IMG/VR virus record: IMGVR_UViG_3300027747_004722 | Coordinates: 1-64,000 of that record | DNA length: 64,000 nucleotides | Source: a virus | Reading direction: 5' to 3' (one strand) | Part shown: positions 1-64,000 of the stretch, piece after piece | How positions within the stretch are numbered: the first letter of the stretch is position 1 | Layout of the letters: every line of letters starts with the position of its first letter | Made by a program: the position numbers and the translations under genes | The notes under the pieces: generated by a model | Told to the model about the DNA's origin: nothing | Seen by the model: the letters and a program-made list of their open reading frames with translations, nothing else | Database searches by the model: none

Positions 1-652
1 TTATTGGAAATGTCAATAAATTTCCATTTGTCATTTGTGCGCTATCTGCACCGGCAGTAAATTGACCACGAAGATGTCCCAGTACAGCATAAGGGAAGTT
101 GTTGCCAGTTGTTATGCTTGAACTTTGACTGGAATAACTGCTGGTGCCTGCATAGTTGGCCGCTGCCACTCTGAACACATATGATGTCTTTATGGCTAGA
201 TCAAAAAGTTCTATTTTTCCTGCTGATATGGGCTTGCTCACAGATGTCCAGGTAGAACCACCATTGGTCGAAAACTGCGCCAAATAATTTGTTATTGGTC
301 CACTGGGTGCGGTGAAATCTAAAGAAACATATTTGCTCCCTGAAAGCCCCAAAATAGACGGAACAACATTTGATGGAGCCGAAGGGGCTGTAAAGTCTGC
401 TGAATTTATAGAGTTTACAGCAACATTCAAATAAGCGGCGCCAATGTCGCATCTTGGTTTTAACCCCTGAGCCAAATAGTTGACATAAGCCGCCCCCACA
501 TGATATTCGTTCCTAGATATATTTAAATTAGAGTCGGGCCACTTATTGTTATTTATATGGTTGTTGATCTCGTTCAGGTTCCACAAGCCATCTAGGTTGG
601 TGGTTCGTGTTGGGTCTTTTGGATAAACAAAATTTTTGCCTGCTCTGTTCAT
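1..652 (-). CDS. FN3-domain tail-fibre-associated protein (runs off window edge; not in ORF track)
   Basis: ATG at 652 overlaps the TAA of the upstream gene. Manual translation gives MNRAGKNFVYPKDPTRTTNLDGLWNLNE...APSAPSNV...ITNYLAQFSTNGGSTW...SYVFRVAAANYAG, an FN3 signature. Confidence 0.8.
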   Translation of the reverse strand, partial: MNRAGKNFVYPKDPTRTTNLDGLWNLNEINNHINNNKWPDSNLNISRNEYHVGAAYVNYLAQGLKPRCDIGAAYLNVAVNSINSADFTAPSAPSNVVPSILGLSGSKYVSLDFTAPSGPITNYLAQFSTNGGSTWTSVSKPISAGKIELFDLAIKTSYVFRVAAANYAGTSSYSSQSSSITTGNNFPYAVLGHLRGQFTAGADSAQMTNGNLLTFPI

Positions 653-1011
653 TAGCTGATCCTCTCATAGCTAACAAACCCGCTCAGATCACCAGCGGCA
701 CTTGCTGTTAGTCTTATGCTTTGACCTTCTGTTATGTACACTGGCGAGCCTGCCGTTATAATATTGATCGACCCACCAGCGCCAACAACGGTGTTTTTTA
801 CCAAGTATGATAATACGCTGGTGCCGTTGTGCAGATCGGCAGTTATATTGGCGCTGTTCGTTCCATCAATATTGCTCACGTAAAGACTATTTATTTTCAG
901 CACTTGATTGCTATTACAAGTCACTATAGCCCCAGCACTTGTAGAGATGTCGGCGATGCTGGCATTTTCGCCCAATACCGTTGTGAGACTTTTAAGATTA
1001 ACATTAGCCAT
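652..1011 (-). CDS. Small beta-rich virion/tail-fibre-associated protein
   Basis: 119 aa with 'KINSLYVSNIDGTNSANIT'; sits in the fibre gene cluster. Confidence 0.65.
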   Translation of the reverse strand: MANVNLKSLTTVLGENASIADISTSAGAIVTCNSNQVLKINSLYVSNIDGTNSANITADLHNGTSVLSYLVKNTVVGAGGSINIITAGSPVYITEGQSIRLTASAAGDLSGFVSYERIS

Positions 1012-1022
1012 AATTTTCTCCT

Positions 1023-1439
1023 TTATGTGTAATAATATAGTCCATAAATGCTATTGTTTATTGATCCTATGTAGTTTAAATTCATCACATTGTATGCGTA
1101 TCCAACACTGATCGGTGTTATTGCTCCGGTTTGAGTTGAGTAAGAACCGATTCCGGCAAAGTTAACGGCGGCCACCCTAAAAACATAACTCGTTCCAGTC
1201 GTCAGGTCCGTAACCGTTGCGGAAGTCGTTGTAGAGACGCCATCAGAGAAAGTGATCCATGTTGCGCCGCCGTCAGAGCTGTACTGTACGACATAGTCCG
1301 TTATTGCGCTTCCGCCGTTGTCGCTCGGTGCAGACCAAGACAATGATATCTGTGCGTTTCCGCTGACGCCGGCCACTTCCGTGGGCGCCTTTGGTGTCAA
1401 GATGGTTTTTTTCAGGAATGAAAATCTTGCTGAAAGCAT
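1023..1439 (-). CDS. Fibronectin type III domain protein
   Basis: PKAPTEV...LSWSAPSDNGGSAITDYVVQYS...YVFRVAAVN. Confidence 0.85.
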   Translation of the reverse strand: MLSARFSFLKKTILTPKAPTEVAGVSGNAQISLSWSAPSDNGGSAITDYVVQYSSDGGATWITFSDGVSTTTSATVTDLTTGTSYVFRVAAVNFAGIGSYSTQTGAITPISVGYAYNVMNLNYIGSINNSIYGLYYYT

Positions 1440-1442
1440 AGG

Positions 1443-4256
1443 TCAACTGAAATTCTGGGAGGCCGCGCCATACCAATAAGTCCCGTCAGACACGAACGTC
1501 AAGATATCGATCTTGCCCGCGCCTGTCGTGATCGTGGGTGCCGTTCCGCCAGCCCATTTGACGCTGGTGAATGTCGCCGTGAACGAACCGTTTTGCGTCA
1601 AGAACAAGGTGAGCGACGCACCAGCCGACGCGCTGGGCATGGCGAATGTGCAACTGGCAGACAGCGTGACGGTTTGAACTGAACCACTGGAGAGCGACAG
1701 CGTGAGAGCAGACCCGCTGTTGCCGACGCTCACTGCTTTCTCGACAATAACCGGCAATCGCGCAATGTTTAACGTGCCGCTGCTAATGTTCGACGCGTTG
1801 GTCGTATCAGTTGTGGCGCTGGTCGCCAGACCGCTGACCGCACCCGCTGATATTGCAATGGCCGTCGTGCCTGCGGAAGTCACCCTGCCGTCCGACCCGA
1901 CAGTGAACGTGGCGACAGACGAGGCCGAGCCGTAGGAGGCGGCAGTAACGCCCGACGCGGCAATCGACGGATTCGGGTACGTCCCGGCGAGCGAGCCGCC
2001 AGCCGAGCCGGTCGGGGTCCGCGAGTCCGAGAGCCGCGAATCATTGCCCTGACAAAATGTGTTTGCAGTTGTACCGAACGCGCCGGTTGTAAGCACACCA
2101 GAAGTGGTCGTAATGACTGGGAGATTTGCGGTACTCCCAATAGCGCCGGCATTGGTAATGTTGCCGTGCGTGTGCGACGATGCCGCTCCAGCAGTTGTTT
2201 GAGTTGTGTTGTCCGAAAATGTTATGCCAGCATTAGAATCTACTATTTTTAGCGAATTAACATAGGTTTTGTTTGGCGAGTTAGCCGTGATGCCGGAGCC
2301 GATAATGTGGGCGTTAGATTGATTGTTGGTGTTGTTGTTGTGGCCGCCAAGGACTGAAGAGTAGTCGCCGCTCGCGGTGTTGAGCCTGCCGCCGCCGACG
2401 GTGCTGCGGTTGCCGCTGGCGGTATTAACTTTGCCGCCGCCTACGGTGCTGATGTATGCACTTGCGGTGTTGCCCACGCCGCCGCCGACAAAACTCCCGT
2501 ACCCGCTTGCGGTGTTGTTGAAGCCGCCGCCGATAGTGCTGTAGTCGCCGCTCGCGGTGTTGACCCTGCCTCCGGCGACGGTGGCACAGCCGTAGTAGCC
2601 GCTAGCGGTGTTGCCGCGGCCGCCGCCTACGGTGGAGTCGCCGTAGCCTGCGCCCACGCCGACGGTGGCGGTGTTGTACCTTCCGCCGCCTACGGTGCCG
2701 TAGTTGCCACTGACGGTGTTGTTTCGGCCGCCGCCGACGGTGCTGCGGTCGCCGCTGGCGGTGTTCTGCTCGCCGCCGACGACGGTGCAACTTATGCCGC
2801 TGGCGGTGTTTTCAAAGCCGCCGCCGATGATAGACGTGTGATTACTGACAGTGTTGCCATAGCCTCCGCTGATAACACTGCTTCCACAACCATCGGCCAC
2901 AGTGTTGTTAAAACCACCTCCGATAAACGCACCAACACCGTTTGCACTGTTATGCGAACCACCGCCGACGGTGCTGTAGGTGTTGCTGGCGCTGTTGCTT
3001 CTGCCGCCGGATACGGTGCTGTAGTTGCCGCCGGCGGTGTTGCTTAAGCCGCCGCCGATGATGGCAGCAGAGCCGCTGGCTCCGTTAGTAAAACCACCGC
3101 CGACAAATGCACCAAACCCGCTTGCGGTGTTGCCTTGGCCGCCAGCGACAGTACTGCCAAACAGCCCGCTTGCCGTATTATGCTGGCCGCCGCCAACCGT
3201 ACCAAAGTCCGTATTAGCGGTGTTCTGCTCGCCTCCGCTAATGGTGCTGTAGTTGTTGCTGGCGGTGTTTTGTTTGCCGCCGCTAATGGTGCTGTAGTTG
3301 TTGCTGGCGTTGTTGCCAATACCGCCGCCGACGGTGCTGCGGTCGCCGCTGGCGGTGTTGTCTCGCCCGCCGCTGACGGTGCTGAAGTTGCCGTTGGCGG
3401 TGTTGAGCCTGCCGCCGCTGACGGTGCTGATGTAGCCGCTGGCGGTGTTGCTATAGCCGCCGCCGACGGTGCTGATGTAATTGCTGGCTGTGTTGTTTCT
3501 ACCGCCGCCGATGACGCTGCGTTCGCCGCTGGCGGTGTTGTTGAAGCCGCCGCCAACAGTGCTGCGGTTGCCGCTTGCCGTGTTGTTTCTGCCGCCGCCT
3601 ACGGTGCTGTAGTAGGCGCTGGCGGTGTTGCTCTGTCCGCCGCCGATGGTGCTGCGGGGGCCGCTGGCGGTGTTGAATCTGCCGCCGCCGACAAAACTAA
3701 AATCACCGCTGGCGGTGGCTTGGTAGCCGCCGCTGACGGTGCTGACGCCGCCGCTGGCGGTGTTGAATCTGCCGCCGCCGACAAAACTAAAATCACCGCT
3801 GGCGGTGGCTTGGTAGCCGCCGCTGACGGTGCTGTTGTAGCCGGCGCTGTTAAAAATGCCGCCGCCGATGGTGCCGTAGTCGTTTTGAGCGTGGTTGTTC
3901 CAGCCACCGCTGACGGTGCTTCGGGCGCCGCTGGCGGTGTTGAGCACGCCGCCGCTGACGGTGCTGACATAGGCGCTGGCGGTGTTGAGCACGCCTCCGC
4001 CGACGGTGCTGGCGTAGCCGCTAGCGTTGTTACGATCGCCGCTGACGGTGCTGTAAGTTCCGCTGGCGGTGTTTTCTCTGCCGCCGCCGACGGTGCTGAG
4101 GTCGCCGCTGGCGGTGTTGTTGCCGTTGACAGGTTGGATGCTGTTTGTGCCGGAACCGGTTGTGTACGGGCTAGATCCGCCACCACCGCCGGTGACAGAA
4201 GAGTCCAGTGTCGCGTTCTTGAGCGTCTTGCCGCCAAAATTGATTTCGTTTGCCAT
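1443..4256 (-). CDS. Tail fibre/adhesin with ~40 x 15-aa beta-solenoid repeats
   Basis: Repeat unit NTASGxxSTVxGGxx; C-terminal fibre-tip-like domain (VKWAGGTAPTIT...IDILTFVSDGTYWYG). Confidence 0.85.
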   Translation of the reverse strand: MANEINFGGKTLKNATLDSSVTGGGGGSSPYTTGSGTNSIQPVNGNNTASGDLSTVGGGRENTASGTYSTVSGDRNNASGYASTVGGGVLNTASAYVSTVSGGVLNTASGARSTVSGGWNNHAQNDYGTIGGGIFNSAGYNSTVSGGYQATASGDFSFVGGGRFNTASGGVSTVSGGYQATASGDFSFVGGGRFNTASGPRSTIGGGQSNTASAYYSTVGGGRNNTASGNRSTVGGGFNNTASGERSVIGGGRNNTASNYISTVGGGYSNTASGYISTVSGGRLNTANGNFSTVSGGRDNTASGDRSTVGGGIGNNASNNYSTISGGKQNTASNNYSTISGGEQNTANTDFGTVGGGQHNTASGLFGSTVAGGQGNTASGFGAFVGGGFTNGASGSAAIIGGGLSNTAGGNYSTVSGGRSNSASNTYSTVGGGSHNSANGVGAFIGGGFNNTVADGCGSSVISGGYGNTVSNHTSIIGGGFENTASGISCTVVGGEQNTASGDRSTVGGGRNNTVSGNYGTVGGGRYNTATVGVGAGYGDSTVGGGRGNTASGYYGCATVAGGRVNTASGDYSTIGGGFNNTASGYGSFVGGGVGNTASAYISTVGGGKVNTASGNRSTVGGGRLNTASGDYSSVLGGHNNNTNNQSNAHIIGSGITANSPNKTYVNSLKIVDSNAGITFSDNTTQTTAGAASSHTHGNITNAGAIGSTANLPVITTTSGVLTTGAFGTTANTFCQGNDSRLSDSRTPTGSAGGSLAGTYPNPSIAASGVTAASYGSASSVATFTVGSDGRVTSAGTTAIAISAGAVSGLATSATTDTTNASNISSGTLNIARLPVIVEKAVSVGNSGSALTLSLSSGSVQTVTLSASCTFAMPSASAGASLTLFLTQNGSFTATFTSVKWAGGTAPTITTGAGKIDILTFVSDGTYWYGAASQNFS
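2330..4120 (-). repeat. Degenerate 45-bp coding tandem repeat in tail fibre
   Basis: Recurring gccgccgccgacggtgctg...ccgctggcggtgtt; exact 84-bp duplication at 3661-3744 / 3751-3834. Confidence 0.9.
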
Positions 4257-4440
4257 GTTGTAAAACCCCGTTCCGAGAATGCCGTATCATTTTTGGGCGG
4301 GTTCGAGCCCTCTCTTCTAGACTCGCCCGCCGATGACGCCAGCGTCGCCGATATATAGAAACTTCGGCAGTATTTAAAAAGAAACTGGGCGGGGGTGCCA
4401 TTCCCTTGAATCGGCGGACACGGTCGCCCGCACTGCTGGA

Positions 4441-5025
4441 CTATCTCTTCCGAGCGGAGGAGCTGTACTTCCTCCATATCTCAAGGTCGAACTCGGCAAC
4501 GGACTTGCCGGAGCGGTCGGCCATCTGCAGGAAAATCTCCTCGAGCTCAAGGTACCTCCTGCCGGACGGGGTGGACTTGGGCACCTCCACACCGTTGGCC
4601 CTCATGTGCTTGAGGATGTGCGTGTCGAGGCCGGCGTGCCTGACGCCCCGGCGACTGTGCATGAGGAAGCACCTGGCGGTCTTGGGGCCGATTCCCCTCA
4701 CGGCCTCCAGGTCGGAGACGGCGCATCGCCGCAGATCGATCCCGCTCGAGGCCAACTCCAGCATGCAACGGGACTTGTTGTTGTAGCACCCTATCCCGTG
4801 GGAGCGGAGGGCCTCCGCGAGGCCGGAGCCGAAGCAGAGGACCATAGAGAACGGCGATTCGACCCCGAACCTGCGGCCGCCTTCCTCGAGCAGCCGACAG
4901 AGGTTGGCGGCGGCGATCTGCGCCTTCTTGCCGGCCGCACACACCCAGAACAGGAGGACGAGTTCCAGGCCGTCGTCGGATAGACTGAAGTCCGTTATGT
5001 TGTCGGGGTCTACCAGATATCTCAT
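4441..5025 (-). CDS. HhH-GPD DNA glycosylase/lyase, OGG2-like
   Basis: HhH VRGIGPKTARCFL (catalytic Lys), LDTHILK (Asp), RYLELEE...AEFDLEIW; start reassigned to ATG 5025. Confidence 0.75.
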   Translation of the reverse strand: MRYLVDPDNITDFSLSDDGLELVLLFWVCAAGKKAQIAAANLCRLLEEGGRRFGVESPFSMVLCFGSGLAEALRSHGIGCYNNKSRCMLELASSGIDLRRCAVSDLEAVRGIGPKTARCFLMHSRRGVRHAGLDTHILKHMRANGVEVPKSTPSGRRYLELEEIFLQMADRSGKSVAEFDLEIWRKYSSSARKR

Positions 5026-5042
5026 GAGAATGGGCCGGAACC

Positions 5043-5564
5043 TCAGGACTGGCCGCGGACGATATCGCCCACGCGGTCGTCCCTGCTCCTGAGCACGATG
5101 TCCGTGTTCAGCTTGTCCATCTCCTTGCGGACCATGTGGCCGCGGCTCATGGCGTTCTCGTGCGCCTTGTCCCAGGCCTTGAGGTGCTGCTTCAGGAGCG
5201 TCACCTTGTGCTTGGCCCCTATGATCTCCTTCTTGGCCTCGCACACGTTGGAGTCCTTCTTGGCGTTGGCCTCGGCGAGCTTGTCGGTGCATCCACCCTC
5301 CTTGCTCCTCTCGTAAGCCGCGGAGAAGAGGACGTCGTACTCGTACTCCTTGTAGGCGAGTATGGCCTCGGCCTCGGCGAGCTTCTGGCTGAAGTAGTCG
5401 TACCAGAGGGCGAGGTTCTCCATGAAGGCGTTGAGGCTTGTCTCGTTGAACGAGAGCCTGGAGTTGTCCAGCACCACCTCCTGTCCGCCGATCTTTATCA
5501 CGGTCTGGGCGTGCGGGGACAGGCGGTCGATGTCCGCCTTCGGTATGAGATCGGAAACTTCCAT
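5043..5564 (-). CDS. UvsY-like recombination mediator
   Basis: All-helical 173 aa with a TDK..EA..KKD pattern; adjacent to the helicase; UvsW-like gene in the same window. Confidence 0.5.
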   Translation of the reverse strand: MEVSDLIPKADIDRLSPHAQTVIKIGGQEVVLDNSRLSFNETSLNAFMENLALWYDYFSQKLAEAEAILAYKEYEYDVLFSAAYERSKEGGCTDKLAEANAKKDSNVCEAKKEIIGAKHKVTLLKQHLKAWDKAHENAMSRGHMVRKEMDKLNTDIVLRSRDDRVGDIVRGQS

Positions 5565-5565
5565 A

Positions 5566-7173
5566 TCAGCTGTTCTCCTCGAGTGGCGGACGCTCGTCGG
5601 GCTGGTCGGGATCCTCGTACCCCGATTCGGACGAGAAGCCCTTGATCTTGCCCTTGCCCACTATGGTCTTGACCTGGTTGTCCATGTCGGCCGCGCGTTC
5701 GGTCTTCTTGAAAGAGTATTCCTTCCAGATTTCGTTGTACCTGCTCTCGCTGATCTGCCTGATCTGGAGGGTCTTCTTGTCGAACTGGGCGTGGCAGGTG
5801 AAGCGGCTCCTGCCGTGGCGGTGCTTGATGACGAATATCCTGGCTATGCCTGCCTCCTTCTCGGCCTGCATCTGGTTTATGCTCCAGCATCCGTCCAGGG
5901 GCCTGATCTGGCCGTAGGAGTCCGCGAGGTTCGTGTCGTCGATGACGCCGTCGCCGAGGGCGGAGTCCTTCTTCTGGGCTTCCCTCGCGTCCTTGTTGGG
6001 CTGCATCGCCGTGAATATGCAGATGCCCTCCTCGGTGGCGAGACCCCTGAGGTCCCTCACGATCCTGTAGCGCGACTCCCATGTGGGCATGCCGGGCAGG
6101 TCCTTCATCTCGCCGATGTAGTCGATGACCAGCAGGTCGGGGACGAAGCCCACCATCTGGAGCTGCTGCATGTAGGCCCGCAGGGAGGCGACGCTCATGG
6201 AGCCGGCGGGGAACTGCTTTATCACCAGCATCCGCTTGTCCTCCTGCTCCTTGTTGAACTCGTCGAACGCGGTTTTGACCTTGTCCTTCATCTCCTGGAG
6301 CTGGTTGATGTCGACGTCGGCGAGCTGGGCGTCGAACCTCTCCGCGATCGCGTCCTCACCCATCTCCAGCGAGATATACAAGACCTTCTTCCCGAGCTGG
6401 ACGACGTTCTTTAGGGCGGCCCCGACGAGCGCGAGGCTCTTGCCGCTGCCGCTTAGGCCTATCCACGAGTATATCTCGCCCCTGTGGCACCCCCCGCCGA
6501 GCAGGGCGTCGTCGATCATCTCGAACCCGCTCGTGAATATCTCCCTCGACTCCTCCTCCTTCGCCATCCTGGCGTACCGCTCCTCGAAGGTCTCGAAGTA
6601 GTTCAGTCCCTCCTCGAAGTTGCGTTCGACGATCAGGGCCTTCTGCAGCTCCTCGCGGATGCCGTTCCAGGTCTCCTCGCTCTCGGGGGCCCTCTTGACC
6701 ATGGCTATCGACTTGTCGAACGCCAGCTTGAGGCTCATCAGCTTCGCGAAGTTCACGATCTTGTCGAGCAGGGACTCCCTCGTCTCCAGTCCCGGAACGA
6801 ACTTCTTGTAGATTATCTCCGTCTCCGCCAGGTACTGGAGTCGCACCCCCTCGTCCCTGTTCGCGGTCTTCTGCTTGACCTCCTGAACCACCAGTATCTT
6901 CGGCGGGACGGACTTGTAGGCGTCGACGTAATCGAAGAGGATCCCGCAGAGAGCCTGGTGCCGCTCGTCCGAGAAATACGACGGACTCATCAGGTCGCGG
7001 CACTGGTTCACGAACCAGCGGTCGTTCAGGAGGAGGCCGAGTATCAGCCTCTGGAAGTCCTCGTCCCAAAGGTACCGCTCGTCCTTCCTCGCGTCGGGGT
7101 TGGTCAGCCCCTCGAGCTCCGCGGCCTCGGCCGCGGTGAGTCCCGCGTTTTCTTCCTGCGTGCCGTCGTTCAA
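5566..7173 (-). CDS. Replicative DnaB/gp41-like helicase
   Basis: Walker A GLSGSGKS, YISLEM, LVIDY, TAMQ, KHRHG; probable TTG start at 7173 overlapping the guaC stop. Confidence 0.9.
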   Translation of the reverse strand: MNDGTQEENAGLTAAEAAELEGLTNPDARKDERYLWDEDFQRLILGLLLNDRWFVNQCRDLMSPSYFSDERHQALCGILFDYVDAYKSVPPKILVVQEVKQKTANRDEGVRLQYLAETEIIYKKFVPGLETRESLLDKIVNFAKLMSLKLAFDKSIAMVKRAPESEETWNGIREELQKALIVERNFEEGLNYFETFEERYARMAKEEESREIFTSGFEMIDDALLGGGCHRGEIYSWIGLSGSGKSLALVGAALKNVVQLGKKVLYISLEMGEDAIAERFDAQLADVDINQLQEMKDKVKTAFDEFNKEQEDKRMLVIKQFPAGSMSVASLRAYMQQLQMVGFVPDLLVIDYIGEMKDLPGMPTWESRYRIVRDLRGLATEEGICIFTAMQPNKDAREAQKKDSALGDGVIDDTNLADSYGQIRPLDGCWSINQMQAEKEAGIARIFVIKHRHGRSRFTCHAQFDKKTLQIRQISESRYNEIWKEYSFKKTERAADMDNQVKTIVGKGKIKGFSSESGYEDPDQPDERPPLEENS

Positions 7174-8213
7174 TTGGCTCCCCGTTCGAAAACAGTGTTG
7201 TGGGTCCTGTTCACCCTCACGAACTTGCAGCACCTGCTCAGGTCCTTGAGGTTCTCCGTGCCGACATATGTGCACGTGCTCCGAAGGCCCCCGAGTATCT
7301 CCTGCACAGTGTGCTCCACCGGGCCCCTGTACGGCACCTTCACGCTCCTGCCCTCGGAAGCCCTGTAGGGCGCCACTCCGCCGTTGAACCTGTCCATCGC
7401 CTCGCGGCTGCTCATTCCGTAGAAACTCATGGCCACCCTGCTCCCCTCCGCGTCGAGCTCCCACTCGGACTCGCACTCGTCGTGCCCGGCCAGCATGCCG
7501 CCGAGCATGACGAAGTCGGCGCCCGCGGCGAACGCCTTGGCGACGCATCCCGGCGTAGTACAGCCGCCGTCGGCCACGATGTGTCCCTTCAGCCCGTGGG
7601 CGGCGTCAGCGCACTCTATCGTGGCCGACAGCTGAGGATATCCCACGCCGGCCACGACTCGGGTGGTACACGCGGAGCCGGGACCTATGCCTATCTTAAC
7701 TATGTCCACGCCCCCGGAGAGCAGGAGTTCCTGTACCATCTCGGGGGTGCAGACGTTCCCCGCCATGATCGCCGACCCCGGGCACATCTCCCTCAGGACC
7801 CGGCACCTCTCGACGAAGAAGCGAGTGTAGCCGTTCGCGACGTCGAGGCACAGGAACTTGGGAGGGCCGCCGAAGAGGGAACAGAAGGAGCGGAGCCTTT
7901 CGAAGTCTTCGTCCTTTATGCCCAGCGTGTAGAACGCCGGGGTTCTGGAGAAGAATTCGACCAGTCCGCCGAGTTCGTAGTGCTTGTGAATGCAGGCCAT
8001 CATGCCATGCCCGTACAGGGCCTCCGCCATGGCGAAGGTCCCGACGGTGTTCATGTTGGCGGCAAGTATTGGGACGCCCTCCCACTCCAAATGGGAATTG
8101 AGGAAGCGATACCTCCTCACGAGGTTCACGTTGCTTCGGCTGGGCGATTCGGAGCGCTTCGGGCAGATGAGAACATCGGCGTAATCGAGCTTGACCTCGG
8201 ACTCTATCCTCAC
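7170..8213 (-). CDS. guaC: GMP reductase
   Basis: KLDYADVLICPKRS, LDVANGY, KIGIGPGSACTTR, GYPQLSA, ADGG, FYGMSS, YRASEG. Confidence 0.95.
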   Translation of the reverse strand: MRIESEVKLDYADVLICPKRSESPSRSNVNLVRRYRFLNSHLEWEGVPILAANMNTVGTFAMAEALYGHGMMACIHKHYELGGLVEFFSRTPAFYTLGIKDEDFERLRSFCSLFGGPPKFLCLDVANGYTRFFVERCRVLREMCPGSAIMAGNVCTPEMVQELLLSGGVDIVKIGIGPGSACTTRVVAGVGYPQLSATIECADAAHGLKGHIVADGGCTTPGCVAKAFAAGADFVMLGGMLAGHDECESEWELDAEGSRVAMSFYGMSSREAMDRFNGGVAPYRASEGRSVKVPYRGPVEHTVQEILGGLRSTCTYVGTENLKDLSRCCKFVRVNRTHNTVFERGAN

Positions 8214-8234
8214 TTCTTGGCTCCTTGAGGCACA

Positions 8235-8263
8235 AATTTAACACCCCGCGAACTTTTAGTCAA
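8235..8263 (-). promoter_or_regulatory. Sigma70-like promoter for guaC/helicase operon
   Basis: TTGACT-N17-TAAATT with extended TG; AAGGAG SD at 8221-8226. Confidence 0.6.
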
Positions 8264-8283
8264 TGCTTTCGCTAGAATAACAC

Positions 8284-8562
8284 GTGCCAAGGAAGAAGAA
8301 ACTGGTCGACAAGGCCGCCAAGAAGAAGTCGGACGGCAGGTGCAAGTTCTGCGGGGAGGACAACTACTGCGTCCTCGACGTCCACAGGATCATGCCGGGC
8401 GAGAAGGGGGGCGAGTACGTGCCGCTCAACGTGGTCACCTGCTGTGCCAACTGCCACCGCAAGGTCCACGAGGGAAAGATCGGCGTCGACAGGATGTACT
8501 ACTCGACCATGGGCTGGGTTCTCCACTGGTTCGACGAGTCCGGGACGGAGCACTGGGATTGA
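8284..8562 (+). CDS. HNH endonuclease
   Basis: CKFC...DVHRI...NVVTCCANCHRKVH. Confidence 0.85.
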   Translation: MPRKKKLVDKAAKKKSDGRCKFCGEDNYCVLDVHRIMPGEKGGEYVPLNVVTCCANCHRKVHEGKIGVDRMYYSTMGWVLHWFDESGTEHWD

Positions 8563-8563
8563 G

Positions 8564-9124
8564 TCAGTCCTTGCCGCCGAGGTAGTCGTACTCGGAAAGC
8601 GAGACCATTCCCGTCCTGATGCTCTTCTCCCTCGTGATCTTCTTCCCGAGCGACTTCTGCGCGTTCCAGGTGATCGCCTTGCAATAGGTGATGAACTTGG
8701 CGTCCATGCGGAGGGCGGCGCGCCTGTCCGGCCTCTGCTTGTTGGGAACCAGCGACCTCACCAACTTCTCGAGCATCTTCTCCTGGTGCGGGCCGAACTT
8801 CTGCTTGTTGGCCCCGTGCCGGGTCTTGTTCTTCCACAGCCCCGCGAGCTGTTTCACGACGGACTTGATCACCTCGTCCTTGGCGCTCTTCTTGCAGAGC
8901 TCGAGGCAGTCCTCTATGTAGCACTGGCGCTTGTAGTACGACGCCGCGCGCAGCAGGGCTATCCGCATGTCCTGGGCTATGTCCTCCTGGCTGTCGGTGT
9001 GGTTGTTCCTCGTGTTCTTCTTGATTAGCTGCCACGCCTGGTACTCGCACAGCTCGCCGAACTTGTCGTTGAGGATGGCGTACTCCTCCTCCGTGACCGG
9101 GAACGAATCGTGTATGTGTTTCAT
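8564..9124 (-). CDS. Sigma-70 region-2-like protein with internal insertion
   Basis: EDIAQDMRIALLRAA resembles region 2.2; KFITYCKAITWN resembles region 2.3; about 70 aa lie between them. Confidence 0.45.
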   Translation of the reverse strand: MKHIHDSFPVTEEEYAILNDKFGELCEYQAWQLIKKNTRNNHTDSQEDIAQDMRIALLRAASYYKRQCYIEDCLELCKKSAKDEVIKSVVKQLAGLWKNKTRHGANKQKFGPHQEKMLEKLVRSLVPNKQRPDRRAALRMDAKFITYCKAITWNAQKSLGKKITREKSIRTGMVSLSEYDYLGGKD

Positions 9125-10413
9125 TCTTCAACTCCTGTTCTAAGTGGTTTCATGTCGTCCAGGCGGGCGCCGTGGACGCACGAGGTCCTCAGCCCGAGGC
9201 CGGGGAACATCGGATCCTCCTCCTCGAGAACCCTCGTGCCGACCTCGAAAACTTCGCCGACCTTGTTCTTGGCGCATACAACGCAGTATCCGTCGTGAAC
9301 GTGGAAGCACGACCTCGCGAGCCCCGACAAGGAGCCGTGGAGGCGTACGAGCTTCCTGAGACATATCATGCTGGCAGGGGACTGCACGGAGAAGTTGCGT
9401 ATCTTGTAGAGCTCTCGCTCCTCGAACCGACGCCGCCTCCCGAAGAAGTCCACGGCCATGTTGTCGCCATCGGGCGACTGGGAGGTTACCCAGTCAAAGG
9501 CGACAGGAAAGGCATCAACCAGCGTATCTATGATTCTGGAAGCAATTTCTTCCTTGATCCCCGTGCGGGACGCCAGCGACCGCGGGCCCTGGCCGAAAAC
9601 CACGGGCAGGAACACGTCCTTGCAGGTCTTCCTGTTGCCCTCCGTCGCCTCGGAGCGGATGACCCGCGACCATATGGCCCTGTACGGGTCGTCCCCCGAC
9701 TCCAATATCGACCCCAGGGCGGGGTCGCCGGAGAGCCACTGGAGGACGTTCACCTCCATGTTCCTGTAGTCGAAGTACACGAAAACCTCGTCGTACCCCG
9801 GGGGGCGCAGGTTGGCCTTCTGCTCCGCACCCATGGAATGCGGGTTGTAGTGGCCATCCGTCGGGACGACGGCCTTGAGGCGACCGTTGGCCTGGCCCTC
9901 CACCACGTAGGACGGGTACACGCATCGGCGCTTCGAGTTGTCCACCAGGCAGCAGGTCTCCATGTCGGGGAGGACGGAGGACACCAGCGGGAGGTAGACC
10001 TCCGTGTAGAAGGGCTTGAACGCGCCCCAGCCCGGGTGCCCGACGAGCCTCTTGAGGAGCCTCACGGCCTCGGGGAACGAAGAGGGAACCTCGCAATCCA
10101 CGGACAGGTAGGAGGAGATCACGGAAAGGTCGTAAAGGAAACCGCCCATCTCCATGGCCATCTCGGTGCGGGACTTCAGGAACGAGAAGACATCCTTCGC
10201 CGACCAGGAGATCAGGAACCTGTCGTTGTCCAGAAAGTGCTGTATGGACGCCGCCAGGTACGAGAGGGAAAGGTTGTCGGAGCAGGGGACCACCGCCCTC
10301 CCGCCTCCGAAATGGAAACGGAGCTCGGAGTCGGAGGCCCTCCCGGGATCGAACATGTAGAAATATATGTCATGTCCCCTGAGGCGGGACATCACGTCAG
10401 CCACTTCTGCCAT
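9121..10413 (-). CDS. Atypical compact family A DNA polymerase
   Basis: Motif A DYRNME, motif B RKTCKDVFLPVVFG, GRRRRF, NFSVQSPAS, motif C HVHDG; start uncertain (10413 or 10425). Confidence 0.85.
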   Translation of the reverse strand: MAEVADVMSRLRGHDIYFYMFDPGRASDSELRFHFGGGRAVVPCSDNLSLSYLAASIQHFLDNDRFLISWSAKDVFSFLKSRTEMAMEMGGFLYDLSVISSYLSVDCEVPSSFPEAVRLLKRLVGHPGWGAFKPFYTEVYLPLVSSVLPDMETCCLVDNSKRRCVYPSYVVEGQANGRLKAVVPTDGHYNPHSMGAEQKANLRPPGYDEVFVYFDYRNMEVNVLQWLSGDPALGSILESGDDPYRAIWSRVIRSEATEGNRKTCKDVFLPVVFGQGPRSLASRTGIKEEIASRIIDTLVDAFPVAFDWVTSQSPDGDNMAVDFFGRRRRFEERELYKIRNFSVQSPASMICLRKLVRLHGSLSGLARSCFHVHDGYCVVCAKNKVGEVFEVGTRVLEEEDPMFPGLGLRTSCVHGARLDDMKPLRTGVEE

Positions 10414-10609
10414 CGCCACGATCATAACCGGCGCGTGGCGATATTGAAATGCGTCCGGCCTTGGTGTTCTTGTGGAGCGAGTAGAGGAGACTCCTGTTGA
10501 TCTCTCCAAGTTCCTTGCCGTAGAAGAGACTCACGGCCTCCCGATACTCCATGCCCTTCCTCTCCGCGAGCCTTCTGATGTGCCTTCTTGTTTTTTTCTT
10601 GCTGCTCAT
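10397..10609 (-). CDS. Small basic protein (70 aa)
   Basis: MSSKKKTRRHIRRLAERKG...; overlaps the polymerase start. Confidence 0.5.
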   Translation of the reverse strand: MSSKKKTRRHIRRLAERKGMEYREAVSLFYGKELGEINRSLLYSLHKNTKAGRISISPRAGYDRGDGRSG

Positions 10610-10649
10610 TAGAAAATACTTGTGTAAGATTTGACAAACCACCCCTGTT

Positions 10650-11050
10650 TCACCCTAGAGAAGGGGCCTTCCCTCTGGGTACCCACTTAAAGAAACATAA
10701 TACCTATTGGCTCATGTCTCCCCAGTCTGGTGTACTTTGAGGTACGCCGACATTCCGATTGCCCGAACCCCTCCACCTGTATTATGGCGATCTTTTGATC
10801 TGGTACCCTTTTTCGGACCGTGACCCAGGCCCACGACGCATCGACTAGCGTCGGGTTACACGGCAAAGCACGGATCTCTCCGCGCCAAAAGACCTTTCTA
10901 CAGGCGACTCAGCCTCCTCCGTCATTGGCTATGCGAGTTTCAACGCAAAGGCTTAGGGACCGGGGAAGTATGATCCCCGTGGCTCCGCGATCTCTCGAAC
11001 GCGGACTCGAAAATGTTCTCCATTCGAATCTAGTTCAGGTTGAAGTTTTT
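10650..11050 (-). ncRNA. Candidate structured non-coding RNA (strand and ends approximate)
   Basis: No credible ORF; many stems; GNRA loops (GAGA, GCAA) and G-U pairs read correctly on the minus strand. Confidence 0.45.
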
Positions 11051-11131
11051 TGCTTTTCGTTATAGGTTATTGCAGGTTTTCCGCAGACGCAAAACATAAC
11101 TAGATTCATCCGGAGGGGCAATACCGAAATC

Positions 11132-11839
11132 ATGAGAGAGCTCGAGCCCATCATCGAATACAGCATGGACGCCAACGAGGCCAAGGCCTACAAGATAGCG
11201 CTCATGTGGCAGGACGAGTGCCGAAGGGAGATACCGAATGAGCCTTACGCGAGACTGAAGGCGGGATCGGACCCGAGGAGGTGCCTGCTCTTCAAGCACT
11301 GCTTCAAGCTGGCGAGGGAGATGAAAGGGATACTGGAGGACTCGGAGATATCCCTGTACATCAGGGCCCAGATACAGATGCTGAAGGCCATCAACGACGG
11401 TCTCGTGCACGCCCTGATAGAACCCCACTGCCTCACGGGCGACAAGGCCTGGAGAAGGTGGAAGCTCTGGAAGCACCGATACGAGAAGATGATATCCCGC
11501 CCGCGTTCGCCTTCGGACGCGTCCATACGCCCGAGCGACAGGAAGGCGAGGTCGGAGATATCCGCCTCGCTGGCATTCCTCGAAGAGGCCGGATGCACGG
11601 ACGCCTCCGCCTTCCGCGACAGGGCCGAGGACGTACGCAGGTGGGTCAAGAGCGGCAGGCTGTCAGGATTCTACGCGACGCTCTCGCCTTGGGTGCGGAA
11701 ATTCGTCGGAGACCCGTCCGAAATGGGCTTCGACCACGGCTACTACAGGGCCGCCGCCACACCGGAGATAGAGAGGTTCTTCAGGGAGTCCTTCCCCCAC
11801 GAGTTCGACCCCGGGAGGGAACCGTGCCTAGAAGCCTAG
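11132..11839 (+). CDS. Hypothetical protein
   Basis: 235 aa, backbone-like codon usage, GGAGG upstream. Confidence 0.75.
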   Translation: MRELEPIIEYSMDANEAKAYKIALMWQDECRREIPNEPYARLKAGSDPRRCLLFKHCFKLAREMKGILEDSEISLYIRAQIQMLKAINDGLVHALIEPHCLTGDKAWRRWKLWKHRYEKMISRPRSPSDASIRPSDRKARSEISASLAFLEEAGCTDASAFRDRAEDVRRWVKSGRLSGFYATLSPWVRKFVGDPSEMGFDHGYYRAAATPEIERFFRESFPHEFDPGREPCLEA

Positions 11840-12729
11840 TCACAGGCGGGGCCGGGTTCATAGGCTCCAACCTCGTGGACGCGCTCGTCGGGGTCGGACA
11901 CGACGTGGTCTGCGTCGACAACGAATCCTCCGAGTCCAACGAAAGGTTCCACTGGAACGGGATGGCGGAGAACCACAAGGTGGACATCTGCGACAAGGAC
12001 TCCATGATGAGGCTCATGGCCGGGGCGGACTACGTCTTCCACCTGGCGGCGGCGGCGAGGATAGGGATAACCATGTCCGACCCCGTGGGAACCTTCAGGA
12101 CGAACGCTCTCGGCACCGCCACCGTGCTAGAATGCGCCAGGGCAAACGGCGTCAGGAGGCTGGTTTTCTCGTCCACGAGCTCCGTGTACGGCAGGAACCC
12201 AGTTCCCAACAGGGAATCCCAGAGGCCCGACCCGCTCAACCCCTATTCGGCGTCGAAGGCCGCAGGCGAGATCGCGTGCAGGATGTACTGGGATGCGTTC
12301 GGCCTCCCCACCATCACGCTTCGCTACTTCAACGTCTACGGGCCGAGGGAGCCGCAGAGGGGCATTTACGCCCCGGTCGTGGGGATATTCAGGAGGCAGA
12401 TTGAATCGGGCGACCACCTGACCGTGGTGGGCGACGGGCTCCAGCGCAGGGACTTCACGCACGTGTACGACGTCGCGAGGGCGAACATAATGGCGGCGGA
12501 GGCGGACCTGCCCGAAGGATGCCTGGGCGAGCCCTTCAACATAGGCTCGGGGAAAAACCTCTCGGTGCTGGAGATAGCGGACATGATGTCCGAAAGGCGG
12601 GTCCATGTCCCGGCCCGCAAGGGCGAGATGAGGGAGACCCTGGCGGACAACTCCAGGGCCATGGATTCATTCGGCTGGCGGCCCGCGTTCAGGATCGAGG
12701 ACTACATCCGATCCGCCGTACGCGACTGA
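11824..12729 (+). CDS. NAD-dependent epimerase/dehydratase (GalE/WcaG-like SDR)
   Basis: VTGGAGFIGS, HLAA, YSASK, RYFNVYGP, RDFTHV; GTG start at 11824. Confidence 0.92.
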   Translation: MPRSLVTGGAGFIGSNLVDALVGVGHDVVCVDNESSESNERFHWNGMAENHKVDICDKDSMMRLMAGADYVFHLAAAARIGITMSDPVGTFRTNALGTATVLECARANGVRRLVFSSTSSVYGRNPVPNRESQRPDPLNPYSASKAAGEIACRMYWDAFGLPTITLRYFNVYGPREPQRGIYAPVVGIFRRQIESGDHLTVVGDGLQRRDFTHVYDVARANIMAAEADLPEGCLGEPFNIGSGKNLSVLEIADMMSERRVHVPARKGEMRETLADNSRAMDSFGWRPAFRIEDYIRSAVRD

Positions 12730-13494
12730 AGTTTCGATCTCCTCGCCGTTCATGCACGCCCTTATCCACGGCACGAACAGGCTGATCCTGGTGTGGGCGC
12801 ACTCGTCGCCGTAGTCGGAGTTGGACTTGCCGTCCACGGCCGAAACGAACGAGTTGATGCCCGCCAGCTTCTGGTCGATGAACATCCCGCCTCCGCTGTC
12901 GCCCGGGGCTATCACGAACTCCAGCTCCGTCTTCGCGCCGCTGCCGGTCGAGCACACTAGAACGTGCCTCTCGGCGCGGTCCACCTTGTTCGACCCGGCC
13001 CGCTTCCTGCCGTCCGACCTCACCGCGCCGCTTGAGAAAGTGCCGGTCGATCCGTACCCGCATATGCTCGCAACCTTGCCGCTCTCGTCCAAACCCTCGT
13101 ACAGACCGGGGTAGAAGTCCAGCGCCATGTCGTCCTCGGACTCGCACAGAGCTATGTCGTACCTGCCGAGGTTCTCCTCCTTGAACATTCGGTTCACTAT
13201 CACCCTCTTCATCGCGTGTTCGGCCCCCCTGACCCGCACGCGCACCCCCGAAGTCTTGCTGACGACGTGGGCGGCCGTGACCACCCATCTCCTGCCTATC
13301 ACCACCGCGCTGGCGGAGAACTGGTGGGGCTTACCGTCCTGCATGCCGCACTCGCAGTTGCCGTATATCGGGACCACGCACTCGTGGAGCTCGCCGTAGG
13401 CCAGGTACCTCTCGTCGGGAACCGAAGGGTCCGTCGTGCCCGCGAAGCAGAGCGAGGAAAGGGCGACAAACAGAAGAAACGACCTGACGATCAT
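12667..13494 (-). CDS. Trypsin-like serine protease with signal peptide
   Basis: TAAHV, DIAL and GDSGG catalytic triad; hydrophobic N-terminus MIVRSFLLFVALSSLCFAG. Confidence 0.88.
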   Translation of the reverse strand: MIVRSFLLFVALSSLCFAGTTDPSVPDERYLAYGELHECVVPIYGNCECGMQDGKPHQFSASAVVIGRRWVVTAAHVVSKTSGVRVRVRGAEHAMKRVIVNRMFKEENLGRYDIALCESEDDMALDFYPGLYEGLDESGKVASICGYGSTGTFSSGAVRSDGRKRAGSNKVDRAERHVLVCSTGSGAKTELEFVIAPGDSGGGMFIDQKLAGINSFVSAVDGKSNSDYGDECAHTRISLFVPWIRACMNGEEIETSVAYGGSDVVLDPERGPPAE

Positions 13495-13639
13495 GATTCC
13501 CTCCCGAAGATGAGTCCTTTGTGCCAACCCCTATCTATGCCGCCGTTGGGACCATTTTTTTCCCGAGGCATCGCGGATCGAGGCGCATAGGCGGTAAATA
13601 CATCGGATTTCGCAAGAGAAAAACAGCGCAGGAGGCGCG

Positions 13640-14317
13640 ATGAGACTAGGGGCATCAGCAAGGAAGGAGAGGGTTATGGTCGTCATGCCGACCTACCACT
13701 CGGCTCTCGAGTGGATAGACAGGGCCGTCACATCCGTGGCGTCGCAGACCTACGAGGACTTCGACTGCATGATCGTGAAGGACGGATGCAGGCACGCCGA
13801 AGGGGTCCGTTCCTGCATGGAATGCGAGATATGCAGGGACACGGTCGCGTTCTGCAGGTCGGTATCGGACCCGAGGTTCAGCTTCCACTCGCTGCCGGTG
13901 AACTGCGGCGCGGCGGGATGGGGGCCGAGGAACTTCGCCATAATGAACTCCAGGCACGACCTGATCTGCTACCTGGACGACGACAACTGGTACGAACCCG
14001 ACCACATAGAGAGGCTCTACGAGGCCATCTCCGAAAGGGAGTCCGACATGGCATACACGGGGACCCGCCTGTGGAGCCACGACATGAGGGCGGTCGGCGA
14101 GCGCGTCCACCCCGACGCCCCGAAGCAGGGCTACGTGGACACGAGCGAGATAATGCACAGGAGGAGCCTCATAGATAGGCACGGTGGTTGGCGGAAGGTT
14201 CCCAAGGGGAACGACTGGGACCTGGTGTCAAGGTGGGACGGCATACGGTGGTCCCACACGAACCGCATCACCCTGAACTTCTATTTGAGGGAAGGATGCG
14301 GAATACACAGGACCTGA
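13640..14317 (+). CDS. Glycosyltransferase family 2
   Basis: VVMPTY, SVASQTY, RNFAI, YLDDDN. Confidence 0.85.
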   Translation: MRLGASARKERVMVVMPTYHSALEWIDRAVTSVASQTYEDFDCMIVKDGCRHAEGVRSCMECEICRDTVAFCRSVSDPRFSFHSLPVNCGAAGWGPRNFAIMNSRHDLICYLDDDNWYEPDHIERLYEAISERESDMAYTGTRLWSHDMRAVGERVHPDAPKQGYVDTSEIMHRRSLIDRHGGWRKVPKGNDWDLVSRWDGIRWSHTNRITLNFYLREGCGIHRT

Positions 14318-15507
14318 AGGACTTCATGGAGAGGTGGGCCGACGCCTGCCTCCCCAGCAGGGACATGCTCCTGGAATACCTCCCCATATGCGGCGGACTG
14401 CTCTACGAGGACGAGTCCACGGTCAGGGAGGTTTCTTCCCTCCTGCGCAGGAACATGGAGTCGTGGGCCATGTCCAACAGCCCCGCGTACAGGGACATGG
14501 GCGAGGGATTTGTCACGCGCGACGAACTTGTCCACACCTCCATGTGGCATGTCGGATCGGCACTGGGCGAATCCGCCAGGATGGCCACCAGCGGCAGCAC
14601 TACGGGGCGACCCTTCGGCTACCTGCGGTGGGACCCATCGCTTCGCGCGATCGAGGCCGACAACCACTACGACCTCGTCATGGACGAGTTCGGCATGCCG
14701 GAGACGCCCCACGTACTGAACATGTTCAACAGCGTCATGTACGAGCCGTCGCTCGACGTGACGGTGCGTACGGACTCCGAAAACTTCATGGACCACCACG
14801 GCCTGAAGAGGAGGGCCGTCGTCCACTACGTCAACTTCAAGGCCATGGAGAGGGACAGGAACTCCTACATGAGGCACATACTAGGGTACCTGGGGAGGCG
14901 GAGGGTGGACGTCATATTCGCCCCGGGGTCTACCATAAACGCCCTCTGCGATATCATGAGGAAGCACAAGAGAAGGGACAGGCTCTGCTCCCTAGTCAGC
15001 AACACCAACGAGAGGCTGCTGCCGTCCGACAGGGAGTTCCTCCTGGAAGGCAGGGCGGACTATGTCTGCGACCACATGCGGTCGTGGGACGGCGGGGCCA
15101 CCTTCTTCACCTGCCGCCACGGAACCTACCACCTGATGGACAACATCTCCTGGGCGGAGGAGATGGAGGGCAGGCTGGTGTGCACGGACTACTTCAACAT
15201 CGCCAGCCCCTTCGTCAGGTACTGGAACGGAGACTACTGCCGCATAGCCCCGGAATACGTCAGGTGCGAGTGCGGAAGGCTCTTCCGACCCTTCGAATTC
15301 ATGGAAAGCAGGCCTTTCTCGCTCAAGGGGCTGTGCATCTTGGACATCAGGAAAAAGATCGAATCGCTGTCCCTTTGCGGCATCAAACGGGTGCTCTGCG
15401 GCCTAAATACGATAGACGTCGTGTCTTCGGAAGAAATTTCCGACGAAAACATGAGGGCCATCGAGGCTGTCGCCGGGAATTTCAAGTTCCGATTCTTGGT
15501 CGAATAG
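14296..15507 (+). CDS. CapK/PaaK-like adenylate-forming (ANL) enzyme
   Basis: TSGSTTGRP P-loop, TDYFN..PFVRYWNGD, CECGR. Confidence 0.7.
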   Translation: MRNTQDLKDFMERWADACLPSRDMLLEYLPICGGLLYEDESTVREVSSLLRRNMESWAMSNSPAYRDMGEGFVTRDELVHTSMWHVGSALGESARMATSGSTTGRPFGYLRWDPSLRAIEADNHYDLVMDEFGMPETPHVLNMFNSVMYEPSLDVTVRTDSENFMDHHGLKRRAVVHYVNFKAMERDRNSYMRHILGYLGRRRVDVIFAPGSTINALCDIMRKHKRRDRLCSLVSNTNERLLPSDREFLLEGRADYVCDHMRSWDGGATFFTCRHGTYHLMDNISWAEEMEGRLVCTDYFNIASPFVRYWNGDYCRIAPEYVRCECGRLFRPFEFMESRPFSLKGLCILDIRKKIESLSLCGIKRVLCGLNTIDVVSSEEISDENMRAIEAVAGNFKFRFLVE

Positions 15508-15519
15508 CCTTCGACCAAT

Positions 15520-18500
15520 ATGCACAAAACAAACCCCGAAATACTGTTCAGCCTCACGGACAAGCCTTGCATGTGCCCTGCCGGGAGCAACGATTTTGAT
15601 TCTTGGCCCGAGTATGTCGGAATTTGTGGCGTGCCGTGTCTTGCCTACGTATGCTATAATAGGGACACCATAGATGCAAAGTGCCTGCCATTCCCAAATA
15701 TTGGCTTTGGTTTTCCGACGATAGGGGAATGCGAACAATATTGCGGTTTGAGTAAAAGTTCTTCGAGCTCCGGCGGAGGCCCATCCAGCAGCAGCTCCGG
15801 AGGAGGCCCATCCAGCAGTTCCGGAGGAGGCCCATCCAGCAGTTCCGGCGGAGGCCCATCCAGCAGTTCCGGCGGAGGCCCATCCAGCAGTTCCGGCGAT
15901 CGCTGCCCTATCGGCTTCTACGAAGCCGCCACCGATCCGTCGGGATCGCCCATTTGCTGTCCCGATGGATACTGCTACGACGGTTCGTGCAAGCCGCCAG
16001 GACAGTGTGGAGGCAGTAGCTCCAGTACGGAGTGCCCCGAAGGCGAGACCTGCGGGGAACCGTACACCAAATGCGAACCAAAGACAGAGGGAAGTGGCTG
16101 CGAGGAGCGGGGCTATATAAGAATTTGCCAAAGCGGACAATGCAATGATGTGTTCGCTGGAGTGGTCACATCCGAGTGCGACTGCCCATCCAGCAGCAGC
16201 TCGGCACCCTCCAGCAGCAGCTCCAGAGGTGGTAAGTGGTCCTGCGTGACCGCTAACAGGTGCGAGGAGGGGTCGACAGGCCCGTACGACGACGAGACCG
16301 CGTGCCTCGATGGTGCCAACCAAGACTGCGGTTGTGTCACGATTTCCTGCCCTCCGGACGAGCCGGGGCCGTGCGACCCCGATTACTGCACCAGGACTGT
16401 TACCACCCATCCATGCGTCATCGACAACGACGGCAATCCCTACTGTACAGGGGATCTGCAGATCGTCCCGTGTTCCGAATGCTGCCCGGAGGGTGAGGGG
16501 AACGAGTGCGCCGAGCCGTACTTTGGCGAATGCGTCCCGTCGAACCGCTGGGCAGGATGTGAGCAAGTATGGCTTCACTACAACTGTAGGGATGGAAGTT
16601 GCCAAGAAATTAACGACATCATCAGCTGCGACTGTCCGGCCAGCAGCAGCTCCTCAATTCCTTGTGATCCTCCGTGTGCCAGCTGCCAGAAGTGCGTCAG
16701 CGGCACATGTGTTCCCCACAACGAGGGAGCGATGTGCGAGAACAACCCTTGCAGGTACTGTCAAGGAGGATCATGCGTTGATGTTCCTAAAAACACGCTT
16801 TGCGGCGACGCATGTCACAAGTGTAAGGACGGAGACTGCATATTCCTGTGCCAAAACCCCGACGATGTATGTTGCGACAACGGACAATGCTGTGACAAAA
16901 ACCATGTATGTTGCCCAGACGGTTGCTGCGATCCATGTACCAAATGCGCCGACGGAGGAGGGTGCGAGTCCATACTGAACGACTGCCAGGAGTGCAAGGA
17001 CGGCAAACCCAAGTCAAAGTGCGGGGAATGCGAGGACTGTACGGACGGCAAATGTGTGGCGAACGGCAAGGTAAAGACGACAGGCGGAAAATGCGCATGC
17101 CCGCAGAATACAGTCGAAGTGGACGGAGTTTGCACGCCTTTCGGATTCGACTGCGGACCGTCAGGGTGCACGAAGGTAATAGGGGGTGGAACATACGACA
17201 ACCTGACGGAGTGCAACAGGTGGTGCACCGGAAACTGCAAGCCCATCCCGACCCCCCCTTCGGGCGAGCCTCTTCTTTGTCCTGACGGAAGTCAGTACGG
17301 CATCATAATTTACCCGAACTTCAACCTCACAAGCTGCTCGTGGACCGGACAGCCCCTTTTGTTCAGGTCGTGCGACGATGGCGGAGGCGGAGGAAGCAGC
17401 AGCGATTCCGGCACACCTCCGTCTTCAAGTGCTTGCTGCGACATTGCCGACTCCAAGTCCGATGCCGTTTACGAATTCTTGTGCGACTATGCCGTTCTCA
17501 AGACCTTGGGCTACGGAAGCCCCAGCACATGCTTCGGATTCTATGTTGAATACGAGTGGTGCAAGTCCTGTGCGGACGGAGCGCCCTCTGTCAGACAGAC
17601 CACCGTGCATATTTTCGACAAAAATTCTTGTGAATTTAAAACCATTTCCGTGTCTCAAGCGCTCCCATGCCCCGAGGCATCTTCAAGTTCGGGAGGAAGC
17701 AGTTCGAGCGAGTCCAGCAGTTCGAGCGAGTCCAGCAGTTCGAGCGAGTCCAGCAGTTCGAGCGAGTCCAGCAGCTCAAGTAGCTCAAGCAGTTCGTCGT
17801 CCAGCAGTTCGTCGTCCAGCAGTTCGTCCATAACCTCCAGCAGTTCGTCCAGCAGTTCGAGCGATTCCAGCAGTTCAAGCAGCAGTTCGAGCAGTCTATG
17901 CAGTATAGGCGGACTTACAGACTTCAATTCTGTAAAGTGTTGTTTGTACATAGATTCAAATTTAACTTGGCCTGAAAATTGTCAAACAATAACTCTTGGA
18001 TCAATATGCGAAGAATGTCCACCAGGATCTGGAAGTTATAATTTCACTGACTCTCAAATTTCCGACATAAGCACTCCTTGTTTTGAATGGGAACTTTGCG
18101 GACAAGCAAGCAGCTCAAGCAGCTCTGAATGCACGTGCGACCCTTCAACCGGCTCCAATCCCCCAGGATGCTCCCCCGACTGCGTAGAAAGATTCAAATG
18201 CAATAGCAATGGAAACTGCGACAGCCTAGGCTATTACACTGATTCCAACGCTCCATCGGGAAGCACAACAGATTGCGCAAATTGCTCCATTTGGTGCTGT
18301 ATTTCTGGAAAATGCGTGGAAGTTTTTGGAGACTCCCCATCCGACGCAACTGCTATATGCTATAACGTCCTTGGGGGTTACGCCGGGTGGATCGCAGAAG
18401 ATGGGTCGTCGGCCAATGACCAAGAGCATTGCGAGAAACAGTGCCATCCAACCTCGAGCAATAGCTCTGAATGCACGTGCGACCCTGCAACCGGCTCCAA

Positions 18501-20217
18501 TCCCCCGGGGTGTTCCCCCGACTGCGTAGAAAGATTTGCCTGCAAACAAAATTTCCAATGGCCTTTGCCGGAAAATGGAATTTGTGAATCTGTGGGTTAC
18601 TACACCGACCTTGGTCAGGAACAATACCGGCTTGCGGCCGGCTATTACGACTCATGTATGGATAGAACCACATGTGAAACAAATTGCATATTGAGAAATG
18701 ATGGTTGTTACGACAGTGCCGGATGCGGTATGGTGTACACCGCATATTCGGGAGCGTCGGCTTTGTGGCCTTACGAAGGGCCTTGCGATCCAACATGTGC
18801 GCCAAGATTCAACTGCAACGGCGATGGAAACTGCGATAGCATAAACTATTGGACTGATTCCAACGCCCCAGAGGGAAGCATAAAAGATTGCGTCACATGC
18901 ATATTGAGAAACACCGGTTGCGACAACTCTACGGGATGTTCTGAATCACACTCTACCGATTCAACAACATATCCATATGAAGGAGGTTGCGACTCAACAT
19001 GTGTAGAAAGATATTCGTGCAACGCCAGCAACGGAAGCTGCGATCCTTTGGGTTACTACACTGACTCAAGTGGATATATGGATCAAACCACATGTGGAAC
19101 AAATTGCATATTGAGAAACGACGGTTGTAATGGATATGGACCGTGCTCTTCATTGTACACTACGAATTCAGTGCAGTATCCTTACGAAGGAGCGTGTGAT
19201 CCAACATGCGCAGAAAGATTCAACTGTAATAGCAATGGAAGCTGCGACAGCCTAGACTATCACACTGATTCCAACGCCCCATCGGGAAGTATAAAAGATT
19301 GCTCAAATTGCACATGTTCCCTCAGTCCTGAATTGCCCATCAAAGTCTATCGCACGGGTGGGACTTCCGGGGTCATAGAGGGCGGAGCGGTCGGAGGAAC
19401 AAATCCCGGCGGCAATTTCTGGCAAAACGGCTGCGGTTATGATCTTGTTGGCACGATCAACAACCTACAGGACACAGTGGCCGTAGTTGCAGAAGGGCCG
19501 GCAACTGTCTATTCCGCCATAGAGGCTCAGGCGGTGGACGCCTGCGGACGCAATGTGTTTAGCGGACACGACATTACAAACGGAAGCCCGGCCGCTCAGG
19601 TGACTGTGTCTTATGCAGATTGTGCGGTAGGCTTCCCGTTTGCAAACAAGACCGAAGATGGCTGGTGTGGCAATCCGATCACCGGCAGTTCCACATCCGT
19701 TGGATTCGCGAATGTAGAGATCAAACATGCCGCTCGAGAGAAAAGAAGAGCGTGGGACAAGTGCATATGCGACTACTTCGCCGGTCCCGTCGAGAGCCAG
19801 AGGGGAAACTACGACTGTGGCAAATGCGTCCAGTCATGGGAATGCGATCACTCGGAGGGCCCGAGATTCGCCGGGTTCTACTCCGTTCACGGCCCGTCCG
19901 AGTCCGAAGTCAGGTCGAAGTGCCACCCACTGGGGTACGAGTGCGACAAGGAAATCGGGCCTGTGCCCTTCTACGCGGACTACGACGCCAACGCCCACAG
20001 GGTCATGCGGAGGGAGGAGGCCTGCCTGCCGAGGTACGGATGCTGCGAACGCGAGGGGTGCGTGAGCATCGGATACGGCACCATGGGATACCTCAAGGAG
20101 GAGTGCGATCTTGTGTGCGTCGAGCGATTCCAGATGAATGACGGGGAGTGCGTACCGACGGGGCGGGGGACATTCGGGATGACGGAAGAGGAGTGCGGGC
20201 CGGCGACAGGACGGTGA
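15520..20217 (+). CDS. Giant Cys-rich modular protein with poly-Ser linkers
   Basis: 1565-aa uninterrupted ORF with dense Cys modules and Ser/Gly linkers. Confidence 0.85.
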   Translation: MHKTNPEILFSLTDKPCMCPAGSNDFDSWPEYVGICGVPCLAYVCYNRDTIDAKCLPFPNIGFGFPTIGECEQYCGLSKSSSSSGGGPSSSSSGGGPSSSSGGGPSSSSGGGPSSSSGGGPSSSSGDRCPIGFYEAATDPSGSPICCPDGYCYDGSCKPPGQCGGSSSSTECPEGETCGEPYTKCEPKTEGSGCEERGYIRICQSGQCNDVFAGVVTSECDCPSSSSSAPSSSSSRGGKWSCVTANRCEEGSTGPYDDETACLDGANQDCGCVTISCPPDEPGPCDPDYCTRTVTTHPCVIDNDGNPYCTGDLQIVPCSECCPEGEGNECAEPYFGECVPSNRWAGCEQVWLHYNCRDGSCQEINDIISCDCPASSSSSIPCDPPCASCQKCVSGTCVPHNEGAMCENNPCRYCQGGSCVDVPKNTLCGDACHKCKDGDCIFLCQNPDDVCCDNGQCCDKNHVCCPDGCCDPCTKCADGGGCESILNDCQECKDGKPKSKCGECEDCTDGKCVANGKVKTTGGKCACPQNTVEVDGVCTPFGFDCGPSGCTKVIGGGTYDNLTECNRWCTGNCKPIPTPPSGEPLLCPDGSQYGIIIYPNFNLTSCSWTGQPLLFRSCDDGGGGGSSSDSGTPPSSSACCDIADSKSDAVYEFLCDYAVLKTLGYGSPSTCFGFYVEYEWCKSCADGAPSVRQTTVHIFDKNSCEFKTISVSQALPCPEASSSSGGSSSSESSSSSESSSSSESSSSSESSSSSSSSSSSSSSSSSSSSSITSSSSSSSSSDSSSSSSSSSSLCSIGGLTDFNSVKCCLYIDSNLTWPENCQTITLGSICEECPPGSGSYNFTDSQISDISTPCFEWELCGQASSSSSSECTCDPSTGSNPPGCSPDCVERFKCNSNGNCDSLGYYTDSNAPSGSTTDCANCSIWCCISGKCVEVFGDSPSDATAICYNVLGGYAGWIAEDGSSANDQEHCEKQCHPTSSNSSECTCDPATGSNPPGCSPDCVERFACKQNFQWPLPENGICESVGYYTDLGQEQYRLAAGYYDSCMDRTTCETNCILRNDGCYDSAGCGMVYTAYSGASALWPYEGPCDPTCAPRFNCNGDGNCDSINYWTDSNAPEGSIKDCVTCILRNTGCDNSTGCSESHSTDSTTYPYEGGCDSTCVERYSCNASNGSCDPLGYYTDSSGYMDQTTCGTNCILRNDGCNGYGPCSSLYTTNSVQYPYEGACDPTCAERFNCNSNGSCDSLDYHTDSNAPSGSIKDCSNCTCSLSPELPIKVYRTGGTSGVIEGGAVGGTNPGGNFWQNGCGYDLVGTINNLQDTVAVVAEGPATVYSAIEAQAVDACGRNVFSGHDITNGSPAAQVTVSYADCAVGFPFANKTEDGWCGNPITGSSTSVGFANVEIKHAAREKRRAWDKCICDYFAGPVESQRGNYDCGKCVQSWECDHSEGPRFAGFYSVHGPSESEVRSKCHPLGYECDKEIGPVPFYADYDANAHRVMRREEACLPRYGCCEREGCVSIGYGTMGYLKEECDLVCVERFQMNDGECVPTGRGTFGMTEEECGPATGR
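15768..15897 (+). repeat. 24/27-bp tandem repeat (SGGGPSSS x5)
   Basis: tccggcggaggcccatccagcagt units. Confidence 0.9.
17697..17895 (+). repeat. 18-bp tandem repeat (SSSSES) and poly-Ser tract
   Basis: agcagttcgagcgagtcc x4 followed by degenerate Ser codons. Confidence 0.9.
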
Positions 20218-20613
20218 TCATTCCCAGGATATGGGACTGCCGTCTTTCTTCCTTCTCTTGCCCTTCGCATTGCAGGCCGAAAGAGTAGGCCTGCAGGCCG
20301 GGTACTTCCTGCCCGCACCGCGGCCGGCCTTCTTCCTGCCACAGGGGACAAGGTGTCCCTTGCGGCTCGCCTTGCAGTCAATCCACCCCTTTCCGTGGTT
20401 GCGGTCGAACCACCCCTTCAGCCCCCGCTCCTTCTCCAGTCCGAAGGTAGACTCGCTCACTTCCGATTCGCCCCAGTTGTCGGCCCCGACCTTGCGGCAC
20501 TTGACAAGAGCCCCCGAGGCGTACGCGCTCGGCCATTTCTTGTACCTCGACTTCACCTTGTGGTAGCACGCGTCTCTCGCCGCCCTCTGCTCCATCCAGT
20601 CAGAAAACCTCAT
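20218..20613 (-). CDS. Basic conserved viral protein (PSAYASG motif) with CTS-like leader
   Basis: DACYHKVKSRYKKWPSAYASGALVKCR and GWF...PCGR...YPACRP modules, recalled from large dsDNA viruses. Confidence 0.75.
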   Translation of the reverse strand: MRFSDWMEQRAARDACYHKVKSRYKKWPSAYASGALVKCRKVGADNWGESEVSESTFGLEKERGLKGWFDRNHGKGWIDCKASRKGHLVPCGRKKAGRGAGRKYPACRPTLSACNAKGKRRKKDGSPISWE

Positions 20614-21017
20614 GCGAACCCCCAGAACCTGTTTGCATTATGTATGCACGATTGCATGTTCTTGGCACCGACCGGGTTGGCGGAATGCACGCGAACCTCC
20701 ATCGGACGCAGGGCTCCCCTGAACGCCATCTCCTCGATGAACTTCGCCACCTCGTACCCGGTTCCGTTGGAGGCGTCCCCCAGGTCGTGATCGAGCGAGA
20801 CCAATCCTACCGTGCCGTCGCCTATCGCCCTGATCACGTCAGCGGCGGTGCGGAAGTGCAGGTCGAAGCCCTCCGGCATAGGCCGCTCGTCGTCCAGCCA
20901 GACCCTCAGCGGTCTTTCTGGTTCGCCAGTCTCCCAAACGGGGAAACCGTCAGGCCGGGGTCCTTGAGGATCCTCGCCATCTCCTTCTCCCCGTCCTTTG
21001 CGGTTATCTTCTCCCAC
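20610..21017 (-). CDS. Cyclic-phosphate-processing receiver-like (cREC) domain protein
   Basis: WLDDERP...SLDHDLG...TGY...VHSANPVG; true start may be near 20909. Confidence 0.75.
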   Translation of the reverse strand: MGEDNRKGRGEGDGEDPQGPRPDGFPVWETGEPERPLRVWLDDERPMPEGFDLHFRTAADVIRAIGDGTVGLVSLDHDLGDASNGTGYEVAKFIEEMAFRGALRPMEVRVHSANPVGAKNMQSCIHNANRFWGFA

Positions 21018-21118
21018 GCCTTGGTCCTCGTCTGCCTCGTGTACTTCTTGAACACCGTCTCAAGGCTTCTCGCCATGTCCATTATAGCGTTTTTTAGGCT
21101 GCTCTTATTGTCCGACAT
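20906..21118 (-). CDS. Hypothetical protein
   Basis: 70 aa, fits tightly in the operon. Confidence 0.55.
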   Translation of the reverse strand: MSDNKSSLKNAIMDMARSLETVFKKYTRQTRTKAWEKITAKDGEKEMARILKDPGLTVSPFGRLANQKDR

Positions 21119-21299
21119 CTTTTTCGCCCCCCTTGCGACAGATCCAGTCCTTGAAGCTCATCGTGAGGAGCCTTCCCTTCCTCTTTTTCCTGCACTTCAG
21201 GTCCGAACGCGCCCCCCAGACCTGGAAGTTCGGGTTGTCCTCGCACCCCACCACGGCGAATGTCCCCGCCATCTCCTTCAGTGTTCCGTTCCTGTCCAT
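21105..21299 (-). CDS. Hypothetical protein (64 aa)
   Basis: TGATG coupling with the upstream gene; MDRNGTLKEMAGTFAVVG...FQVWGA. Confidence 0.55.
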   Translation of the reverse strand: MDRNGTLKEMAGTFAVVGCEDNPNFQVWGARSDLKCRKKRKGRLLTMSFKDWICRKGGEKDVGQ

Positions 21300-22102
21300 C
21301 AGTATGTGCTGAGGGCCGCGGCGATGCACTCCGCGATCTCGCTCTCCTTCTGTCCGGATGAAAAGTACTCGTCCCATTCCGAAGGCTGGGGCGTCCACCT
21401 GTGCCCCCTCGCGGGAGACTGTATGTCGTTGCCGAAGCTCCTTATCATCCCGGTCTTCGGGTCGTACGTGAATGTTATGGCGAACTGCTCCACCCTCGCG
21501 CTCCCCGGGGCCGCGACACCCTGCCCCCTGAGCTCGAAGAAAACCAGGTAGTTCCTGTCCTTCTCCACCTCCTTGACGCCCCTGAACAGGAATATCTCGG
21601 GTATCACGTCCCTCCTCTGGGCGAGCCTCGCGGTCTTGGTCACGAGGCTTCGGAGGCCCTTGTAGTCGTGCGAAGGCGCCTCCAGCTCCTCCTTGTGTAT
21701 GCTCTCCATGCTCTCGAATATGTAGTTCGCGAGGTTCTCGTCGAACTGCTCCGTGGCGAAGGCGAGGTCCTTGTACAGGAACATCCGCTTGCAGGTCCAC
21801 ACCTCGCGGCCCTCCAGGTCGAGCTGGAGCCTCCTCACTATGCTCTTGTACGATCCGAGCGGGGTGATCGTCATCATTATCGCACCCGGCTTGTCCCCCC
21901 ACCTTATCTGGTTGGAGAACTCCATGATCGGCTCGGATCCTCCTATGCGGTTCGAGAGCATGAACTCCACCACGAGGTCGGAGTTTATGTCCTTTATGGG
22001 CATGTCCGATCGGGCGGTCGGGGCGGACCTCTCCTCGCGCTTCCTCTCGAACCCGAATATGTCCCGGCCCTCGCCGAGGAGCCAACGCCTAAATGTGGTC
22101 AT
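21299..22102 (-). CDS. Hypothetical protein with CTS-like leader
   Basis: Starts MTTFRRWLLGE just downstream of the TATATA palindrome. Confidence 0.75.
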   Translation of the reverse strand: MTTFRRWLLGEGRDIFGFERKREERSAPTARSDMPIKDINSDLVVEFMLSNRIGGSEPIMEFSNQIRWGDKPGAIMMTITPLGSYKSIVRRLQLDLEGREVWTCKRMFLYKDLAFATEQFDENLANYIFESMESIHKEELEAPSHDYKGLRSLVTKTARLAQRRDVIPEIFLFRGVKEVEKDRNYLVFFELRGQGVAAPGSARVEQFAITFTYDPKTGMIRSFGNDIQSPARGHRWTPQPSEWDEYFSSGQKESEIAECIAAALSTY

Positions 22103-22106
22103 GGAT

Positions 22107-22116
22107 CGTATATACG
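22107..22116. promoter_or_regulatory. Bidirectional late-promoter candidate CGTATATACG
   Basis: Perfect palindrome in a 16-bp gap between divergent ATGs at 22102 and 22119. Confidence 0.55.
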
Positions 22117-22118
22117 TC

Positions 22119-22592
22119 ATGCGAACGCCGTTTGGACATGCATTCTCAAGATGGATGGAATCTAGGATGGCCAAGGACGCCGTCGTGGGGGTGGTTGCGG
22201 GGGGAGCCCGTGTCGGCAGGGAGGAGGAAGACCACCTTCTCTCGAGGAAGACCACGGACTTCTCCTCGGAGATCAGGAGCAGGCTCAAGGGACTCGGGGT
22301 GGTCAAGTCGGCCCCCTCCGGGGGGTCTATAATGAGGGCCATAGACGACGGGATACAGGTCTCCGACCTCGTGGACAGGGTGTCCAAGCCGTTCCTCAAG
22401 GAGGACGTGTACGAGTCCGAGGCGGACGGCATGGAGAGGAACGCGAACGTCAGGGCCGCGATGGCCGCGCAGACCCCAGACTACCTCCGCTCCAGAAGGT
22501 CGCTGGTCCGGCACCTGATGGCCAAGGGGCTCACGGAGGAGGAGGCCCAGAAAAGGGCGGACGCCCAATTCGGACCGGGCCGAGGCTCCTAG
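22119..22592 (+). CDS. Hypothetical protein with CTS-like segment
   Basis: MRTPFGHAFSRWMES... Confidence 0.7.
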   Translation: MRTPFGHAFSRWMESRMAKDAVVGVVAGGARVGREEEDHLLSRKTTDFSSEIRSRLKGLGVVKSAPSGGSIMRAIDDGIQVSDLVDRVSKPFLKEDVYESEADGMERNANVRAAMAAQTPDYLRSRRSLVRHLMAKGLTEEEAQKRADAQFGPGRGS

Positions 22593-23998
22593 AAGTCCAC
22601 CTCGTCCTTGACGAAAATCTCGTGCCCCTCCTTGGACAGTATCTTGATGCGCTTCTTGCTGTGCTCCAGGAGGTACTCGTTGTTGTGGAACACGAAGTCG
22701 TAGTAGTTGAGGATTTCCTTGTCCTCGGCCGTCCTGAGCCCTCTGCCGACCCTCTGGATGATGTGGTGGTCGGCCTGCCCGCCAGCCGCGTTGATGACGT
22801 TGTGAACCATCACGTTGATGCCGGCGTTGAATATCTGCTGGGTGGCTATGCCGACGACCTTCTCCCTAGAGGTCTTGAGCTTGTCGATGACCATCTTGCG
22901 GGTCTCGAGGTCGTCCTTGCCCTGCACCCACAGGGCGCCGGGGATCAACGAGGCTAGGCTGTCTCCGTGGGCGATCCTGTCGACGAGTATGAGCGTGCGG
23001 CCCCCCAGCCCCCCGGTCAGTCTCGTCACCATCTCGTGGAAGTGCCAGTTCTCGGCTATGCCGCGGGTGACCGCGTCGATGTAAACCTCGTACTTCAGCT
23101 CGGGCTCCCGCACGGGGTAGAAAGTGCACCTGCTCTTGGCCAGCATGCCGCGTTCCTGGAGGTGGCTCGTGGTGAGCACGCCCCCGGCGCTCTTGGACTT
23201 CAGAGCCGGGCCGAAGTATCCCTTTACGAGCCACTTCTGGCACAGATCCTTGCCCCCGAACTTGAACGGCGTGGCGCTCACGGCGGCCCGTACGGAGCAG
23301 GCCTTCATCTTGTTGAAGTACTTCTTCGGCTCCTTGCTCATGTTCTCGTGTATCTCGTCCACCACGAGGGCCTTCACCTTGTCGAGGAGGGGTTCCATCT
23401 TGTGGAGGCTCTGAACCGTGGCGCATGTGATCACGCCGGGGTCGTTGTACTTTCCGTATAGCCTCCCCACGTTCTGGAAGCCCCACTTGACGATCTCCTC
23501 GTAGTTCTGCTCCACGAGGCTCTTCTTGTTGGCGAGCACGAGGGTCGGGCAGTTTTTGGGCAGGGCCTTGAGGATGGACACCATCACAAACGTCTTTCCT
23601 GCTGCAGTGGGCGCGCATATGACTCCCCTCCTGTTCCTGATCAGGGCGTTTGTCAGGTCGACCTGGTAGTCGTGCAGATTCACTCCGTCCCCGAGGAAAC
23701 CATCGTCTATCTCCGGGAAGGCGAAATCGAACTCTCCACGCTCGTCGAGGGTCTCGTACTCGACGCCGAGGTGCTTCAGGGCGGCCTTGACTTCGGGGAG
23801 CAGGCCTGTGAGGAACCTGCCCGTCTTCTTGCTGAAGAACTCCGTGTAGCCGTCCCAGAGCTTCTGCTTGTAGAGCCTGCTGTGGAAATAGCCCCTCTCC
23901 CTGAACCTCATGCTCTCGTGCAGTACGGACAGTATGTCCATCCGCTCGCAGTAGAGCCAGGAGTAGCAGTTCTGGATGCGTAGGACGGTCTCTTTCAT
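22589..23998 (-). CDS. uvsW: UvsW-like SF2 DNA helicase
   Basis: LHDYQ, APTAAGKT, VVDEIH, SATP, QRVGRGLR. Confidence 0.85.
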   Translation of the reverse strand: MKETVLRIQNCYSWLYCERMDILSVLHESMRFRERGYFHSRLYKQKLWDGYTEFFSKKTGRFLTGLLPEVKAALKHLGVEYETLDERGEFDFAFPEIDDGFLGDGVNLHDYQVDLTNALIRNRRGVICAPTAAGKTFVMVSILKALPKNCPTLVLANKKSLVEQNYEEIVKWGFQNVGRLYGKYNDPGVITCATVQSLHKMEPLLDKVKALVVDEIHENMSKEPKKYFNKMKACSVRAAVSATPFKFGGKDLCQKWLVKGYFGPALKSKSAGGVLTTSHLQERGMLAKSRCTFYPVREPELKYEVYIDAVTRGIAENWHFHEMVTRLTGGLGGRTLILVDRIAHGDSLASLIPGALWVQGKDDLETRKMVIDKLKTSREKVVGIATQQIFNAGINVMVHNVINAAGGQADHHIIQRVGRGLRTAEDKEILNYYDFVFHNNEYLLEHSKKRIKILSKEGHEIFVKDEVDF

Positions 23999-24004
23999 GC
24001 CATT

Positions 24005-24033
24005 ATTCTAGCGGAAATGGCCGTATTTATCAA
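24005..24033 (-). promoter_or_regulatory. Sigma70-like promoter giving a leaderless uvsW transcript
   Basis: TTGATA-N17-TAGAAT, with the ATG 6 nt downstream. Confidence 0.55.
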
Positions 24034-24053
24034 CCACGGACTATTATTATTCC

Positions 24054-25943
24054 ATGGGAGAGGTTCTGGTTTCGTGGCGTGGCGGCCGGCTTTCAATGAC
24101 CAACAGGAACTGCTGGTGCGACCGCGGCAACAGCATGGAGAGGCTCATCTCCCAGGCGTTCTCCTCCATGACCGAAGACGAGAAGTCCTTGATCGCCCCC
24201 TTCGACCTGGTCTTCAGGGTCGACGACCACGGCAACGGAGACTACACAATATGCTCCGACAGGTACACGGACAAAACCCTGCCGTGCTACATCTTCGACC
24301 ACTGGCGCGAGGCGAAGATAGACGACTACGCGGAGATGTGCGAACGCATCAAGGAAAGAGCCCTTCTTCCCTACAAACACGACAAGCTCTTCTGGGCCGG
24401 CCAGATGAGCCATCCGACGAGAAGGAAGTTTGTCGAACAGTTCTCGTCGCACCCCAAAATGCACATCGTCAGCCACAGAGACCACTGGGGGCACGCAGGG
24501 CAAGTTCCGTCGGGCTACATCTCTCTCCCAGACCACTGCGACTACAAGTACATGCTAGACCTGCAGGGCAACGGATACAGCGGTCGAACCAAGCTGCTGC
24601 TACACACGAAAAGAACCCTGTTCTACCAGACCAGAAAGTTCCATGAATACTGGTTCTGGAGGATGGAGCCGTTCGTTCACTACATACCTGTCGCGGAAGA
24701 CCTGTCGGATATGGGTGAAAAGTTCGAATGGGCAGAGTGCCACCCGGAAGACTGCACAAGAATAGCCGAAGATGGATACAAGTTCGCCTTGGAAAATTTG
24801 AAGAGGTCTGACGCCGTGGACAGGCTGAAGAGGATATTCGTCAATGTCGGAGGAGGCAAGAAAGTGTATCCGTCGATAACTCTTTGCGTATTGGCCTGCG
24901 CCAAGAACGACAAGTACAAGAAGAGGCTCCGCGATTTCGTAGACAGCTACGGCTTCAAGAAGTCCAACCCGGAAGTTTCCGCCAAGGTGGTGTTCCTCGT
25001 GGAAGACGAGGAAAGGCCGGAGTTCCTGGACGACTCCTACGGCTGGCATAATTCCCCTGGTCTGCCTTTGAGCATGAGATTCATGCAGTACCTCTCCGAA
25101 GAGGGATGCGATTCGGATTGGATAATGCAGGTGGACGACGACTCCAGCACCGACATAGACAAAACGATCGAACTCTTAGAGCAGTACTATGACCCGAGAG
25201 ATTCGCTGATTCTCATGGGAGGCAGAAACACCGACCTTGAGATGGGACTGCAAAATATAATCAGAATAATGAACGTCCCCAACTTCCTGTTCGCCAGCGC
25301 AGATATAAGCAAGTTTGATACCACGCCTTACTTTATACACGCTTGGGAGCCGTCGATAATATCAAGGCCTGCCGTGGAAAGAATGCAGAATTGGGAGGGT
25401 TTCCGCGAGTTCATGGAATTGTGCAAAAGCAGACGTCCGACATTCAGCGACCAAGCCCCCTATGTCGCCGCCCGACTCGCTAAAGTTCCGATAGTGGAGT
25501 GCCTTTTCATTTCGCCTTTCTGCAAGAATCAAGACTACTCCGCAATCAACCCCCACGGAAGATTCTCCCACATCCACTATGTCACAGAAAAATGGGGAGA
25601 GTACGAGCAGTTCAAAAGGAATATGCTTGAAGTCAAGAGCAATCAGCCGATCAGCAAAGACCCCAACGCGGGAGAACTATGGGATTTTTATGCCGATGAG
25701 AATGGACGACGCAGAAACATAGGAATATTAAGGCTAGACACAGACGGCAAAATAGGCATCTACAACAATTTCAATGAAAGATTCTGGAAACACGAGGGGG
25801 ATTCTATAGTCATAATGGACGAGAACAAATCCATCACATGCGTCATGTCCAAAATTTCGGAAGACAAGTATTCAGGACTATTTGTAAGAAACGCAAATGT
25901 CACGCACAATATTGAAAAAATAAAAGTTTTAAATCACTCGTAA
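24054..25943 (+). CDS. Two-domain glycosyltransferase (GT90/CAP10-like plus DxD GT-A domain)
   Basis: KLFWAG, DYKYMLDLQGNGYSGR, EPFVHYIPV..DLSD; second domain WIMQVDDDS. Confidence 0.75.
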   Translation: MGEVLVSWRGGRLSMTNRNCWCDRGNSMERLISQAFSSMTEDEKSLIAPFDLVFRVDDHGNGDYTICSDRYTDKTLPCYIFDHWREAKIDDYAEMCERIKERALLPYKHDKLFWAGQMSHPTRRKFVEQFSSHPKMHIVSHRDHWGHAGQVPSGYISLPDHCDYKYMLDLQGNGYSGRTKLLLHTKRTLFYQTRKFHEYWFWRMEPFVHYIPVAEDLSDMGEKFEWAECHPEDCTRIAEDGYKFALENLKRSDAVDRLKRIFVNVGGGKKVYPSITLCVLACAKNDKYKKRLRDFVDSYGFKKSNPEVSAKVVFLVEDEERPEFLDDSYGWHNSPGLPLSMRFMQYLSEEGCDSDWIMQVDDDSSTDIDKTIELLEQYYDPRDSLILMGGRNTDLEMGLQNIIRIMNVPNFLFASADISKFDTTPYFIHAWEPSIISRPAVERMQNWEGFREFMELCKSRRPTFSDQAPYVAARLAKVPIVECLFISPFCKNQDYSAINPHGRFSHIHYVTEKWGEYEQFKRNMLEVKSNQPISKDPNAGELWDFYADENGRRRNIGILRLDTDGKIGIYNNFNERFWKHEGDSIVIMDENKSITCVMSKISEDKYSGLFVRNANVTHNIEKIKVLNHS

Positions 25944-26899
25944 TAAGATCTTATCAAAGACCTTGTTGAATCTTCATATATTCTTGGCACCCTTTTCAGT
26001 GAATATATGAAATAAGAATCGCACCAATTTTCATGGTTAGGACAGTACAAAGAAGGTGGAATGTGCGGAGAGCAAAGGCAGACCGGATTTGTACGATCGT
26101 CAAAGTGTATTTTTTCGTTGTTTTTTATTTTCTCTATTAATTCCTTGTTGTAGGCAATGTGTTGAGAGTAGTTCTGTAAAGTTATCGGTGCCGTTTGCTT
26201 CTCCCCCCTCTTTTTTAATATGCTTTTTGCAACCATCATAGGAATAAACTCTTCGGTTTCGTATCCTACAACTTGTTCTTCGCCCCATATTCTCTCGTAG
26301 TTGTCGGCAATTTCTTCAAACACCTCATGTTCGTAAAACTGACCTTCTGTTTGTCCGCCTATCAGTTCGCTCCACCCCAGTTCCCTCATGAGAGTTGAAA
26401 CTCTTTTGTCTGGACACTTTTCTGGACAGTCGCTCTCCCACACTATGTATTCCGGATTTTTTACGAAGTCAAAGTCATGAGGCCCTTGATCGCCCCATCT
26501 GTGGCCAGGCAACTGAAATCTGTTGAACAAGTGCCATGTCGGTCTTTGATGCCTAAACACTGCCTGAAATCCATTTTTGTGCTTTTTAACATGATCCGCA
26601 ACGCCCGGCTTCACAAGCATCTCGTTAGAAGACATTACTATGAAGTTGCTGAACTGAACCTTATTTTGTATGAACCTGAAGTTTGATACATGGTGGACAA
26701 GAAGACCCATCCCAGTCAAGTTTCTTTTTGGGTTTACAAAAACATTTTCGTATTGATTCAATCTTTCATGATCAAAAGAATCAAAAATTCTAGAGGCATG
26801 CAGTACAATGCAGCAATTAGGTTCGTAGTGGTTTATGTTCCTCACTAAATCTACCACGCAGTCCATATTTTCATGAACCGGAATTGATATGGCTATCAT
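25934..26899 (-). CDS. Putative glycosyltransferase-like protein
   Basis: MIAISIPVHE...IVLH...SSNEMLVK; lies in the AT-rich glycan island. Confidence 0.55.
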   Translation of the reverse strand: MIAISIPVHENMDCVVDLVRNINHYEPNCCIVLHASRIFDSFDHERLNQYENVFVNPKRNLTGMGLLVHHVSNFRFIQNKVQFSNFIVMSSNEMLVKPGVADHVKKHKNGFQAVFRHQRPTWHLFNRFQLPGHRWGDQGPHDFDFVKNPEYIVWESDCPEKCPDKRVSTLMRELGWSELIGGQTEGQFYEHEVFEEIADNYERIWGEEQVVGYETEEFIPMMVAKSILKKRGEKQTAPITLQNYSQHIAYNKELIEKIKNNEKIHFDDRTNPVCLCSPHIPPSLYCPNHENWCDSYFIYSLKRVPRIYEDSTRSLIRSYYE

Positions 26900-27540
26900 T
26901 TTTTCATCATTCCGATAGATGTGGCGGGCTGGCGTCTTCCCGTCTTTTCTTGCCAAATGCCTACGAGTGATTCGCACGGATAAATCGCAGAAAAATCAGA
27001 CCTCTCTCCAAAATACTCTTCTATGAGCCTTTCAATGTGAGGACAACATGTGTCTTTGTAGTCATCTACGACGATCACGCCGCCCTTGGACAAACGGGGC
27101 CAGAACAAATCTAGGCCGTCTTTCATGGACTGATAGTAGTCCATATCCAAATGGACAAATGCAAACATCTGATCTTCAGAAACAAAATGGGCAGACTCTG
27201 GAATCCAACCTTTTGTAAAAATGCAATTTTTTCTGTTTACATTTTTTTTGACTACTTCTAGTTCTGTTTTTAGATCGCCTTTTTTGAAATAACAATCTTT
27301 CGTATCATCTTTGATGAAACCGTCAAAACTGTCAAAAAGATAAACTTTTTTGTCGCGAAAAATTGTGGCAAGCAACCTCGCACACCCCCCAGTGTAGACG
27401 CCGGCCTCCGCAACATCCCCTTTGATATTGCCTTCAAGTACCATCTGTCCGAGCTGCTCTATAAACAAAAGCTTGGGGCCCAACAAGGAAATTGAGTCCA
27501 AGGACTCCACCCCGCCGGCTTCGTCAATGAATCTACCCAT
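26896..27540 (-). CDS. TylF/MycF-family sugar O-methyltransferase
   Basis: GDVAEAGVYTG, FDSFDG, KGWIPES, HLDMDYY, GGVIVVDDY. Confidence 0.9.
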   Translation of the reverse strand: MGRFIDEAGGVESLDSISLLGPKLLFIEQLGQMVLEGNIKGDVAEAGVYTGGCARLLATIFRDKKVYLFDSFDGFIKDDTKDCYFKKGDLKTELEVVKKNVNRKNCIFTKGWIPESAHFVSEDQMFAFVHLDMDYYQSMKDGLDLFWPRLSKGGVIVVDDYKDTCCPHIERLIEEYFGERSDFSAIYPCESLVGIWQEKTGRRQPATSIGMMKK

Positions 27541-28216
27541 TTTTGTCCTTGATTGATTCAATAGCATCTTCCATGAACTTATTTACTTTTTTTATAGATG
27601 CTGTCTTGATATCTAATTTCATTCTGTCAATTTTTTTCATTATGGAGTCCGGCACGGTTATAATGTGACATCCTGATTCTCTTGCCTGGACGATGTGTAG
27701 ATTCGTCTGGCACCCCGCCCACAGCACTTCCACATTTTTGTGCGGCTTGTATTGAGCCACCGCGTGTCTGACCAACGGCACGGGATCAACCCCGCAATCA
27801 GTGACCCCGCCCGCAAATACGGAAACTATCACGCTGTTTGTCCGTGGCAAAATTTTCAGAACCGAATCTATCTGCTCCTCCGTATGAACCGCAGTCACAT
27901 TTACATTGATTCCGTTATCCAGTACCGCACATATGGCGTTCAAATTATATTCCCCATTGCATTTTATTATGGGAATTTTAACGAAAATGTTTTGGCCCAT
28001 TGAATTGATTCTTGAAGATTGTCGTACTATTTCCTCATCCAAGTCGGACCAAATCTGAAATGAGCAGGGTCTTCCCCTTGCGACATCAAGGTAGTCTGAT
28101 ATGTATTTTTCGTAGTCTTGGCATCCACTTTGACTGAAGAACGAGGTGTTGGTTGTAAAACCCTTTGATGAATGCTCGTACTCTCTAGGATTATTTCCAT
28201 CGTAGTATATTTTCAA
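27533..28216 (-). CDS. Transaldolase-family protein (short TalC-like)
   Basis: IYYD, GFTTN, FVKIP (Schiff-base Lys), NVTAV, SVFAG, GCHIITVP. Confidence 0.85.
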   Translation of the reverse strand: MKIYYDGNNPREYEHSSKGFTTNTSFFSQSGCQDYEKYISDYLDVARGRPCSFQIWSDLDEEIVRQSSRINSMGQNIFVKIPIIKCNGEYNLNAICAVLDNGINVNVTAVHTEEQIDSVLKILPRTNSVIVSVFAGGVTDCGVDPVPLVRHAVAQYKPHKNVEVLWAGCQTNLHIVQARESGCHIITVPDSIMKKIDRMKLDIKTASIKKVNKFMEDAIESIKDKNG

Positions 28217-30243
28217 GACGCCCCTCCAAGTAATTTATTGAGCCAAATAACACTCATTATCAATGCAAAATAGCCGTGTTCTTTACTTACCTTCATTCTA
28301 AATGGAACAAACCGTATGAAGTAGCAACACATGTAGAATATCGCGTTTTCTTTTGTCGATCCCTTGTCCAGAACAGCCCCCCAGCAATCAGATATTGAAT
28401 CAAAAACCCCGTCCGAAGGCTTTTCAAAAAAATCACTTATGCACTCAAATCTGCCGCCCCCCAGTGATTTGGCAGGAGCCACAATGTCTTTCCATCTCTT
28501 GTATCCCCCCAATGTTGACTGCGCTATTTTTCCAATGTCTTGTTCGGGAGCGTCAAAGAAATCAGACCCGTCCATGTCTATCAATCGCCAGTCCATACCG
28601 TTGAAAAGGATGTTCTCAAGGCTCATGTCTCCGTGTATGGGCGAAATGTGTTTTGGAAAAAAAACCGAACTGTCTAGGTTTTTAAGGATTTTTTTAATAC
28701 CCATGTATTTCTTTCCATTTATTTCCACATGTCCGTCCGATACTAGGCTGCAGAAACCTTCGTCTATTTTTTCATACAAATTTAATTTTAAATTTAATTT
28801 TGATTCTATAAAATTTTTAAACCATTCTTTTCCATTTAATTTTTTTCGCAAAGAATAGACATCCTTCTGCATTTTGTCTGCGATATCGCAGAGAATTTTT
28901 ATCTGGCTGTCATTTTCAAAGGAAGATAAAGTAGAGTATCCTTCCATGTATTCAATGTCATAGAAATAATCAAATTTGCAATCATTTTCGGCCAAAGGTT
29001 TTGGCACTATCATTTCGCTTAAAAACTTAAACCTTTTTATGTCTTCAAACTGCCTTTTCAGTCTTCTGTAGTGCATTTCGTTTTGGGGAGATTTTAATAT
29101 GTGCTTTCTTATTGCTTTATTTCCTGATTTCTCAATCAGATATGTGTCAGCAAAACTATTGCCTTCCATTTTTCCAAGTATCTTCGTAGAAAATTCACAC
29201 GAATACGAATTGATGTCAAACTCTCCAAGACCGCAGTCGCGCTGCAACTCAAAAGATATGGCTTGGGGCTGAAAAGGCTTGGACGGCTTTCTATCGTTAA
29301 TCAGTATGCGATGTCCCGGCCGGCAGTCCATTATGAGGTCGTCATAAACTATGCCCCTTGATCCCAGCAGCTCAACCAAATCACTCTTTCTTTTTCCATT
29401 TCTTGCCGTCGTGAGAATTATTTTGTGTCCGCTCTCACGAATTTCCTTTAGTATCTCACACCCCGGCAGCATTATATTTGATCCCTCTTCGTAATCAGAA
29501 TGGGGATTGTGCTTGATAATTACGCCGTCTATATCACAAAACACCGTGCATTTTGACCTGAGCTCATTCAAAGTCTTTTCATACATCTCCACATCGCCAT
29601 AGAACAGACATCCAGTTGCGGGTACGCACGACAAATGCCTTCCGAGAAGCACCATGTGATTTATGTATTCGGAAACAAAATTGAAGACCGGAGCGGATTT
29701 CAACTCCTCTATTTTCCTAAACCCAAAACAGCCCACTATTCCCTTGAAATCAACAGAATCCACAAATTCCTTCTCCACGGCTCTGACGACCTTGCCATTT
29801 TCCAATATGATTTTAGACCAATTTTTATACTCTTCTGGTTTTATTTCGTAAGTCGGAATCACCAGGTCAAAATCGCCACTGCCTGTTTTTTGCATGATGG
29901 GCAATGCATCAAGACGATGGTCGCAATCGCAAACTATAGACATTCCCGTTAAATTGCGGATTTTAAGTGCCTCTAGGATTGTTTCAAATGGTCCATTGGT
30001 GTCTTTTTCTATTGCGATTACTTCAAAATTTATCTGGTCGCCAATTATGCTCTTCATGCGACGAGCAACTTCGTATTTTTCGTCTTGTTCCCGCGTGCAT
30101 ATAAAGAACGCTCGATGCGCGGAAAGATCGCCGAAACTTTCCAAAGTCTTTTCTATGAATGTTATGTCTCCTATTTTCAGGAACGGCTTAAAGACACCTC
30201 CGAACCTTTCCCCTTTTCCTGCAACCGGAAATATCAGATTCAT
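28213..30243 (-). CDS. Fusion of sugar nucleotidyltransferase, HAD phosphatase and APH/choline-kinase-like domains
   Basis: PVAGKGERF..KP, DCD; CDIDGV, TTAR, INDRK; HGDMSLENI, LID. Confidence 0.85.
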   Translation of the reverse strand: MNLIFPVAGKGERFGGVFKPFLKIGDITFIEKTLESFGDLSAHRAFFICTREQDEKYEVARRMKSIIGDQINFEVIAIEKDTNGPFETILEALKIRNLTGMSIVCDCDHRLDALPIMQKTGSGDFDLVIPTYEIKPEEYKNWSKIILENGKVVRAVEKEFVDSVDFKGIVGCFGFRKIEELKSAPVFNFVSEYINHMVLLGRHLSCVPATGCLFYGDVEMYEKTLNELRSKCTVFCDIDGVIIKHNPHSDYEEGSNIMLPGCEILKEIRESGHKIILTTARNGKRKSDLVELLGSRGIVYDDLIMDCRPGHRILINDRKPSKPFQPQAISFELQRDCGLGEFDINSYSCEFSTKILGKMEGNSFADTYLIEKSGNKAIRKHILKSPQNEMHYRRLKRQFEDIKRFKFLSEMIVPKPLAENDCKFDYFYDIEYMEGYSTLSSFENDSQIKILCDIADKMQKDVYSLRKKLNGKEWFKNFIESKLNLKLNLYEKIDEGFCSLVSDGHVEINGKKYMGIKKILKNLDSSVFFPKHISPIHGDMSLENILFNGMDWRLIDMDGSDFFDAPEQDIGKIAQSTLGGYKRWKDIVAPAKSLGGGRFECISDFFEKPSDGVFDSISDCWGAVLDKGSTKENAIFYMCCYFIRFVPFRMKVSKEHGYFALIMSVIWLNKLLGGAS

Positions 30244-30257
30244 GCCCGTGGCGACAC

Positions 30258-30464
30258 TCACAAGACCCATCTCCAAATAAAATTCAATATCGTGCAGATT
30301 CCCGAAAGAAAACACACGCAATAGAAGATCGTCAAAAGACACCCGGTCACCACGAATTGGGCACGGACTCCCTCCGAAGCCTTTTTTCTCGCATAAAAGA
30401 TGTAACCGCCAGAAACAAGAAACACGACCAGCCACGCCCACCAGAAATTGCCCACGAACTGCAT
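30258..30464 (-). CDS. Small membrane protein
   Basis: 68 aa with two hydrophobic segments; GGAGG upstream. Confidence 0.65.
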   Translation of the reverse strand: MQFVGNFWWAWLVVFLVSGGYIFYARKKASEGVRAQFVVTGCLLTIFYCVCFLSGICTILNFIWRWVL

Positions 30465-30494
30465 TTTTCACCTCCGTATACGGTATATATGCCC

Positions 30495-31079
30495 ATGATG
30501 GGATTTAAAGACTGGCTAGAAAGCACCGTGGGAACCGAGGAAGTCGAGAGCAGGATAGACCAGCTCTACGACAAGGCGAAGTATGCAATCAAGCTTGTTC
30601 AGCTATACGGCCGCTCCACAAACCAGAAGATTCTAAACAACATCAGCACGATAGCCCCATTGAACAGCGGGGTTTACGGTTTGTACACTTCGGCCGAAAA
30701 TAGGAAGGTCATAGGCTCCTCGGTGACAAACAAAATAAAGTTCAAATTCGGTCAAGACGTCATCCAGCAGAACGCACTGAACAAGGTTCCGAACGTCGTC
30801 ATAAAACAGCACATCCCCGACATAGACGAGAGGCAGATCGTTCCTTCGGATGTCATCCATGTCAATGTCCAGAGGATCGTGAGGGAGCTCGGCGACACGA
30901 AGGAAGCCGTCGTGGAGATCGCCAGCACGATCGTCCACGAGGCCACACACGAGATCGAGTTCCAGACCTCGGGCAAGACCGACGAAAGCGGGCCGAAGAG
31001 GGCAGAGGCGGAATTCCACAGGTGGGTTTCCGCCAACTGGCCCCTCGTCCTCTCCAAGATACCCCAGCTCCGATTCTAG
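30495..31079 (+). CDS. HExxH zinc-metallopeptidase-like protein with CTS-like leader
   Basis: MGFKDWLES leader; TIVHEATHE...E. Confidence 0.7.
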   Translation: MMGFKDWLESTVGTEEVESRIDQLYDKAKYAIKLVQLYGRSTNQKILNNISTIAPLNSGVYGLYTSAENRKVIGSSVTNKIKFKFGQDVIQQNALNKVPNVVIKQHIPDIDERQIVPSDVIHVNVQRIVRELGDTKEAVVEIASTIVHEATHEIEFQTSGKTDESGPKRAEAEFHRWVSANWPLVLSKIPQLRF

Positions 31080-31255
31080 TCTTTGAGAACCACGTAGAGC
31101 CCGTGGACGAGCCCCGCGATGTAGAAGCCGAATACCGTGAGCGCCAGGTTCAGAAGGAACTGAACTCCTATGCCCCTCTTGATTGCCACTCCGAGCGGGG
31201 GCAGGAACACCGTGGCGATGACCGTGATAAGATCCTTTGCGTCCATGTCTGACAT
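31076..31255 (-). CDS. YqaE/Pmp3-family membrane peptide (59 aa; not in ORF track)
   Basis: Manual translation MSDMDAKDLITVIATVFLPPLGVAIKRGIGVQFLLNLALTVFGFYIAGLVHGLYVVLKD; AAGGAGG SD. Confidence 0.88.
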   Translation of the reverse strand: MSDMDAKDLITVIATVFLPPLGVAIKRGIGVQFLLNLALTVFGFYIAGLVHGLYVVLKD

Positions 31256-31305
31256 TTGAGAACCTCCTTGCTTATTTTATCTACCCCAGCCAACTACATA
31301 AAACG

Positions 31306-31650
31306 ATGATCACCTTTCACCAATTCCTAGTCAGCGAAGCCGGTCCTCCAACGGGAGGTCCGCCACCCGGCCCACCCGGGGGCCCTCCGGGTCCGCCACC
31401 AGGACCCCCGGGAGGCCCGCCCGCTCCCCTAGGAGGTCCTCCGGGAATGCCATCGGGTCCGCCCGGCGGCGGCCCGCCACCCGGCCCACCGGGCATGGGA
31501 GGGCCGCCTGGAATGGGAGTTCCTCCGGGCGACGCCGGGGCCCCGGCGCCAAACAAAGTTCAGAAGGTCAAGTCTACCGACGTGTGGACGGCCCTGGAGA
31601 AATCTCTGAAATCCGGCAAGGGTGGACAAGAAAAAGTCGAAGAGGTATAG
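31306..31650 (+). CDS. Pro/Gly-rich protein with CTS-like leader
   Basis: MITFHQFLVSE followed by (GPPG)n; TACATA 5 nt upstream. Confidence 0.75.
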   Translation: MITFHQFLVSEAGPPTGGPPPGPPGGPPGPPPGPPGGPPAPLGGPPGMPSGPPGGGPPPGPPGMGGPPGMGVPPGDAGAPAPNKVQKVKSTDVWTALEKSLKSGKGGQEKVEEV

Positions 31651-31651
31651 T
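31623..31651 (+). promoter_or_regulatory. Sigma70-like promoter
   Basis: TGGACA-N17-TATAGT upstream of the SbcD-like gene. Confidence 0.5.
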
Positions 31652-31665
31652 GTTTTCTAGCAGAC

Positions 31666-32757
31666 ATGAAAATACTAATCTTCAGCGATCTCCACATCCA
31701 TCCCCACAAGAAGTCCTCCGCGCGGCTGGACGACTGCCTTAAGGCGCTCGACTGGGCCTTCAGAACCGCAGAGGAGAGGGAAATCTGCAACCTCGTCTTC
31801 CTCGGCGACCTGTTCCACGACAGGCAGAAGATCGACGTGCTGGCCTACCAGAGGACTTTCGAAATCATGGAGGGCCATCTCTCCAAGGGGCGCCTCAAAC
31901 TCCACCTGCTGCTGGGCAACCACGACCTCTGGCACTACGAGAGGCTTGACGTATCAAGCGTGAACCCCCTTCGGACCCTCCCGGGCGTCACGGTGGTGTC
32001 CGAGCCGTCGGTGCAGCGAATATCCGACGGCCGCGACTCTTTCCACATGGGCTTCCTGCCCTACACGCACTCCCCGACCGATGACATCAAGAAGGTCGAG
32101 GAAAAATGGGATTCGGAGGTCTCCAAGCACGAGCCGAGGATCCTCGGGGGCCACATAGCGGTGGACGGAGCCGTCTGGAACGCCCGTTACAAGACGATCT
32201 CGGAGGTGACGGTCGAGCACGAGGGGGACATGGTCAGGGTCGGCCCCGAGGTGTTCCGCAGATGGGACCGCGTGTTCCTGGGCCACTACCACGCCGCCCA
32301 GCAGATGGACGACAGGGTGGAGTACGTCGGATCGCCCCTCCAACTCAGCTTCGGCGAGGCCGACCAGGAAAAGCACCTGCTCGTGTACGACACCGCGGAG
32401 GACAAGTCGGAGTACATAAAGAACGACTTCAGCCCGACCCATTTGATCATAGGCGAGGACCAGGTCGACTCCTCCGGCCTTGCCGGGAACTTCGTGCGGC
32501 TCGAGGTCGACAACATCGCGGACAAGCGCATGTCCGAGCTGCGCCAGAAACTAGTCGAGTCGTGCGGCGTCGCGACGCTGGAGATCAAGCAGTCTTCCAA
32601 GGACGAGTCCCACGTCGTGGACGACGCCAAGTCCATTCTTCAGAACGAAGACCAGATGATAGAGAGGTACGTCGAGCAGGTCGCTCCCGAGGGTCTGGAG
32701 AGGGACGCTCTAGTCCGTATAGGAAAGGGGATCTGCGCCAGAGTCTGCGAGTCATGA
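31666..32757 (+). CDS. SbcD/Mre11 (gp47-like) nuclease
   Basis: SDLH, GDLFH, GNHD, GHYH, YVGSP. Confidence 0.92.
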   Translation: MKILIFSDLHIHPHKKSSARLDDCLKALDWAFRTAEEREICNLVFLGDLFHDRQKIDVLAYQRTFEIMEGHLSKGRLKLHLLLGNHDLWHYERLDVSSVNPLRTLPGVTVVSEPSVQRISDGRDSFHMGFLPYTHSPTDDIKKVEEKWDSEVSKHEPRILGGHIAVDGAVWNARYKTISEVTVEHEGDMVRVGPEVFRRWDRVFLGHYHAAQQMDDRVEYVGSPLQLSFGEADQEKHLLVYDTAEDKSEYIKNDFSPTHLIIGEDQVDSSGLAGNFVRLEVDNIADKRMSELRQKLVESCGVATLEIKQSSKDESHVVDDAKSILQNEDQMIERYVEQVAPEGLERDALVRIGKGICARVCES

Positions 32758-34763
32758 GAAGCCTAGACATAAAATACGCCAAGGCCCAGAACTTCCTCTG
32801 CTTCGGCCCCGACGAAGTGGAGATAGACTTTACCGACAAGGGCAAAGTGGTCCTCGTAAGGGGGATCAACCTAGACGTCCAGGACGGGGAGTCCTCCGCG
32901 GCGAGCAACGGCGCCGGCAAGAGCTCCATACCGGAGATAATCGTCTACACGCTATTCGGCAAGACGATCAAGCACCCCAAGAAGATCGGCCACAAGGACG
33001 TCATCAACAACTCCGTCGGCAAGGGGCTCCGCACAGAGGTCAGGTGGGGCGACTACCGAGTCGTCAGGACGCGCAAGCCCGACGGGCTGCGGCTGTGGGA
33101 GAGCAAGGACGGGGTGTGGGACGACTCCACCGAGATAACTCTCGGCGGCCAGCCTGCCACGCAGAAGCTCATAGAGGAAAAGATCGGACTGAACTACGAG
33201 ACCTTCGTGAACGTCGTGGTTTTCACCGACAACAACGCGGGGAGCTTCCTGGAGTGCGACGCGACCAGCAAGAGGGAGATAGTCGAGAACCTCCTGTCGC
33301 TCGAGAAGTACAAGGGCTTCGCGGAGACGGCCAAGTCCCTCAAGAAGGAGAAGAAGGACCAGGCGAAGCTGGTCGAGTCGGAGGCCGCCGCGATATCCAG
33401 GCAGGTCGCGCAGTCCGAATCTAGGATGAAGATAGCGAAGGACGAGGAGGCCTCCTGGAGGTCGAAGGCCGAGTCCGAAATATCTCATATCAAATCCAAG
33501 ATGGAGGTTCTGAAGTCCTCCCTTTCCGCACCTGCGGGCGACGAGGACGCCAGCAAGTACAGCGAGGCCGTCTCCCGCATCTCGGAGATAAACTCCGAAC
33601 TTCCTTCCTTGGAGGCCAAGCGCCAAAAGTTGGAGGAGATGCTGGAGAAGGCCCAAGAAAAGCTGGCCGAGGCAAAGCGCTCCAAGGACGAAATCGACAT
33701 GGAGGCTAAATCGGCCTATTCGGAGGCCCGAAGACTCGCATCCCTCGCCGAAGACCACGAATCGGAGGTCAGAAGGCTTGAGAAGAGCGAGGGAGGAACC
33801 TGCAAGTACTGCTTCGGCAAGGTGTCCAAGGAGAACTTCAAGAAATACGCAGACCAGATGGCGGAGAAGGCGGCCGGCATACGATCCGAGGCGGAGGCGA
33901 TCCTTGCCAAGAAGGCCTCCGCCGAAGAAAAGGCCGTCGCCGCGGAGGCCAAGATCAAGTCCATGTCAGAGGCCGTCTCCACCGCCAAATCCTCGATCGC
34001 ATCAGCCTCTTCGTCCATAAAAGATATGAGGCTAGAACTCGCAGAGCTCGGAAAGGTCGAGAAGCCTAGGGCCGAAGGAGACCGAACCGGGGTCGTCGAG
34101 GGACAGATCAAGGCCCTCACCGAGCAACTTTCTGAAAGAATGAAGCAGCTCGAGGGGGACTCCCCGTTCAAGTCCATGATCGACTCGCTATCCGAGGACG
34201 CGACGGCCAGGCGAGAAGAGCTGTCCTTGAAGGAGTCCGAACTGAAGTCCATAGAGGGAGAGATGCCCTACTATGACTTCTGGTGCGTAGGGTTCGGCGA
34301 CGCCGGCATAAGGAAGTTCGTCATAGACGGGATCATCCCCGCCCTCAACGCCAGGATCGCCCACTGGTTGCAGTTCCTCATCGACGGTCGAATATCCCTT
34401 GAGTTCAACAACGAACTAGAGGAGAAGATCGAGCGCCGTCCGTCCGACGGCGACCCGTTCGTCTACCACGCGATGAGCGGCGGCGAGCGACGCAGGCTCA
34501 ACCTCGCGGTGTCGCAGGCGTTTGCACACGTAATGATGCTGAACTCCGGGACCCACCCAAGCATCGTTTTCCTGGACGAGGTGACCACCAACATTGACCA
34601 AATGGGCGTGGTTGGTGTATATAACATGATTATGGAACTTGCGAAGGACAGGCAGGTTTTCATCACCACCCACGATCACAACCTCCTAGAAATGCTGACC
34701 GGTTGTGAGGTAATAACGCTAGAGAAAAAAGGCGGATTCACTCGCCTGAAAAATTCCGATTAA
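32754..34763 (+). CDS. SbcC/Rad50 (gp46-like) ATPase
   Basis: NGAGKS, coiled coil with CKYC zinc hook, MSGGE, FLDE, ITTH. Confidence 0.92.
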   Translation: MRSLDIKYAKAQNFLCFGPDEVEIDFTDKGKVVLVRGINLDVQDGESSAASNGAGKSSIPEIIVYTLFGKTIKHPKKIGHKDVINNSVGKGLRTEVRWGDYRVVRTRKPDGLRLWESKDGVWDDSTEITLGGQPATQKLIEEKIGLNYETFVNVVVFTDNNAGSFLECDATSKREIVENLLSLEKYKGFAETAKSLKKEKKDQAKLVESEAAAISRQVAQSESRMKIAKDEEASWRSKAESEISHIKSKMEVLKSSLSAPAGDEDASKYSEAVSRISEINSELPSLEAKRQKLEEMLEKAQEKLAEAKRSKDEIDMEAKSAYSEARRLASLAEDHESEVRRLEKSEGGTCKYCFGKVSKENFKKYADQMAEKAAGIRSEAEAILAKKASAEEKAVAAEAKIKSMSEAVSTAKSSIASASSSIKDMRLELAELGKVEKPRAEGDRTGVVEGQIKALTEQLSERMKQLEGDSPFKSMIDSLSEDATARREELSLKESELKSIEGEMPYYDFWCVGFGDAGIRKFVIDGIIPALNARIAHWLQFLIDGRISLEFNNELEEKIERRPSDGDPFVYHAMSGGERRRLNLAVSQAFAHVMMLNSGTHPSIVFLDEVTTNIDQMGVVGVYNMIMELAKDRQVFITTHDHNLLEMLTGCEVITLEKKGGFTRLKNSD

Positions 34764-34810
34764 TAGACTTACATACCCCTGCGTTTTAACGAATCAAAGG
34801 AACTCAACAC

Positions 34811-35782
34811 ATGATATTTGACGAGCAGATAAGCAGAAAACCAGATCGCTATCCATGGACTCAAGAGTTCATAGAGGCCATGCACAACGGTTTCTGGACG
34901 GACAAGGAATTCAGCTTCCAGAGCGACAAGCAGGACTTCATGGTTTCCCTGGACGAACAAGAGCGGGAGATCATAATCAGGGCCCTCGCCACCATCGGCC
35001 AACTTGAAATATCCGTCAAGAAGTTCTGGGCGAAACTCGGCGACAACCTCCCGCACCCCAGCATCAACGACATGGGGTATGTCATGGCGAATACGGAGGT
35101 GATCCACGGGGACGCCTACGAGAGATTGCTCGAGGTGCTGGGGATCGACGACGCGTTCGACAAAATTCTGGAACTCGACATCATCAAGGGCAGGGTCAAC
35201 TACCTGCGCAAGCACCTCCATAAGTTTCACTCGGACAACAAGAAGCAGTTCGTCTATTCCCTGATCCTCTTCACGCTGTTCGTCGAGAACATAGCCCTCT
35301 TCAGCCAGTTCTACACTATTAGCTGGTTCGGACGCTACAAGAATGTGCTCAAGGACACGAATAAGCAGGTGGAGTACACCAGCCGGGAAGAGAACCTCCA
35401 CGCCATGATCGGCATGAAACTCATCAAGGCGATCAGAAAAGAGTGCCCAGAGCTGTTCGATGAGGAACTTGAGGAGAAGATACTCCACGAGGCCCAGGAG
35501 GCCATCAAGTACGAGATGCAGATCGTCGAGTGGATCGTCAACGGATATGGAGAGGAAAAGCTGAACTCCGAGGTTCTCAAGGAGTTCATAAAGGACAGAA
35601 TGAACCACTCCCTGAAAGAGATTGGATACAAGAAGGTCTTCGAAGTCGATAAGAAACTGCTGTCGAAAACCATTTGGTTTGAAGAACAGGTTCTCGGAAA
35701 CAATCAGAGTGACTTTTTTCACTCAAGGCCTGTAGAATATTCTAAAAAAGGGAAGAGTTTTGCGGCAGAGGACTTGTTTTGA
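34811..35782 (+). CDS. nrdB: Ribonucleotide reductase class Ia beta subunit
   Basis: EVIHGDAY, VENIALFSQF, EENLH, DFF..RPVEY. Confidence 0.93.
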   Translation: MIFDEQISRKPDRYPWTQEFIEAMHNGFWTDKEFSFQSDKQDFMVSLDEQEREIIIRALATIGQLEISVKKFWAKLGDNLPHPSINDMGYVMANTEVIHGDAYERLLEVLGIDDAFDKILELDIIKGRVNYLRKHLHKFHSDNKKQFVYSLILFTLFVENIALFSQFYTISWFGRYKNVLKDTNKQVEYTSREENLHAMIGMKLIKAIRKECPELFDEELEEKILHEAQEAIKYEMQIVEWIVNGYGEEKLNSEVLKEFIKDRMNHSLKEIGYKKVFEVDKKLLSKTIWFEEQVLGNNQSDFFHSRPVEYSKKGKSFAAEDLF

Positions 35783-37260
35783 AAAAATTGACCCACGAAG
35801 AATTTGTGAGCCGCGCCAAGAAGATATATGGTGATCGATATGACTATGAACAATGTAAGTACGAACACAGCCTTAAAAAGGTAATAATATCATGCCGCAT
35901 TCACGGGCCATTCAAAATAAAGCCCAGCAATCACATAAACAACCGTCAAGGCTGTTGGCATTGTGGAAATGAATCGACGGGCGTCAAACAAAAGAGGACG
36001 ACAACAGAGATTGTGAACTTGATTCAGGCAAAGCCGAATTCCGAAGCCTATGATTTCTCTTCGATTGTGGGGGTCAACGACTATAGGTCGGATTTGGTCA
36101 CCGTAGTCTGCAAGGAGCATGGAAGTTACGAACGAACTGTCCGAGACATACTGCGCAGCAAATACTTCGGATGCAAAAAGTGCAAAATAGCAGATGATAC
36201 ATTTACTAGGGAAATATTCATAGAAAAATCAAGCAAGACGCACGACTCCCGCTACTCCTACGACAAAGTCCGCTACACCAAAGCTCATGATCCGGTCGTG
36301 GTGACCTGCCCCGAACACGGCGACTTTGTCACGGCGCCTTACATACACATCAAAGGAGGCGGCTTCTGTCCGATTTGCGTAAGCCACACCAGTTCGTACG
36401 AGATCGAACTCGCCGACTATATCAAAAACCAATTCCCCGACCTGCCGATAAAGACAACCTGCAAGGAAATCGAAGGGGTCAGCGAGGTTGACATCATGGT
36501 GTATTCCGCCAAGGTCGCGCTCGAACTAGACGGCCTCTACTGGCACAGCGACATCTTCAAGAAAAAGAACTACCACCTTGAAAAAACGGTCGCCGTATCC
36601 AAGGCGGGGCACAGGCTCATTCACATATTCGAAGACGAATGGAGAGACAAGAAAGATATTTGCAAGTCGATGGTCGCAAACGCCCTTGGCCAAACCAAAA
36701 CGAAGATTCATGCGAGAAGTTGTTCGGTGCGTGAGGTGCCTTCGCGCGAGGCGTCAGACTTCCTCCAAGCCAACCACATACAGGGGCGATGTGCCTCGCT
36801 CTATAGGTATGGTCTCTACAAAGACGAGATTTTGGTGGCCCTTATGACCTTCGGCGGCAACCGAGTGTGCCTCGGAGCCAAGAAAAAATTGTCGGAGTAC
36901 GAGTTGCTTCGTTTCTGCAATGCCAGGTTCACATCCGTCGTGGGCGGCGCCTCCAAAATCTTCTCCCACTTCGTATCGGCTCACCAACCACAAAAAGTGA
37001 CCAGCTACTGCGACAAAAGATGGGGAACCGGCGGCCTGTACAAAACCCTTGGCTTCAAAAAGGCAAAAGACACGCCCCCCAACTACTTCTATGTCAGGGG
37101 AGGAAAGAGGTTCGGTCGCTTTGGCTTCCGAAAGAATGTGCTCGTCGCCAAAGGGCACGACCCCAACAAAACTGAGCGACAAATAATGTCCGACCTTGGC
37201 TACAACAGGATTTACGACTGCGGGAGCATGAAATTCGAATGGAAAAGAAAACAGGCATGA
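35779..37260 (+). mobile_element. Free-standing Hef-like homing endonuclease gene
   Basis: Three Zn-ribbon modules (CxxHG...CxxC), EVDI...ELDGLYWHS...IHIFEDEW, C-terminal NHIQG...RIYDCG; AT-richer insert between nrdB and nrdA. Confidence 0.8.
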
Positions 37261-39338
37261 CAAACAAGGACTATTATTGGCTCAACTCCCATAGCCGCCT
37301 CTTCCTCGAGCGCGGATACCTCGAGCCGGGCGTGACCCCCGAGCAGAGGATAAGGCAGATAGCTGACAACGCCGAGTCCATCCTCAAGGTCAAGGGTTTC
37401 GCCGACAAGTTCGAGGGCTACATGAAGCGGGGCTTCTACTCCCTCGCCACCCCGGTCTGGTGCAACTTCGGCAACAAGAGGGGGCTCCCGGTCAGCTGCT
37501 TCGGCAGTTACGTCGAGGACAAGATGGAGAGCATCCTCACGAAGGCGGCCGAGGTCGGGATCATGAGCAAGATGGGGGGCGGCACCAGCGGCTTCTTCGG
37601 AGCCCTAAGGCCACGCGGGACGAAGATCAGCGTGGGCGGCGAGAGCAGCGGCGCCGTGCACTTCATGGAGATTTTCGACAAGGTCAGCGAGGTCATCAGC
37701 CAGGGCAGCGCCCGCAGGGGATCGTTCGCCGCCTACATGCCCATAGAGCACGAAGACATCGAGGAGTTCCTCCGAATCAGGAGCGAGGGACACAGCATCC
37801 AGAACATGAGCATCGGGGTCACCGTCACCGACAAGTTCATGAAAGACCTCATCGAAGGGGACAAGGACAAGAGGGCCATATGGGCCAAGGTCATACAGAA
37901 GCGGTTCGAGACCGGATACCCGTACATCATGTTCGTCGACACGGCGAACAAGAACGCCCCCAAGGTCTACAAGGACAAGAAGCTGAAGATAAAGGCAAGC
38001 AACCTCTGTGTGGCCCCGGACACCCTCTTGCTCACCCGCGACGGGGAAATCACGATCGGAGACCACGAGGGCGAGGAGGTCGAGGTCTGGAACGGCAAGG
38101 AATGGTCGGACACGGTGATCCGAAAGACCGGCACGAACCAGCCCGTCCTTGAAATCAAATTCGTCATCAGGGAGCTGGACGACGACGACACCCAGTCGCT
38201 CAAGTTCTCCTCACTGAAGGCCACTGAATACCACAAGTTCTACCTGAAGAACGGGTCGGAGGTCAGGGCTTCCGAACTCAAGCCGGGGGACGAACTCCTA
38301 CGATTCACCGACCACAGGGGCAGGCTCGCCAGGACGGAGGTCCTCGAGGTGGCCCCCGCCGGGAACAGCGACACCTACTGCGTCAACGAGCCAAAGGAAC
38401 ACAAGGCCGTCTTCAACGGCGTCCTCACCGGCAACTGCTCGGAAATACAGCTGTTCTCCGACGAGGAAAACTCGTTCGTTTGCGTGCTGTCGAGCCTGAA
38501 CCTCCTGCACTGGGACGAGATGGCCGACACAGACGCGGTCGAGACCATGGTCATGTTCCTTGACGCCGTCTGCGAGGAGTTCATACGCAAGACCGAGGGC
38601 GCCAAGTACATGGAGGCCCCCCGACGCTTCGCCATGGAGCAGCGCGCCCTGGGCCTCGGCGTTCTCGGATGGCACTCGTACCTCCAGAGTAAGATGATCG
38701 CCTTCGAGAGCATGGAGGCGAAGATGAAGAACGCGGAGATATGGAAGAAGGTGCGTGAGCGGGCCGACAAGACGACGGAGCAGATGGCAAAGGACTACGG
38801 CGAGCCTCCGCTGCTCAAGGGCTACGGGAGGAGGAACGTCACCACGCTCGCGGTCGCCCCCACGACCTCCAGCAGCTTCATACTCGGCCAGGTCAGCCCC
38901 AGCATAGAGCCCCTGAACAGCAACTACTTCGTCAAGAACCTGGCCAAGGGGAAGTTCACCTACAAGAACCCGTACCTCAAAGAGACTCTCAAGAAGTACG
39001 AGAGAAACGACGAAGACACATGGAAGACCATTCTGGTCAAGGGTGGATCGGTTCAGCACCTGGACTTCCTCACCAAGGAGGAGAAGGACGTCTTCAAGAC
39101 CTTCGGAGAAATCTCCCAGAAGGAGATCGTGATACAGGCCGCCCAGAGACAGAAGTACATCGACCAGTCCCAGAGCCTGAATCTCATGATTCCGCCTTCA
39201 ACTTCACCCAAGGATGTCAACAGTCTTCTGATCGAGGGTTGGGAGATGGGCGTAAAGACCTTCTACTACCAGAGGTCTGCCAACCCGGCCCAGGAACTGG
39301 CCCGCAGCATCCTGACCTGCTCGTCGTGCGAGGCATAA
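37257..39338 (+). CDS. nrdA: Ribonucleotide reductase class Ia alpha subunit (intein-containing)
   Basis: PVSCF, GGGTS, SNL[intein]CSEI, VCVLSSLN, APTTSS, KTFYY, CSSC. Confidence 0.95.
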   Translation: MTNKDYYWLNSHSRLFLERGYLEPGVTPEQRIRQIADNAESILKVKGFADKFEGYMKRGFYSLATPVWCNFGNKRGLPVSCFGSYVEDKMESILTKAAEVGIMSKMGGGTSGFFGALRPRGTKISVGGESSGAVHFMEIFDKVSEVISQGSARRGSFAAYMPIEHEDIEEFLRIRSEGHSIQNMSIGVTVTDKFMKDLIEGDKDKRAIWAKVIQKRFETGYPYIMFVDTANKNAPKVYKDKKLKIKASNLCVAPDTLLLTRDGEITIGDHEGEEVEVWNGKEWSDTVIRKTGTNQPVLEIKFVIRELDDDDTQSLKFSSLKATEYHKFYLKNGSEVRASELKPGDELLRFTDHRGRLARTEVLEVAPAGNSDTYCVNEPKEHKAVFNGVLTGNCSEIQLFSDEENSFVCVLSSLNLLHWDEMADTDAVETMVMFLDAVCEEFIRKTEGAKYMEAPRRFAMEQRALGLGVLGWHSYLQSKMIAFESMEAKMKNAEIWKKVRERADKTTEQMAKDYGEPPLLKGYGRRNVTTLAVAPTTSSSFILGQVSPSIEPLNSNYFVKNLAKGKFTYKNPYLKETLKKYERNDEDTWKTILVKGGSVQHLDFLTKEEKDVFKTFGEISQKEIVIQAAQRQKYIDQSQSLNLMIPPSTSPKDVNSLLIEGWEMGVKTFYYQRSANPAQELARSILTCSSCEA
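38007..38435 (+). mobile_element. Mini-intein (143 aa) in NrdA
   Basis: Begins CVAPDT after SNL; block B ATEYHKF; ends NGVLTGN; +1 Cys; too short to hold an endonuclease. Confidence 0.93.
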
Positions 39339-39339
39339 A

Positions 39340-39816
39340 ATGAACTTCGTATCAAGATGGTTCTACAGGGCCAAGACGGACTACGATGTCCCGCACGTGC
39401 GCGTCCGGCTTCTGGACGCGGACGCCAAGACCCCCGTCCGTTCCAACCCGACCGACGCAGGAGCCGACCTGTCCAGCACGGAGAGCGTCATGATCCACCC
39501 CGGCGAGCGGAAGACCGTCGGCACCGGCGTGGCCATGGAAATACCGGAGGGGTTCTACGGGAGGGTCGCGCCGCGTTCGGGCCTGGCGAGCAAGCACGGC
39601 GTCGACGTTCTCGCAGGCGTCGTGGACAGCTCCTACAGGGGCGAGATAAAGGTGGTGCTGTTGAACACCGACAAGCACAACACCTTCCATGTCGAGAAAG
39701 GGGACAGGATAGCCCAGATCATATTCGAGGGCCATTTCAACTTCCCCCTGGTGGAGTCGGACTCCCTGGAGAATTCCAGCCGCGGGTCTGGGGGCTTCGG
39801 TTCCAGCGGTAAATGA
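39340..39816 (+). CDS. dut: dUTPase
   Basis: AGADL, RSGLA, GVVDSSYRGE, RIAQ, RGSGGFGSSG. Confidence 0.96.
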   Translation: MNFVSRWFYRAKTDYDVPHVRVRLLDADAKTPVRSNPTDAGADLSSTESVMIHPGERKTVGTGVAMEIPEGFYGRVAPRSGLASKHGVDVLAGVVDSSYRGEIKVVLLNTDKHNTFHVEKGDRIAQIIFEGHFNFPLVESDSLENSSRGSGGFGSSGK

Positions 39817-40196
39817 AAAATTTCGCTCCCTTTCTCGACGAACGCCTTCACATCACGTGGGACGAACGCATGGGGCATTGCGTCTTCACCAAGGGAGAAA
39901 TCAAGAGCCAGACCTTCGTGGAGATAGCCCCCGTGGTCGACTTCATGCCCGAGTGCCAGGTCGACCACAACCTGATGAGGTACGTCATCGCGTGGGAGGG
40001 CCGGCTCGCGGTGCCCCTCGGCTGGACCATGATCTACAACCACAGCGACGACAACAACTGCGCCTTCTCAATGAACTTCCACGACAAGCTCATCGCCATC
40101 ATGGCCCTGCGGGACATCAAGGCGGGCGAGCAGATGACCGTCAACTACGGCCCCGACTGGTTCTCCTCTCGCGGGATGGATAAGATGCCTCTATGA
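39813..40196 (+). CDS. SET-domain protein
   Basis: GHCVF, YNHS..NN, ALRDIKAGEQMTVNYG. Confidence 0.85.
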   Translation: MKNFAPFLDERLHITWDERMGHCVFTKGEIKSQTFVEIAPVVDFMPECQVDHNLMRYVIAWEGRLAVPLGWTMIYNHSDDNNCAFSMNFHDKLIAIMALRDIKAGEQMTVNYGPDWFSSRGMDKMPL

Positions 40197-40546
40197 AGAA
40201 GATCACCTGCCCGTTGTGCGGCCAGAAGATGGACGTCTACACCACGGCCCACAAGAACGCCCCGTTCGTGGACAACAACACCTACCCGTCCATGTGCTTC
40301 ACCTGCTACTTCGTCCCCAAGACGAGCGAACAGAGGTACGCCAAGGACGGTTCGGTTGCGGAGGACGTCGAACTCCCCTACTCCTGCGAACACCTTTGCA
40401 CGCCGAAGGAACTATACGAATCGGGGGCCGCAGACACCCTCAAGCAGGCGAAGGCCAGCGTGGCGGGCGTGGCGTCGGCGTGCAAAGAAAAACGACCCCC
40501 GAAAAAGCCCGTCGGGAGGCCGAAGGCCTCCTGGAACGTGGCCTGA
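40193..40546 (+). CDS. Zn-finger hypothetical protein
   Basis: CPLC...CFTC. Confidence 0.7.
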   Translation: MKKITCPLCGQKMDVYTTAHKNAPFVDNNTYPSMCFTCYFVPKTSEQRYAKDGSVAEDVELPYSCEHLCTPKELYESGAADTLKQAKASVAGVASACKEKRPPKKPVGRPKASWNVA

Positions 40547-40563
40547 AAGGCCTAGATAGCACT

Positions 40564-40920
40564 ATGCAATTCAAGGATTTCATCCTGACCGAGGCGGACC
40601 AGTACTTCGCCCAGAGGGTGTCTGATGTGCTGAACGCGCTTCAGGACTTAAATGACAGCGCCGGGGACATGGGCACGAGGCACCTTGTGTCCAACGCCCA
40701 GACGATAGTCAACCAGATCCGCCGGATCGTCCACACCCACTGGTCCCAGCGCCACGAGCCTGGTCTAACGGCACTCCAGAAGTGCGGTGTGGCCGTCATG
40801 AGGGCGATAGAGGAGAAGGACGACCTCCAGGGCGTCCTAAAGGCCTGCCAGGCCCATCTGGAGGCTCTTTCGGGCAAACAGGACAAGCCGTCCAACTCAC
40901 TTGCTTCTGAAGAGCAATAG
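40564..40920 (+). CDS. Hypothetical protein with CTS-like leader
   Basis: MQFKDFILTE; TAGATA a few nt upstream. Confidence 0.75.
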   Translation: MQFKDFILTEADQYFAQRVSDVLNALQDLNDSAGDMGTRHLVSNAQTIVNQIRRIVHTHWSQRHEPGLTALQKCGVAVMRAIEEKDDLQGVLKACQAHLEALSGKQDKPSNSLASEEQ

Positions 40921-40963
40921 CCCCCGCTTTTGGTATTTTTTTCTTCCGCACTACATAGACTTT

Positions 40964-41530
40964 GTGGAAGAAGAAGATTCTGAAATAGAGGATATTCTCA
41001 AGAGCAGGCCCAAGAAGATAAAGTCTGGCCGAAAGGGCAAGAGGGTCGAACTCGACCTCATCAAGAAGCTCAACGACAGGTTCCGGGACGTCATCGCCGC
41101 CCGCCCCGGGGGCGGGTCGTTCAACCGCACGGTGGGCAGCGGAAATCGCTGGGGGCAACGGGTTCACCTGTCGAGGGCGGCCTCCGACACCTACACGGGC
41201 GACATCGTGTGCCCGGAGGGCTTCCTGTTCGTCCTGGAGAGCAAGGGAGGCTACAACGACATCGACCTCTGCACCGCCTTCTCGGGCCGCCAGGCCGAGC
41301 TCGATTCCTTCCTAAAGCAGGTCAGCGACGACTCCAAGAGGTGCGGCAGGATGCCTCTCCTCCTGTGGAAGAAGGACAGGAAGCCGCGGCTGGCCTTCCT
41401 CAGGTCCGCAGACCTCGGGGGCAGGGAGTTCCCCTGCATGATGCGGTACGGCCAGTGGACGGCACTGCTGTTCGACGACCTCATGTCGATCGGGGACGAC
41501 TTCTTCTTCAGCAGCCCAGCGCGGCCCTGA
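40964..41530 (+). CDS. PD-(D/E)XK Holliday junction resolvase-like (Hjc)
   Basis: KGKRVE...GSG...GDI...LESK; GTG start. Confidence 0.75.
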   Translation: MEEEDSEIEDILKSRPKKIKSGRKGKRVELDLIKKLNDRFRDVIAARPGGGSFNRTVGSGNRWGQRVHLSRAASDTYTGDIVCPEGFLFVLESKGGYNDIDLCTAFSGRQAELDSFLKQVSDDSKRCGRMPLLLWKKDRKPRLAFLRSADLGGREFPCMMRYGQWTALLFDDLMSIGDDFFFSSPARP

Positions 41531-41717
41531 TATCTTCCGGCATTCTCTCTGGGTCCAAGACCACGACCCCCAGGTCGGAACCCTCGGCCACCACGATCTT
41601 GAGGATGCAAACCGCGGGCAGGAATCGTACGGGGGCGTCCGCCCCGGGCGAGCTGCCGAGCCGGCACTCCACGCCATCGTCGCGTCTCTCGACGACCCTG
41701 ATCGGCACCATGACCAT
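41508..41717 (-). CDS. Hypothetical protein
   Basis: 69 aa, coupled to the upstream gene. Confidence 0.55.
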   Translation of the reverse strand: MVMVPIRVVERRDDGVECRLGSSPGADAPVRFLPAVCILKIVVAEGSDLGVVVLDPERMPEDIRAALGC

Positions 41718-43117
41718 CAGCCGTCCTCCAGCACAGAGAGCATGGCTCCGATCCGCTCCCGTTCCTTCTGGTGGGGAGCCTTCATCTCCGCCCAGTCCTT
41801 GCGTTCGGACTCCTTCTGGGCGAGCCTCTTCGAGGCCTCGCCCCGTCGGGAAGCTATCCTGTCTAGTTCCCCTCGGATGGAGTCGATCTGACGGAGCTTC
41901 TCCTTCTCGGCCAGATCGAGCGCCTCTATGTCAACACGCAGGTTCCTGATCTCCTCCTCCATCGACCCCAGGACGCCGTCTATCTCCGCCACCTGCCTGT
42001 CCGAGTCCTCGTACGAGGCCAGCAGGTCCTTGATCCGCGTGATGGACACCGGGGAAACCGCCGCGGCCGCCGCCGAGTTCGACACCGGTGGGGCCGGGTC
42101 CTCTGACGCCGGGCTGGGAACAGGGCAGGACTGCCCTTGCGTCGCCTTCGGCGCGGAGCCCTTCCGCCATACCGGGTTCAGCCTGGATTCGACCTCGGGA
42201 CCGAAATTGCCCTTTATGGCCTCCAGCCTGCGCTCGCCAGCCGAAGTGATCCTGTACCCCCTGACGCCCTCGCTGACCCCCCTGCCGTTCTGGGATTCGC
42301 ATCGGATTCTCTCGATGTACCTCCCCTTCTTCCTCAATGCCATCGTGAGGGCCCTCATGGCCCCTTCCACGCTCGTGTAGGTCGGACTCAGCCCCGACAC
42401 GAAACTCTTGATTCCGAGGCTCCTGACGATGCTGGAGGAGGCCTCCGCCTTCTTCGCGTACCCGAACTCGGCGACGAAGCCTATGGCCATCAGCGCCCTG
42501 TCCATGGCCCCCTGGTCGGAAAGCAGGGTCGATGGCTCAAGTTCCATCGACGGGAACGCCGTCCTCATGGGTTCCGCTGCCGCATCCCCCTCGGTCTCGC
42601 CGTGTCCCGCCGCGGCCTCTTCGGTGGCCGGGTTCTCTTGAAGGTCTTCGTTCGCTGGGAGCGAAGCAGGCTCGCTGTCTTCCACCTCGACGATCTCCTC
42701 CTCCTTCGGCATCGGCAGGTCGATGTTCAGCGCCCGGGCCATGACGGCCTTCGGTAGTTCGGGGGATTCGGAGACCCTCAGGGTGATTGGGCTCACCCTC
42801 TTTAGTACCGCGAACGCCATCTGCAGGTCCACCCCCGCAGGCGGGAACAGGGAGTACTCGAACGCGGTGTCGTTTCCCCTCGGCTTGCACCACACCCTCA
42901 CGCTCTTGGCCCCCGCCCGCGACTCGAGCCTTATGGCCCCGAACCGCTCCCGACCCTTCTTCTTGATCCTCCTCGAGTCCTTGAGCTCCCACACGCCCTC
43001 GAAGCCCGCCTCGTCGAGGACGTTGAGCATCAGGGCCTTGGTGGGGTTTACGATCTTCTTCTCCGACCTGCGGATGGAGCTCTCGAAAACCAGGTCTACT
43101 GATCCTTGGGCCGTCAT
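41717..43117 (-). CDS. Hypothetical protein with C-terminal coiled coil (likely early gene)
   Basis: ATG at 43117 downstream of TTGACG-N16-TATAAC (43164-43191). Confidence 0.7.
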   Translation of the reverse strand: MTAQGSVDLVFESSIRRSEKKIVNPTKALMLNVLDEAGFEGVWELKDSRRIKKKGRERFGAIRLESRAGAKSVRVWCKPRGNDTAFEYSLFPPAGVDLQMAFAVLKRVSPITLRVSESPELPKAVMARALNIDLPMPKEEEIVEVEDSEPASLPANEDLQENPATEEAAAGHGETEGDAAAEPMRTAFPSMELEPSTLLSDQGAMDRALMAIGFVAEFGYAKKAEASSSIVRSLGIKSFVSGLSPTYTSVEGAMRALTMALRKKGRYIERIRCESQNGRGVSEGVRGYRITSAGERRLEAIKGNFGPEVESRLNPVWRKGSAPKATQGQSCPVPSPASEDPAPPVSNSAAAAAVSPVSITRIKDLLASYEDSDRQVAEIDGVLGSMEEEIRNLRVDIEALDLAEKEKLRQIDSIRGELDRIASRRGEASKRLAQKESERKDWAEMKAPHQKERERIGAMLSVLEDG

Positions 43118-43358
43118 GGTCTTTCTCCCTGCGGTGTGGGTCGCGTATCTTCCGACACCAAAGGTTATACGGCGAAGTGGCGGATCGTCAACGAATTTTA
43201 GGGGACGGGAAAGTTCGAGGAAGGCGGCACCGGAGGGGGAGGATCGCTCCTCCCCCTCCTTCTGACACACCACCCCTTCAACCAACCGGGGGAAAAACAA
43301 GGCGTTTAGGCCCGTTTGGCCCCCGACCATGCACTTTCCAAACCCATCCACGGAGCCG

Positions 43359-44108
43359 TCAGTAGACCTGCAGCTGCAGGTTTTCGGATATGAAGCTGTT
43401 CTCGCCGAACTGGAGCTCGAACCACACGTTGTATATCCCGCAGTCCATGCCGAGCTCCACGGTGTCTAGGAAGAAGTAGGCCTCCGTGTCCCTGCGGTAC
43501 TCCACGTCCGCCCCCTCGACCACCATCCGCAGGTCCCTCTCCTTGGGAACGCACTCCCCGCACGCCTTCTCGACGGATATCTTTATGGGGCTGGCCACGG
43601 CGAGGTTCATGTAGTACCTGTCCATGTCCGACGCCCTCGGCACGTTCGGCACCACCTCGATGGTGAGCCATCTCCTCTCGCCCTTCCGTACCCTGTTGGG
43701 CCTGAAGCCGTACGAGAAGTCGTACACAACGGGCATGTCGGACGCGTACCACAGATCCGACAGCACGGAGAACTGGTTTGTCACTGTCCCGGACTGGTTC
43801 TGGCTGAACCTCACGTCCCACACATCGATGTACGTGCCAACCGTGAACACCTCCGACTCGAGAACCACGGCGACCTTGTAGTGGCCCCCGAACGGGTCTC
43901 CGACCTCCTCGATGTCCCCCGGCCCTATCTCCGCGACCAGCCTTCTGCCCTCGGGGTTGTCCTCCGTGGCGCAGGTCTGGTCGATCTGGTAGACGGAGAC
44001 CTTGTCGACGCTCTCGACCGCGCTCCTCTGGTTCGAGTTGTAGGTGAAAAGACGCAGGCTGATCTCGTCGCCCACGACCGGGTTCTGGTTTCTTTCCTTG
44101 GTCGCCAA
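43359..44108 (-). CDS. Putative virion structural protein
   Basis: TTG start with AGGAGG; beta-rich; in the baseplate operon. Confidence 0.6.
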   Translation of the reverse strand: MATKERNQNPVVGDEISLRLFTYNSNQRSAVESVDKVSVYQIDQTCATEDNPEGRRLVAEIGPGDIEEVGDPFGGHYKVAVVLESEVFTVGTYIDVWDVRFSQNQSGTVTNQFSVLSDLWYASDMPVVYDFSYGFRPNRVRKGERRWLTIEVVPNVPRASDMDRYYMNLAVASPIKISVEKACGECVPKERDLRMVVEGADVEYRRDTEAYFFLDTVELGMDCGIYNVWFELQFGENSFISENLQLQVY

Positions 44109-44110
44109 CT

Positions 44111-44275
44111 CTACCTCCTCTTAGCCTTCTTGCGTGCGGACTCCATGGCCTCGTTCTCCCTCTCCTTCTGCTTGATGAAGCGGTCTATCATCCACTTCCT
44201 CTCGTTTATGGGCAAAGACAGAAAATTGTCCCTGCTCTGGCGCATGTGGTACATGAAGAAGAACATCTCCTCCAT
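44111..44275 (-). CDS. Small baseplate/tail chaperone-like ORF (possible -1 frameshift extension of the upstream gene)
   Basis: MEEMFFFMYHMRQSRDNFLSLPINERKWMIDRF...; frame is open back past the slippery site; not in ORF track. Confidence 0.7.
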   Translation of the reverse strand: MEEMFFFMYHMRQSRDNFLSLPINERKWMIDRFIKQKERENEAMESARKKAKRR

Positions 44276-44292
44276 GAGGTTGTTCCAGAGGG

Positions 44293-45390
44293 CTAGGCTT
44301 GAGTCTTCGACATCGTCCCCGCCTTTTTCTTTGCCCGAGGGAAGAAAAAATTTGACTCGAGCGGAAGCTCGATCTCGAAGTCACGCAGGCTGTACGGGTT
44401 GGTGATGGCCACCTTGGTGTCGACTCCGAACGGAGGCTCGTTCACCACGGTCCTGAGGTACGCCACGTCCTGTATCGGCAGCTTCTTGAGCAGGGTCTGG
44501 ATCTCGCTCTTGTCGGTGAGTCCCTCGACCTCCTCGATGAGGTGGGCCGTCCTGTAGAGGAGCGTGTCGTCCGCCTGTCCGGAAAGGTCGAAGTTCTTGG
44601 CTCTTCGCTCCCTGTACTCCTGGATGACCTGCTCGTCCTTGCCGACCGCCAGGCGGTACCGGAACCTGTACCCCGTGACCGGCAGCACGTCCTCAAGGTT
44701 ATCAGAGCCGAACTCCGCCTTGCAGTAGTCGACGAAGAGGTCGTTGAGGTTGATCGTGGTGGCGAACGTCTGGTCCGTCTCCGGGTCCCTGACCTCCACG
44801 TCGTACTCCGGGGTGTACGATATGCCCCTGAGGTAGATCAGCATGTAGGTCCTGTCCTGCGTCAGGAAGTTCGCGGAGTCGTAGTTCTCCTTCATGCACC
44901 TGTTGAATATCATGTTGATGGCCTGGCCCTTCTTCACGAACCGAGGCGTGGCCAGGATCTCCTCCTCCTCGCCCGTCATCGGCCTGATGTGGACTACGCC
45001 GTCGGCCGGACCGTCCTCGCCGGTGTAGAACTTGCCCTTCGAGGGGAGCTCGATCTTCTCGTAGACCATGTTCCCGCGGGTGCCGATCCCGGCGATGAGC
45101 TCCTCGAGCTTGCCGCTTCCGGTGACCCTCATCTCCTGGCCCTTCGCCGGGGCCTGCGCGGTGGAACCCCCACGGACTGCCCTCTTGAAGGCCTCCGGGA
45201 TGTTGCCCTTGACCCTCTGGGCGATCTCGCCCTGCGGCTCCTGGAAGTCGTCGCCCACCTCCTCGGCGGCCTTCCTCCTCATGGCGGCCATGGCCTCCAG
45301 CTGCTCTGAGGCCGCCGCCTGCGTTTCCTCCTGCGAAATCTCTTCCTGCGAAATCTGCCTCTTCTGCTGTCTGAACGAGTCGTCGGCCAT
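44293..45390 (-). CDS. gp26-like baseplate hub/tail assembly protein
   Basis: IELPSKG..Y, IRPMTGEEEEIL, DR.YMLIYLRGISY, C-terminal NFFFP. Confidence 0.75.
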   Translation of the reverse strand: MADDSFRQQKRQISQEEISQEETQAAASEQLEAMAAMRRKAAEEVGDDFQEPQGEIAQRVKGNIPEAFKRAVRGGSTAQAPAKGQEMRVTGSGKLEELIAGIGTRGNMVYEKIELPSKGKFYTGEDGPADGVVHIRPMTGEEEEILATPRFVKKGQAINMIFNRCMKENYDSANFLTQDRTYMLIYLRGISYTPEYDVEVRDPETDQTFATTINLNDLFVDYCKAEFGSDNLEDVLPVTGYRFRYRLAVGKDEQVIQEYRERRAKNFDLSGQADDTLLYRTAHLIEEVEGLTDKSEIQTLLKKLPIQDVAYLRTVVNEPPFGVDTKVAITNPYSLRDFEIELPLESNFFFPRAKKKAGTMSKTQA

Positions 45391-45502
45391 TTTTTCTCCC
45401 TCTTTAATTGGACTTTGGTTGGTGTGCATCGGATGTCGGAGTCGCGCGATCGAACCGACGATCCATCAACTACATTAGTGAGGCGAAACAAAAACTGTCA
45501 CG

Positions 45503-45883
45503 ATGGAAACTTCACGCGACCCGATCAGGCTAGGCTTCAAGAACGCGGAAAGCCTGATTTTCGAGGACGATTCCGCATGGAGGCGGATGCCGGAGATGAG
45601 GCGCTTCAGGGACCAGTGGGCGGTCAGCCGGCTGAGTCCCTCCCTCAGGCCCACGGGCCGGGCGGCGATCCTCGACTTCCTTGACTCCGCCGGGCCGGAG
45701 CAGGAGGCGGCGCTTTCGGAGCACTTCGGAAGGGCCGTTACTATCGATAAGGTCGACAGGAACTCCGTGCTGAACATAGAGTTCGAGGCCGACTGCCCGC
45801 CCGACCTGGAGGACATGTCGAGGTATTCGGGCTTCGGATCGTTCCTCAAAGGCAACAGGCTTTACCTGACATTCTGGAGATGA
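45503..45883 (+). CDS. Hypothetical protein
   Basis: 126 aa, first gene of a coupled operon. Confidence 0.65.
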   Translation: METSRDPIRLGFKNAESLIFEDDSAWRRMPEMRRFRDQWAVSRLSPSLRPTGRAAILDFLDSAGPEQEAALSEHFGRAVTIDKVDRNSVLNIEFEADCPPDLEDMSRYSGFGSFLKGNRLYLTFWR

Positions 45884-46209
45884 GCATGTCCGACATCGCG
45901 AGGATAGTTATATTTTCATTGGCCACCATAGGTCTCACAAACATGATCGTGGACCCGGCCGCCATAATGAAGCCCCTCCGTGACCTCATAGACAGGCGGG
46001 GGCATCCGTGGCTCTCCAAGCTCGTGTCCTGCTACCAGTGCTCCGGCACCTGGGTCGGCTTCCTGTGCGGCTACCTCATCGTGGGCCGCGAGCCGGAGAC
46101 GGTGTTCGCCTGCGGAATGGCCGGGAGCTACCTGGCAACCATGTCGGCCACCTACACGAACTACCTAGAGGCCCGAAGCATCATCGGCGTAGAAGAAAAT
46201 GCCGAGTAG
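45880..46209 (+). CDS. DUF1360-like membrane protein
   Basis: Hydrophobic; LVSCYQCSGTWVG. Confidence 0.7.
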   Translation: MSMSDIARIVIFSLATIGLTNMIVDPAAIMKPLRDLIDRRGHPWLSKLVSCYQCSGTWVGFLCGYLIVGREPETVFACGMAGSYLATMSATYTNYLEARSIIGVEENAE

Positions 46210-46489
46210 CAATTCCATACTCCTTTGCCTGTCGTGCGGATGGAAGAAGGTCTGCGACCCCGACGCATCGGGCCTCCTGGAGCTGAAGAACGACTCCATG
46301 AGCTCCCGGAAGTTCAGGTGTCCTGGCTGCGGCCGGGCGATAGCCCCAAGGAGCCACCAGGACCCGCAGTCCGAAATGAACCGAAGGGCCTCCGACGAGC
46401 GAATAAAGGCCGAGAACGAAGTGTTCATAAACGAGGTCATGGATTTCCAGAAGAATTTCATCAGGGAGTCAGAGGATGGCGACAAGTAA
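46199..46489 (+). CDS. Zn-ribbon protein
   Basis: CLSC...CPGC. Confidence 0.7.
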   Translation: MPSSNSILLCLSCGWKKVCDPDASGLLELKNDSMSSRKFRCPGCGRAIAPRSHQDPQSEMNRRASDERIKAENEVFINEVMDFQKNFIRESEDGDK

Positions 46490-46859
46490 AATCACCCTCC
46501 AGGACGTGAAGAAGGCCCTGAAGGACTCCCGCTTCAGACTGTCGCTCCCAAAGGAGCTCGGCCCGCAGGTCGAAGAATTCCTCAACAACCCAGGGTGCGC
46601 ATGCCACACCCCCCTGTACCGCAGAATCATCAAGGATTGCTCCGAGCAGCTGTCCAGGTACTTCCCGGGGATGAAGGTGCCCGAACACGACGAGGACATA
46701 CGGAGGCTTGCCGAGAACCACTGGAGCGTCATCAGCTGCCACATAGACGAGCTGGAGTCCAAGCTGGCCAAGCTCGGCCCGGGCAGGAAGCAGTTGGACG
46801 TGGCAAGGTGGGAGGACCAGGTTACGGTGGTCATCAACGATCTAGACGTCGTATTTTAG
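46476..46859 (+). CDS. Hypothetical protein
   Basis: 127 aa, coupled, GAGG SD. Confidence 0.7.
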   Translation: MATSKITLQDVKKALKDSRFRLSLPKELGPQVEEFLNNPGCACHTPLYRRIIKDCSEQLSRYFPGMKVPEHDEDIRRLAENHWSVISCHIDELESKLAKLGPGRKQLDVARWEDQVTVVINDLDVVF

Positions 46860-47108
46860 GAAGTCGAGAGCCTGCAGCTCCTCCTGCCTCGTCCTCGGCG
46901 CCAACCTGCACGCCACGACCCTGCGGCTGCAGTACACATTCATGGACTCCAGGAACGCATCCCGCCTGCCGTACTCCAGCATCACGGACGAACACAGATC
47001 CCTGGCATCAGACGAGTTCTGAGCCTCGACCTCGGCAACTTCCTCGCACGACGGATTCTCGTACTGTATGAGCAGCCTGAACTTCAGCAATGCAGCCTCC
47101 TTGTGCAC
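46842..47108 (-). CDS. Hypothetical protein
   Basis: Probable TTG start near 47090 after AAGGAGG; TAAATA upstream. Confidence 0.5.
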   Translation of the reverse strand: MHKEAALLKFRLLIQYENPSCEEVAEVEAQNSSDARDLCSSVMLEYGRRDAFLESMNVYCSRRVVACRLAPRTRQEELQALDFLKYDV

Positions 47109-47121
47109 GACCCATAGTTAT

Positions 47122-48063
47122 TTATGGCTGCCGATTTCTTTTGGGGGCGACCAAAAACGATCCCCCCACGGCCTTGCGGCACTTTTCTTCCATTAGGGAC
47201 GGATAGGACTCGTATTTGGATATCTCTATGGGGAACGAGTCGTCGTTTCTCCGCCTCTTCCCGGCGATCCTTGCGTTCTGGTACATTTCCATCGCCCTTC
47301 TGTACTCCCCGCGCGAACAGAGCATGTCCCCAAGGAGACACCAGAACTCCGCGAAAGAAGGGTGATAGAACAGGCACTCTATCGCCCTCTGGTACGCCCG
47401 TCTTGAATCCCCCTCTATGAACTCCTGCCTCGCGAGGTAATAGTTCATCAGAACTTGCGAGTCGTCGCGTCCCGATGCGAGGTTTAGGTACTTGGTCGCC
47501 TCGACCATGAACTCCCGACCACGGCCCTCGGCCAGAAGACAGCACGCGAGGTAGTAGTAGGGATCGGGCGAGGTGGGCTTCCTCGCGGCCCACCGCCTAC
47601 AGGCCTCCGTGTTCTGGCCCCTGTTGTCCGGCTGCCCTTCGGAGACTACCACGACGCTCGGGTCGACCACGGCCCCAGAGCCCACCACTGTCTCGAAAAC
47701 CGGGTTCTCGAACCTGCCGCGGTCCCAGAGCCTCACCTGCTTGGAAACGTATCCTCCCGACACCACATAGAACGACCGCGACCCTTCCATGGATCCGACC
47801 GCCTCCGCCCCCCTCGCTATCCTCTCCCACGGCTCGAGATACATGTTCGGGCCCTCCGAACAGAGCCCGTTGCGAACATCGGACATGTCCCCGCCGTCCC
47901 CAACGGCCACCAGTTCGGCACCCATACTTCTGGCGATGTGCGGGGTGTCGTCGCTGGAACCCATGTCCCCCACGATCACCCTGCCGCCCACACGGGCCGC
48001 GGACTCAAGGCACGCCGATATGGTCTTCGCGTTGTTCCTCGTCAGGACTTGTATGGTCAGCAC
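47122..48063 (-). CDS. GT2-like plus TPR-repeat protein
   Basis: LTRNNAKTI..CLES...DMGSSDDT...VRN; C-terminal TPR-like helices. Confidence 0.75.
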   Translation of the reverse strand: MLTIQVLTRNNAKTISACLESAARVGGRVIVGDMGSSDDTPHIARSMGAELVAVGDGGDMSDVRNGLCSEGPNMYLEPWERIARGAEAVGSMEGSRSFYVVSGGYVSKQVRLWDRGRFENPVFETVVGSGAVVDPSVVVVSEGQPDNRGQNTEACRRWAARKPTSPDPYYYLACCLLAEGRGREFMVEATKYLNLASGRDDSQVLMNYYLARQEFIEGDSRRAYQRAIECLFYHPSFAEFWCLLGDMLCSRGEYRRAMEMYQNARIAGKRRRNDDSFPIEISKYESYPSLMEEKCRKAVGGSFLVAPKRNRQP

Positions 48064-48217
48064 CGAACCTCTCCGAAACAAGAAAACGAACGACCTCGGC
48101 CTCGTCCCCCATGCCCGTGGAGTCGTAGTACGAGGCCAGGTCTTCGTAGCCCTTTCGGGCCCACGGCCTTTCCATGATGAGCTCAACCGCCTCGGCGGCG
48201 CGCTCTATTGATCGCAT
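48005..48217 (-). CDS. Hypothetical protein
   Basis: MRSIERAAEAVELIMERPW... Confidence 0.5.
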   Translation of the reverse strand: MRSIERAAEAVELIMERPWARKGYEDLASYYDSTGMGDEAEVVRFLVSERFGADHTSPDEEQREDHIGVP

Positions 48218-48423
48218 TCCCTGCATACGCCAAGTATCCGCCTCCAGAAGGGGCATTCTGGCGGGGGGTTGACCGGCCAGCACGAACAGCAGGTCTTATC
48301 GTCTATGAACTGCTGGTTCTCGTCCCTCAGCGCCCTCTCCAAAGCGTTCGATATTTCGTCGTCCGTGAGAAGGAGGTCTATGCATCTCCCGTCAACGGTG
48401 ATCGTAGTGTGCCTAAAAGACAT
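48205..48423 (-). CDS. Small Cys-rich hypothetical protein
   Basis: 72 aa, GAGG SD. Confidence 0.6.
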   Translation of the reverse strand: MSFRHTTITVDGRCIDLLLTDDEISNALERALRDENQQFIDDKTCCSCWPVNPPPECPFWRRILGVCRECDQ

Positions 48424-48467
48424 TTTTACCTCTGAAAAATGGTTAGTAACCCTATCTTATATGAGCG

Positions 48468-49340
48468 ATGAACTTCAAAAATTGCGCCCCGCTTCGGAAT
48501 AGGCATGTTAACGAGGCACCATGGAGGGGCTCTTGCGTCCGCAAGCCATGGGAATACAGGGTGACGGCCGTCATACCGGTCATGGACACCCCGGAATCCC
48601 TGGAGCTTTGCGTCGGTATACTCAGGCTCCAGACCGAAAAGCCTTACATAGTCGTCGTGGACACGGGGAGCGAGAGCCACCATCTCGAGCGAATACTCGA
48701 CATGCACGCCGACGACCTAGAGGTCCACTGCGTCAGGCAGAACGGCACCCTGCACCCCTCCGACCCCGTCTGTGTCGCGCTGGACCTGGCGCAGAGCATG
48801 TGCAGGACCGAGTACATGTTCTCCACCCACTCCGACGCCTTCCTCATGAGGCGGGACTTTGTGGAGTGGGCTCTATCCATGTGCGGGGAGGAGGAGGCCG
48901 GACTATCGCCCGTGGTCGGCTACGAGATCAGCCCGAGGAACCACGACGACTGGAAAGGGATGATCAGCCACACCGCCACCATGTACCACATGCCTACGCT
49001 CGACCGCATAGGCTTCGGGTGGAGCATGAGGCGACTGGCCGCCATGTGCGGCCTCCCCAGCCAGGAGCCACACCCGGAGAGACCGAACTGGCCCGACACG
49101 GAGACCCTGGGGAACATGATATTGAGGGAACACGGGGTGCGAACCAAGATCATAGGATCCGAGGCCAACTTCACCAGGAACACCGACGAAAACATAGATC
49201 ACGCAAGGAGCATAACGCTGGGCAAGCTATACGCCCCCGACTACCACCGAGTTGCGTCCGAATGGTTCAAGGACGCGATGGAAAAAGCCCGATCTAGGAT
49301 CGAGGACTGGACGCGTAACGACGAAACAGGAGAAAAGTGA
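48468..49340 (+). CDS. Glycosyltransferase family 2
   Basis: AVIPV...LQT..IVVVDTGS...HSD. Confidence 0.75.
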   Translation: MNFKNCAPLRNRHVNEAPWRGSCVRKPWEYRVTAVIPVMDTPESLELCVGILRLQTEKPYIVVVDTGSESHHLERILDMHADDLEVHCVRQNGTLHPSDPVCVALDLAQSMCRTEYMFSTHSDAFLMRRDFVEWALSMCGEEEAGLSPVVGYEISPRNHDDWKGMISHTATMYHMPTLDRIGFGWSMRRLAAMCGLPSQEPHPERPNWPDTETLGNMILREHGVRTKIIGSEANFTRNTDENIDHARSITLGKLYAPDYHRVASEWFKDAMEKARSRIEDWTRNDETGEK

Positions 49341-49873
49341 ACGAGTACATAAACAACAAAAACCTAGAGCGACTCATAAACACATTCCAGGAGTCAAAAA
49401 GGAAGCAGGACAGGCTCGGGATGCTCATAGCCGACATCAGGGAGACGATATCGAGGAAGACGGTTCGGAACCTGGACGCCTCCCCGAACGAAGATTCGTT
49501 GAGTTCCAAGATGACTTCCTTGAGCGAGTGCTCCGCCACATACGAGGAATCCAAGCAGAAACTAGCCGTGGCCTTCTTCACCCTCTCCGAGAACATAGTC
49601 AGGTACGCCAAGTTCCAACTCATAGACGCGGACGACGCGATCCAGGAGGGGGCGATGATATGCTTCGACAAGATAAACAGGTTCGATTCGCGCAAGGGCA
49701 AGGCCTTCAACTACATGACCACCTGCATATTGAACCACTTCCGCCAGCTTTACAGAACCGCAAGAAACTACAACGAATTAAAGAAAAAGTACCTAAACCA
49801 CATACAGTTCATTGAGGGGAACTCCGTATTCAAGAACGGAAGGCAGATGTTCGACCCGAACGGACACCATTGA
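49337..49873 (+). CDS. Late-transcription sigma factor, gp55-like
   Basis: YINNK start; DDAIQEG...INRFD...KAFNYMTTCILNHF; no region 4. Confidence 0.8.
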   Translation: MNEYINNKNLERLINTFQESKRKQDRLGMLIADIRETISRKTVRNLDASPNEDSLSSKMTSLSECSATYEESKQKLAVAFFTLSENIVRYAKFQLIDADDAIQEGAMICFDKINRFDSRKGKAFNYMTTCILNHFRQLYRTARNYNELKKKYLNHIQFIEGNSVFKNGRQMFDPNGHH

Positions 49874-49898
49874 TTTTATCTAGCAAAGTCTATATAAT
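49870..49898 (+). promoter_or_regulatory. Sigma70-like promoter, leaderless, overlapping TATATA
   Basis: TTGATT-N17-TATAAT; ATG at 49905. Confidence 0.6.
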
Positions 49899-49904
49899 GG
49901 CTCT

Positions 49905-50129
49905 ATGAGCGGAACAGAACACATCGAAAGGCAGGAGCTTATCAACAAGCTCATAGCCAACGGATACGGTGACGTAGTCAAGGCCCTACTCGAGGACGAG
50001 AAAAAGGTCTACACAAAAAAGGGTCGCCTCAACAAGAGCGGGGCCTGCCGAAGGCTAAACCTCAAATCAAAGCAGCTCGAGGACATGCTCGCCGAAATGA
50101 GGAACCTTCTCAAGCGGGACATGGACTAG
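49905..50129 (+). CDS. Small HTH-like protein
   Basis: NKSGACRRLNLKSKQLEDMLAEMR resembles an HTH. Confidence 0.6.
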   Translation: MSGTEHIERQELINKLIANGYGDVVKALLEDEKKVYTKKGRLNKSGACRRLNLKSKQLEDMLAEMRNLLKRDMD

Positions 50130-50635
50130 CAGCCTTCTATCCACGCCCTGTCGTACCGCAGCGTGAGCTCGACCACAACATACCCGGACTCGCTCATGTC
50201 GAGGTCGCCCCATTCTATGTTGTTGGGCCACGCGTTCCGTATCACCCACTTCTCCACCGTCTCTCCGCAGCCGTCGTAAAGCTCCAGATTGACGGTCCTC
50301 TTCCAGTTCCCGCCCGGCCTCTTCCATTCGGCCTTGTCGTCGCAGGTGTCGTACTGGTTCTTGAGCCATTCGAATATCGGATTCTTGTTCCTCTTCAGGT
50401 CGAACAGGGTGATCTGTATGGGCTTCCAGTCCGGCTTCCCGGCAAAGTATACTGTCTCGTTCAGGTGCTGCGCCTCTATCTCCTTGAAGCTGAGGCTTGG
50501 CCTCGCGGCCTTGTCGGGGGGGAGCATGCTGGCCCCCTCGCCCACCACGCCGTCGATGCGGAACATCCACCTGAACTTGCGTTTGAAGCACACGTCCATC
50601 CCGCCAAGGACGCCCATGCCCATGTTTCTGCCCAT
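50126..50635 (-). CDS. Tail tube protein paralog (gp19-like)
   Basis: KRKFRW...GKPDWKPIQIT...WVIRNAWP..IEWGDLD...LTLRYD. Confidence 0.85.
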   Translation of the reverse strand: MGRNMGMGVLGGMDVCFKRKFRWMFRIDGVVGEGASMLPPDKAARPSLSFKEIEAQHLNETVYFAGKPDWKPIQITLFDLKRNKNPIFEWLKNQYDTCDDKAEWKRPGGNWKRTVNLELYDGCGETVEKWVIRNAWPNNIEWGDLDMSESGYVVVELTLRYDRAWIEGC

Positions 50636-50674
50636 CGGTAAAAACCTCCCAGATATCCTAGTCGAAAACCAAAC

Positions 50675-50712
50675 AAAAAAGGCCGGCGGGAATCCCCGCC
50701 GGCCTTCTCTTT
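50675..50712. terminator. Intrinsic terminator (possibly bidirectional)
   Basis: aaaaaa-ggccggcggg-aatc-cccgccggcc-ttctcttt. Confidence 0.88.
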
Positions 50713-50728
50713 GACCTCTGAATACGAA

Positions 50729-51319
50729 TTAGTCGACCGAAGACCCGCCCATTCCCTCGCCGCAACCGCAGCACTTGGCCGTCGGGTTCTGGCCACACTT
50801 GTTGGTGTACTTGACGTTGGAGAACCTCAGGGTGACCTCGATCGTCATCTCGTCGGAAGACGCATAGTCAAGCTCTTGGAAGTTCACGGCCTGCGGCCAG
50901 CAGTCCATCAGCTTCCACTCCTCGAGTTCCTGTCCGCAACCGTCGTACATCGTGATGATTCCGGTTCCGCCGTAGCATCGCCTGCGGGACGACTGGGTCA
51001 GCTTCTCGTTGTCGAGGTAGTTGTATACGCTGGCCAGCCAGCCCCACAGCTCCTCGTTGCCGATACCGCTGAGGGCCGTGATGTCGTAGTACGTGACCGT
51101 CATGGACTGCCACGTTCCCTTGCCGGGGATGTAGGTCTTGGCGTTGAGGAAGTTGATCTCCGTCTCCTCGATCTCGATCTGCGGACGGGCGGCCACCTTC
51201 ACAAAGCTGGCGGGGACTCTCTTGCCCGCGTCGCGCTCCACCGCGAAGGTCCACCGGAACTTACGCTTGTGGATGACGTCGTTGCCGCCCAGGCGGCCCA
51301 TACCCATGTTAATCGGCAT
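50729..51319 (-). CDS. Major tail tube protein (gp19-like)
   Basis: IPGKGTWQSMTVT...WKLMDCWP..VNFQELDY...VTLRF; directly follows the sheath gene. Confidence 0.88.
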   Translation of the reverse strand: MPINMGMGRLGGNDVIHKRKFRWTFAVERDAGKRVPASFVKVAARPQIEIEETEINFLNAKTYIPGKGTWQSMTVTYYDITALSGIGNEELWGWLASVYNYLDNEKLTQSSRRRCYGGTGIITMYDGCGQELEEWKLMDCWPQAVNFQELDYASSDEMTIEVTLRFSNVKYTNKCGQNPTAKCCGCGEGMGGSSVD

Positions 51320-51354
51320 TTTCTTGTTCTCCTATGTTATCTATCAAAACTCGA

Positions 51355-54132
51355 TCAGAAGGTGTCCGAACCAGCCTCGAAGCTTCCCGTCCTGTGGATG
51401 CTGAACTCGATGAACATGAACTCGACGGCCTTGGTCGGCTGAACGCCGATTCTGGCACGGAACTCGTTCCTGTCGATCACGTCGGGGGTGTTCAACTCCT
51501 CGTCGGCCTTGATGATGAAAGCCGTGAGGCCTCGGCCGACCTTTATGTCCTGAAGGATCGCCGTTGCTATGTCTACGAAACGCGCACGGAACTGCTCGTC
51601 GTGCGGCTCGAACAGCAGGGCCCTTGACGCGGCGCGAATGCGCTTCTCGATGACGAACATCAGTCTCCTGACGTTCACCCGATCGAGGGCGGTCGGCCTG
51701 CGCTGCAGGGTCTTCTGGCCCCAGACGACGAAGTCCTGGAAGTCGGCGTACTGGACGATCGGGTTGATCGCGTTCCTGTTGCCGTACATCAGGTCTCTTT
51801 CCTCGAGGGTCGGACGGCTGAACACGTCGGTGATGCCCGGCACCACGCCTCTGTTCACGCCGGCAGGTGCGAACCACGGTGCCGCTAGGGCGTCGTTCCT
51901 GGCGTAGACCGCCATCACGGAACCCGACGGCGGAACCCACACGTCAACGTTGTTGAAGGTGTCGCGAATCTTGACCCACGGCCAGTAGAGGGCGGCGAAG
52001 TCAGAGTCGAATCGGGTGGCGTTAAGCGGGTGAGCGCCGTTCTGCCAAGCCACGATCTCTTTCACGGTGAGTCCGAACGGAGCGTCGACGATTGCCAGCG
52101 CGTCCGTTCTGAGGTTCTGTACCATGTCGATGAGAGCGAGAACGACGTTCGTCGAGCTGTGGCCGGGTATGGCCACGAGGTCGAGGTCGATCTGCTCCGG
52201 CTCGCTGAGGGAGTAGATGCCCGTGTAGCCCCTCTGGTTGCCGACGAGGAAGTAGTCCTGGTCGTCCGGATCGGCCGGTATTCCGTCACTGCCACCCGAG
52301 AGGGTGTAAGTTCCGTCAAGCGGCGGCGCCGGGTTGGCCGAGTTGTCCGTTGCACGAACGTAGTCCGAAACGAGCGTGAGGAAGGTCTCGACGTAGTAGC
52401 GGCTCGTCTCGTCCTTGGACAGGTTGCCCCACGACTCTACCTGCACGCCGTTGTTGTACACCTCGAGGACGAAATTGCCCTCTCTGATGTTGTTCTTGAC
52501 AACCACCTGAGTGGCGTTGCCCTCTATTCCGGCCGAGTCGGCCATTAGCATCACCGATACGTCGCCGTACCTGTTGCTGTCGCCGTTGACGAGGCCGTAG
52601 GTCGATATATCGGCGTCTCCGCTCACTCCCTCGGGCGATCCGCCCTCGGCGGTGATGTAGAAGCCCTGGTTCGTGCCGCCCGGCTCGTTGAGGACAGCGG
52701 GGTTGGTCGGGTCGATGAGCGGGGCGTCGAAGCCCAGCATCTCGAACACCGAGCTCTCGTTCTTGACGAGTAGCCTCGCGTCGTTTCCGGCGTGCAGCGT
52801 GCGGACGGACACGTATCCGGCGACCGCCACGGCCTCGAAACCACCGGGGACATCGCCCGCGGATATCTTGGCGTTGATCTCGTCAACCACGTCCGAAGCC
52901 GTGACACCAGAGTTGCTCTTCAGGAAGGACAGGTCAACGACCTGCACGACGTTGTCGATGAGCACGTTGTCCGTGCCGTCGACAACCACCTGGAGGTCGA
53001 ACGACGACAAGTTGGTGAAGTCGTAGTTACCTTCCATGCTTCCGGTCATCTGGGCTACGGTCATGCCGTTGCCGAGTCCTGTCGGCCCGACATGCACGCC
53101 GCTGCCCACGTCGATTGAGGTCGGCCCGTAGAGAGCGTCCGCAACCGACACGAGCTCGAGGCTCGCGCTCGGGCCGAACGAGAAGGTCGTGCGAACGCCG
53201 ATCCTTGAAGTCGTATAGGTGGAGGTGTACTTGTAGTTAACATACACCTTGTTGGCACCTGCCGACGACGACGAGGTCGAGGCGGGCAGGTTCGAGTTGT
53301 ATGTGAGCGTCACAGTGCCGGCCGTGAGATTAAGCACGCCGTTGATGGCCTTGACGGTCGAGCTGGCGACCTGGCGGAAACTGAAGACGCCTGCGTCGTT
53401 CACGGAGAACGACTGCACGACCACGCCGTTGACCACCACGCGGCCCGTCACCGTACCCGCAACCACGTGGTTGTGCGAAAGCGTGAAAGTGGCGTCCGTG
53501 TCGATCTGGGAAGTGGAATGCTCCTCGGCCTCTACATAGCTGATCTGCTCCGTGGTCGAGAAGAACTCTATGCCGTCGACCGCGGGGTCGATCTGCATGT
53601 TGAGGTCTTCGGCGAGCTGCGACGCGCTGTAGCCGTCGTTCTGCACGTTCGGATCGGGATGGTTCTCGTCGGCGAGGGCCACGAGGGTCTTCGAGGCCAG
53701 AATGCCGTTGAGTCTCCAGCGGAAGTACATGTCCTTGTCGAGGCTGTACGGGCCGGCGGTGTCGGAAACGATTGTGACCTGGCCGCCAGCCGAAGGAACT
53801 TCGACCTCGGCGGTCTTGGCGCGCTCCCAGCTGACGGGGTCCGTGTCGGCGACGCGGACAACGTAGAGCTCAGAGGCCACGAGCAGGTACTGCTCGGCGG
53901 CGTATATGAGATAGGGGTCTCCCGCCTCGGGGTGGGGATAGCCGAACACGGTGTTCAGCTGCCTGCGCGAGCGGATGACCGTCGGGATGTTGATCGGCCC
54001 CTTGCTCGCGAAGCCAACGAGGCCGGCGCGGTGGAAGGACTGCTCAGGCGCGATGAAACTCAAGTCCTTCTCGGTGATTCGCACCGACGGCGAAATTGTG
54101 TTGGAGGGTGGAAAGCCCCTTAGGATTGCCAT
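51355..54132 (-). CDS. Contractile tail sheath protein (gp18-like)
   Basis: SPSVRITEKDLS, KGPIN, YWPWV, WFAPAG, WGQKTL, RVNVRRL, LFEP. Confidence 0.95.
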   Translation of the reverse strand: MAILRGFPPSNTISPSVRITEKDLSFIAPEQSFHRAGLVGFASKGPINIPTVIRSRRQLNTVFGYPHPEAGDPYLIYAAEQYLLVASELYVVRVADTDPVSWERAKTAEVEVPSAGGQVTIVSDTAGPYSLDKDMYFRWRLNGILASKTLVALADENHPDPNVQNDGYSASQLAEDLNMQIDPAVDGIEFFSTTEQISYVEAEEHSTSQIDTDATFTLSHNHVVAGTVTGRVVVNGVVVQSFSVNDAGVFSFRQVASSTVKAINGVLNLTAGTVTLTYNSNLPASTSSSSAGANKVYVNYKYTSTYTTSRIGVRTTFSFGPSASLELVSVADALYGPTSIDVGSGVHVGPTGLGNGMTVAQMTGSMEGNYDFTNLSSFDLQVVVDGTDNVLIDNVVQVVDLSFLKSNSGVTASDVVDEINAKISAGDVPGGFEAVAVAGYVSVRTLHAGNDARLLVKNESSVFEMLGFDAPLIDPTNPAVLNEPGGTNQGFYITAEGGSPEGVSGDADISTYGLVNGDSNRYGDVSVMLMADSAGIEGNATQVVVKNNIREGNFVLEVYNNGVQVESWGNLSKDETSRYYVETFLTLVSDYVRATDNSANPAPPLDGTYTLSGGSDGIPADPDDQDYFLVGNQRGYTGIYSLSEPEQIDLDLVAIPGHSSTNVVLALIDMVQNLRTDALAIVDAPFGLTVKEIVAWQNGAHPLNATRFDSDFAALYWPWVKIRDTFNNVDVWVPPSGSVMAVYARNDALAAPWFAPAGVNRGVVPGITDVFSRPTLEERDLMYGNRNAINPIVQYADFQDFVVWGQKTLQRRPTALDRVNVRRLMFVIEKRIRAASRALLFEPHDEQFRARFVDIATAILQDIKVGRGLTAFIIKADEELNTPDVIDRNEFRARIGVQPTKAVEFMFIEFSIHRTGSFEAGSDTF

Positions 54133-54136
54133 GACG

Positions 54137-54361
54137 TTATTCTCCCTTGTTCAATTCTTTACTTGTGATGTGCCTCGTCGAGATGAGCCCCATCTGCTCT
54201 GCTCGCCCGACGTACTCGGTGTTCCTCTCGTCCTCCAGGAGGAAGATGTTGTTCCCAGCACCAACCCCTGGTATGTTCAGCGTCGTGAACGATCTTGGCG
54301 ACTTCCTTGACCTTATAAGCAGCTGCACAGGACTCTTCGTCTTGTTTTTGATCTCAATCAT
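54137..54361 (-). CDS. Hypothetical protein
   Basis: 74 aa between the terminator and sheath genes. Confidence 0.65.
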   Translation of the reverse strand: MIEIKNKTKSPVQLLIRSRKSPRSFTTLNIPGVGAGNNIFLLEDERNTEYVGRAEQMGLISTRHITSKELNKGE

Positions 54362-55338
54362 CCCATCTGCCTTTCTATGTTCTCGACGCTGTTCTCTATC
54401 CTTCCCAAAACATCCGATATGTCCTTCTCTTCCACGCTGTTGTGAAGGTCCACCTTCGTATTCAGCACGGACTTTTTCCGAACTATCGGCTGTGGTATAT
54501 ACGACTTTGCGGTCAGATTAAACTCGAATTTTATGATTCGCTGGTTCTGGTCGCCCGGTTCGTAATCCACGTTGTTCGCTACGGAATCTAGTGTGACTAT
54601 TGTCTCCCACCTGACCCCTCGCACGCTTATATATGCAACTGGCGAGAATTTTACCAGAACCTGTTCAAGAATTTGGTCTATGTCCTCCATGTAGGCCGTC
54701 CAGGCCAGCAGGGTATAGGTCTTGTTCACGGGTATTCCCCTGGCCACGCCGAAAACCGTGTCCCTTTCCGCCTTCTCCTTGACGTGGAAGCCGGGCCTTC
54801 CTCCGTCGCTCCTCAACCTCATGTAGTCCAAGGCCTTGTGGTAGGTGTAGCGGCTCTGATCGAACTCCGTTCCCGACGAGTAAATGGCCATCATGGGCAG
54901 CCTTATGCGCTCGACCACAAGGCTGCCGTCCTTCCGCGTGTTGTCCTGCAGAATCCAGGCGACCGCCCGCTCCTGCGTTCCCCATATGATCGGAACCTTG
55001 TGGGCCTTCCCGTCCTCGTCTATCACCACCACGTTGCTGAAGAGGTCGAGCATGGCCTCGTCGCAACCGCGGAGGCTCTTCGAGTACCTGTACAGAACTT
55101 CACGCTCTGGGTTCCTCATGTCCTCGACTATCTGCCCGGTCTGCATTGGGTCGCACTGGGCGTCTCTGCCCACGCTGACCTTGGATGACGACCCCCGCTC
55201 CAACCAACCGGATCCCATGCCGACGGGCCCCGGGCAATCCCGAGGGGGCGGATCCACCCCCCTGCTCGTCTCGACGGGGCTGGACGGCTTGCAGTCGTTC
55301 AGGCTTTTGTCTTGGTGGTTCCCCGGATTAACGGGCAT
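54358..55338 (-). CDS. Tail terminator/sheath stabiliser (gp15-like)
   Basis: KVPIIWG..ER, RLPMM, QILEQV..KFSP; position upstream of the sheath gene. Confidence 0.8.
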   Translation of the reverse strand: MPVNPGNHQDKSLNDCKPSSPVETSRGVDPPPRDCPGPVGMGSGWLERGSSSKVSVGRDAQCDPMQTGQIVEDMRNPEREVLYRYSKSLRGCDEAMLDLFSNVVVIDEDGKAHKVPIIWGTQERAVAWILQDNTRKDGSLVVERIRLPMMAIYSSGTEFDQSRYTYHKALDYMRLRSDGGRPGFHVKEKAERDTVFGVARGIPVNKTYTLLAWTAYMEDIDQILEQVLVKFSPVAYISVRGVRWETIVTLDSVANNVDYEPGDQNQRIIKFEFNLTAKSYIPQPIVRKKSVLNTKVDLHNSVEEKDISDVLGRIENSVENIERQMG

Positions 55339-55383
55339 GTCGATCTCCTTTAGAATATGTAGGACTAGCGGATTGGAAAAAAC

Positions 55384-55557
55384 ATGAAACACTTCCCACT
55401 AAAGAAGAAGAGCTCCGGCCGCCGCCGAAAGACCTTCGTTCCCGAAGGCGTGAGGACCACCATGCCGAAGCCAAATTTCCCGAGGGTGGTCATGTGGGAC
55501 GCCCACAAGCCGGGACGGCCGAAAGAAAAGCCGTCCGACGCGTTAAATAGGGAATGA
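55384..55557 (+). CDS. Small basic hypothetical protein (57 aa)
   Basis: MKHFPLKKKSSGRRRKT...; ATGA coupling with the next gene. Confidence 0.4.
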   Translation: MKHFPLKKKSSGRRRKTFVPEGVRTTMPKPNFPRVVMWDAHKPGRPKEKPSDALNRE

Positions 55558-55973
55558 GATTCTCCCGGTGGATGGAGTCGAAAGTACCGCGCGTCAACAA
55601 GGTCGGCCATGAGATGTCCGACAGGCTAGGATTGATCAGGGGCGCCAAAGCATGGAACCAGTCCGGGCAGGACTGCTACGAGATCGCATCCGCCGTGGCC
55701 GAGCGTTTCGGATACGAGCCAGCGCCGGCCCACGAAATATCGTCTAGAATGGACCAATACAAGAGGTTCTGGGCGAGCAAGAACGTCCCTTGGATCAAGG
55801 CTCCCGAGCCGAAAGCCAGCAGGGAGGGAGTCGCCAATTTCGTCGTGAGGGTCGGGGACGACTTCAGGCACCATGTGGCGTTCGAGTACAAAGGAAAAGA
55901 GTACAACTACGGAGCCGCAAAGCCAGACGGTTTCGAAGTCCTGTTCAGGGTCCCGCTGAAGCCCAGATCATGA
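55554..55973 (+). CDS. Hypothetical protein with CTS-like leader; possible Cys-His peptidase fold
   Basis: MRFSRWMES; QDCYEIA...HHVAF. Confidence 0.7.
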   Translation: MRFSRWMESKVPRVNKVGHEMSDRLGLIRGAKAWNQSGQDCYEIASAVAERFGYEPAPAHEISSRMDQYKRFWASKNVPWIKAPEPKASREGVANFVVRVGDDFRHHVAFEYKGKEYNYGAAKPDGFEVLFRVPLKPRS

Positions 55974-56519
55974 GCGGTTGTTCAGGTCGTTGAGGTCGAA
56001 GTCCGGCTTCTTCTGCGTGACCTTGCCCTCGCCGGTCGTGACGCTCTCCTGGAACCTCTGGCAGAGTATCTGGAGCCTCATCCTGCTCCACAGCATCGTC
56101 TCGCCCATGTTGAGCTGTATGATCACCCAGTCCTCTCCCCTGTGGGGGCTGTGTATTCGGGATCCTATCTTCGGGGGATGGCCGACCTTCTGGATGACCT
56201 CCCTGTAGTTCAGGTCGAATATCACCTCGTCGGGCGAGTCAATGCCGAACGCGCTCTGGTAGTTCTGGCCCACGACGGGCTCGTAGCTCGCGTAGAGCGT
56301 GACCGGGTTGTTCGACCACAGCTTGCCCCTGTCCTCGCGGTACAGCCTGTCCAGCGAGCCCGTCTGTATGAAGACCTCGTAGTAGAATATCGGAGACCCG
56401 TATATCTTGATCCACTCGGCGTCCCAGTCGTTCCAGATACATCGCTCCGGGTTGTCCGGGTCGAACTGCTCCAGGCTCCCCGTCACCTTGTACGGCGTTC
56501 CGTCCGGGTTCTTCAGCAT
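55968..56519 (-). CDS. Neck/head-closure protein (gp14-like)
   Basis: IKIYG..IFYY...D.LYRED...FGIDSPDE...PKIG. Confidence 0.7.
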   Translation of the reverse strand: MLKNPDGTPYKVTGSLEQFDPDNPERCIWNDWDAEWIKIYGSPIFYYEVFIQTGSLDRLYREDRGKLWSNNPVTLYASYEPVVGQNYQSAFGIDSPDEVIFDLNYREVIQKVGHPPKIGSRIHSPHRGEDWVIIQLNMGETMLWSRMRLQILCQRFQESVTTGEGKVTQKKPDFDLNDLNNRS

Positions 56520-56556
56520 GTCTCCTCCTACACTATGTAGGGCCGGAGACGCGCAA

Positions 56557-56958
56557 TCAGTTCAGCTGGACCTGGGGCCTCACGGATATCTCCCCGCCAC
56601 CGGCCGGCAGGTTGAACGGAGCCCCGGGGAACTCCTCCGCCCACAGTATGCCCCCGGAGGTGTTGGTCACATAGTAGCCGTAAACGCTCTGACCCACATC
56701 GAACATGAAGGTTATCGTGGTGTTGTAGACGGCGGTGGTCACGCCTCCGTCCGTCGCCACAGTCCAGTTGGAGCCAACAAGCGTCTCGGAAGCGTAGCCC
56801 GATGCGTTCGCCTCGGTGAAGCTCGACGCGGTGAAAGTCTCGCCCGAAAGGCTCACCGAGTTGATGTACAGATGAAGAACCAAGTTCGTAGGGGCAGTCT
56901 TGTTCACTATGTACTCAAGAAGCCTACGCTCACCCTCGTCAGGAACCACCAAAGTCAT
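56557..56958 (-). CDS. Putative virion structural protein
   Basis: LHLY.N...FTEA..SGY...VYGYYV. Confidence 0.65.
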   Translation of the reverse strand: MTLVVPDEGERRLLEYIVNKTAPTNLVLHLYINSVSLSGETFTASSFTEANASGYASETLVGSNWTVATDGGVTTAVYNTTITFMFDVGQSVYGYYVTNTSGGILWAEEFPGAPFNLPAGGGEISVRPQVQLN

Positions 56959-57013
56959 ATTGCCCCCTTCTTAATCTCGGCCGTATCGTATATAGTAGTT
57001 TGGAGAAAAAACC

Positions 57014-57652
57014 ATGGCCATTTTGACTAGGGACGGAAACGTGTTTGTTCTGGAGGGCCCAAACCCGCTCGTCGAAAAGCAGGTGGCGTGGGACAAATCG
57101 AAGCTCGTGTTCCACAACTTCCAGTGGGACGAGATACGGCACAAAGGCCCCCAAAGAAAACAGGAACAGAACCCGGAAAAGCCCGAACGCCCCCAGCCGC
57201 CGATCGCGACATTCGAGAGCGCGCCGGAACCCACTCCGGCAAATGACCCGGAGCCGCAAGAGCAACAGAAAAGGGACTTCGACCTCCCGCTCATAAAATA
57301 CAAGGTTCTCTGCCACTGCCTGCCGGCCAAGGTCGAGAAGAGGTCGGACCCTCTCTACGGCGAGTCGTGGACGAGGATCAACTACGGATCCAAGTTCGTA
57401 TTCCCCTGCGTCATGATCTCCTCCCAAGACCTGCTGATCGAATTCTGGACGAGCGACCCGAGGCAGCAGATATCCGAGAAGAGCGTGATCTACCCCTTCT
57501 CCTACGAGGTCCACAACTCGCAGACCAACTCCTACGACAGAGTCCCGTACGACGACTACAGATGGTGGAGGGTGACTTCGAAGGAGCCCAAGGAGGGCGG
57601 CTGGCTATTCACGGCCGGGCCTAGCGACATGCAGCCAGACTTCTCGGACTAG
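57014..57652 (+). CDS. Hypothetical protein
   Basis: 212 aa, GGAG SD, TATATA upstream. Confidence 0.75.
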   Translation: MAILTRDGNVFVLEGPNPLVEKQVAWDKSKLVFHNFQWDEIRHKGPQRKQEQNPEKPERPQPPIATFESAPEPTPANDPEPQEQQKRDFDLPLIKYKVLCHCLPAKVEKRSDPLYGESWTRINYGSKFVFPCVMISSQDLLIEFWTSDPRQQISEKSVIYPFSYEVHNSQTNSYDRVPYDDYRWWRVTSKEPKEGGWLFTAGPSDMQPDFSD

Positions 57653-57939
57653 ATGTCGCGGAATATCGGATCGCCCTTCGGAGGCTCCGATTCGGGCACC
57701 ACGTCTATCTTGAACCCCATCTTCGCGATCTGATCCTTGTACTGATCGACAGCCCGAAGGAAGCCGACCTCGAACAGGTCGGCAACGAGCGTGCTCAACC
57801 CCTCGTAGTCCTCCCTGACGACCGTCGTGGCCGCGAGACGCTCGACATACCTCTCGTTCCTGCGGTACCTTTCCTTGAGCACCTCGAAAAGGTACTTCTT
57901 TATGGCGACCGAATGGGGGTTGTTGGCGAAAGGGTTCAC
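57649..57939 (-). CDS. Hypothetical protein
   Basis: 96 aa, GTG start. Confidence 0.65.
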   Translation of the reverse strand: MNPFANNPHSVAIKKYLFEVLKERYRRNERYVERLAATTVVREDYEGLSTLVADLFEVGFLRAVDQYKDQIAKMGFKIDVVPESEPPKGDPIFRDI

Positions 57940-57984
57940 GACCTAAAAGAGAGAAGCATTGCCAAATAAAAGCGCCGCGTCCGT

Positions 57985-58251
57985 CTAGACGCGCCTCGGC
58001 CAAACCTTGTAGTACCCTATGACCGAAAGAAAGACTATGTTGGCGGCGTAGTTGAACATAAGGGGCAGCTCCATCTTCGGGAAAACGTACGCCAAGGTGA
58101 GGACCTCGCCCGCCCCCCACATGATGAGAAGCCCCCAAGTCACGCCCGGCGAAGACTTGGTGCGAAAAGACTCTATGGCCTGCGGCAGCCCGCAGAAGGC
58201 CAACAACACGGAACCGACCCACCCGATGGCTTCGATCAAACCCGTTTCCAT
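57985..58251 (-). CDS. PQ-loop/SemiSWEET-like transporter
   Basis: IGWVGS...LPQAI...KSS.GV; three TM segments, 88 aa. Confidence 0.82.
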   Translation of the reverse strand: METGLIEAIGWVGSVLLAFCGLPQAIESFRTKSSPGVTWGLLIMWGAGEVLTLAYVFPKMELPLMFNYAANIVFLSVIGYYKVWPRRV

Positions 58252-58301
58252 GCATGTATATACCCCCGTCAGAGCAACAGTTAAAAACGGAGCAAAAGGG
58301 C

Positions 58302-59129
58302 GTGAAATTCAGCGAATGGCTTCTGTCCAGACACCATGATTGGCAAGAGTCCGCACTGTCGATGCTCGCCCCCTCGACGGGAAGGGGCGGGTTCGGAAAC
58401 GACGACGAAGAAGGCGATGACGACGGGGGCGGAGACGAATGGGACTGGGAGCGCATGGACCGATACAGGTGGAATCTCTTCAAGTGGTGCGGCGAGACCG
58501 CGTCCATGAGGGAAATCGCCGGTCTTATTGGCGACTTCGTGGAAAGGCAGAATCCCAAAAAAGTGACATACCTGATACAGCATTCAAAATACCAGGGCGA
58601 GGGACGCCCAAGGTATTTGCTGCAACTCAGGTACCACTTTGATTTCGACATCTCTCCCGTCGAAGACAAGCTGAGGAAAATACTGGAGAGGTCCGACCTC
58701 CACAAAGTCCTCGGCAAGGAAAAAAAGGACAACTGGACGCTCCTGCAGGAAGAGGAGGTCAGAGACTACATGACATACATCATATGCTTCTACCTTACTC
58801 AAAATCACGATTCGTCAAAAGACAATTGGGCAAAGGCCGCAGAAGGATCCCCGCTTGACAGGCATTTTTCTTTCAATGTATGGAACAGACTCAAAAAAAC
58901 ATGGGCGTCCAAGGTCCTCCCTGAAATTTCAGAAATAGCCATCGGGGCCGCATCCAAGGGCAGGATAGAAAGACCAAAAAGCTGGCTGGACATAGGAAAG
59001 CCAGAGGTCAAGTCCGACATTTCCGAAATGCGTCCTCCTTGGGGCGCATCGACCTACAACTCCGAAACGAAAGAATTGGGAGCGTCGGTCACGGCGATGA
59101 TACCCTTCGACTGGAACTACGCCAGATAG
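58302..59129 (+). CDS. Hypothetical protein with CTS-like leader
   Basis: GTG start giving (M)KFSEWLLS. Confidence 0.7.
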   Translation: MKFSEWLLSRHHDWQESALSMLAPSTGRGGFGNDDEEGDDDGGGDEWDWERMDRYRWNLFKWCGETASMREIAGLIGDFVERQNPKKVTYLIQHSKYQGEGRPRYLLQLRYHFDFDISPVEDKLRKILERSDLHKVLGKEKKDNWTLLQEEEVRDYMTYIICFYLTQNHDSSKDNWAKAAEGSPLDRHFSFNVWNRLKKTWASKVLPEISEIAIGAASKGRIERPKSWLDIGKPEVKSDISEMRPPWGASTYNSETKELGASVTAMIPFDWNYAR

Positions 59130-60004
59130 GGCTCCGTTCCCGTCCACTCGCCCTTCCTCTGCCCCCACTGCCTGACAAGATCCTCGGGAACCTCCCCGTA
59201 GACGAGCCTCGGCCTCTGCTTGTAGTCGAAAGGCACATGCAGCACGCAGACGATCCTGTTCGTACCCCTGAAGCCTATGGGCTCCTCCACCCGTGCGGTC
59301 AGGTTGAAAGGCTCGCTGGAATGGCGGAACGGGTTGGCGAGCCCCTTGAGCGTCCTCGTCATCTTCTCCCGCGCGGCCATGAAGTCCCTCTCCGCTTTCG
59401 ACTTGTCGGGCACCTCCGCGTCCTTGAAGTATCTCTTTAGGTAATAGCCCGAATACGCAGCCTGCCTCCTCAAGGCCGCCTTGAAAACCTCGTCCGCAAC
59501 CGCACCGACCCTCTCCTTTGCCATCGGATTCAACCCGATGTAGGAGGCCGTCCTGCTGAATACGCGATCCCTGTACTCCTCCCGAGCCTTCTCGACATAC
59601 TCCTCGTACGAAGGGTCGCCGAGCATGGAGTACAGGTCGGCGACCTTCATCTCGTTGTTCGCGACCGTGGCCATGAAGTTGAGGTCGTCCTCGTCCGCGA
59701 ACGCGGTCTTCGGCTGCATCTCCACCGCGACCAGGAGGTCGCCCTCCTCCATGTACTTGCGGTTCGCCCCGTTGGTGGCCGCCGAAAGCGCGGTCATGAG
59801 GTTCCTCGTCAGGTAGATGCCGTCGAGCGAGGCGCGGCTCGCGCTGTTGAACGAAGAGCCGGGGTCGTCCGCCCACGCCTTGCTCCTCCCCCTCGGCAGA
59901 AGCCCGTGGGACATGATCGAGCGCAGGTTCCTGAAGGCAGTGCCGTGGTACATGATCACCTTCGGCGTGCGGGCCTCCCGCAGAATCCACTCGGAAAACT
60001 TCAT
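59117..60004 (-). CDS. ADP-ribosyltransferase-fold (H-Y type) protein with CTS-like leader
   Basis: MKFSEWILRE then MYHGT...SIMSHGL...GIYLT...A. Confidence 0.65.
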   Translation of the reverse strand: MKFSEWILREARTPKVIMYHGTAFRNLRSIMSHGLLPRGRSKAWADDPGSSFNSASRASLDGIYLTRNLMTALSAATNGANRKYMEEGDLLVAVEMQPKTAFADEDDLNFMATVANNEMKVADLYSMLGDPSYEEYVEKAREEYRDRVFSRTASYIGLNPMAKERVGAVADEVFKAALRRQAAYSGYYLKRYFKDAEVPDKSKAERDFMAAREKMTRTLKGLANPFRHSSEPFNLTARVEEPIGFRGTNRIVCVLHVPFDYKQRPRLVYGEVPEDLVRQWGQRKGEWTGTEPYLA

Positions 60005-60615
60005 TTCACCCTCCGGAGCATCGACCAGTCGATCTCCAATTTGCCCTTGAAGCCGAGGTTCTTCTCCACCTGCCAGGTGAAGTACCACCCCCGCGGCAGT
60101 TCGTAAAGCCGCCCGCCAATCACCGCCATATTGTCCAGCTCGGTGGGGTTGGTCTTCGAGCCCTCGGGAGACTCGCTCCACTCCGATCCGTTGTCGTACT
60201 TGATGAGCCTGTACGACCTGTTGCACTCCAAAGGATAAGTCAGCAGGTAGCCGTCACCGTAAGCATGCTCAAGAGCGTAGGTCCTCGGGTCGTAGTGGTG
60301 CACCGGCTGGATGTCGTAGGTGAACCACAGCATCCCGCTCATCGCTCTTTCTCCATTCAGGTATAGCCTTCCCCCCGACTCTTCGGCGTCCCTCTCGAAC
60401 GACCTCATGTCGAAACCCCTCCAGCACGTGATCCTGTGCGGTTCCTCCACGATTCTGTCGGATACCACCTTGCGCTGCATCTTGGCGAGCCTGTCCTTCA
60501 GGTCGCTTTCGTACCTCCGCCTGTCCTCGGGGTCGTCCATGTCGTATGTGGCCTTGTTGACCGGCCAGCGGTCGGTAACCTCCATGTCATAATCGAGGAA
60601 CTCCCTGAACTTCAT
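60001..60615 (-). CDS. Hypothetical protein with CTS-like leader; possible ART fold
   Basis: MKFREFLD; CWRGF...LWFT...YA...GYLL. Confidence 0.65.
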   Translation of the reverse strand: MKFREFLDYDMEVTDRWPVNKATYDMDDPEDRRRYESDLKDRLAKMQRKVVSDRIVEEPHRITCWRGFDMRSFERDAEESGGRLYLNGERAMSGMLWFTYDIQPVHHYDPRTYALEHAYGDGYLLTYPLECNRSYRLIKYDNGSEWSESPEGSKTNPTELDNMAVIGGRLYELPRGWYFTWQVEKNLGFKGKLEIDWSMLRRVK

Positions 60616-61025
60616 CGCGCCTCCACCCTCTTGAATTCATCCTTGCCCCGCAGGCGCTCGAGGAAGGAGCTCATTCGCTGGAAGGTGAAGACCCTGACCT
60701 CGTACTCGCCGCGCCCGTTCTGGGTCACTGATAGCACCCTGCCGCCCTCCTCCGATATTATCTCGGACACGGCCCGCGGATTCATCCCCCCGGCCGACAC
60801 GGTTATGCTCCGCGTCTTCGTCACGGCGACGCCCGCAGACGCGATGGCGATGAAAAGACATGCGACCGACGAGTAGGCCAAAGCCCTCACCCACCCCCTG
60901 GGGCGGTCGTCCACTATCATCCCCATCTCCACCACCGGCACATAGTCCCCCTGCCCCCGCTCCCTCACGGAGTCCAGGTAGGCGGGGAGATCCTTCAAAG
61001 GCATGGGCCTGTCTTGTCGTTCCAT
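60612..61025 (-). CDS. Single-pass membrane protein
   Basis: 137 aa with a central TM segment. Confidence 0.6.
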   Translation of the reverse strand: MERQDRPMPLKDLPAYLDSVRERGQGDYVPVVEMGMIVDDRPRGWVRALAYSSVACLFIAIASAGVAVTKTRSITVSAGGMNPRAVSEIISEEGGRVLSVTQNGRGEYEVRVFTFQRMSSFLERLRGKDEFKRVEAR

Positions 61026-61037
61026 ACTCTGTCCTCC

Positions 61038-61271
61038 CTATCGTTTTCGAAAACCCCTCCGCACCGCCACCGCACCGCACGCGAGGCTCAACAGCCCCAA
61101 AAGCGGGACCTGGGGCAGGACGCACAGGAGCCAGACGCCCGCCGCGGCCGACAGAACGCCCAACGCCAAACCCACGCGCCTGAACCCCAGGAAACTCAGC
61201 AGCAGCGAAGCGCCCGCAACCCCCCACACGGAGAGCATCACTACGGCCGCCAACAGAGCTATAGATTCCAT
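61038..61271 (-). CDS. Small membrane protein
   Basis: 77 aa, highly hydrophobic; GGAG SD. Confidence 0.65.
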   Translation of the reverse strand: MESIALLAAVVMLSVWGVAGASLLLSFLGFRRVGLALGVLSAAAGVWLLCVLPQVPLLGLLSLACGAVAVRRGFRKR

Positions 61272-61289
61272 GAGCTCCCTCTTGCGGTA

Positions 61290-62600
61290 CTACCGCCCGT
61301 TCCTCTTCTGGCCCGTCGCACCCACAACACCGCCGGCGACGGCCGCGGGAACCGTGTACTTATCGGGCGAGAACTGTGCTTTAGCAGCTGCCAACCTTTT
61401 GGCAATTTCTTCAGAGCCACTGTGTCCGTAATGTTTTAAATCTAATCTAGCACTTAATGGGGTAGGAGAAGACTGAAGCATTGCATTTGTTGCGTCACTT
61501 CTGTCTGCATCCCCTCCAAAAACGCCACCAAGAACTCCAGGTTTATACTCTCCCTGTAAAACTCTTGCGGCATCCCTATATGTGTCTCTCAAATCAGGAC
61601 TGCTCGGGACGCCCACCCTAGTAAGCGACTCCGAACCTCCAGTACTACTTGCGTTTATGGTTCTTCCAATTCCACTGCCTTGGGCATGAAGATCTTTAGG
61701 GTCGAGACCACTCGATGCTCCCTTATTTTTCAATAATTTATCCGCCATTGAAACTGATTGATCACCGTAAACTTTGTGTCCGTCATCGTTGATGAAATAA
61801 GGGTGATTTACTTCTTGTCCGCCTTTGGAGGTTATTCGATCACCACTTGCCGACTTTCCGTTATCGTCCAGAACTATATTCTGCTTAACCCAGCTAAGAA
61901 CTTGTGGGTCTATTCCTTGGTCTTTTATCTTTTCCATTATGAAATCTTTGACCTCATGAGTGATCTTACCTACTCCTGCGCCTATAGCGGCCCCTGCTCC
62001 CACGAGAAACAACATCCTTGCGACTTCCTTCGGGTTGCCCTTGGCCCACTCTCCTATTTCCTTCGCTCTCTGACCCAAGGCTCCTGCTATCTTGCTGCCG
62101 TATCCGGCGACGTTGCCCGCCACTGACCCAGCAGCCCCACCTATTTTCTCCCCGGCCCAATCCCCCCACGTGTCGGCCTCGACGAAAGCCCTGAATGACT
62201 CCAGGGCCGGCTTTGGTTGGGGAGCCATCGCCTGACCAACCTTGCCGGCGACTTTGGCGCCTGCGTCCCATGTGGCGTCGAACGCCTTGTTCGCGCCCTT
62301 CATGAGCGGCTGCTTCACGAAGTAGAGAAGAGCCGCGAATGGCACCGCCGCCGGCCCGCCAGTTATGCCGGCCGCGACCAGCGCAGTGGCCAAGGGCAGA
62401 GGCACGCCCGTCTTCTGCGACAGAGCCTTGGCCGCCCCTCCGGCCCTAGACAATGCCTGCTTGGCCGCATCCGCATACCTGTCGTAGTTCTGCTCCACGC
62501 CCTGACGGGCCTGCTGGTAGCCCTGTCCGTAGCCCTTCTTGAGACTGTCGAAAAAACCCTCTTCGTACCGCTCCAAAGCCCATTCATTAAAGGTTCGCAT
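61290..62600 (-). CDS. Ala/Gly-rich protein with hydrophobic helices and CTS-like leader (possible ejection protein)
   Basis: MRTFNEWALE; PLATALVAAGITGGPAAVPFAALLYF; AT-richer C-terminal half. Confidence 0.75.
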   Translation of the reverse strand: MRTFNEWALERYEEGFFDSLKKGYGQGYQQARQGVEQNYDRYADAAKQALSRAGGAAKALSQKTGVPLPLATALVAAGITGGPAAVPFAALLYFVKQPLMKGANKAFDATWDAGAKVAGKVGQAMAPQPKPALESFRAFVEADTWGDWAGEKIGGAAGSVAGNVAGYGSKIAGALGQRAKEIGEWAKGNPKEVARMLFLVGAGAAIGAGVGKITHEVKDFIMEKIKDQGIDPQVLSWVKQNIVLDDNGKSASGDRITSKGGQEVNHPYFINDDGHKVYGDQSVSMADKLLKNKGASSGLDPKDLHAQGSGIGRTINASSTGGSESLTRVGVPSSPDLRDTYRDAARVLQGEYKPGVLGGVFGGDADRSDATNAMLQSSPTPLSARLDLKHYGHSGSEEIAKRLAAAKAQFSPDKYTVPAAVAGGVVGATGQKRNGR

Positions 62601-62627
62601 GCCATATATACACTCGGAGGACCACTT

Positions 62628-63521
62628 ATGTCATGTAACGGAAGCAACACCCTCGCCATCAACAGGCCCAGCATGAGCGGCATGGCCAGCGCCCAGTGCA
62701 ACAGCGCCTGCACCGCCCTCGGACACGCAGACCCCCTCAACAAGGCCCAGCTCGGCCCGAGGAGGCAGAGGGAGAAGGTCAGGGAGCAGATCAAGGACTA
62801 CTGCCTCCACATGCTCGGCGCCCCCGTCGTCAAGCTGGAGCTCGACGCCCAGAACCTAGACTTCGCCGTCGACCAGGCCATGAAGGTCTTCGAGGACTAC
62901 GCCGGCAGGGAGCACTTCCAGTACTACGTGTTCGACAGCGTCCCCGGGCAGAGCGTCTACCAGATGCCCCCCGAGGTCGGCGTCGTCAGGAATGTCTTCT
63001 ACAAGGAGGTCGGCAACTACGCATTCCAGGCAAGCGACGTGGGAGGGGCGATACCAATCGAGTACTTCTACGCCTCCGGCAGCTACAGCTCAATCCAAGG
63101 AGGACTCATCGACCCAGTCCATCCCATATGGGGAAAAATGGGGGAGTGGGTTCAGTATCGGCAGTATGAACAAATGTACAGTAGAACGAGTTCTGCACTG
63201 GGGGGGTGGGAGTTCCTCGGTGGGCTGAATTCCATCAAGCTATACCCTGTTCCGTATAGAATACAGAAAGTTATGGTTCACTACCTCCAGAAGAACAAGG
63301 ACTGGGCGGAAGTCTCGCAGGCTCTTCAAGAGGGGGCGTTGACATACGCCAAGGAGATTCTCGGGAGGATCAGGAGTAAATACCAGAGCGTACCCGGAGC
63401 CCAAGGCGCAGTTGCGATGGACGGATCCACCCTCATTCAGGAAGCCAGGGAGGACAGACAGAAGTGGTTCGAGGACCTGATCTACAAGTTCGGAGACCTG
63501 CCGTTCATCAGTCTTGACTGA
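62628..63521 (+). CDS. Neck protein (gp13-like)
   Basis: IKDYCLHMLGAPVVKLELD, AKEILGRIRSKY..VPG...MDG; GGAGG SD. Confidence 0.88.
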   Translation: MSCNGSNTLAINRPSMSGMASAQCNSACTALGHADPLNKAQLGPRRQREKVREQIKDYCLHMLGAPVVKLELDAQNLDFAVDQAMKVFEDYAGREHFQYYVFDSVPGQSVYQMPPEVGVVRNVFYKEVGNYAFQASDVGGAIPIEYFYASGSYSSIQGGLIDPVHPIWGKMGEWVQYRQYEQMYSRTSSALGGWEFLGGLNSIKLYPVPYRIQKVMVHYLQKNKDWAEVSQALQEGALTYAKEILGRIRSKYQSVPGAQGAVAMDGSTLIQEAREDRQKWFEDLIYKFGDLPFISLD

Positions 63522-63547
63522 TTTTGTTGAAATGTTATGATGATTTG

Positions 63548-63937
63548 ATGGAAATCGAAAAGGTCATCAAATCGATATTGGATTGTCTATCCCCCGATCT
63601 TCTCAAACCGAGTTATCGGGAAGAAAACAAGAAAAATCCAACCTTCGGACATTGCTATGTGGCTTCGGAAGTGCTATTCCATTTAATCGAGGCGGATATT
63701 CCCGGAAGATTTTCTCCATGGATCGGCAAAGATGACCAAGGCATCAATCACTGGTGGCTCGTCGACAACGAGGATGGATCCATAGTCGATCCCACGGCCG
63801 ACCAATACATTTCCCAAGGAAAGATTCCGCCGTACGAACACGGAAGGAAGTTTTCCTTTTTGACCAAAAATCCATCCCGGCGCGCCAAGATTGTTATGGA
63901 AAGAATCAACCTCGGTCGCGCTGCCCCTCCCACCTGA
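63548..63937 (+). CDS. Papain/transglutaminase-like Cys-His-Asp protein
   Basis: GHCYVASE...HWWL...VDPTADQ; ATG 6 nt after TTGACT-N16-TATGAT. Confidence 0.65.
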   Translation: MEIEKVIKSILDCLSPDLLKPSYREENKKNPTFGHCYVASEVLFHLIEADIPGRFSPWIGKDDQGINHWWLVDNEDGSIVDPTADQYISQGKIPPYEHGRKFSFLTKNPSRRAKIVMERINLGRAAPPT

Positions 63938-64000
63938 CGGAGTTGCAGTGGGCGAATGAGAGGGGTCTTTCGCGAATCTGGGACTGCGGGAAAGTCCGAT
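63919..64000 (+). pseudogene. C-terminal remnant of a Hef-like endonuclease
   Basis: Startless frame LTELQWANERGLSRIWDCGKVR matches KTERQIMSDLGYNRIYDCGSMK at the end of 35779..37260. Confidence 0.6.

Follow-up and report, generated by a model that had tools for sequence, protein, structure and literature searches.

A conserved structured RNA lies upstream of a compact family A DNA polymerase gene and a sigma-region-2 gene in uncultured viral DNA

Why is a DNA polymerase gene that appears to lack a thumb preceded by several hundred nucleotides of folded, noncoding sequence, and do the RNA and the polymerase work together? This question is raised by a 64,000-nucleotide stretch of viral DNA (IMG/VR record IMGVR_UViG_3300027747_004722, positions 1 to 64,000; here, the window). 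A preliminary description of the window, made from its letters alone, placed four minus-strand elements in series: a multi-stem noncoding region of about 450 nucleotides (nt), an Arg/Lys-rich open reading frame (ORF) of 70 amino acids (aa), a family A polymerase (PolA), and an ORF resembling sigma region 2. It speculated that the four form a ribonucleoprotein system in which the RNA and the basic protein supply a primer, template, or processivity scaffold to the polymerase, or else an origin-priming module. All four elements are present where they had been placed, and all four are conserved. Below, we describe each of them and then weigh what the locus might do.

Results

Organization and conservation of the locus

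The three ORFs lie in series on the minus strand. The basic ORF (10609 to 10397, 70 aa) is followed by PolA (10425 to 9121, 434 aa; identical to database protein P0001) and then by the sigma-like ORF (9124 to 8564, 186 aa). These coordinates give a 29-nt overlap between the basic ORF and the start of PolA and an ATGA overlap of the PolA stop with the sigma-like start, so the overlaps described earlier are correct. The ATGA-type overlap between PolA and the sigma-like gene is frequent across loci, and the genes are tightly packed. Gene order is conserved as well, with the sigma-like gene after PolA in 79 of 80 loci. It lies 0.9 to 3.7 kb from PolA in three genomes (L022, L054, and L051).

Upstream, the RNA region is bounded by a conserved, divergent gene of 235 aa on the plus strand (11132 to 11839), which had no match in Pfam, PHROG, or Atlas and occupies the same upstream, divergent position in 67 of 80 loci. 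In 51 of 52 distinct loci, 530 nt or more separate this gene from PolA, and the 15 gaps that we inspected were mostly without ORFs. A gene for a DnaB-like helicase lies 3.5 kb from the intergenic region. Among GenBank phages we found no DNA similarity, and the only match at the protein level was LR756511.1, which is uncultured, unannotated, and 595 kb long. The best explanation is that the locus is a conserved core operon in a clade of uncultured huge phages, with related contigs of 340 to 630 kb.

A structured RNA upstream of the operon

No conserved ORF was found in the intergenic region (10610 to 11131). Its nucleotide sequence is conserved in 13 related loci (nhmmer E values of 1e-29 to 1e-107) whose PolA proteins are only 40 to 80% identical. 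The nhmmer profile from these 13 loci delimits a conserved noncoding RNA, termed type 1, at 10656 to 11104 on the minus strand, the probable 5' leader of the operon. The consensus fold from RNAalifold has 46 pairs, 26 of them compensatory. In this fold, 90.9% of alignment cells paired, compared to 36.8 to 54.1% with slid partners, and 26 pairs had changed on both sides, compared to 8 to 15 in the slid controls. These consensus-fold values were reached by none of 500 shuffles, while the fold energy of the single sequence is by itself weak (z, -1.98). Since G-U combinations exceed A-C combinations (52 versus 14), the RNA is on the minus strand, which is that of the polymerase. The multi-stem noncoding region of about 450 nt thus held up, with a covarying fold far above its controls.

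A multi-helix domain at 10767 to 10976 (minus strand, RNAalifold) is closed by long-range helices that pair 10955 to 10960 with 10767 to 10772, 10899 to 10907 with 10773 to 10781, and 10885 to 10893 with 10790 to 10798. The near-invariant core at 10818 to 10863 on the same strand consists of nested hairpins, CCGUG...CACGG around GACGC-loop-GCGUC, with invariant UAACC and GGGUCA. Both core stems covary in 17 sequences (G-C to A-U; CG/GC/AU/UA swaps), and hairpins in relatives are capped by GNRA or UNCG loops. The exact core pattern was found in 12 stretches from IMG/VR and 12 from JGI metagenomes, and 24 of 24 public instances lie between the divergent 235-aa gene and the polymerase operon, in the orientation of the operon. 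The distance from the core to the first ORF is roughly constant, mostly 170 to 270 nt, and the RNA is single copy in the window. Searches against Rfam 15 gave no match at the gathering score in the whole window and none with an E value up to 5 in 10300 to 11300, and no tRNA or tmRNA was found. Taken together, the noncoding stretch is a real structured RNA of a previously undescribed family.

The homolog check suggested in the preliminary description had a positive outcome, as homologous polymerases elsewhere in the clade also have a conserved, covarying structured region upstream. At the same position, a second subclade carries its own covarying RNA (21 compensatory pairs compared to 1 to 4 in slid controls), and a third has a conserved sequence with a fold predicted without controls. 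The nhmmer profiles found no connection among the three RNA types, and an ACUGAG..GG..GCU motif is common to types 2 and 3 only. The covariance model R1 recovered no further members among 64 loci, except for a weak match in L054. The 527-kb genome G003 has a single match to the RNA model, 1.7 kb upstream of PolA and between two opposite-strand genes. One of these genes separates the RNA from PolA, which fits a stand-alone RNA better than a leader.

Sigma70-like promoters on the same strand precede the RNA in AT-rich relatives (10 of 12 matches); our scan of the window returned no sigma70-like promoter and no terminator. From the alignment and the upstream sequences, we located a conserved G/C hairpin on the 3' side, followed by a weakly U-rich tail, at 10657 to 10684 on the minus strand, about 50 nt upstream of the basic ORF here and 10 to 50 nt upstream of it in AT-rich relatives. 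We considered this hairpin as an intrinsic terminator and rejected it, as it failed the terminator criteria (G/C hairpin plus U run) in all genomes scanned. By these criteria the RNA strand had no terminator site in the window, L007, L008, or L012, and none of the genomes scanned had a terminator-like site between the RNA and the ORF. We infer that the RNA is cotranscribed with the ORFs, and the RNA ends and transcript boundaries used here are predictions of the same kind.

The basic protein

The first ORF of the operon (10397 to 10609, minus strand) encodes a small, basic, helical protein that an HMM placed directly upstream of PolA in 13 loci. It is confined to these closest loci, which are the same 13 that carry the type-1 RNA. 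Its alignment has a conserved core, RRxIRRLAxRKGIxYxEAIxKFY...NKNLxYSLxK, and in P0112 the protein is fused in frame to PolA. Searches of Pfam, PHROG, and the PDB found no relative. It appears to fold as a unit of three helices; the protein is real and belongs to one subclade only.

The family A polymerase

PolA (9121 to 10425, minus strand) is a compact Pol I-type DNA polymerase by Pfam, by its AlphaFold model, and by structural and Klenow alignment. It matched Pfam DNA_pol_A (PF00476) with an E value of 2.9e-19 and 69.7 bits, compared to a cutoff of 34.3. The model (pLDDT, 90.6) aligned with KlenTaq over 392 residues (Z, 32.1; rmsd, 2.8), and Foldseek recovered a Klenow-like palm and fingers fold (E, 1e-17). 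PolA retains motifs A (DYxxxE), B (RxxxK), and C (HD) as well as a TGR-like motif, which reads NGR. Among 24 sequences, D221, E226, K271, H379, and D380 are invariant and R267 is nearly so. In motif B, position B3 is Leu and Tyr766 is replaced by Phe. Nearly all members have HDG rather than HDE as motif C, which may alter catalysis. The steric-gate Glu is kept, from which PolA is predicted to use dNTPs; this residue and the Pol I-like motifs indicate ordinary DNA-templated dNTP synthesis.

Calling this enzyme thumb-less, as the preliminary description did, is an overstatement. It lacks about 80 thumb residues (Klenow ~520 to 600, helices H, H1, and H2), and about 55 residues join the exonuclease-like domain to the palm, compared to about 138 in Taq. 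In hhalign, however, PolA 110 to 407 corresponds to E. coli Klenow 601 to 909; with the alignment beginning at 601, the motif-1 loop and thumb helix I are kept. Thus, the ascending half of the thumb is gone, the descending half remains, and palm and fingers are complete. The exonuclease-like domain is shortened to about 108 aa. When the N-terminal ~110 residues were checked for the active-site patterns DxE, NxxxD, and YxxxD, no conserved DxE was found and only K79 and D101 were invariant; judged by these residues, the 3'-5' exonuclease-like domain is probably inactive. The same truncated architecture (408 to 456 aa) is present and colinear throughout the clade, with one compact PolA per genome.

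No family B polymerase was found in five large relatives, three of them complete, and PolIII-alpha/DnaE is present in four of the five. PolA is therefore probably accessory, which had been guessed earlier for a different reason. In G002 no DnaE was detected, so PolA could be the main polymerase there.

The sigma-region-2 protein

The 186-aa protein (8564 to 9124, minus strand) is more conserved than PolA. Its model has a pLDDT of 84.8, and residues 168 to 186 fall below 50, a disordered tail. Sigma-2 domains made up about 25 of the top 50 structural matches, covering residues ~8 to 170 with Z scores of 6 to 8.2, although a Z of 6 to 8 is moderate for helical bundles and not decisive alone. The VIA-align matches to sigma-2 domains included ShbA (Z, 8.2), SigB, SigE, sigma70, sigma28, AlgU, and others. 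The protein itself is below Pfam detection, but a profile bridge exists: the weakest profile matches, P0209 and P0212, pass the Pfam Sigma70_r2 cutoff. The Atlas search gave an additional lead for sigma identity. Motif EDIAQDMRIALLRA is similar to regions 2.1-2.2 and motif KFITYCKAITWN to regions 2.3-2.4, and a three-helix insert of about 65 aa separates regions 2.2 and 2.3. Region 4, which recognizes the -35 element, is missing; the protein stops about 20 residues past region 2.4, and its acidic-hydrophobic tail, SLSE[YF]DYL, shows conservation across 33 sequences. With the 186-aa model, Foldseek returned nothing below an E value of 0.3, the PDB sequence profile search gave chance matches only, and there was no PHROG match. 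The phages also carry one to three ordinary Sigma70_r2 genes. The fold and the profile bridge confirm what had been described as a sigma-region-2-like ORF as a sigma-region-2-only protein.

Discussion

We favor a reading in which the locus is a structured 5' leader RNA with a replication and late-transcription operon and not a dedicated RNA-protein polymerase machine, and we give it about an even chance of being right. Transcription would begin beside the 235-aa gene, in the divergent promoter region, and the folded leader of about 450 nt, from the new family, would be made first. Read-through, with no recognizable terminator, would then continue into the genes for the basic protein (this subclade only), PolA, and the sigma-like protein. 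The leader would set operon expression in cis, and in this subclade it may act by binding the basic protein, via autoregulation or antitermination. With proofreading and the ascending thumb half lost, PolA would most likely be a short-patch, low-processivity accessory that works alongside a DnaE-type replicase to fill gaps, replace primers, or serve in repair. Like T4 gp55, the 186-aa protein would bind the host RNA polymerase core via region 2 and direct it to phage promoters, and its tail might hold a partner, for instance a sliding clamp.

The same elements could be read as a ribonucleoprotein polymerase, with the RNA and the basic and/or sigma-like protein binding the half-thumb PolA as a surrogate thumb, processivity scaffold, primer, or template. 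The RNA is linked to the PolA locus in every instance, structured RNAs stand at the same place in other subclades, and the missing thumb half creates a need for another DNA-holding element. The natural fusion in P0112 and the tight packing of the PolA and sigma-like genes, often with an ATGA, would also fit, and there is a precedent in CCPol-MP, a truncated PolA that gains priming activity with a small partner (PMC10201439). We nevertheless consider this reading improbable. The truncated PolA occurs throughout the clade and the basic protein at 13 loci, so the polymerase does not need the basic protein, which most loci with the same PolA lack. Subclades differ in RNA sequence type but have a colinear PolA, the G003 RNA stands apart from the operon, and the steric-gate Glu and Pol I-like motifs point to ordinary dNTP synthesis. 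Conservation of an upstream RNA is equally expected of a cis-regulatory 5' leader, and in fold and motifs the 186-aa protein matches a sigma factor and not a polymerase subunit. That the phages have a natural family A ribonucleoprotein DNA polymerase, whose RNA (plus the Arg-rich protein in one subclade) replaces the thumb helices or primes or templates synthesis, with a coexpressed sigma-like targeting factor, seems very doubtful. There is only a slim chance that the 186-aa protein is instead a polymerase subunit, DNA binding or clamp tethering, that compensates for the lost thumb half. Its position after PolA in nearly all loci, with start/stop overlap in many, its stronger conservation than that of PolA, and a C-terminal peptide like clamp-binding tails, which polymerases also have (the T4 gp43 tail), would suit such a role. 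Both its fold and the sequence bridge, however, indicate sigma region 2, and its gene stands apart from PolA in L022, L054, and L051. T4 gene 55 also lies among replication genes, so adjacency to PolA is not specific evidence.

Two other readings concern the RNA. It may be a stand-alone small or medium noncoding RNA that acts in trans on RNA polymerase, the replication machinery, or mRNAs and merely happens to be encoded between the divergent genes. The near-invariant loops of the compact, closed multi-helix domain, such as a functional folded RNA would have, the G003 homolog between opposite-strand genes and not directly before PolA, and the conserved 3' G/C hairpin with its weak U tail are in keeping with this idea. 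Against it, the hairpin fails as a terminator in all genomes scanned, the RNA is always oriented like the operon, and it keeps a roughly constant distance from the first ORF; we regard it as unlikely, though with some chance. In the origin-priming module of the preliminary description, PolA would extend a primer or R-loop made by a structured transcript, or by single-stranded DNA of the same strand, the models being ColE1 RNA II with Pol I and the R-loops at T4 origins. The large gap between divergent genes, the adjoining PolA, the DnaB-like helicase gene nearby, and a Pol I-type accessory beside a DnaE replicase, as for ColE1, all speak for it. It gained nothing from GC skew. In the complete G003, the cumulative skew has turns at ~55 kb and at the two ends of the record and nowhere else, with PolA at 287 kb, and the window has no clear turn at 11 kb; as GC skew in these phages may reflect transcription, this test of origin is weak. 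Internal loops that hardly vary are more suggestive of a folded binding site than of a primer that forms a hybrid, and we think origin priming highly improbable.

Large structured RNAs without an assigned function are rare, and new biochemistry is often the outcome. The type-1 RNA is a new structured RNA class, a closed multi-helix domain of about 210 nt inside a conserved region of about 450 nt, bound to one operon across deeply diverged huge phages. Few natural enzymes with a Klenow fold and an intact active site are as small as PolA. With its half thumb and HDG motif, it is a natural experiment on the role of the thumb and of the third carboxylate, and it is a possible enzyme for biotechnology.

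Comparison with known systems

PolA shares its overall fold with Klenow, KlenTaq, and Bst (Z, 32) and keeps motifs A, B, and C; its 3'-5' exonuclease-like domain is vestigial, as in Taq. It differs from the large fragments of bacterial Pol I in length (434 aa compared to about 540 to 605 aa), in its missing ascending thumb half, in its exonuclease-like domain of only ~108 aa, and in HDG. In the available portion of PMC10201439, none of 19 PolA clusters is described with such an architecture. CCPol-MP of staphylococcal SCC elements consists of a truncated PolA and a small partner, and their complex gains priming activity (PMC10201439). The likeness is a truncated family A polymerase encoded beside a small partner protein and a helicase. 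The differences are that CCPol lacks most of the exonuclease domain and not the thumb, that MP is a beta-barrel and not basic and helical, and that CCPol-MP has no RNA.

The T4 gene 43 translational operator is a structured RNA directly upstream of a polymerase gene (PMC3014915), and the RNA here likewise precedes a polymerase gene. The UAAC of its invariant loop also occurs in the gp43 operator loop, a 4-nt coincidence involving a different polymerase family, to which we give no weight. The arrangement also recalls lambda nutL-N, in which an RNA element precedes a small Arg-rich protein encoded by the first gene of the operon. The N terminus of the basic protein, KKKTRRHIRRLAERK, resembles the arginine-rich motif of P22 N (gp24), AKTRRHERRRKLAIER; the match is short and partly conserved, and its KT and H residues are not conserved in the family. 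The T4 operator and the lambda and P22 nut sites are single hairpins of 16 to 40 nt, whereas the RNA here has a domain of at least 210 nt in about 450 nt, and its conserved hairpin loop is 8 to 10 nt, unlike the GNRA-like pentaloop of boxB. In the ColE1 arrangement, a Pol I-type accessory polymerase stands beside a PolIII-type replicase. The likeness to ColE1 RNA II lies in a folded RNA of several hundred nucleotides and a Pol I-type enzyme beside PolIII bulk replication; the difference is that this locus has no sign of an origin.

The closest parallel to the 186-aa protein is T4 gp55, whose size, missing region 4, and tail are described in a review (PMC2988020). The two differ in the insert of about 65 aa and have no sequence similarity (hhalign probability, 0.1). 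The relatives also differ from the T4 system in that no gp45, gp33, or DnaN gene was detected in them: DnaN domains were not found, and the gp45 search was without a match, with its control also silent. Both proteins are about 185 aa (gp55, 185 aa), consist of sigma region 2 without region 4, and end in a flexible C-terminal segment with a short acidic-hydrophobic peptide (SLDFLYEAND in gp55), and both genes lie among replication genes. This gp55-like mini sigma suggests that late transcription may be coupled to replication, as in T4, also in huge phages whose replication relies on DnaE and not PolB.

Locus organization and relatives

ORF calling bore out the preliminary description of four elements in series on the minus strand with overlapping reading frames, and we regard the four-element cassette as confirmed. 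An ORF-poor stretch of 522 nt on that strand, reaching up to the divergent 235-aa gene (11132-11839, plus strand), precedes a 70-aa basic ORF (10609 to 10397), a 434-aa family A polymerase, PolA (10425 to 9121), and a 186-aa sigma-like ORF (9124 to 8564). The basic ORF overlaps the PolA start by 29 nt, and the PolA stop and the sigma-like start share ATGA. Synteny was conserved among 80 related viral loci that we fetched: the sigma-like gene follows PolA in 79 (the remaining locus stops at a contig edge), and 67 have the divergent 235-aa gene upstream. At least 530 nt separate this gene from PolA in 51 of 52 distinct loci, and the 15 gaps inspected are mostly free of ORFs. The sigma-like protein is always better conserved than its PolA, with pairwise identities of 95% versus 80%, 88% versus 56%, 73% versus 41%, 59% versus 31%, and 55% versus 29%.

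Several neighboring features were recorded. A 92-aa ORF for an HNH endonuclease (8284-8562, plus strand; E = 1e-5 to Pfam HNH) runs toward the end of the sigma-like gene; since only about 10 of the 80 loci carry it, it looks like a mobile homing-endonuclease insertion. After the cassette come a GMP reductase/IMPDH-family gene (7170-8213, minus strand; E = 9e-65), syntenic in closer relatives, and a DnaB-like helicase (5566-7100, minus strand). A 937-aa ORF (1443-4256, minus strand) weakly matches a beta-roll (ice-binding-like) repeat and sits beside a 283-aa ORF with an Ogg/HhH glycosylase-like domain. One metagenomic relative carries an insertion of ~1.2 kb that separates the basic ORF from PolA (L105:4845-6126).

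The source record is 99 kb long, with the window as its first 64 kb, and is rated 20% complete by CheckV, which indicates that the phage genome spans several hundred kilobases. PolA relatives occur on contigs of up to 633 kb and in IMG/VR records of 340 to 572 kb, three of them rated complete. The single relative among GenBank phages is unannotated (LR756511.1, a 595-kb uncultured phage), and the window has no nucleotide similarity to deposited phages.

A conserved structured RNA precedes the operon

We found co-conserved RNA structure upstream of homologous polymerases, which considerably strengthens the RNA part of the preliminary description. The intergenic stretch (type-1 RNA; 10656-11104, minus strand) is kept at the nucleotide level in 13 loci, the same 13 that carry the basic ORF, whose proteins are down to 40% identical. 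Using RNAalifold on 11 distinct sequences, we obtained a consensus fold of 46 pairs, 26 of them compensatory. When the 3' partners were slid by 1 to 3 columns as a control, paired cells fell from 90.9% to 36.8 to 54.1%, double-change pairs from 26 to 8 to 15, and the covariation score from 0.459 to 0.07 to 0.18; none of 500 shuffles reached any observed value. G-U pairs outnumbered A-C pairs (52 versus 14), so the folded strand is the PolA strand.

The fold is a closed multi-helix domain (10767-10976, minus strand) whose near-invariant core (10818-10863, minus strand) has covarying stems. Among relatives, the outer core stem switches between CCGUG/CACGG and CCAUG/CAUGG, and the inner stem occurs in four different sequences. 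Peripheral hairpins, with GNRA or UNCG loops, are swapped wholesale between G+C-rich and A+T-rich genomes. No Rfam family matched. An exact pattern search for the core in 2.9 million viral contigs and 241 million metagenome records returned 12 stretches from each set; every one of the 24 is located in the interval that separates the 235-aa gene from the basic ORF or PolA, always in the same orientation. The window holds one copy. A covariance model added one diverged homolog in G003, a 527-kb relative, with compensatory changes in both core stems. It is the sole match there and lies 1.7 kb upstream of PolA on the PolA strand; an opposite-strand gene intervenes, and the basic ORF is absent.

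In a second subclade (PolA ~31% identical), the gap folds as a different structure of ~380 nt with 79 pairs, 21 double-change pairs (1 to 4 in slid controls), 94.9% of cells paired (38 to 52%), and 29 G-U versus 4 A-C pairs. A third subclade has conserved sequence in the gap plus predicted structure and shares a rare motif with the second; sequence profiles gave no links among the three RNA types. Because other subclades have their own RNAs at the same place, a structured RNA ahead of the operon is characteristic of the clade as a whole, and one branch has added the basic ORF. Two loci of the second subclade (L055:3836-3946 and L060:3826-3960) have in the place of the basic ORF a common small hydrophobic ORF (..KAxQxxGxITTA..KxEYTVIS..) between RNA and PolA.

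PolA is a half-thumb, probably accessory polymerase

The Pfam match of PolA is limited to model positions 101 to 362 of 381. The AlphaFold model (pLDDT 90.6) superposed on KlenTaq 295-832 with a Z score of 32.1 (rmsd 2.8 over 392 residues), and hhalign equated residues 110 to 407 with E. coli Klenow 601 to 909. PolA had been described as thumb-less. The ascending thumb (helices H, H1, and H2) has indeed lost about 80 residues, and nearly half of the exonuclease domain is gone as well, but the motif-1 loop (PSSFPEAVRLL versus Klenow PSTSEEVLEEL) and helix I are retained with palm and fingers, so "half-thumb" is the proper term. The motif A Asp and steric-gate Glu (DYRNMEV), motif B Lys, and motif C His-Asp are invariant, and the motif B Arg is nearly so; these residues argue for DNA-templated dNTP synthesis. 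PolA deviates in having Leu at position B3, Phe where Klenow has Tyr766, and Gly instead of Glu883 (HDG). Klenow mutants that lack Glu883 have a reduced kcat. The family has no conserved DxE exonuclease motif. "Broken" thumbs and exonuclease-truncated CCPols are described in a classification of family A into 19 clusters, and the portion consulted describes no enzyme of this build (PMC10201439). In one homolog, P0112 (507 aa, 633-kb contig), the basic protein forms an in-frame fusion with the PolA N terminus; it is among the few members with motif C HDE rather than HDG.

The premise of a T4-like family B replicase did not hold for this clade, as no PolB polymerase or exonuclease domain was found in five large relatives, of which three are rated complete. 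All five encode a single compact PolA, and four have PolIII-alpha, apparently split over two ORFs; the exception is G002, in which DnaE was not detected. Thus, PolA is likely accessory in this clade, as had been supposed. In the four (G001, G003, G004, and G005), PF07733 positions 2 to 98 fall in a ~470-aa ORF and positions 100 to 259 in a ~900- to 980-aa ORF 5 to 16 kb off on the same strand (e.g., G003:214221-214919 and 230217-230531). In G001 one of these pieces is in turn interrupted, perhaps by an intein. Such an arrangement suggests huge phages with a split DnaE replicase.

The 186-aa protein resembles sigma region 2

Foldseek gave no matches for the 186-aa model. Sigma-2 domains dominated the matches from an exhaustive structural comparison (ShbA, Z = 8.2; SigB, 7.5; SigE N-domain, 7.5; sigma70, 7.2; also sigma28, AlgU, RpoS, sigmaK, sigma32, and several ECF sigmas), with Z values that are moderate for helical proteins. 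The matches cover residues ~8 to 170; residues ~62 to 130 match only three-helix bundles and therefore form an insert. A profile search of 1.84 billion representatives returned only 93 clusters, and the weakest, P0209 and P0212, score above the Pfam Sigma70_r2 cutoff, in independent agreement with the fold. A language-model search gave the same lead. Taken together, these results uphold the sigma-region-2-like assignment. Region 4 is absent, and the last ~19 residues, disordered in the model, end in a conserved SLSE[YF]DYL. Elsewhere in the five large relatives, far from the PolA locus, we found 1 to 3 further proteins per genome above the Sigma70_r2 cutoff; hence, these phages have several sigma factors.

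Leader, operon, and comparison with known systems

The best-supported reading of type-1 RNA is a new structured 5' leader of the operon, although it may be a separate RNA, given that the G003 copy is detached from the operon and that a weak U tail follows a conserved G/C hairpin on the 3' side. Against a separate RNA, orientation to the first ORF is constant, spacing is roughly constant (mostly 170 to 270 nt), and no terminator-like site lies between RNA and ORF in the scanned window and relatives. Same-strand sigma70-like promoters upstream of the RNA in A+T-rich relatives also count toward a leader. One relative has a pair of divergent sigma70-like promoters (10/12 and 11/12 matches) that overlap each other at the 5' boundary of its RNA region (L012:3349-3385); one is directed at the RNA plus operon, the other at the 235-aa gene.

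For the whole locus, the best-supported reading is one conserved operon in which an RNA leader, a small basic protein, a minimal Pol I-type polymerase with an accessory role, and a mini sigma resembling gp55 would serve replication/late transcription. That RNA and proteins act as one polymerase complex, with the RNA and basic protein as primer, template, or processivity scaffold, strikes us as improbable. The suggestion of an origin-priming module lost some ground: the only turns in the cumulative GC skew of G003 are near 55 kb and at the ends of the record, away from the PolA locus, and the window has no turn at 11 kb, which is weak negative evidence. The G003 skew is strongly positive over the first ~55 kb and negative over the other ~470 kb; such asymmetry suggests that replication is unidirectional or that transcription is strongly biased toward one strand.

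Within the proposed replication/late-transcription operon, the basic ORF has no detectable relatives beyond the 13 closest of the 80 loci, the only ones in which an iterated HMM picked it up. It is clearly coding because its motif, RRxIRRLAxRKGIxYxEAIxKFY...YSLxK, persists from 29% to 60% G+C. The best-supported reading is a predicted lineage-specific small nucleic-acid-binding protein. Its N terminus is similar to the arginine-rich motif with which P22 N binds RNA, a likeness that is short and only partly conserved, and RNA binding is a lead from sequence only. The basic ORF comes first after the RNA, just as the gene for lambda N comes first after its nut leader.

T4 gp55 (185 aa) has region 2 as its only sigma region, together with a flexible linker and an acidic-hydrophobic tail that binds the clamp (PMC2988020). 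The T4 tails read SLDFLYEAND in gp55 and, at the end of gp43, SLDFLFG. The 186-aa protein shares with gp55 its size, region 2 only, a flexible stretch, and an acidic-hydrophobic tail, but has no detectable sequence homology to it, and no clamp gene was found in the relatives. For these reasons, we infer only that the 186-aa protein may work like gp55, and we do not claim membership in the gp55 family.

Follow-up and report, generated by a model that had tools for sequence, protein, structure and literature searches.

A gap of 520 bases between divergent genes of a huge tailed phage encodes a structured RNA on the minus strand. The fold is shared by a small group of half-megabase bacteriophages, in which it is maintained by numerous compensatory mutations, and matches no Rfam 15 family. 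The window analyzed here, a 64-kb stretch of DNA, comprises the first two thirds of a 99,015-bp IMG/VR virus record that CheckV rates 20% complete; it encodes a tail sheath protein, ribonucleotide reductase, a DnaB-like helicase-primase and a short family A polymerase, and is therefore a fragment of a very large tailed phage. The gap (10610-11131) is flanked on the minus strand by a 70-aa ORF, the PolA-like gene and orf186, and on the plus strand by orf235 and an epimerase gene (Table 1). A sequence-only reading had noted that the largest intergenic region, at 10650-11050, folds like a structured RNA on the minus strand, and this observation is confirmed. The element is, however, larger than originally delineated, extending from a promoter at 11093-11121 to a pseudoknot strand at 10664-10669, with a predicted RNA length of about 425 nt in the window and 346-532 nt in relatives.

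Covariation support for the fold and the pseudoknot

All the stems listed in the sequence-only reading are present on the minus strand. Four of these are supported by covariation in relatives, namely, 10775-10781 with 10899-10905 (H5), 10818-10826 with 10853-10863 enclosing CGACGC/GCGTCG (H8 and H9), 10869-10884 (H7) and 10961-10979 (H1). Two others, 10753-10767 and 10984-11005, are real hairpins in the window but lie in variable regions where every relative has some hairpin of a different sequence. The strand assignment is also correct: the minus strand folds better than the plus strand, with z-scores of -2.61 against -1.16 for the whole gap, and -1.77 against -0.72 for the 220-nt core. Thermodynamic stability alone is weak evidence, given that 13 of 200 shuffles fold as well as the core, and would not carry the claim.

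The decisive evidence is covariation. RNAalifold applied to a plain MAFFT alignment of the 8 GC-richer sequences, with no model fitting, predicts 61 pairs, of which 22 have changes on both sides. In this alignment, 91.4% of cells pair, against 33-49% when the 3' partners are slid by 1-3 columns, the slid controls contain only 4-10 compensatory pairs, and none of 500 shuffles reaches the observed covariation score. With 13 sequences, in an alignment that was model-fitted and hence somewhat favored, 94% of cells pair (33-51% for slid partners across the two alignments) and 32 of 53 pairs are compensatory; with 14 sequences and a hand-set structure projected from the window, the respective values are 86% and 25 of 33. 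Many of the G-C to A-U changes follow the split between GC-rich and AT-rich clades, which also produces spurious covariation between unrelated columns; a brute-force search for further tertiary pairs was swamped by this signal. For this reason, we rely primarily on the slid-partner controls and on the within-clade result for the 8 GC-richer sequences.

Ten helices are supported by covariation, including every long-range pairing drawn in the sequence-only reading, although the support for H10 is weak (Table 1). They are arranged as a 5' hairpin domain followed by a core closed by three nested long-range helices (H2, H5 and H6), which close a three-way junction formed by H7, the H8/H9 arm and H10. 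The single-sequence minimum-energy fold of the window recovers the same architecture.

Table 1. Features of the RNA locus and its neighbors, in window coordinates
Position	Strand	Feature	Observations
11132..11839	+	Divergent neighbor orf235, unknown function	Synteny conserved in all relatives
11116..11121	-	-35 element of the putative RNA promoter (TTGCCC)	Just inside the gap next to the start of the divergent gene
11093..11098	-	-10 element (TATGTT)	Identified by phylogenetic footprint; transcription start near 11086 inferred from spacing
10985..11086	-	Variable 5' domain, including hairpin CCGCG-N10-CGCGG at 10985-11004	Every relative has a hairpin of different sequence at this position
10960..10979	-	H1 hairpin (CGGGG-loop-CCCCG); stem 10976-10979 with 10962-10965	Three of 4 modeled pairs change on both sides
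10954..10958	-	H2 5' strand, pairs long-range with 10767-10771 and closes the core	Four of 5 pairs have compensatory changes
10911..10952	-	H3/H4 arm: H3, 10948-10952 with 10911-10915; H4 hairpin, 10943-10947 with 10932-10936	H4 replaced by other hairpins in the AT-rich relatives
10900..10905	-	H5 5' strand, pairs long-range with 10775-10780	All 6 pairs have changes on both sides
10887..10894	-	H6 5' strand (GGUCUUUU), pairs long-range with 10789-10796 and closes a three-way junction	Six of 8 pairs are compensatory
10869..10884	-	H7 hairpin with GNRA tetraloop (CGCGGA-GAGA-UCCGUG)	All modeled pairs covary; loop is GAGA, GAAA or GGAA in most members
10818..10863	-	H8/H9 arm, with CCGUG-UA-ACCC, the GACGC hairpin with a UAGU loop, the internal loop and GGGUCACGG; H8, 10853-10863 with 10818-10826; H9, 10848-10852 with 10835-10839	Most conserved part; CCGUG/CACGG becomes CCAUG/CAUGG in the AT-rich relatives and CCAAC/GUUGG in L176
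10827..10832	-	Pseudoknot 5' strand (GGGCCU) inside the H8 internal loop	Covaries with the 3' motif in five sequence variants
10807..10817	-	H10 small hairpin (UCC-GAAAA-AGG); 10815-10817 with 10807-10809	Weak support; expanded in the AT-rich relatives
10767..10796	-	3' strands of H6 (10789-10796), H5 (10775-10780) and H2 (10767-10771)	
10680..10766	-	Variable linker, including the window-specific hairpin UUCGG-GCAA-UCGGA (10753-10767)	Poorly alignable between relatives; length varies by tens of bases
10664..10679	-	3' motif: mini-hairpin CCC-AGA-GGG (10671-10679), then pseudoknot 3' strand AGGCCC (10664-10669)	Once per locus and only at this place; covaries with 10827-10832
10397..10609	-	70-aa basic protein with a helix-turn-helix-like core (RRHIRRLAERKGMEYREAVSLFY)	Conserved in 13 members; no Pfam or PHROG family
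9121..10377	-	Family A polymerase-like gene, short form	Pfam DNA_pol_A at 2.2e-19; phrog_17
8564..9124	-	orf186, very conserved protein of unknown function, last gene of the cassette	84-95% identical where PolA is 57%; 685 clusters in public data

About 160 nt downstream of the core, every member contains one copy of a motif of the form CC-N3-GGGA-(A/U)-GGCCCC. We considered that this motif could be a generic terminator or promoter, but it occurs nowhere else in any locus. RNAalifold folded it locally, but the local helix shows no covariation. Instead, its last strand is complementary to the invariant internal loop of H8, forming a pseudoknot of 6-9 bp in which the two strands change together. 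The core loop and 3' motif strands are, respectively, GGGGCCU and AGGCCCC in the GC-rich group; GGGGCGU and ACGCCCC in loci L149 and L148 (L numbers denote individual phage loci); GGGGUAUA and UAUACCCC in L147; AGGGUAUA and UAUACCCU in L150; AAGGGUUUU and AAGGCCCUU in L151; and CGGGGU and GCCCCG in L176. Cognate strands form 6.9 pairs on average, against 4.8 between different variants, in a comparison for which two of the strings were corrected by hand from the alignments. In the window, the fold therefore extends to within about 55 nt of the next start codon.

The sequence-only interpretation, that this is a structured RNA on the minus strand but not a tRNA, tmRNA or RNase P RNA, is supported. 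ARAGORN finds no tRNA or tmRNA in the window. Searches against Rfam 15, which includes group I and II introns, RNase P, tmRNA, 6S, SRP, ROOL, GOLLD, HEARO, OLE, raiA and riboswitches, yielded no match at the gathering score in the 64-kb window, none at E<=10 in 10400-11300, and none at E<=1 at the RNA in the loci of ten relatives. Neither of the two outcomes named in advance as refuting, folding no better than GC-matched shuffles with no covariation or an untranscribed DNA origin, was borne out: covariation is strong, the gap contains no iterons, and in a complete relative the locus is not at a GC-skew extremum.

Distribution of the RNA and its genomic neighborhood

We identified 14 distinct copies of the RNA, one per phage record. 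A BLAST search of the region against deposited phage genomes found no match, and a scan seeded on the orf235 protein found nothing, but a PolA-seeded scan detected two syntenic loci with a gap of the same size, the alignment of which revealed a near-invariant core (CCGTGTAACCCGA ... GGGGCCTGGGTCACGGTCC) amid about 57% protein identity. Scans of viral and metagenome contigs for the core motif, filtered with nhmmer, brought the total to 8 distinct sequences; the metagenome scan returned 119 stretches, nearly all of them chance hits, with only four holding the RNA, one new (L104) and three identical to copies already found. Scans seeded on the highly conserved orf186 added five AT-rich members that score 65-77 bits with the covariance model R1. 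One more copy (L176:1100-1243) was found in G006, a 527-kb record rated 100% complete by CheckV, with a second model, R2, a poor one built on a MAFFT alignment that retained only 12 pairs. The homology of this copy rests on a 31.7-bit hit (E 0.002-0.03), together with the architecture, checked by eye, and the 3' motif. Models R1 and R3 detected no further members in 59-70 more distant loci of the same broad phage clade, in 10-locus searches with filters off, or in ten large phage records. Thus, the family, as far as it can be detected, consists of one subclade plus G006, and the relatives include records of 340-527 kb. In contrast, the polymerase and orf186 are far more widespread, occurring in 176 viral loci.

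A sigma-70-type promoter, TTGNNN-N16/17-TANNNT, is present in the orientation of the RNA in all 14 members, at the same place directly beside the start of the divergent gene. It is canonical in relatives, with TTGACA-16-TATAAT matching 12 of 12 consensus positions in L176 and TTGACT-16-TACAAT matching 10 of 12 in L150, whereas the window's own copy, with a 17-nt spacer, matches only 8 of 12 and is not called by the promoter scan. The promoter also indicates a bacterial host. We considered that AACCTATAA or CTATNATAACCTA could be a reused phage promoter, but it is not repeated elsewhere. No terminator-like site was called in the window or in three relatives, and there are 1-5 U in the 8 nt following the 3' motif, depending on the member.

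In 13 members, the RNA heads an apparent operon encoding the small helix-turn-helix-like protein, a thumb-less PolA and orf186, and the next start codon lies only 40-60 nt downstream of the fold, with no recognizable promoter between them. The possibility that the small protein is a lambda-N-like arginine-rich antiterminator was dropped because the alignment shows a conserved helix-turn-helix-like core. In G006, the arrangement is different: the RNA, complete with promoter, core and 3' motif, is followed 20 nt later by the stop codon of a convergent pyruvyl-transferase gene (Pfam 3.6e-13), and PolA starts about 1 kb away behind its own short divergent intergenic region. The small protein was not found in G006, although this is weak evidence because the search returned an empty answer.

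A stand-alone RNA, a leader and other interpretations

The comparative data show a large RNA fold on the minus strand with ten helices, a pseudoknot that ties the near-invariant arm to a motif far downstream, and a conserved sigma-70-type promoter site; transcription, early and by the host RNA polymerase, as well as the ends, length and stability of the RNA and any function, are inferred from sequence alone. It seems somewhat more likely than not that the RNA folds into one compact globular particle and acts in trans as a stable non-coding RNA, most likely as the RNA part of, or a decoy for, a yet unidentified protein complex, with the invariant loop and the pseudoknot serving as the recognition surface. 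In this view, in most members, the RNA would be made as the first part of the transcript that also carries the small protein, the accessory thumb-less PolA and orf186, and would require processing or inefficient termination, whereas in G006 it would be a stand-alone gene. The stand-alone arrangement, however, rests on this one genome.

The main rival, which we consider less likely, is a cis-acting leader, that is, the 5' untranslated region of the operon, controlling it through folding-dependent read-through, ligand or protein binding (for example, autoregulation by the small basic protein) or mRNA stabilization. The position immediately upstream on the same strand in 13 of 14 members, the absence of a promoter-like site between the fold and the ORF in the window and the lack of a conserved intrinsic terminator are what would be expected of a leader. 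Furthermore, in some members (L104, L008 and L148), the pseudoknot 3' strand can instead form a local hairpin followed by 4-5 U, which would be mutually exclusive with the pseudoknot, as in a riboswitch expression platform. This hairpin and U-run are not conserved, however, with only 1 U in L149 and L150 and differing folds, and the local hairpin, unlike the pseudoknot, does not covary. No riboswitch family matches, a size of 350-530 nt with about 10 helices is far beyond known leaders of this kind, and in G006 the RNA is separated from PolA by a convergent gene.

A replication-origin transcript, with the folded RNA forming or being processed into a primer or R-loop as in the case of ColE1 RNA II or T4 oriF/oriG, for use by the adjacent accessory polymerase and DnaB-like helicase, is very unlikely. 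The RNA does lie in the replication module, beside the PolA-like and DnaB-like genes, at a point of divergent transcription with a small local dip of cumulative GC skew at 10-11 kb. However, there are no iterons or direct repeats beyond chance 9-12-mers, and the gap is not AT-rich (GC 0.56). In the complete G006 genome, the cumulative GC skew peaks at about 52 kb and bottoms at about 517 kb, whereas the RNA, at 289 kb, lies on the monotonic slope. A primer, moreover, needs no pseudoknotted globular fold with invariant loops.

Also very unlikely, if attractive, is the hypothesis that the RNA is a dedicated partner of the thumb-less family A polymerase, as its template, primer or specificity subunit, by analogy with the structured non-coding RNAs encoded just upstream of defence reverse transcriptases and retrons. 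The RNA is directly upstream of, and co-oriented with, this short polymerase gene in 13 of 14 members. Related divergent thumb-less PolAs (divPolA) are suspected of non-replicative roles (Yutin et al. 2024, PMC11348598), and G006 has a separate DnaE-type Pol III alpha and no PolB, so that the PolA is accessory, like the divPolA proteins described in that study. Against this possibility, the RNA is decoupled from PolA in G006 and is far less widespread than the polymerase. More broadly, it is not excluded, although unlikely, that the RNA is the nucleic-acid subunit of a new phage ribonucleoprotein built with the small protein, the polymerase and/or orf186, for example an RNA-primed or RNA-templated polymerase that would be a PolA-family counterpart of the retron or defence reverse-transcriptase RNAs, or else a new ribozyme.

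A highly divergent RNA of a known family (RNase P RNA, in the size range of which it falls, tmRNA, group I intron, 6S, SRP or ROOL/GOLLD) is very improbable given the lack of Rfam and ARAGORN matches, and a protein-coding gene is excluded because an 81-aa antisense ORF (10820-11065, plus strand), despite tblastn hits in some relatives, is not kept open (the longest stop-free stretch is 36-60 aa in several members, with 36 aa in L151, 48 aa in L008 and 52 aa in L148) and substitutions follow base-pairing rather than codons.

The nearest known RNAs are ROOL and GOLLD, large structured non-coding RNAs often carried by phages and prophages, which are likewise several hundred nucleotides long, multi-helix, of unknown function and recognized by covariation rather than by a known activity. 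The resemblance is one of kind only: there is no match to either covariance model, and the present RNA is smaller than GOLLD, is not next to tRNA genes here and is restricted to one clade of about 0.5-Mb phages. We regard it as a new family. 6S RNA (ssrS) of E. coli, co-transcribed with ygfA, is a stable RNA made as the promoter-proximal part of a transcript that continues into protein genes and then released by processing, the arrangement inferred here for 13 of 14 members. However, 6S RNA is a single long bulged hairpin of about 180 nt that mimics open promoter DNA, whereas the present RNA is branched and pseudoknotted and does not match the 6S models. Riboswitch or attenuator leaders and the lambda pL-nutL-N leader share the position between a promoter and a small basic regulatory protein gene and, in a few members, a possible alternative pairing of the last strand. 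The present RNA lacks a conserved expression platform, is much larger and is detached from the operon in G006, and the small protein looks like a helix-turn-helix protein rather than a bare arginine-rich peptide. The ColE1 RNA II pre-primer is also a folded transcript of several hundred nucleotides beside replication functions whose structure matters, but there is no evidence of an origin here and no antisense partner or RNase H logic that could be tested. A catalogue of candidate structured RNAs from IMG/VR (PMC10690425), based on the same data source and the same kind of evidence, holds motifs of 29-151 nt and at best could include a sub-domain of this RNA. No description of this RNA was found in the literature searched.

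Large, intricately folded RNAs with no known function are rare and historically have turned out to be ribozymes, ribonucleoprotein scaffolds or self-assembling particles. The comparative support in this case is unusually clear for a family of only 14 sequences, and the RNA belongs to half-megabase phages whose biology is almost unexplored, in most members at the head of a cassette that includes an atypical polymerase and a strongly conserved protein with no known family. The coordinates, secondary structure, pseudoknot, probable promoter and covariance model make the RNA directly amenable to experiment and provide a handle on the function of the neighboring polymerase cassette. In a neighboring subclade, loci L177, L206, L209 and L210 carry a different conserved element of about 300 nt, apparently structured, in the same slot, with a GNRA hairpin and a CUAGUU-loop hairpin that recall H7 and H9, so that this genomic position may generally house an RNA gene.

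Genes downstream of the RNA

The protein encoded by orf186 is 84-95% identical between phages in which PolA is only about 57% identical, has 685 homologue clusters on contigs of up to 634 kb, and belongs to no Pfam or PHROG family. This is a strikingly constrained unknown protein. Two orf186 homologues from genome contigs (loci L225 and L226) lie on a 546-kb contig binned as an "uncultured Bacteriovoracaceae" MAG and on a 6-kb contig binned as "Nitrosotalea". These are most likely phage contigs swept into bins, so they are not evidence of a host.

The 70-aa basic protein is conserved in 13 members, and its core, RRNIRRLAERKGISYKEAILKFY...LDKNLVYSL, looks like a helix-turn-helix, whereas the N-terminal extension varies and the AT-rich members add Lys-rich tails. 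No family is known for this protein. The PolA-like protein is short (about 420 aa), and the Pfam match covers only model positions 101-362 of 381. The complete relative, G006, additionally encodes two DnaE-type Pol III alpha matches and no PolB, so this PolA is probably accessory. In L176, the RNA locus of G006, an ORF with a weak GIY-YIG domain match (E 0.004, below the Pfam cut-off) lies between PolA and orf186.

Coordinates of the features in the window and in related loci
Feature	Locus	Position	Strand
orf186	window	8564-9124	-
PolA-like gene	window	9121-10377	-
70-aa basic protein gene	window	10397-10609	-
Inverted repeat, two arms	window	11026-11035 and 11098-11107	
Promoter-like site	L150	2391-2419	-
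Promoter-like site	L150	2385-2412	+
Conserved non-coding element, neighbouring subclade	L177	2470-2900	
Conserved non-coding element, neighbouring subclade	L206	2502-2900	
Conserved non-coding element, neighbouring subclade	L209	1277-1680	
Conserved non-coding element, neighbouring subclade	L210	2506-2910	
Conserved ORF-free stretch	L154	2640-3070	
Conserved ORF-free stretch	L155	2660-3070	
tRNA gene	L148	7529-7601	+

Conserved elements at the same position in other phages

A neighbouring phage subclade (loci L177, L206, L209 and L210) carries a different conserved non-coding element in the same slot. For this element, RNAalifold predicts 86 pairs, of which only 7 are compensatory, given that there are just 4 close sequences. 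The predicted structure includes a UACCGAAAGGUA hairpin and a CGG-CUAGUUA-CCG hairpin that resemble helices H7 and H9 of the RNA in the window. The element may be a remote homologue. Two AT-rich distant relatives (loci L154 and L155) share yet another conserved ORF-free stretch at the same position (for example, ACCGTGGCAGAAGGATTAACA ... GAACGGT), which is matched by none of the models.

Promoter region and genome context

The window contains a perfect 10-nt inverted repeat (GAATCTAGTT / AACTAGATTC), one arm of which overlaps the promoter spacer and the -10 element. This repeat is present only in the window and its closest relative, and could be an operator. In L150, another locus that carries the RNA, promoter-like sites for the RNA and for the divergent orf235 gene overlap face to face, which suggests that the two transcription units compete or are co-regulated.

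Across the whole G006 record (527,112 bp), the cumulative GC skew has a single maximum near 52 kb and a minimum near 517 kb, and long ORFs switch from mostly plus-strand to mostly minus-strand at about 60 kb. In one AT-rich relative (L148), a tRNA gene (Rfam tRNA, 45.9 bits) is located about 2.5 kb downstream of orf186.
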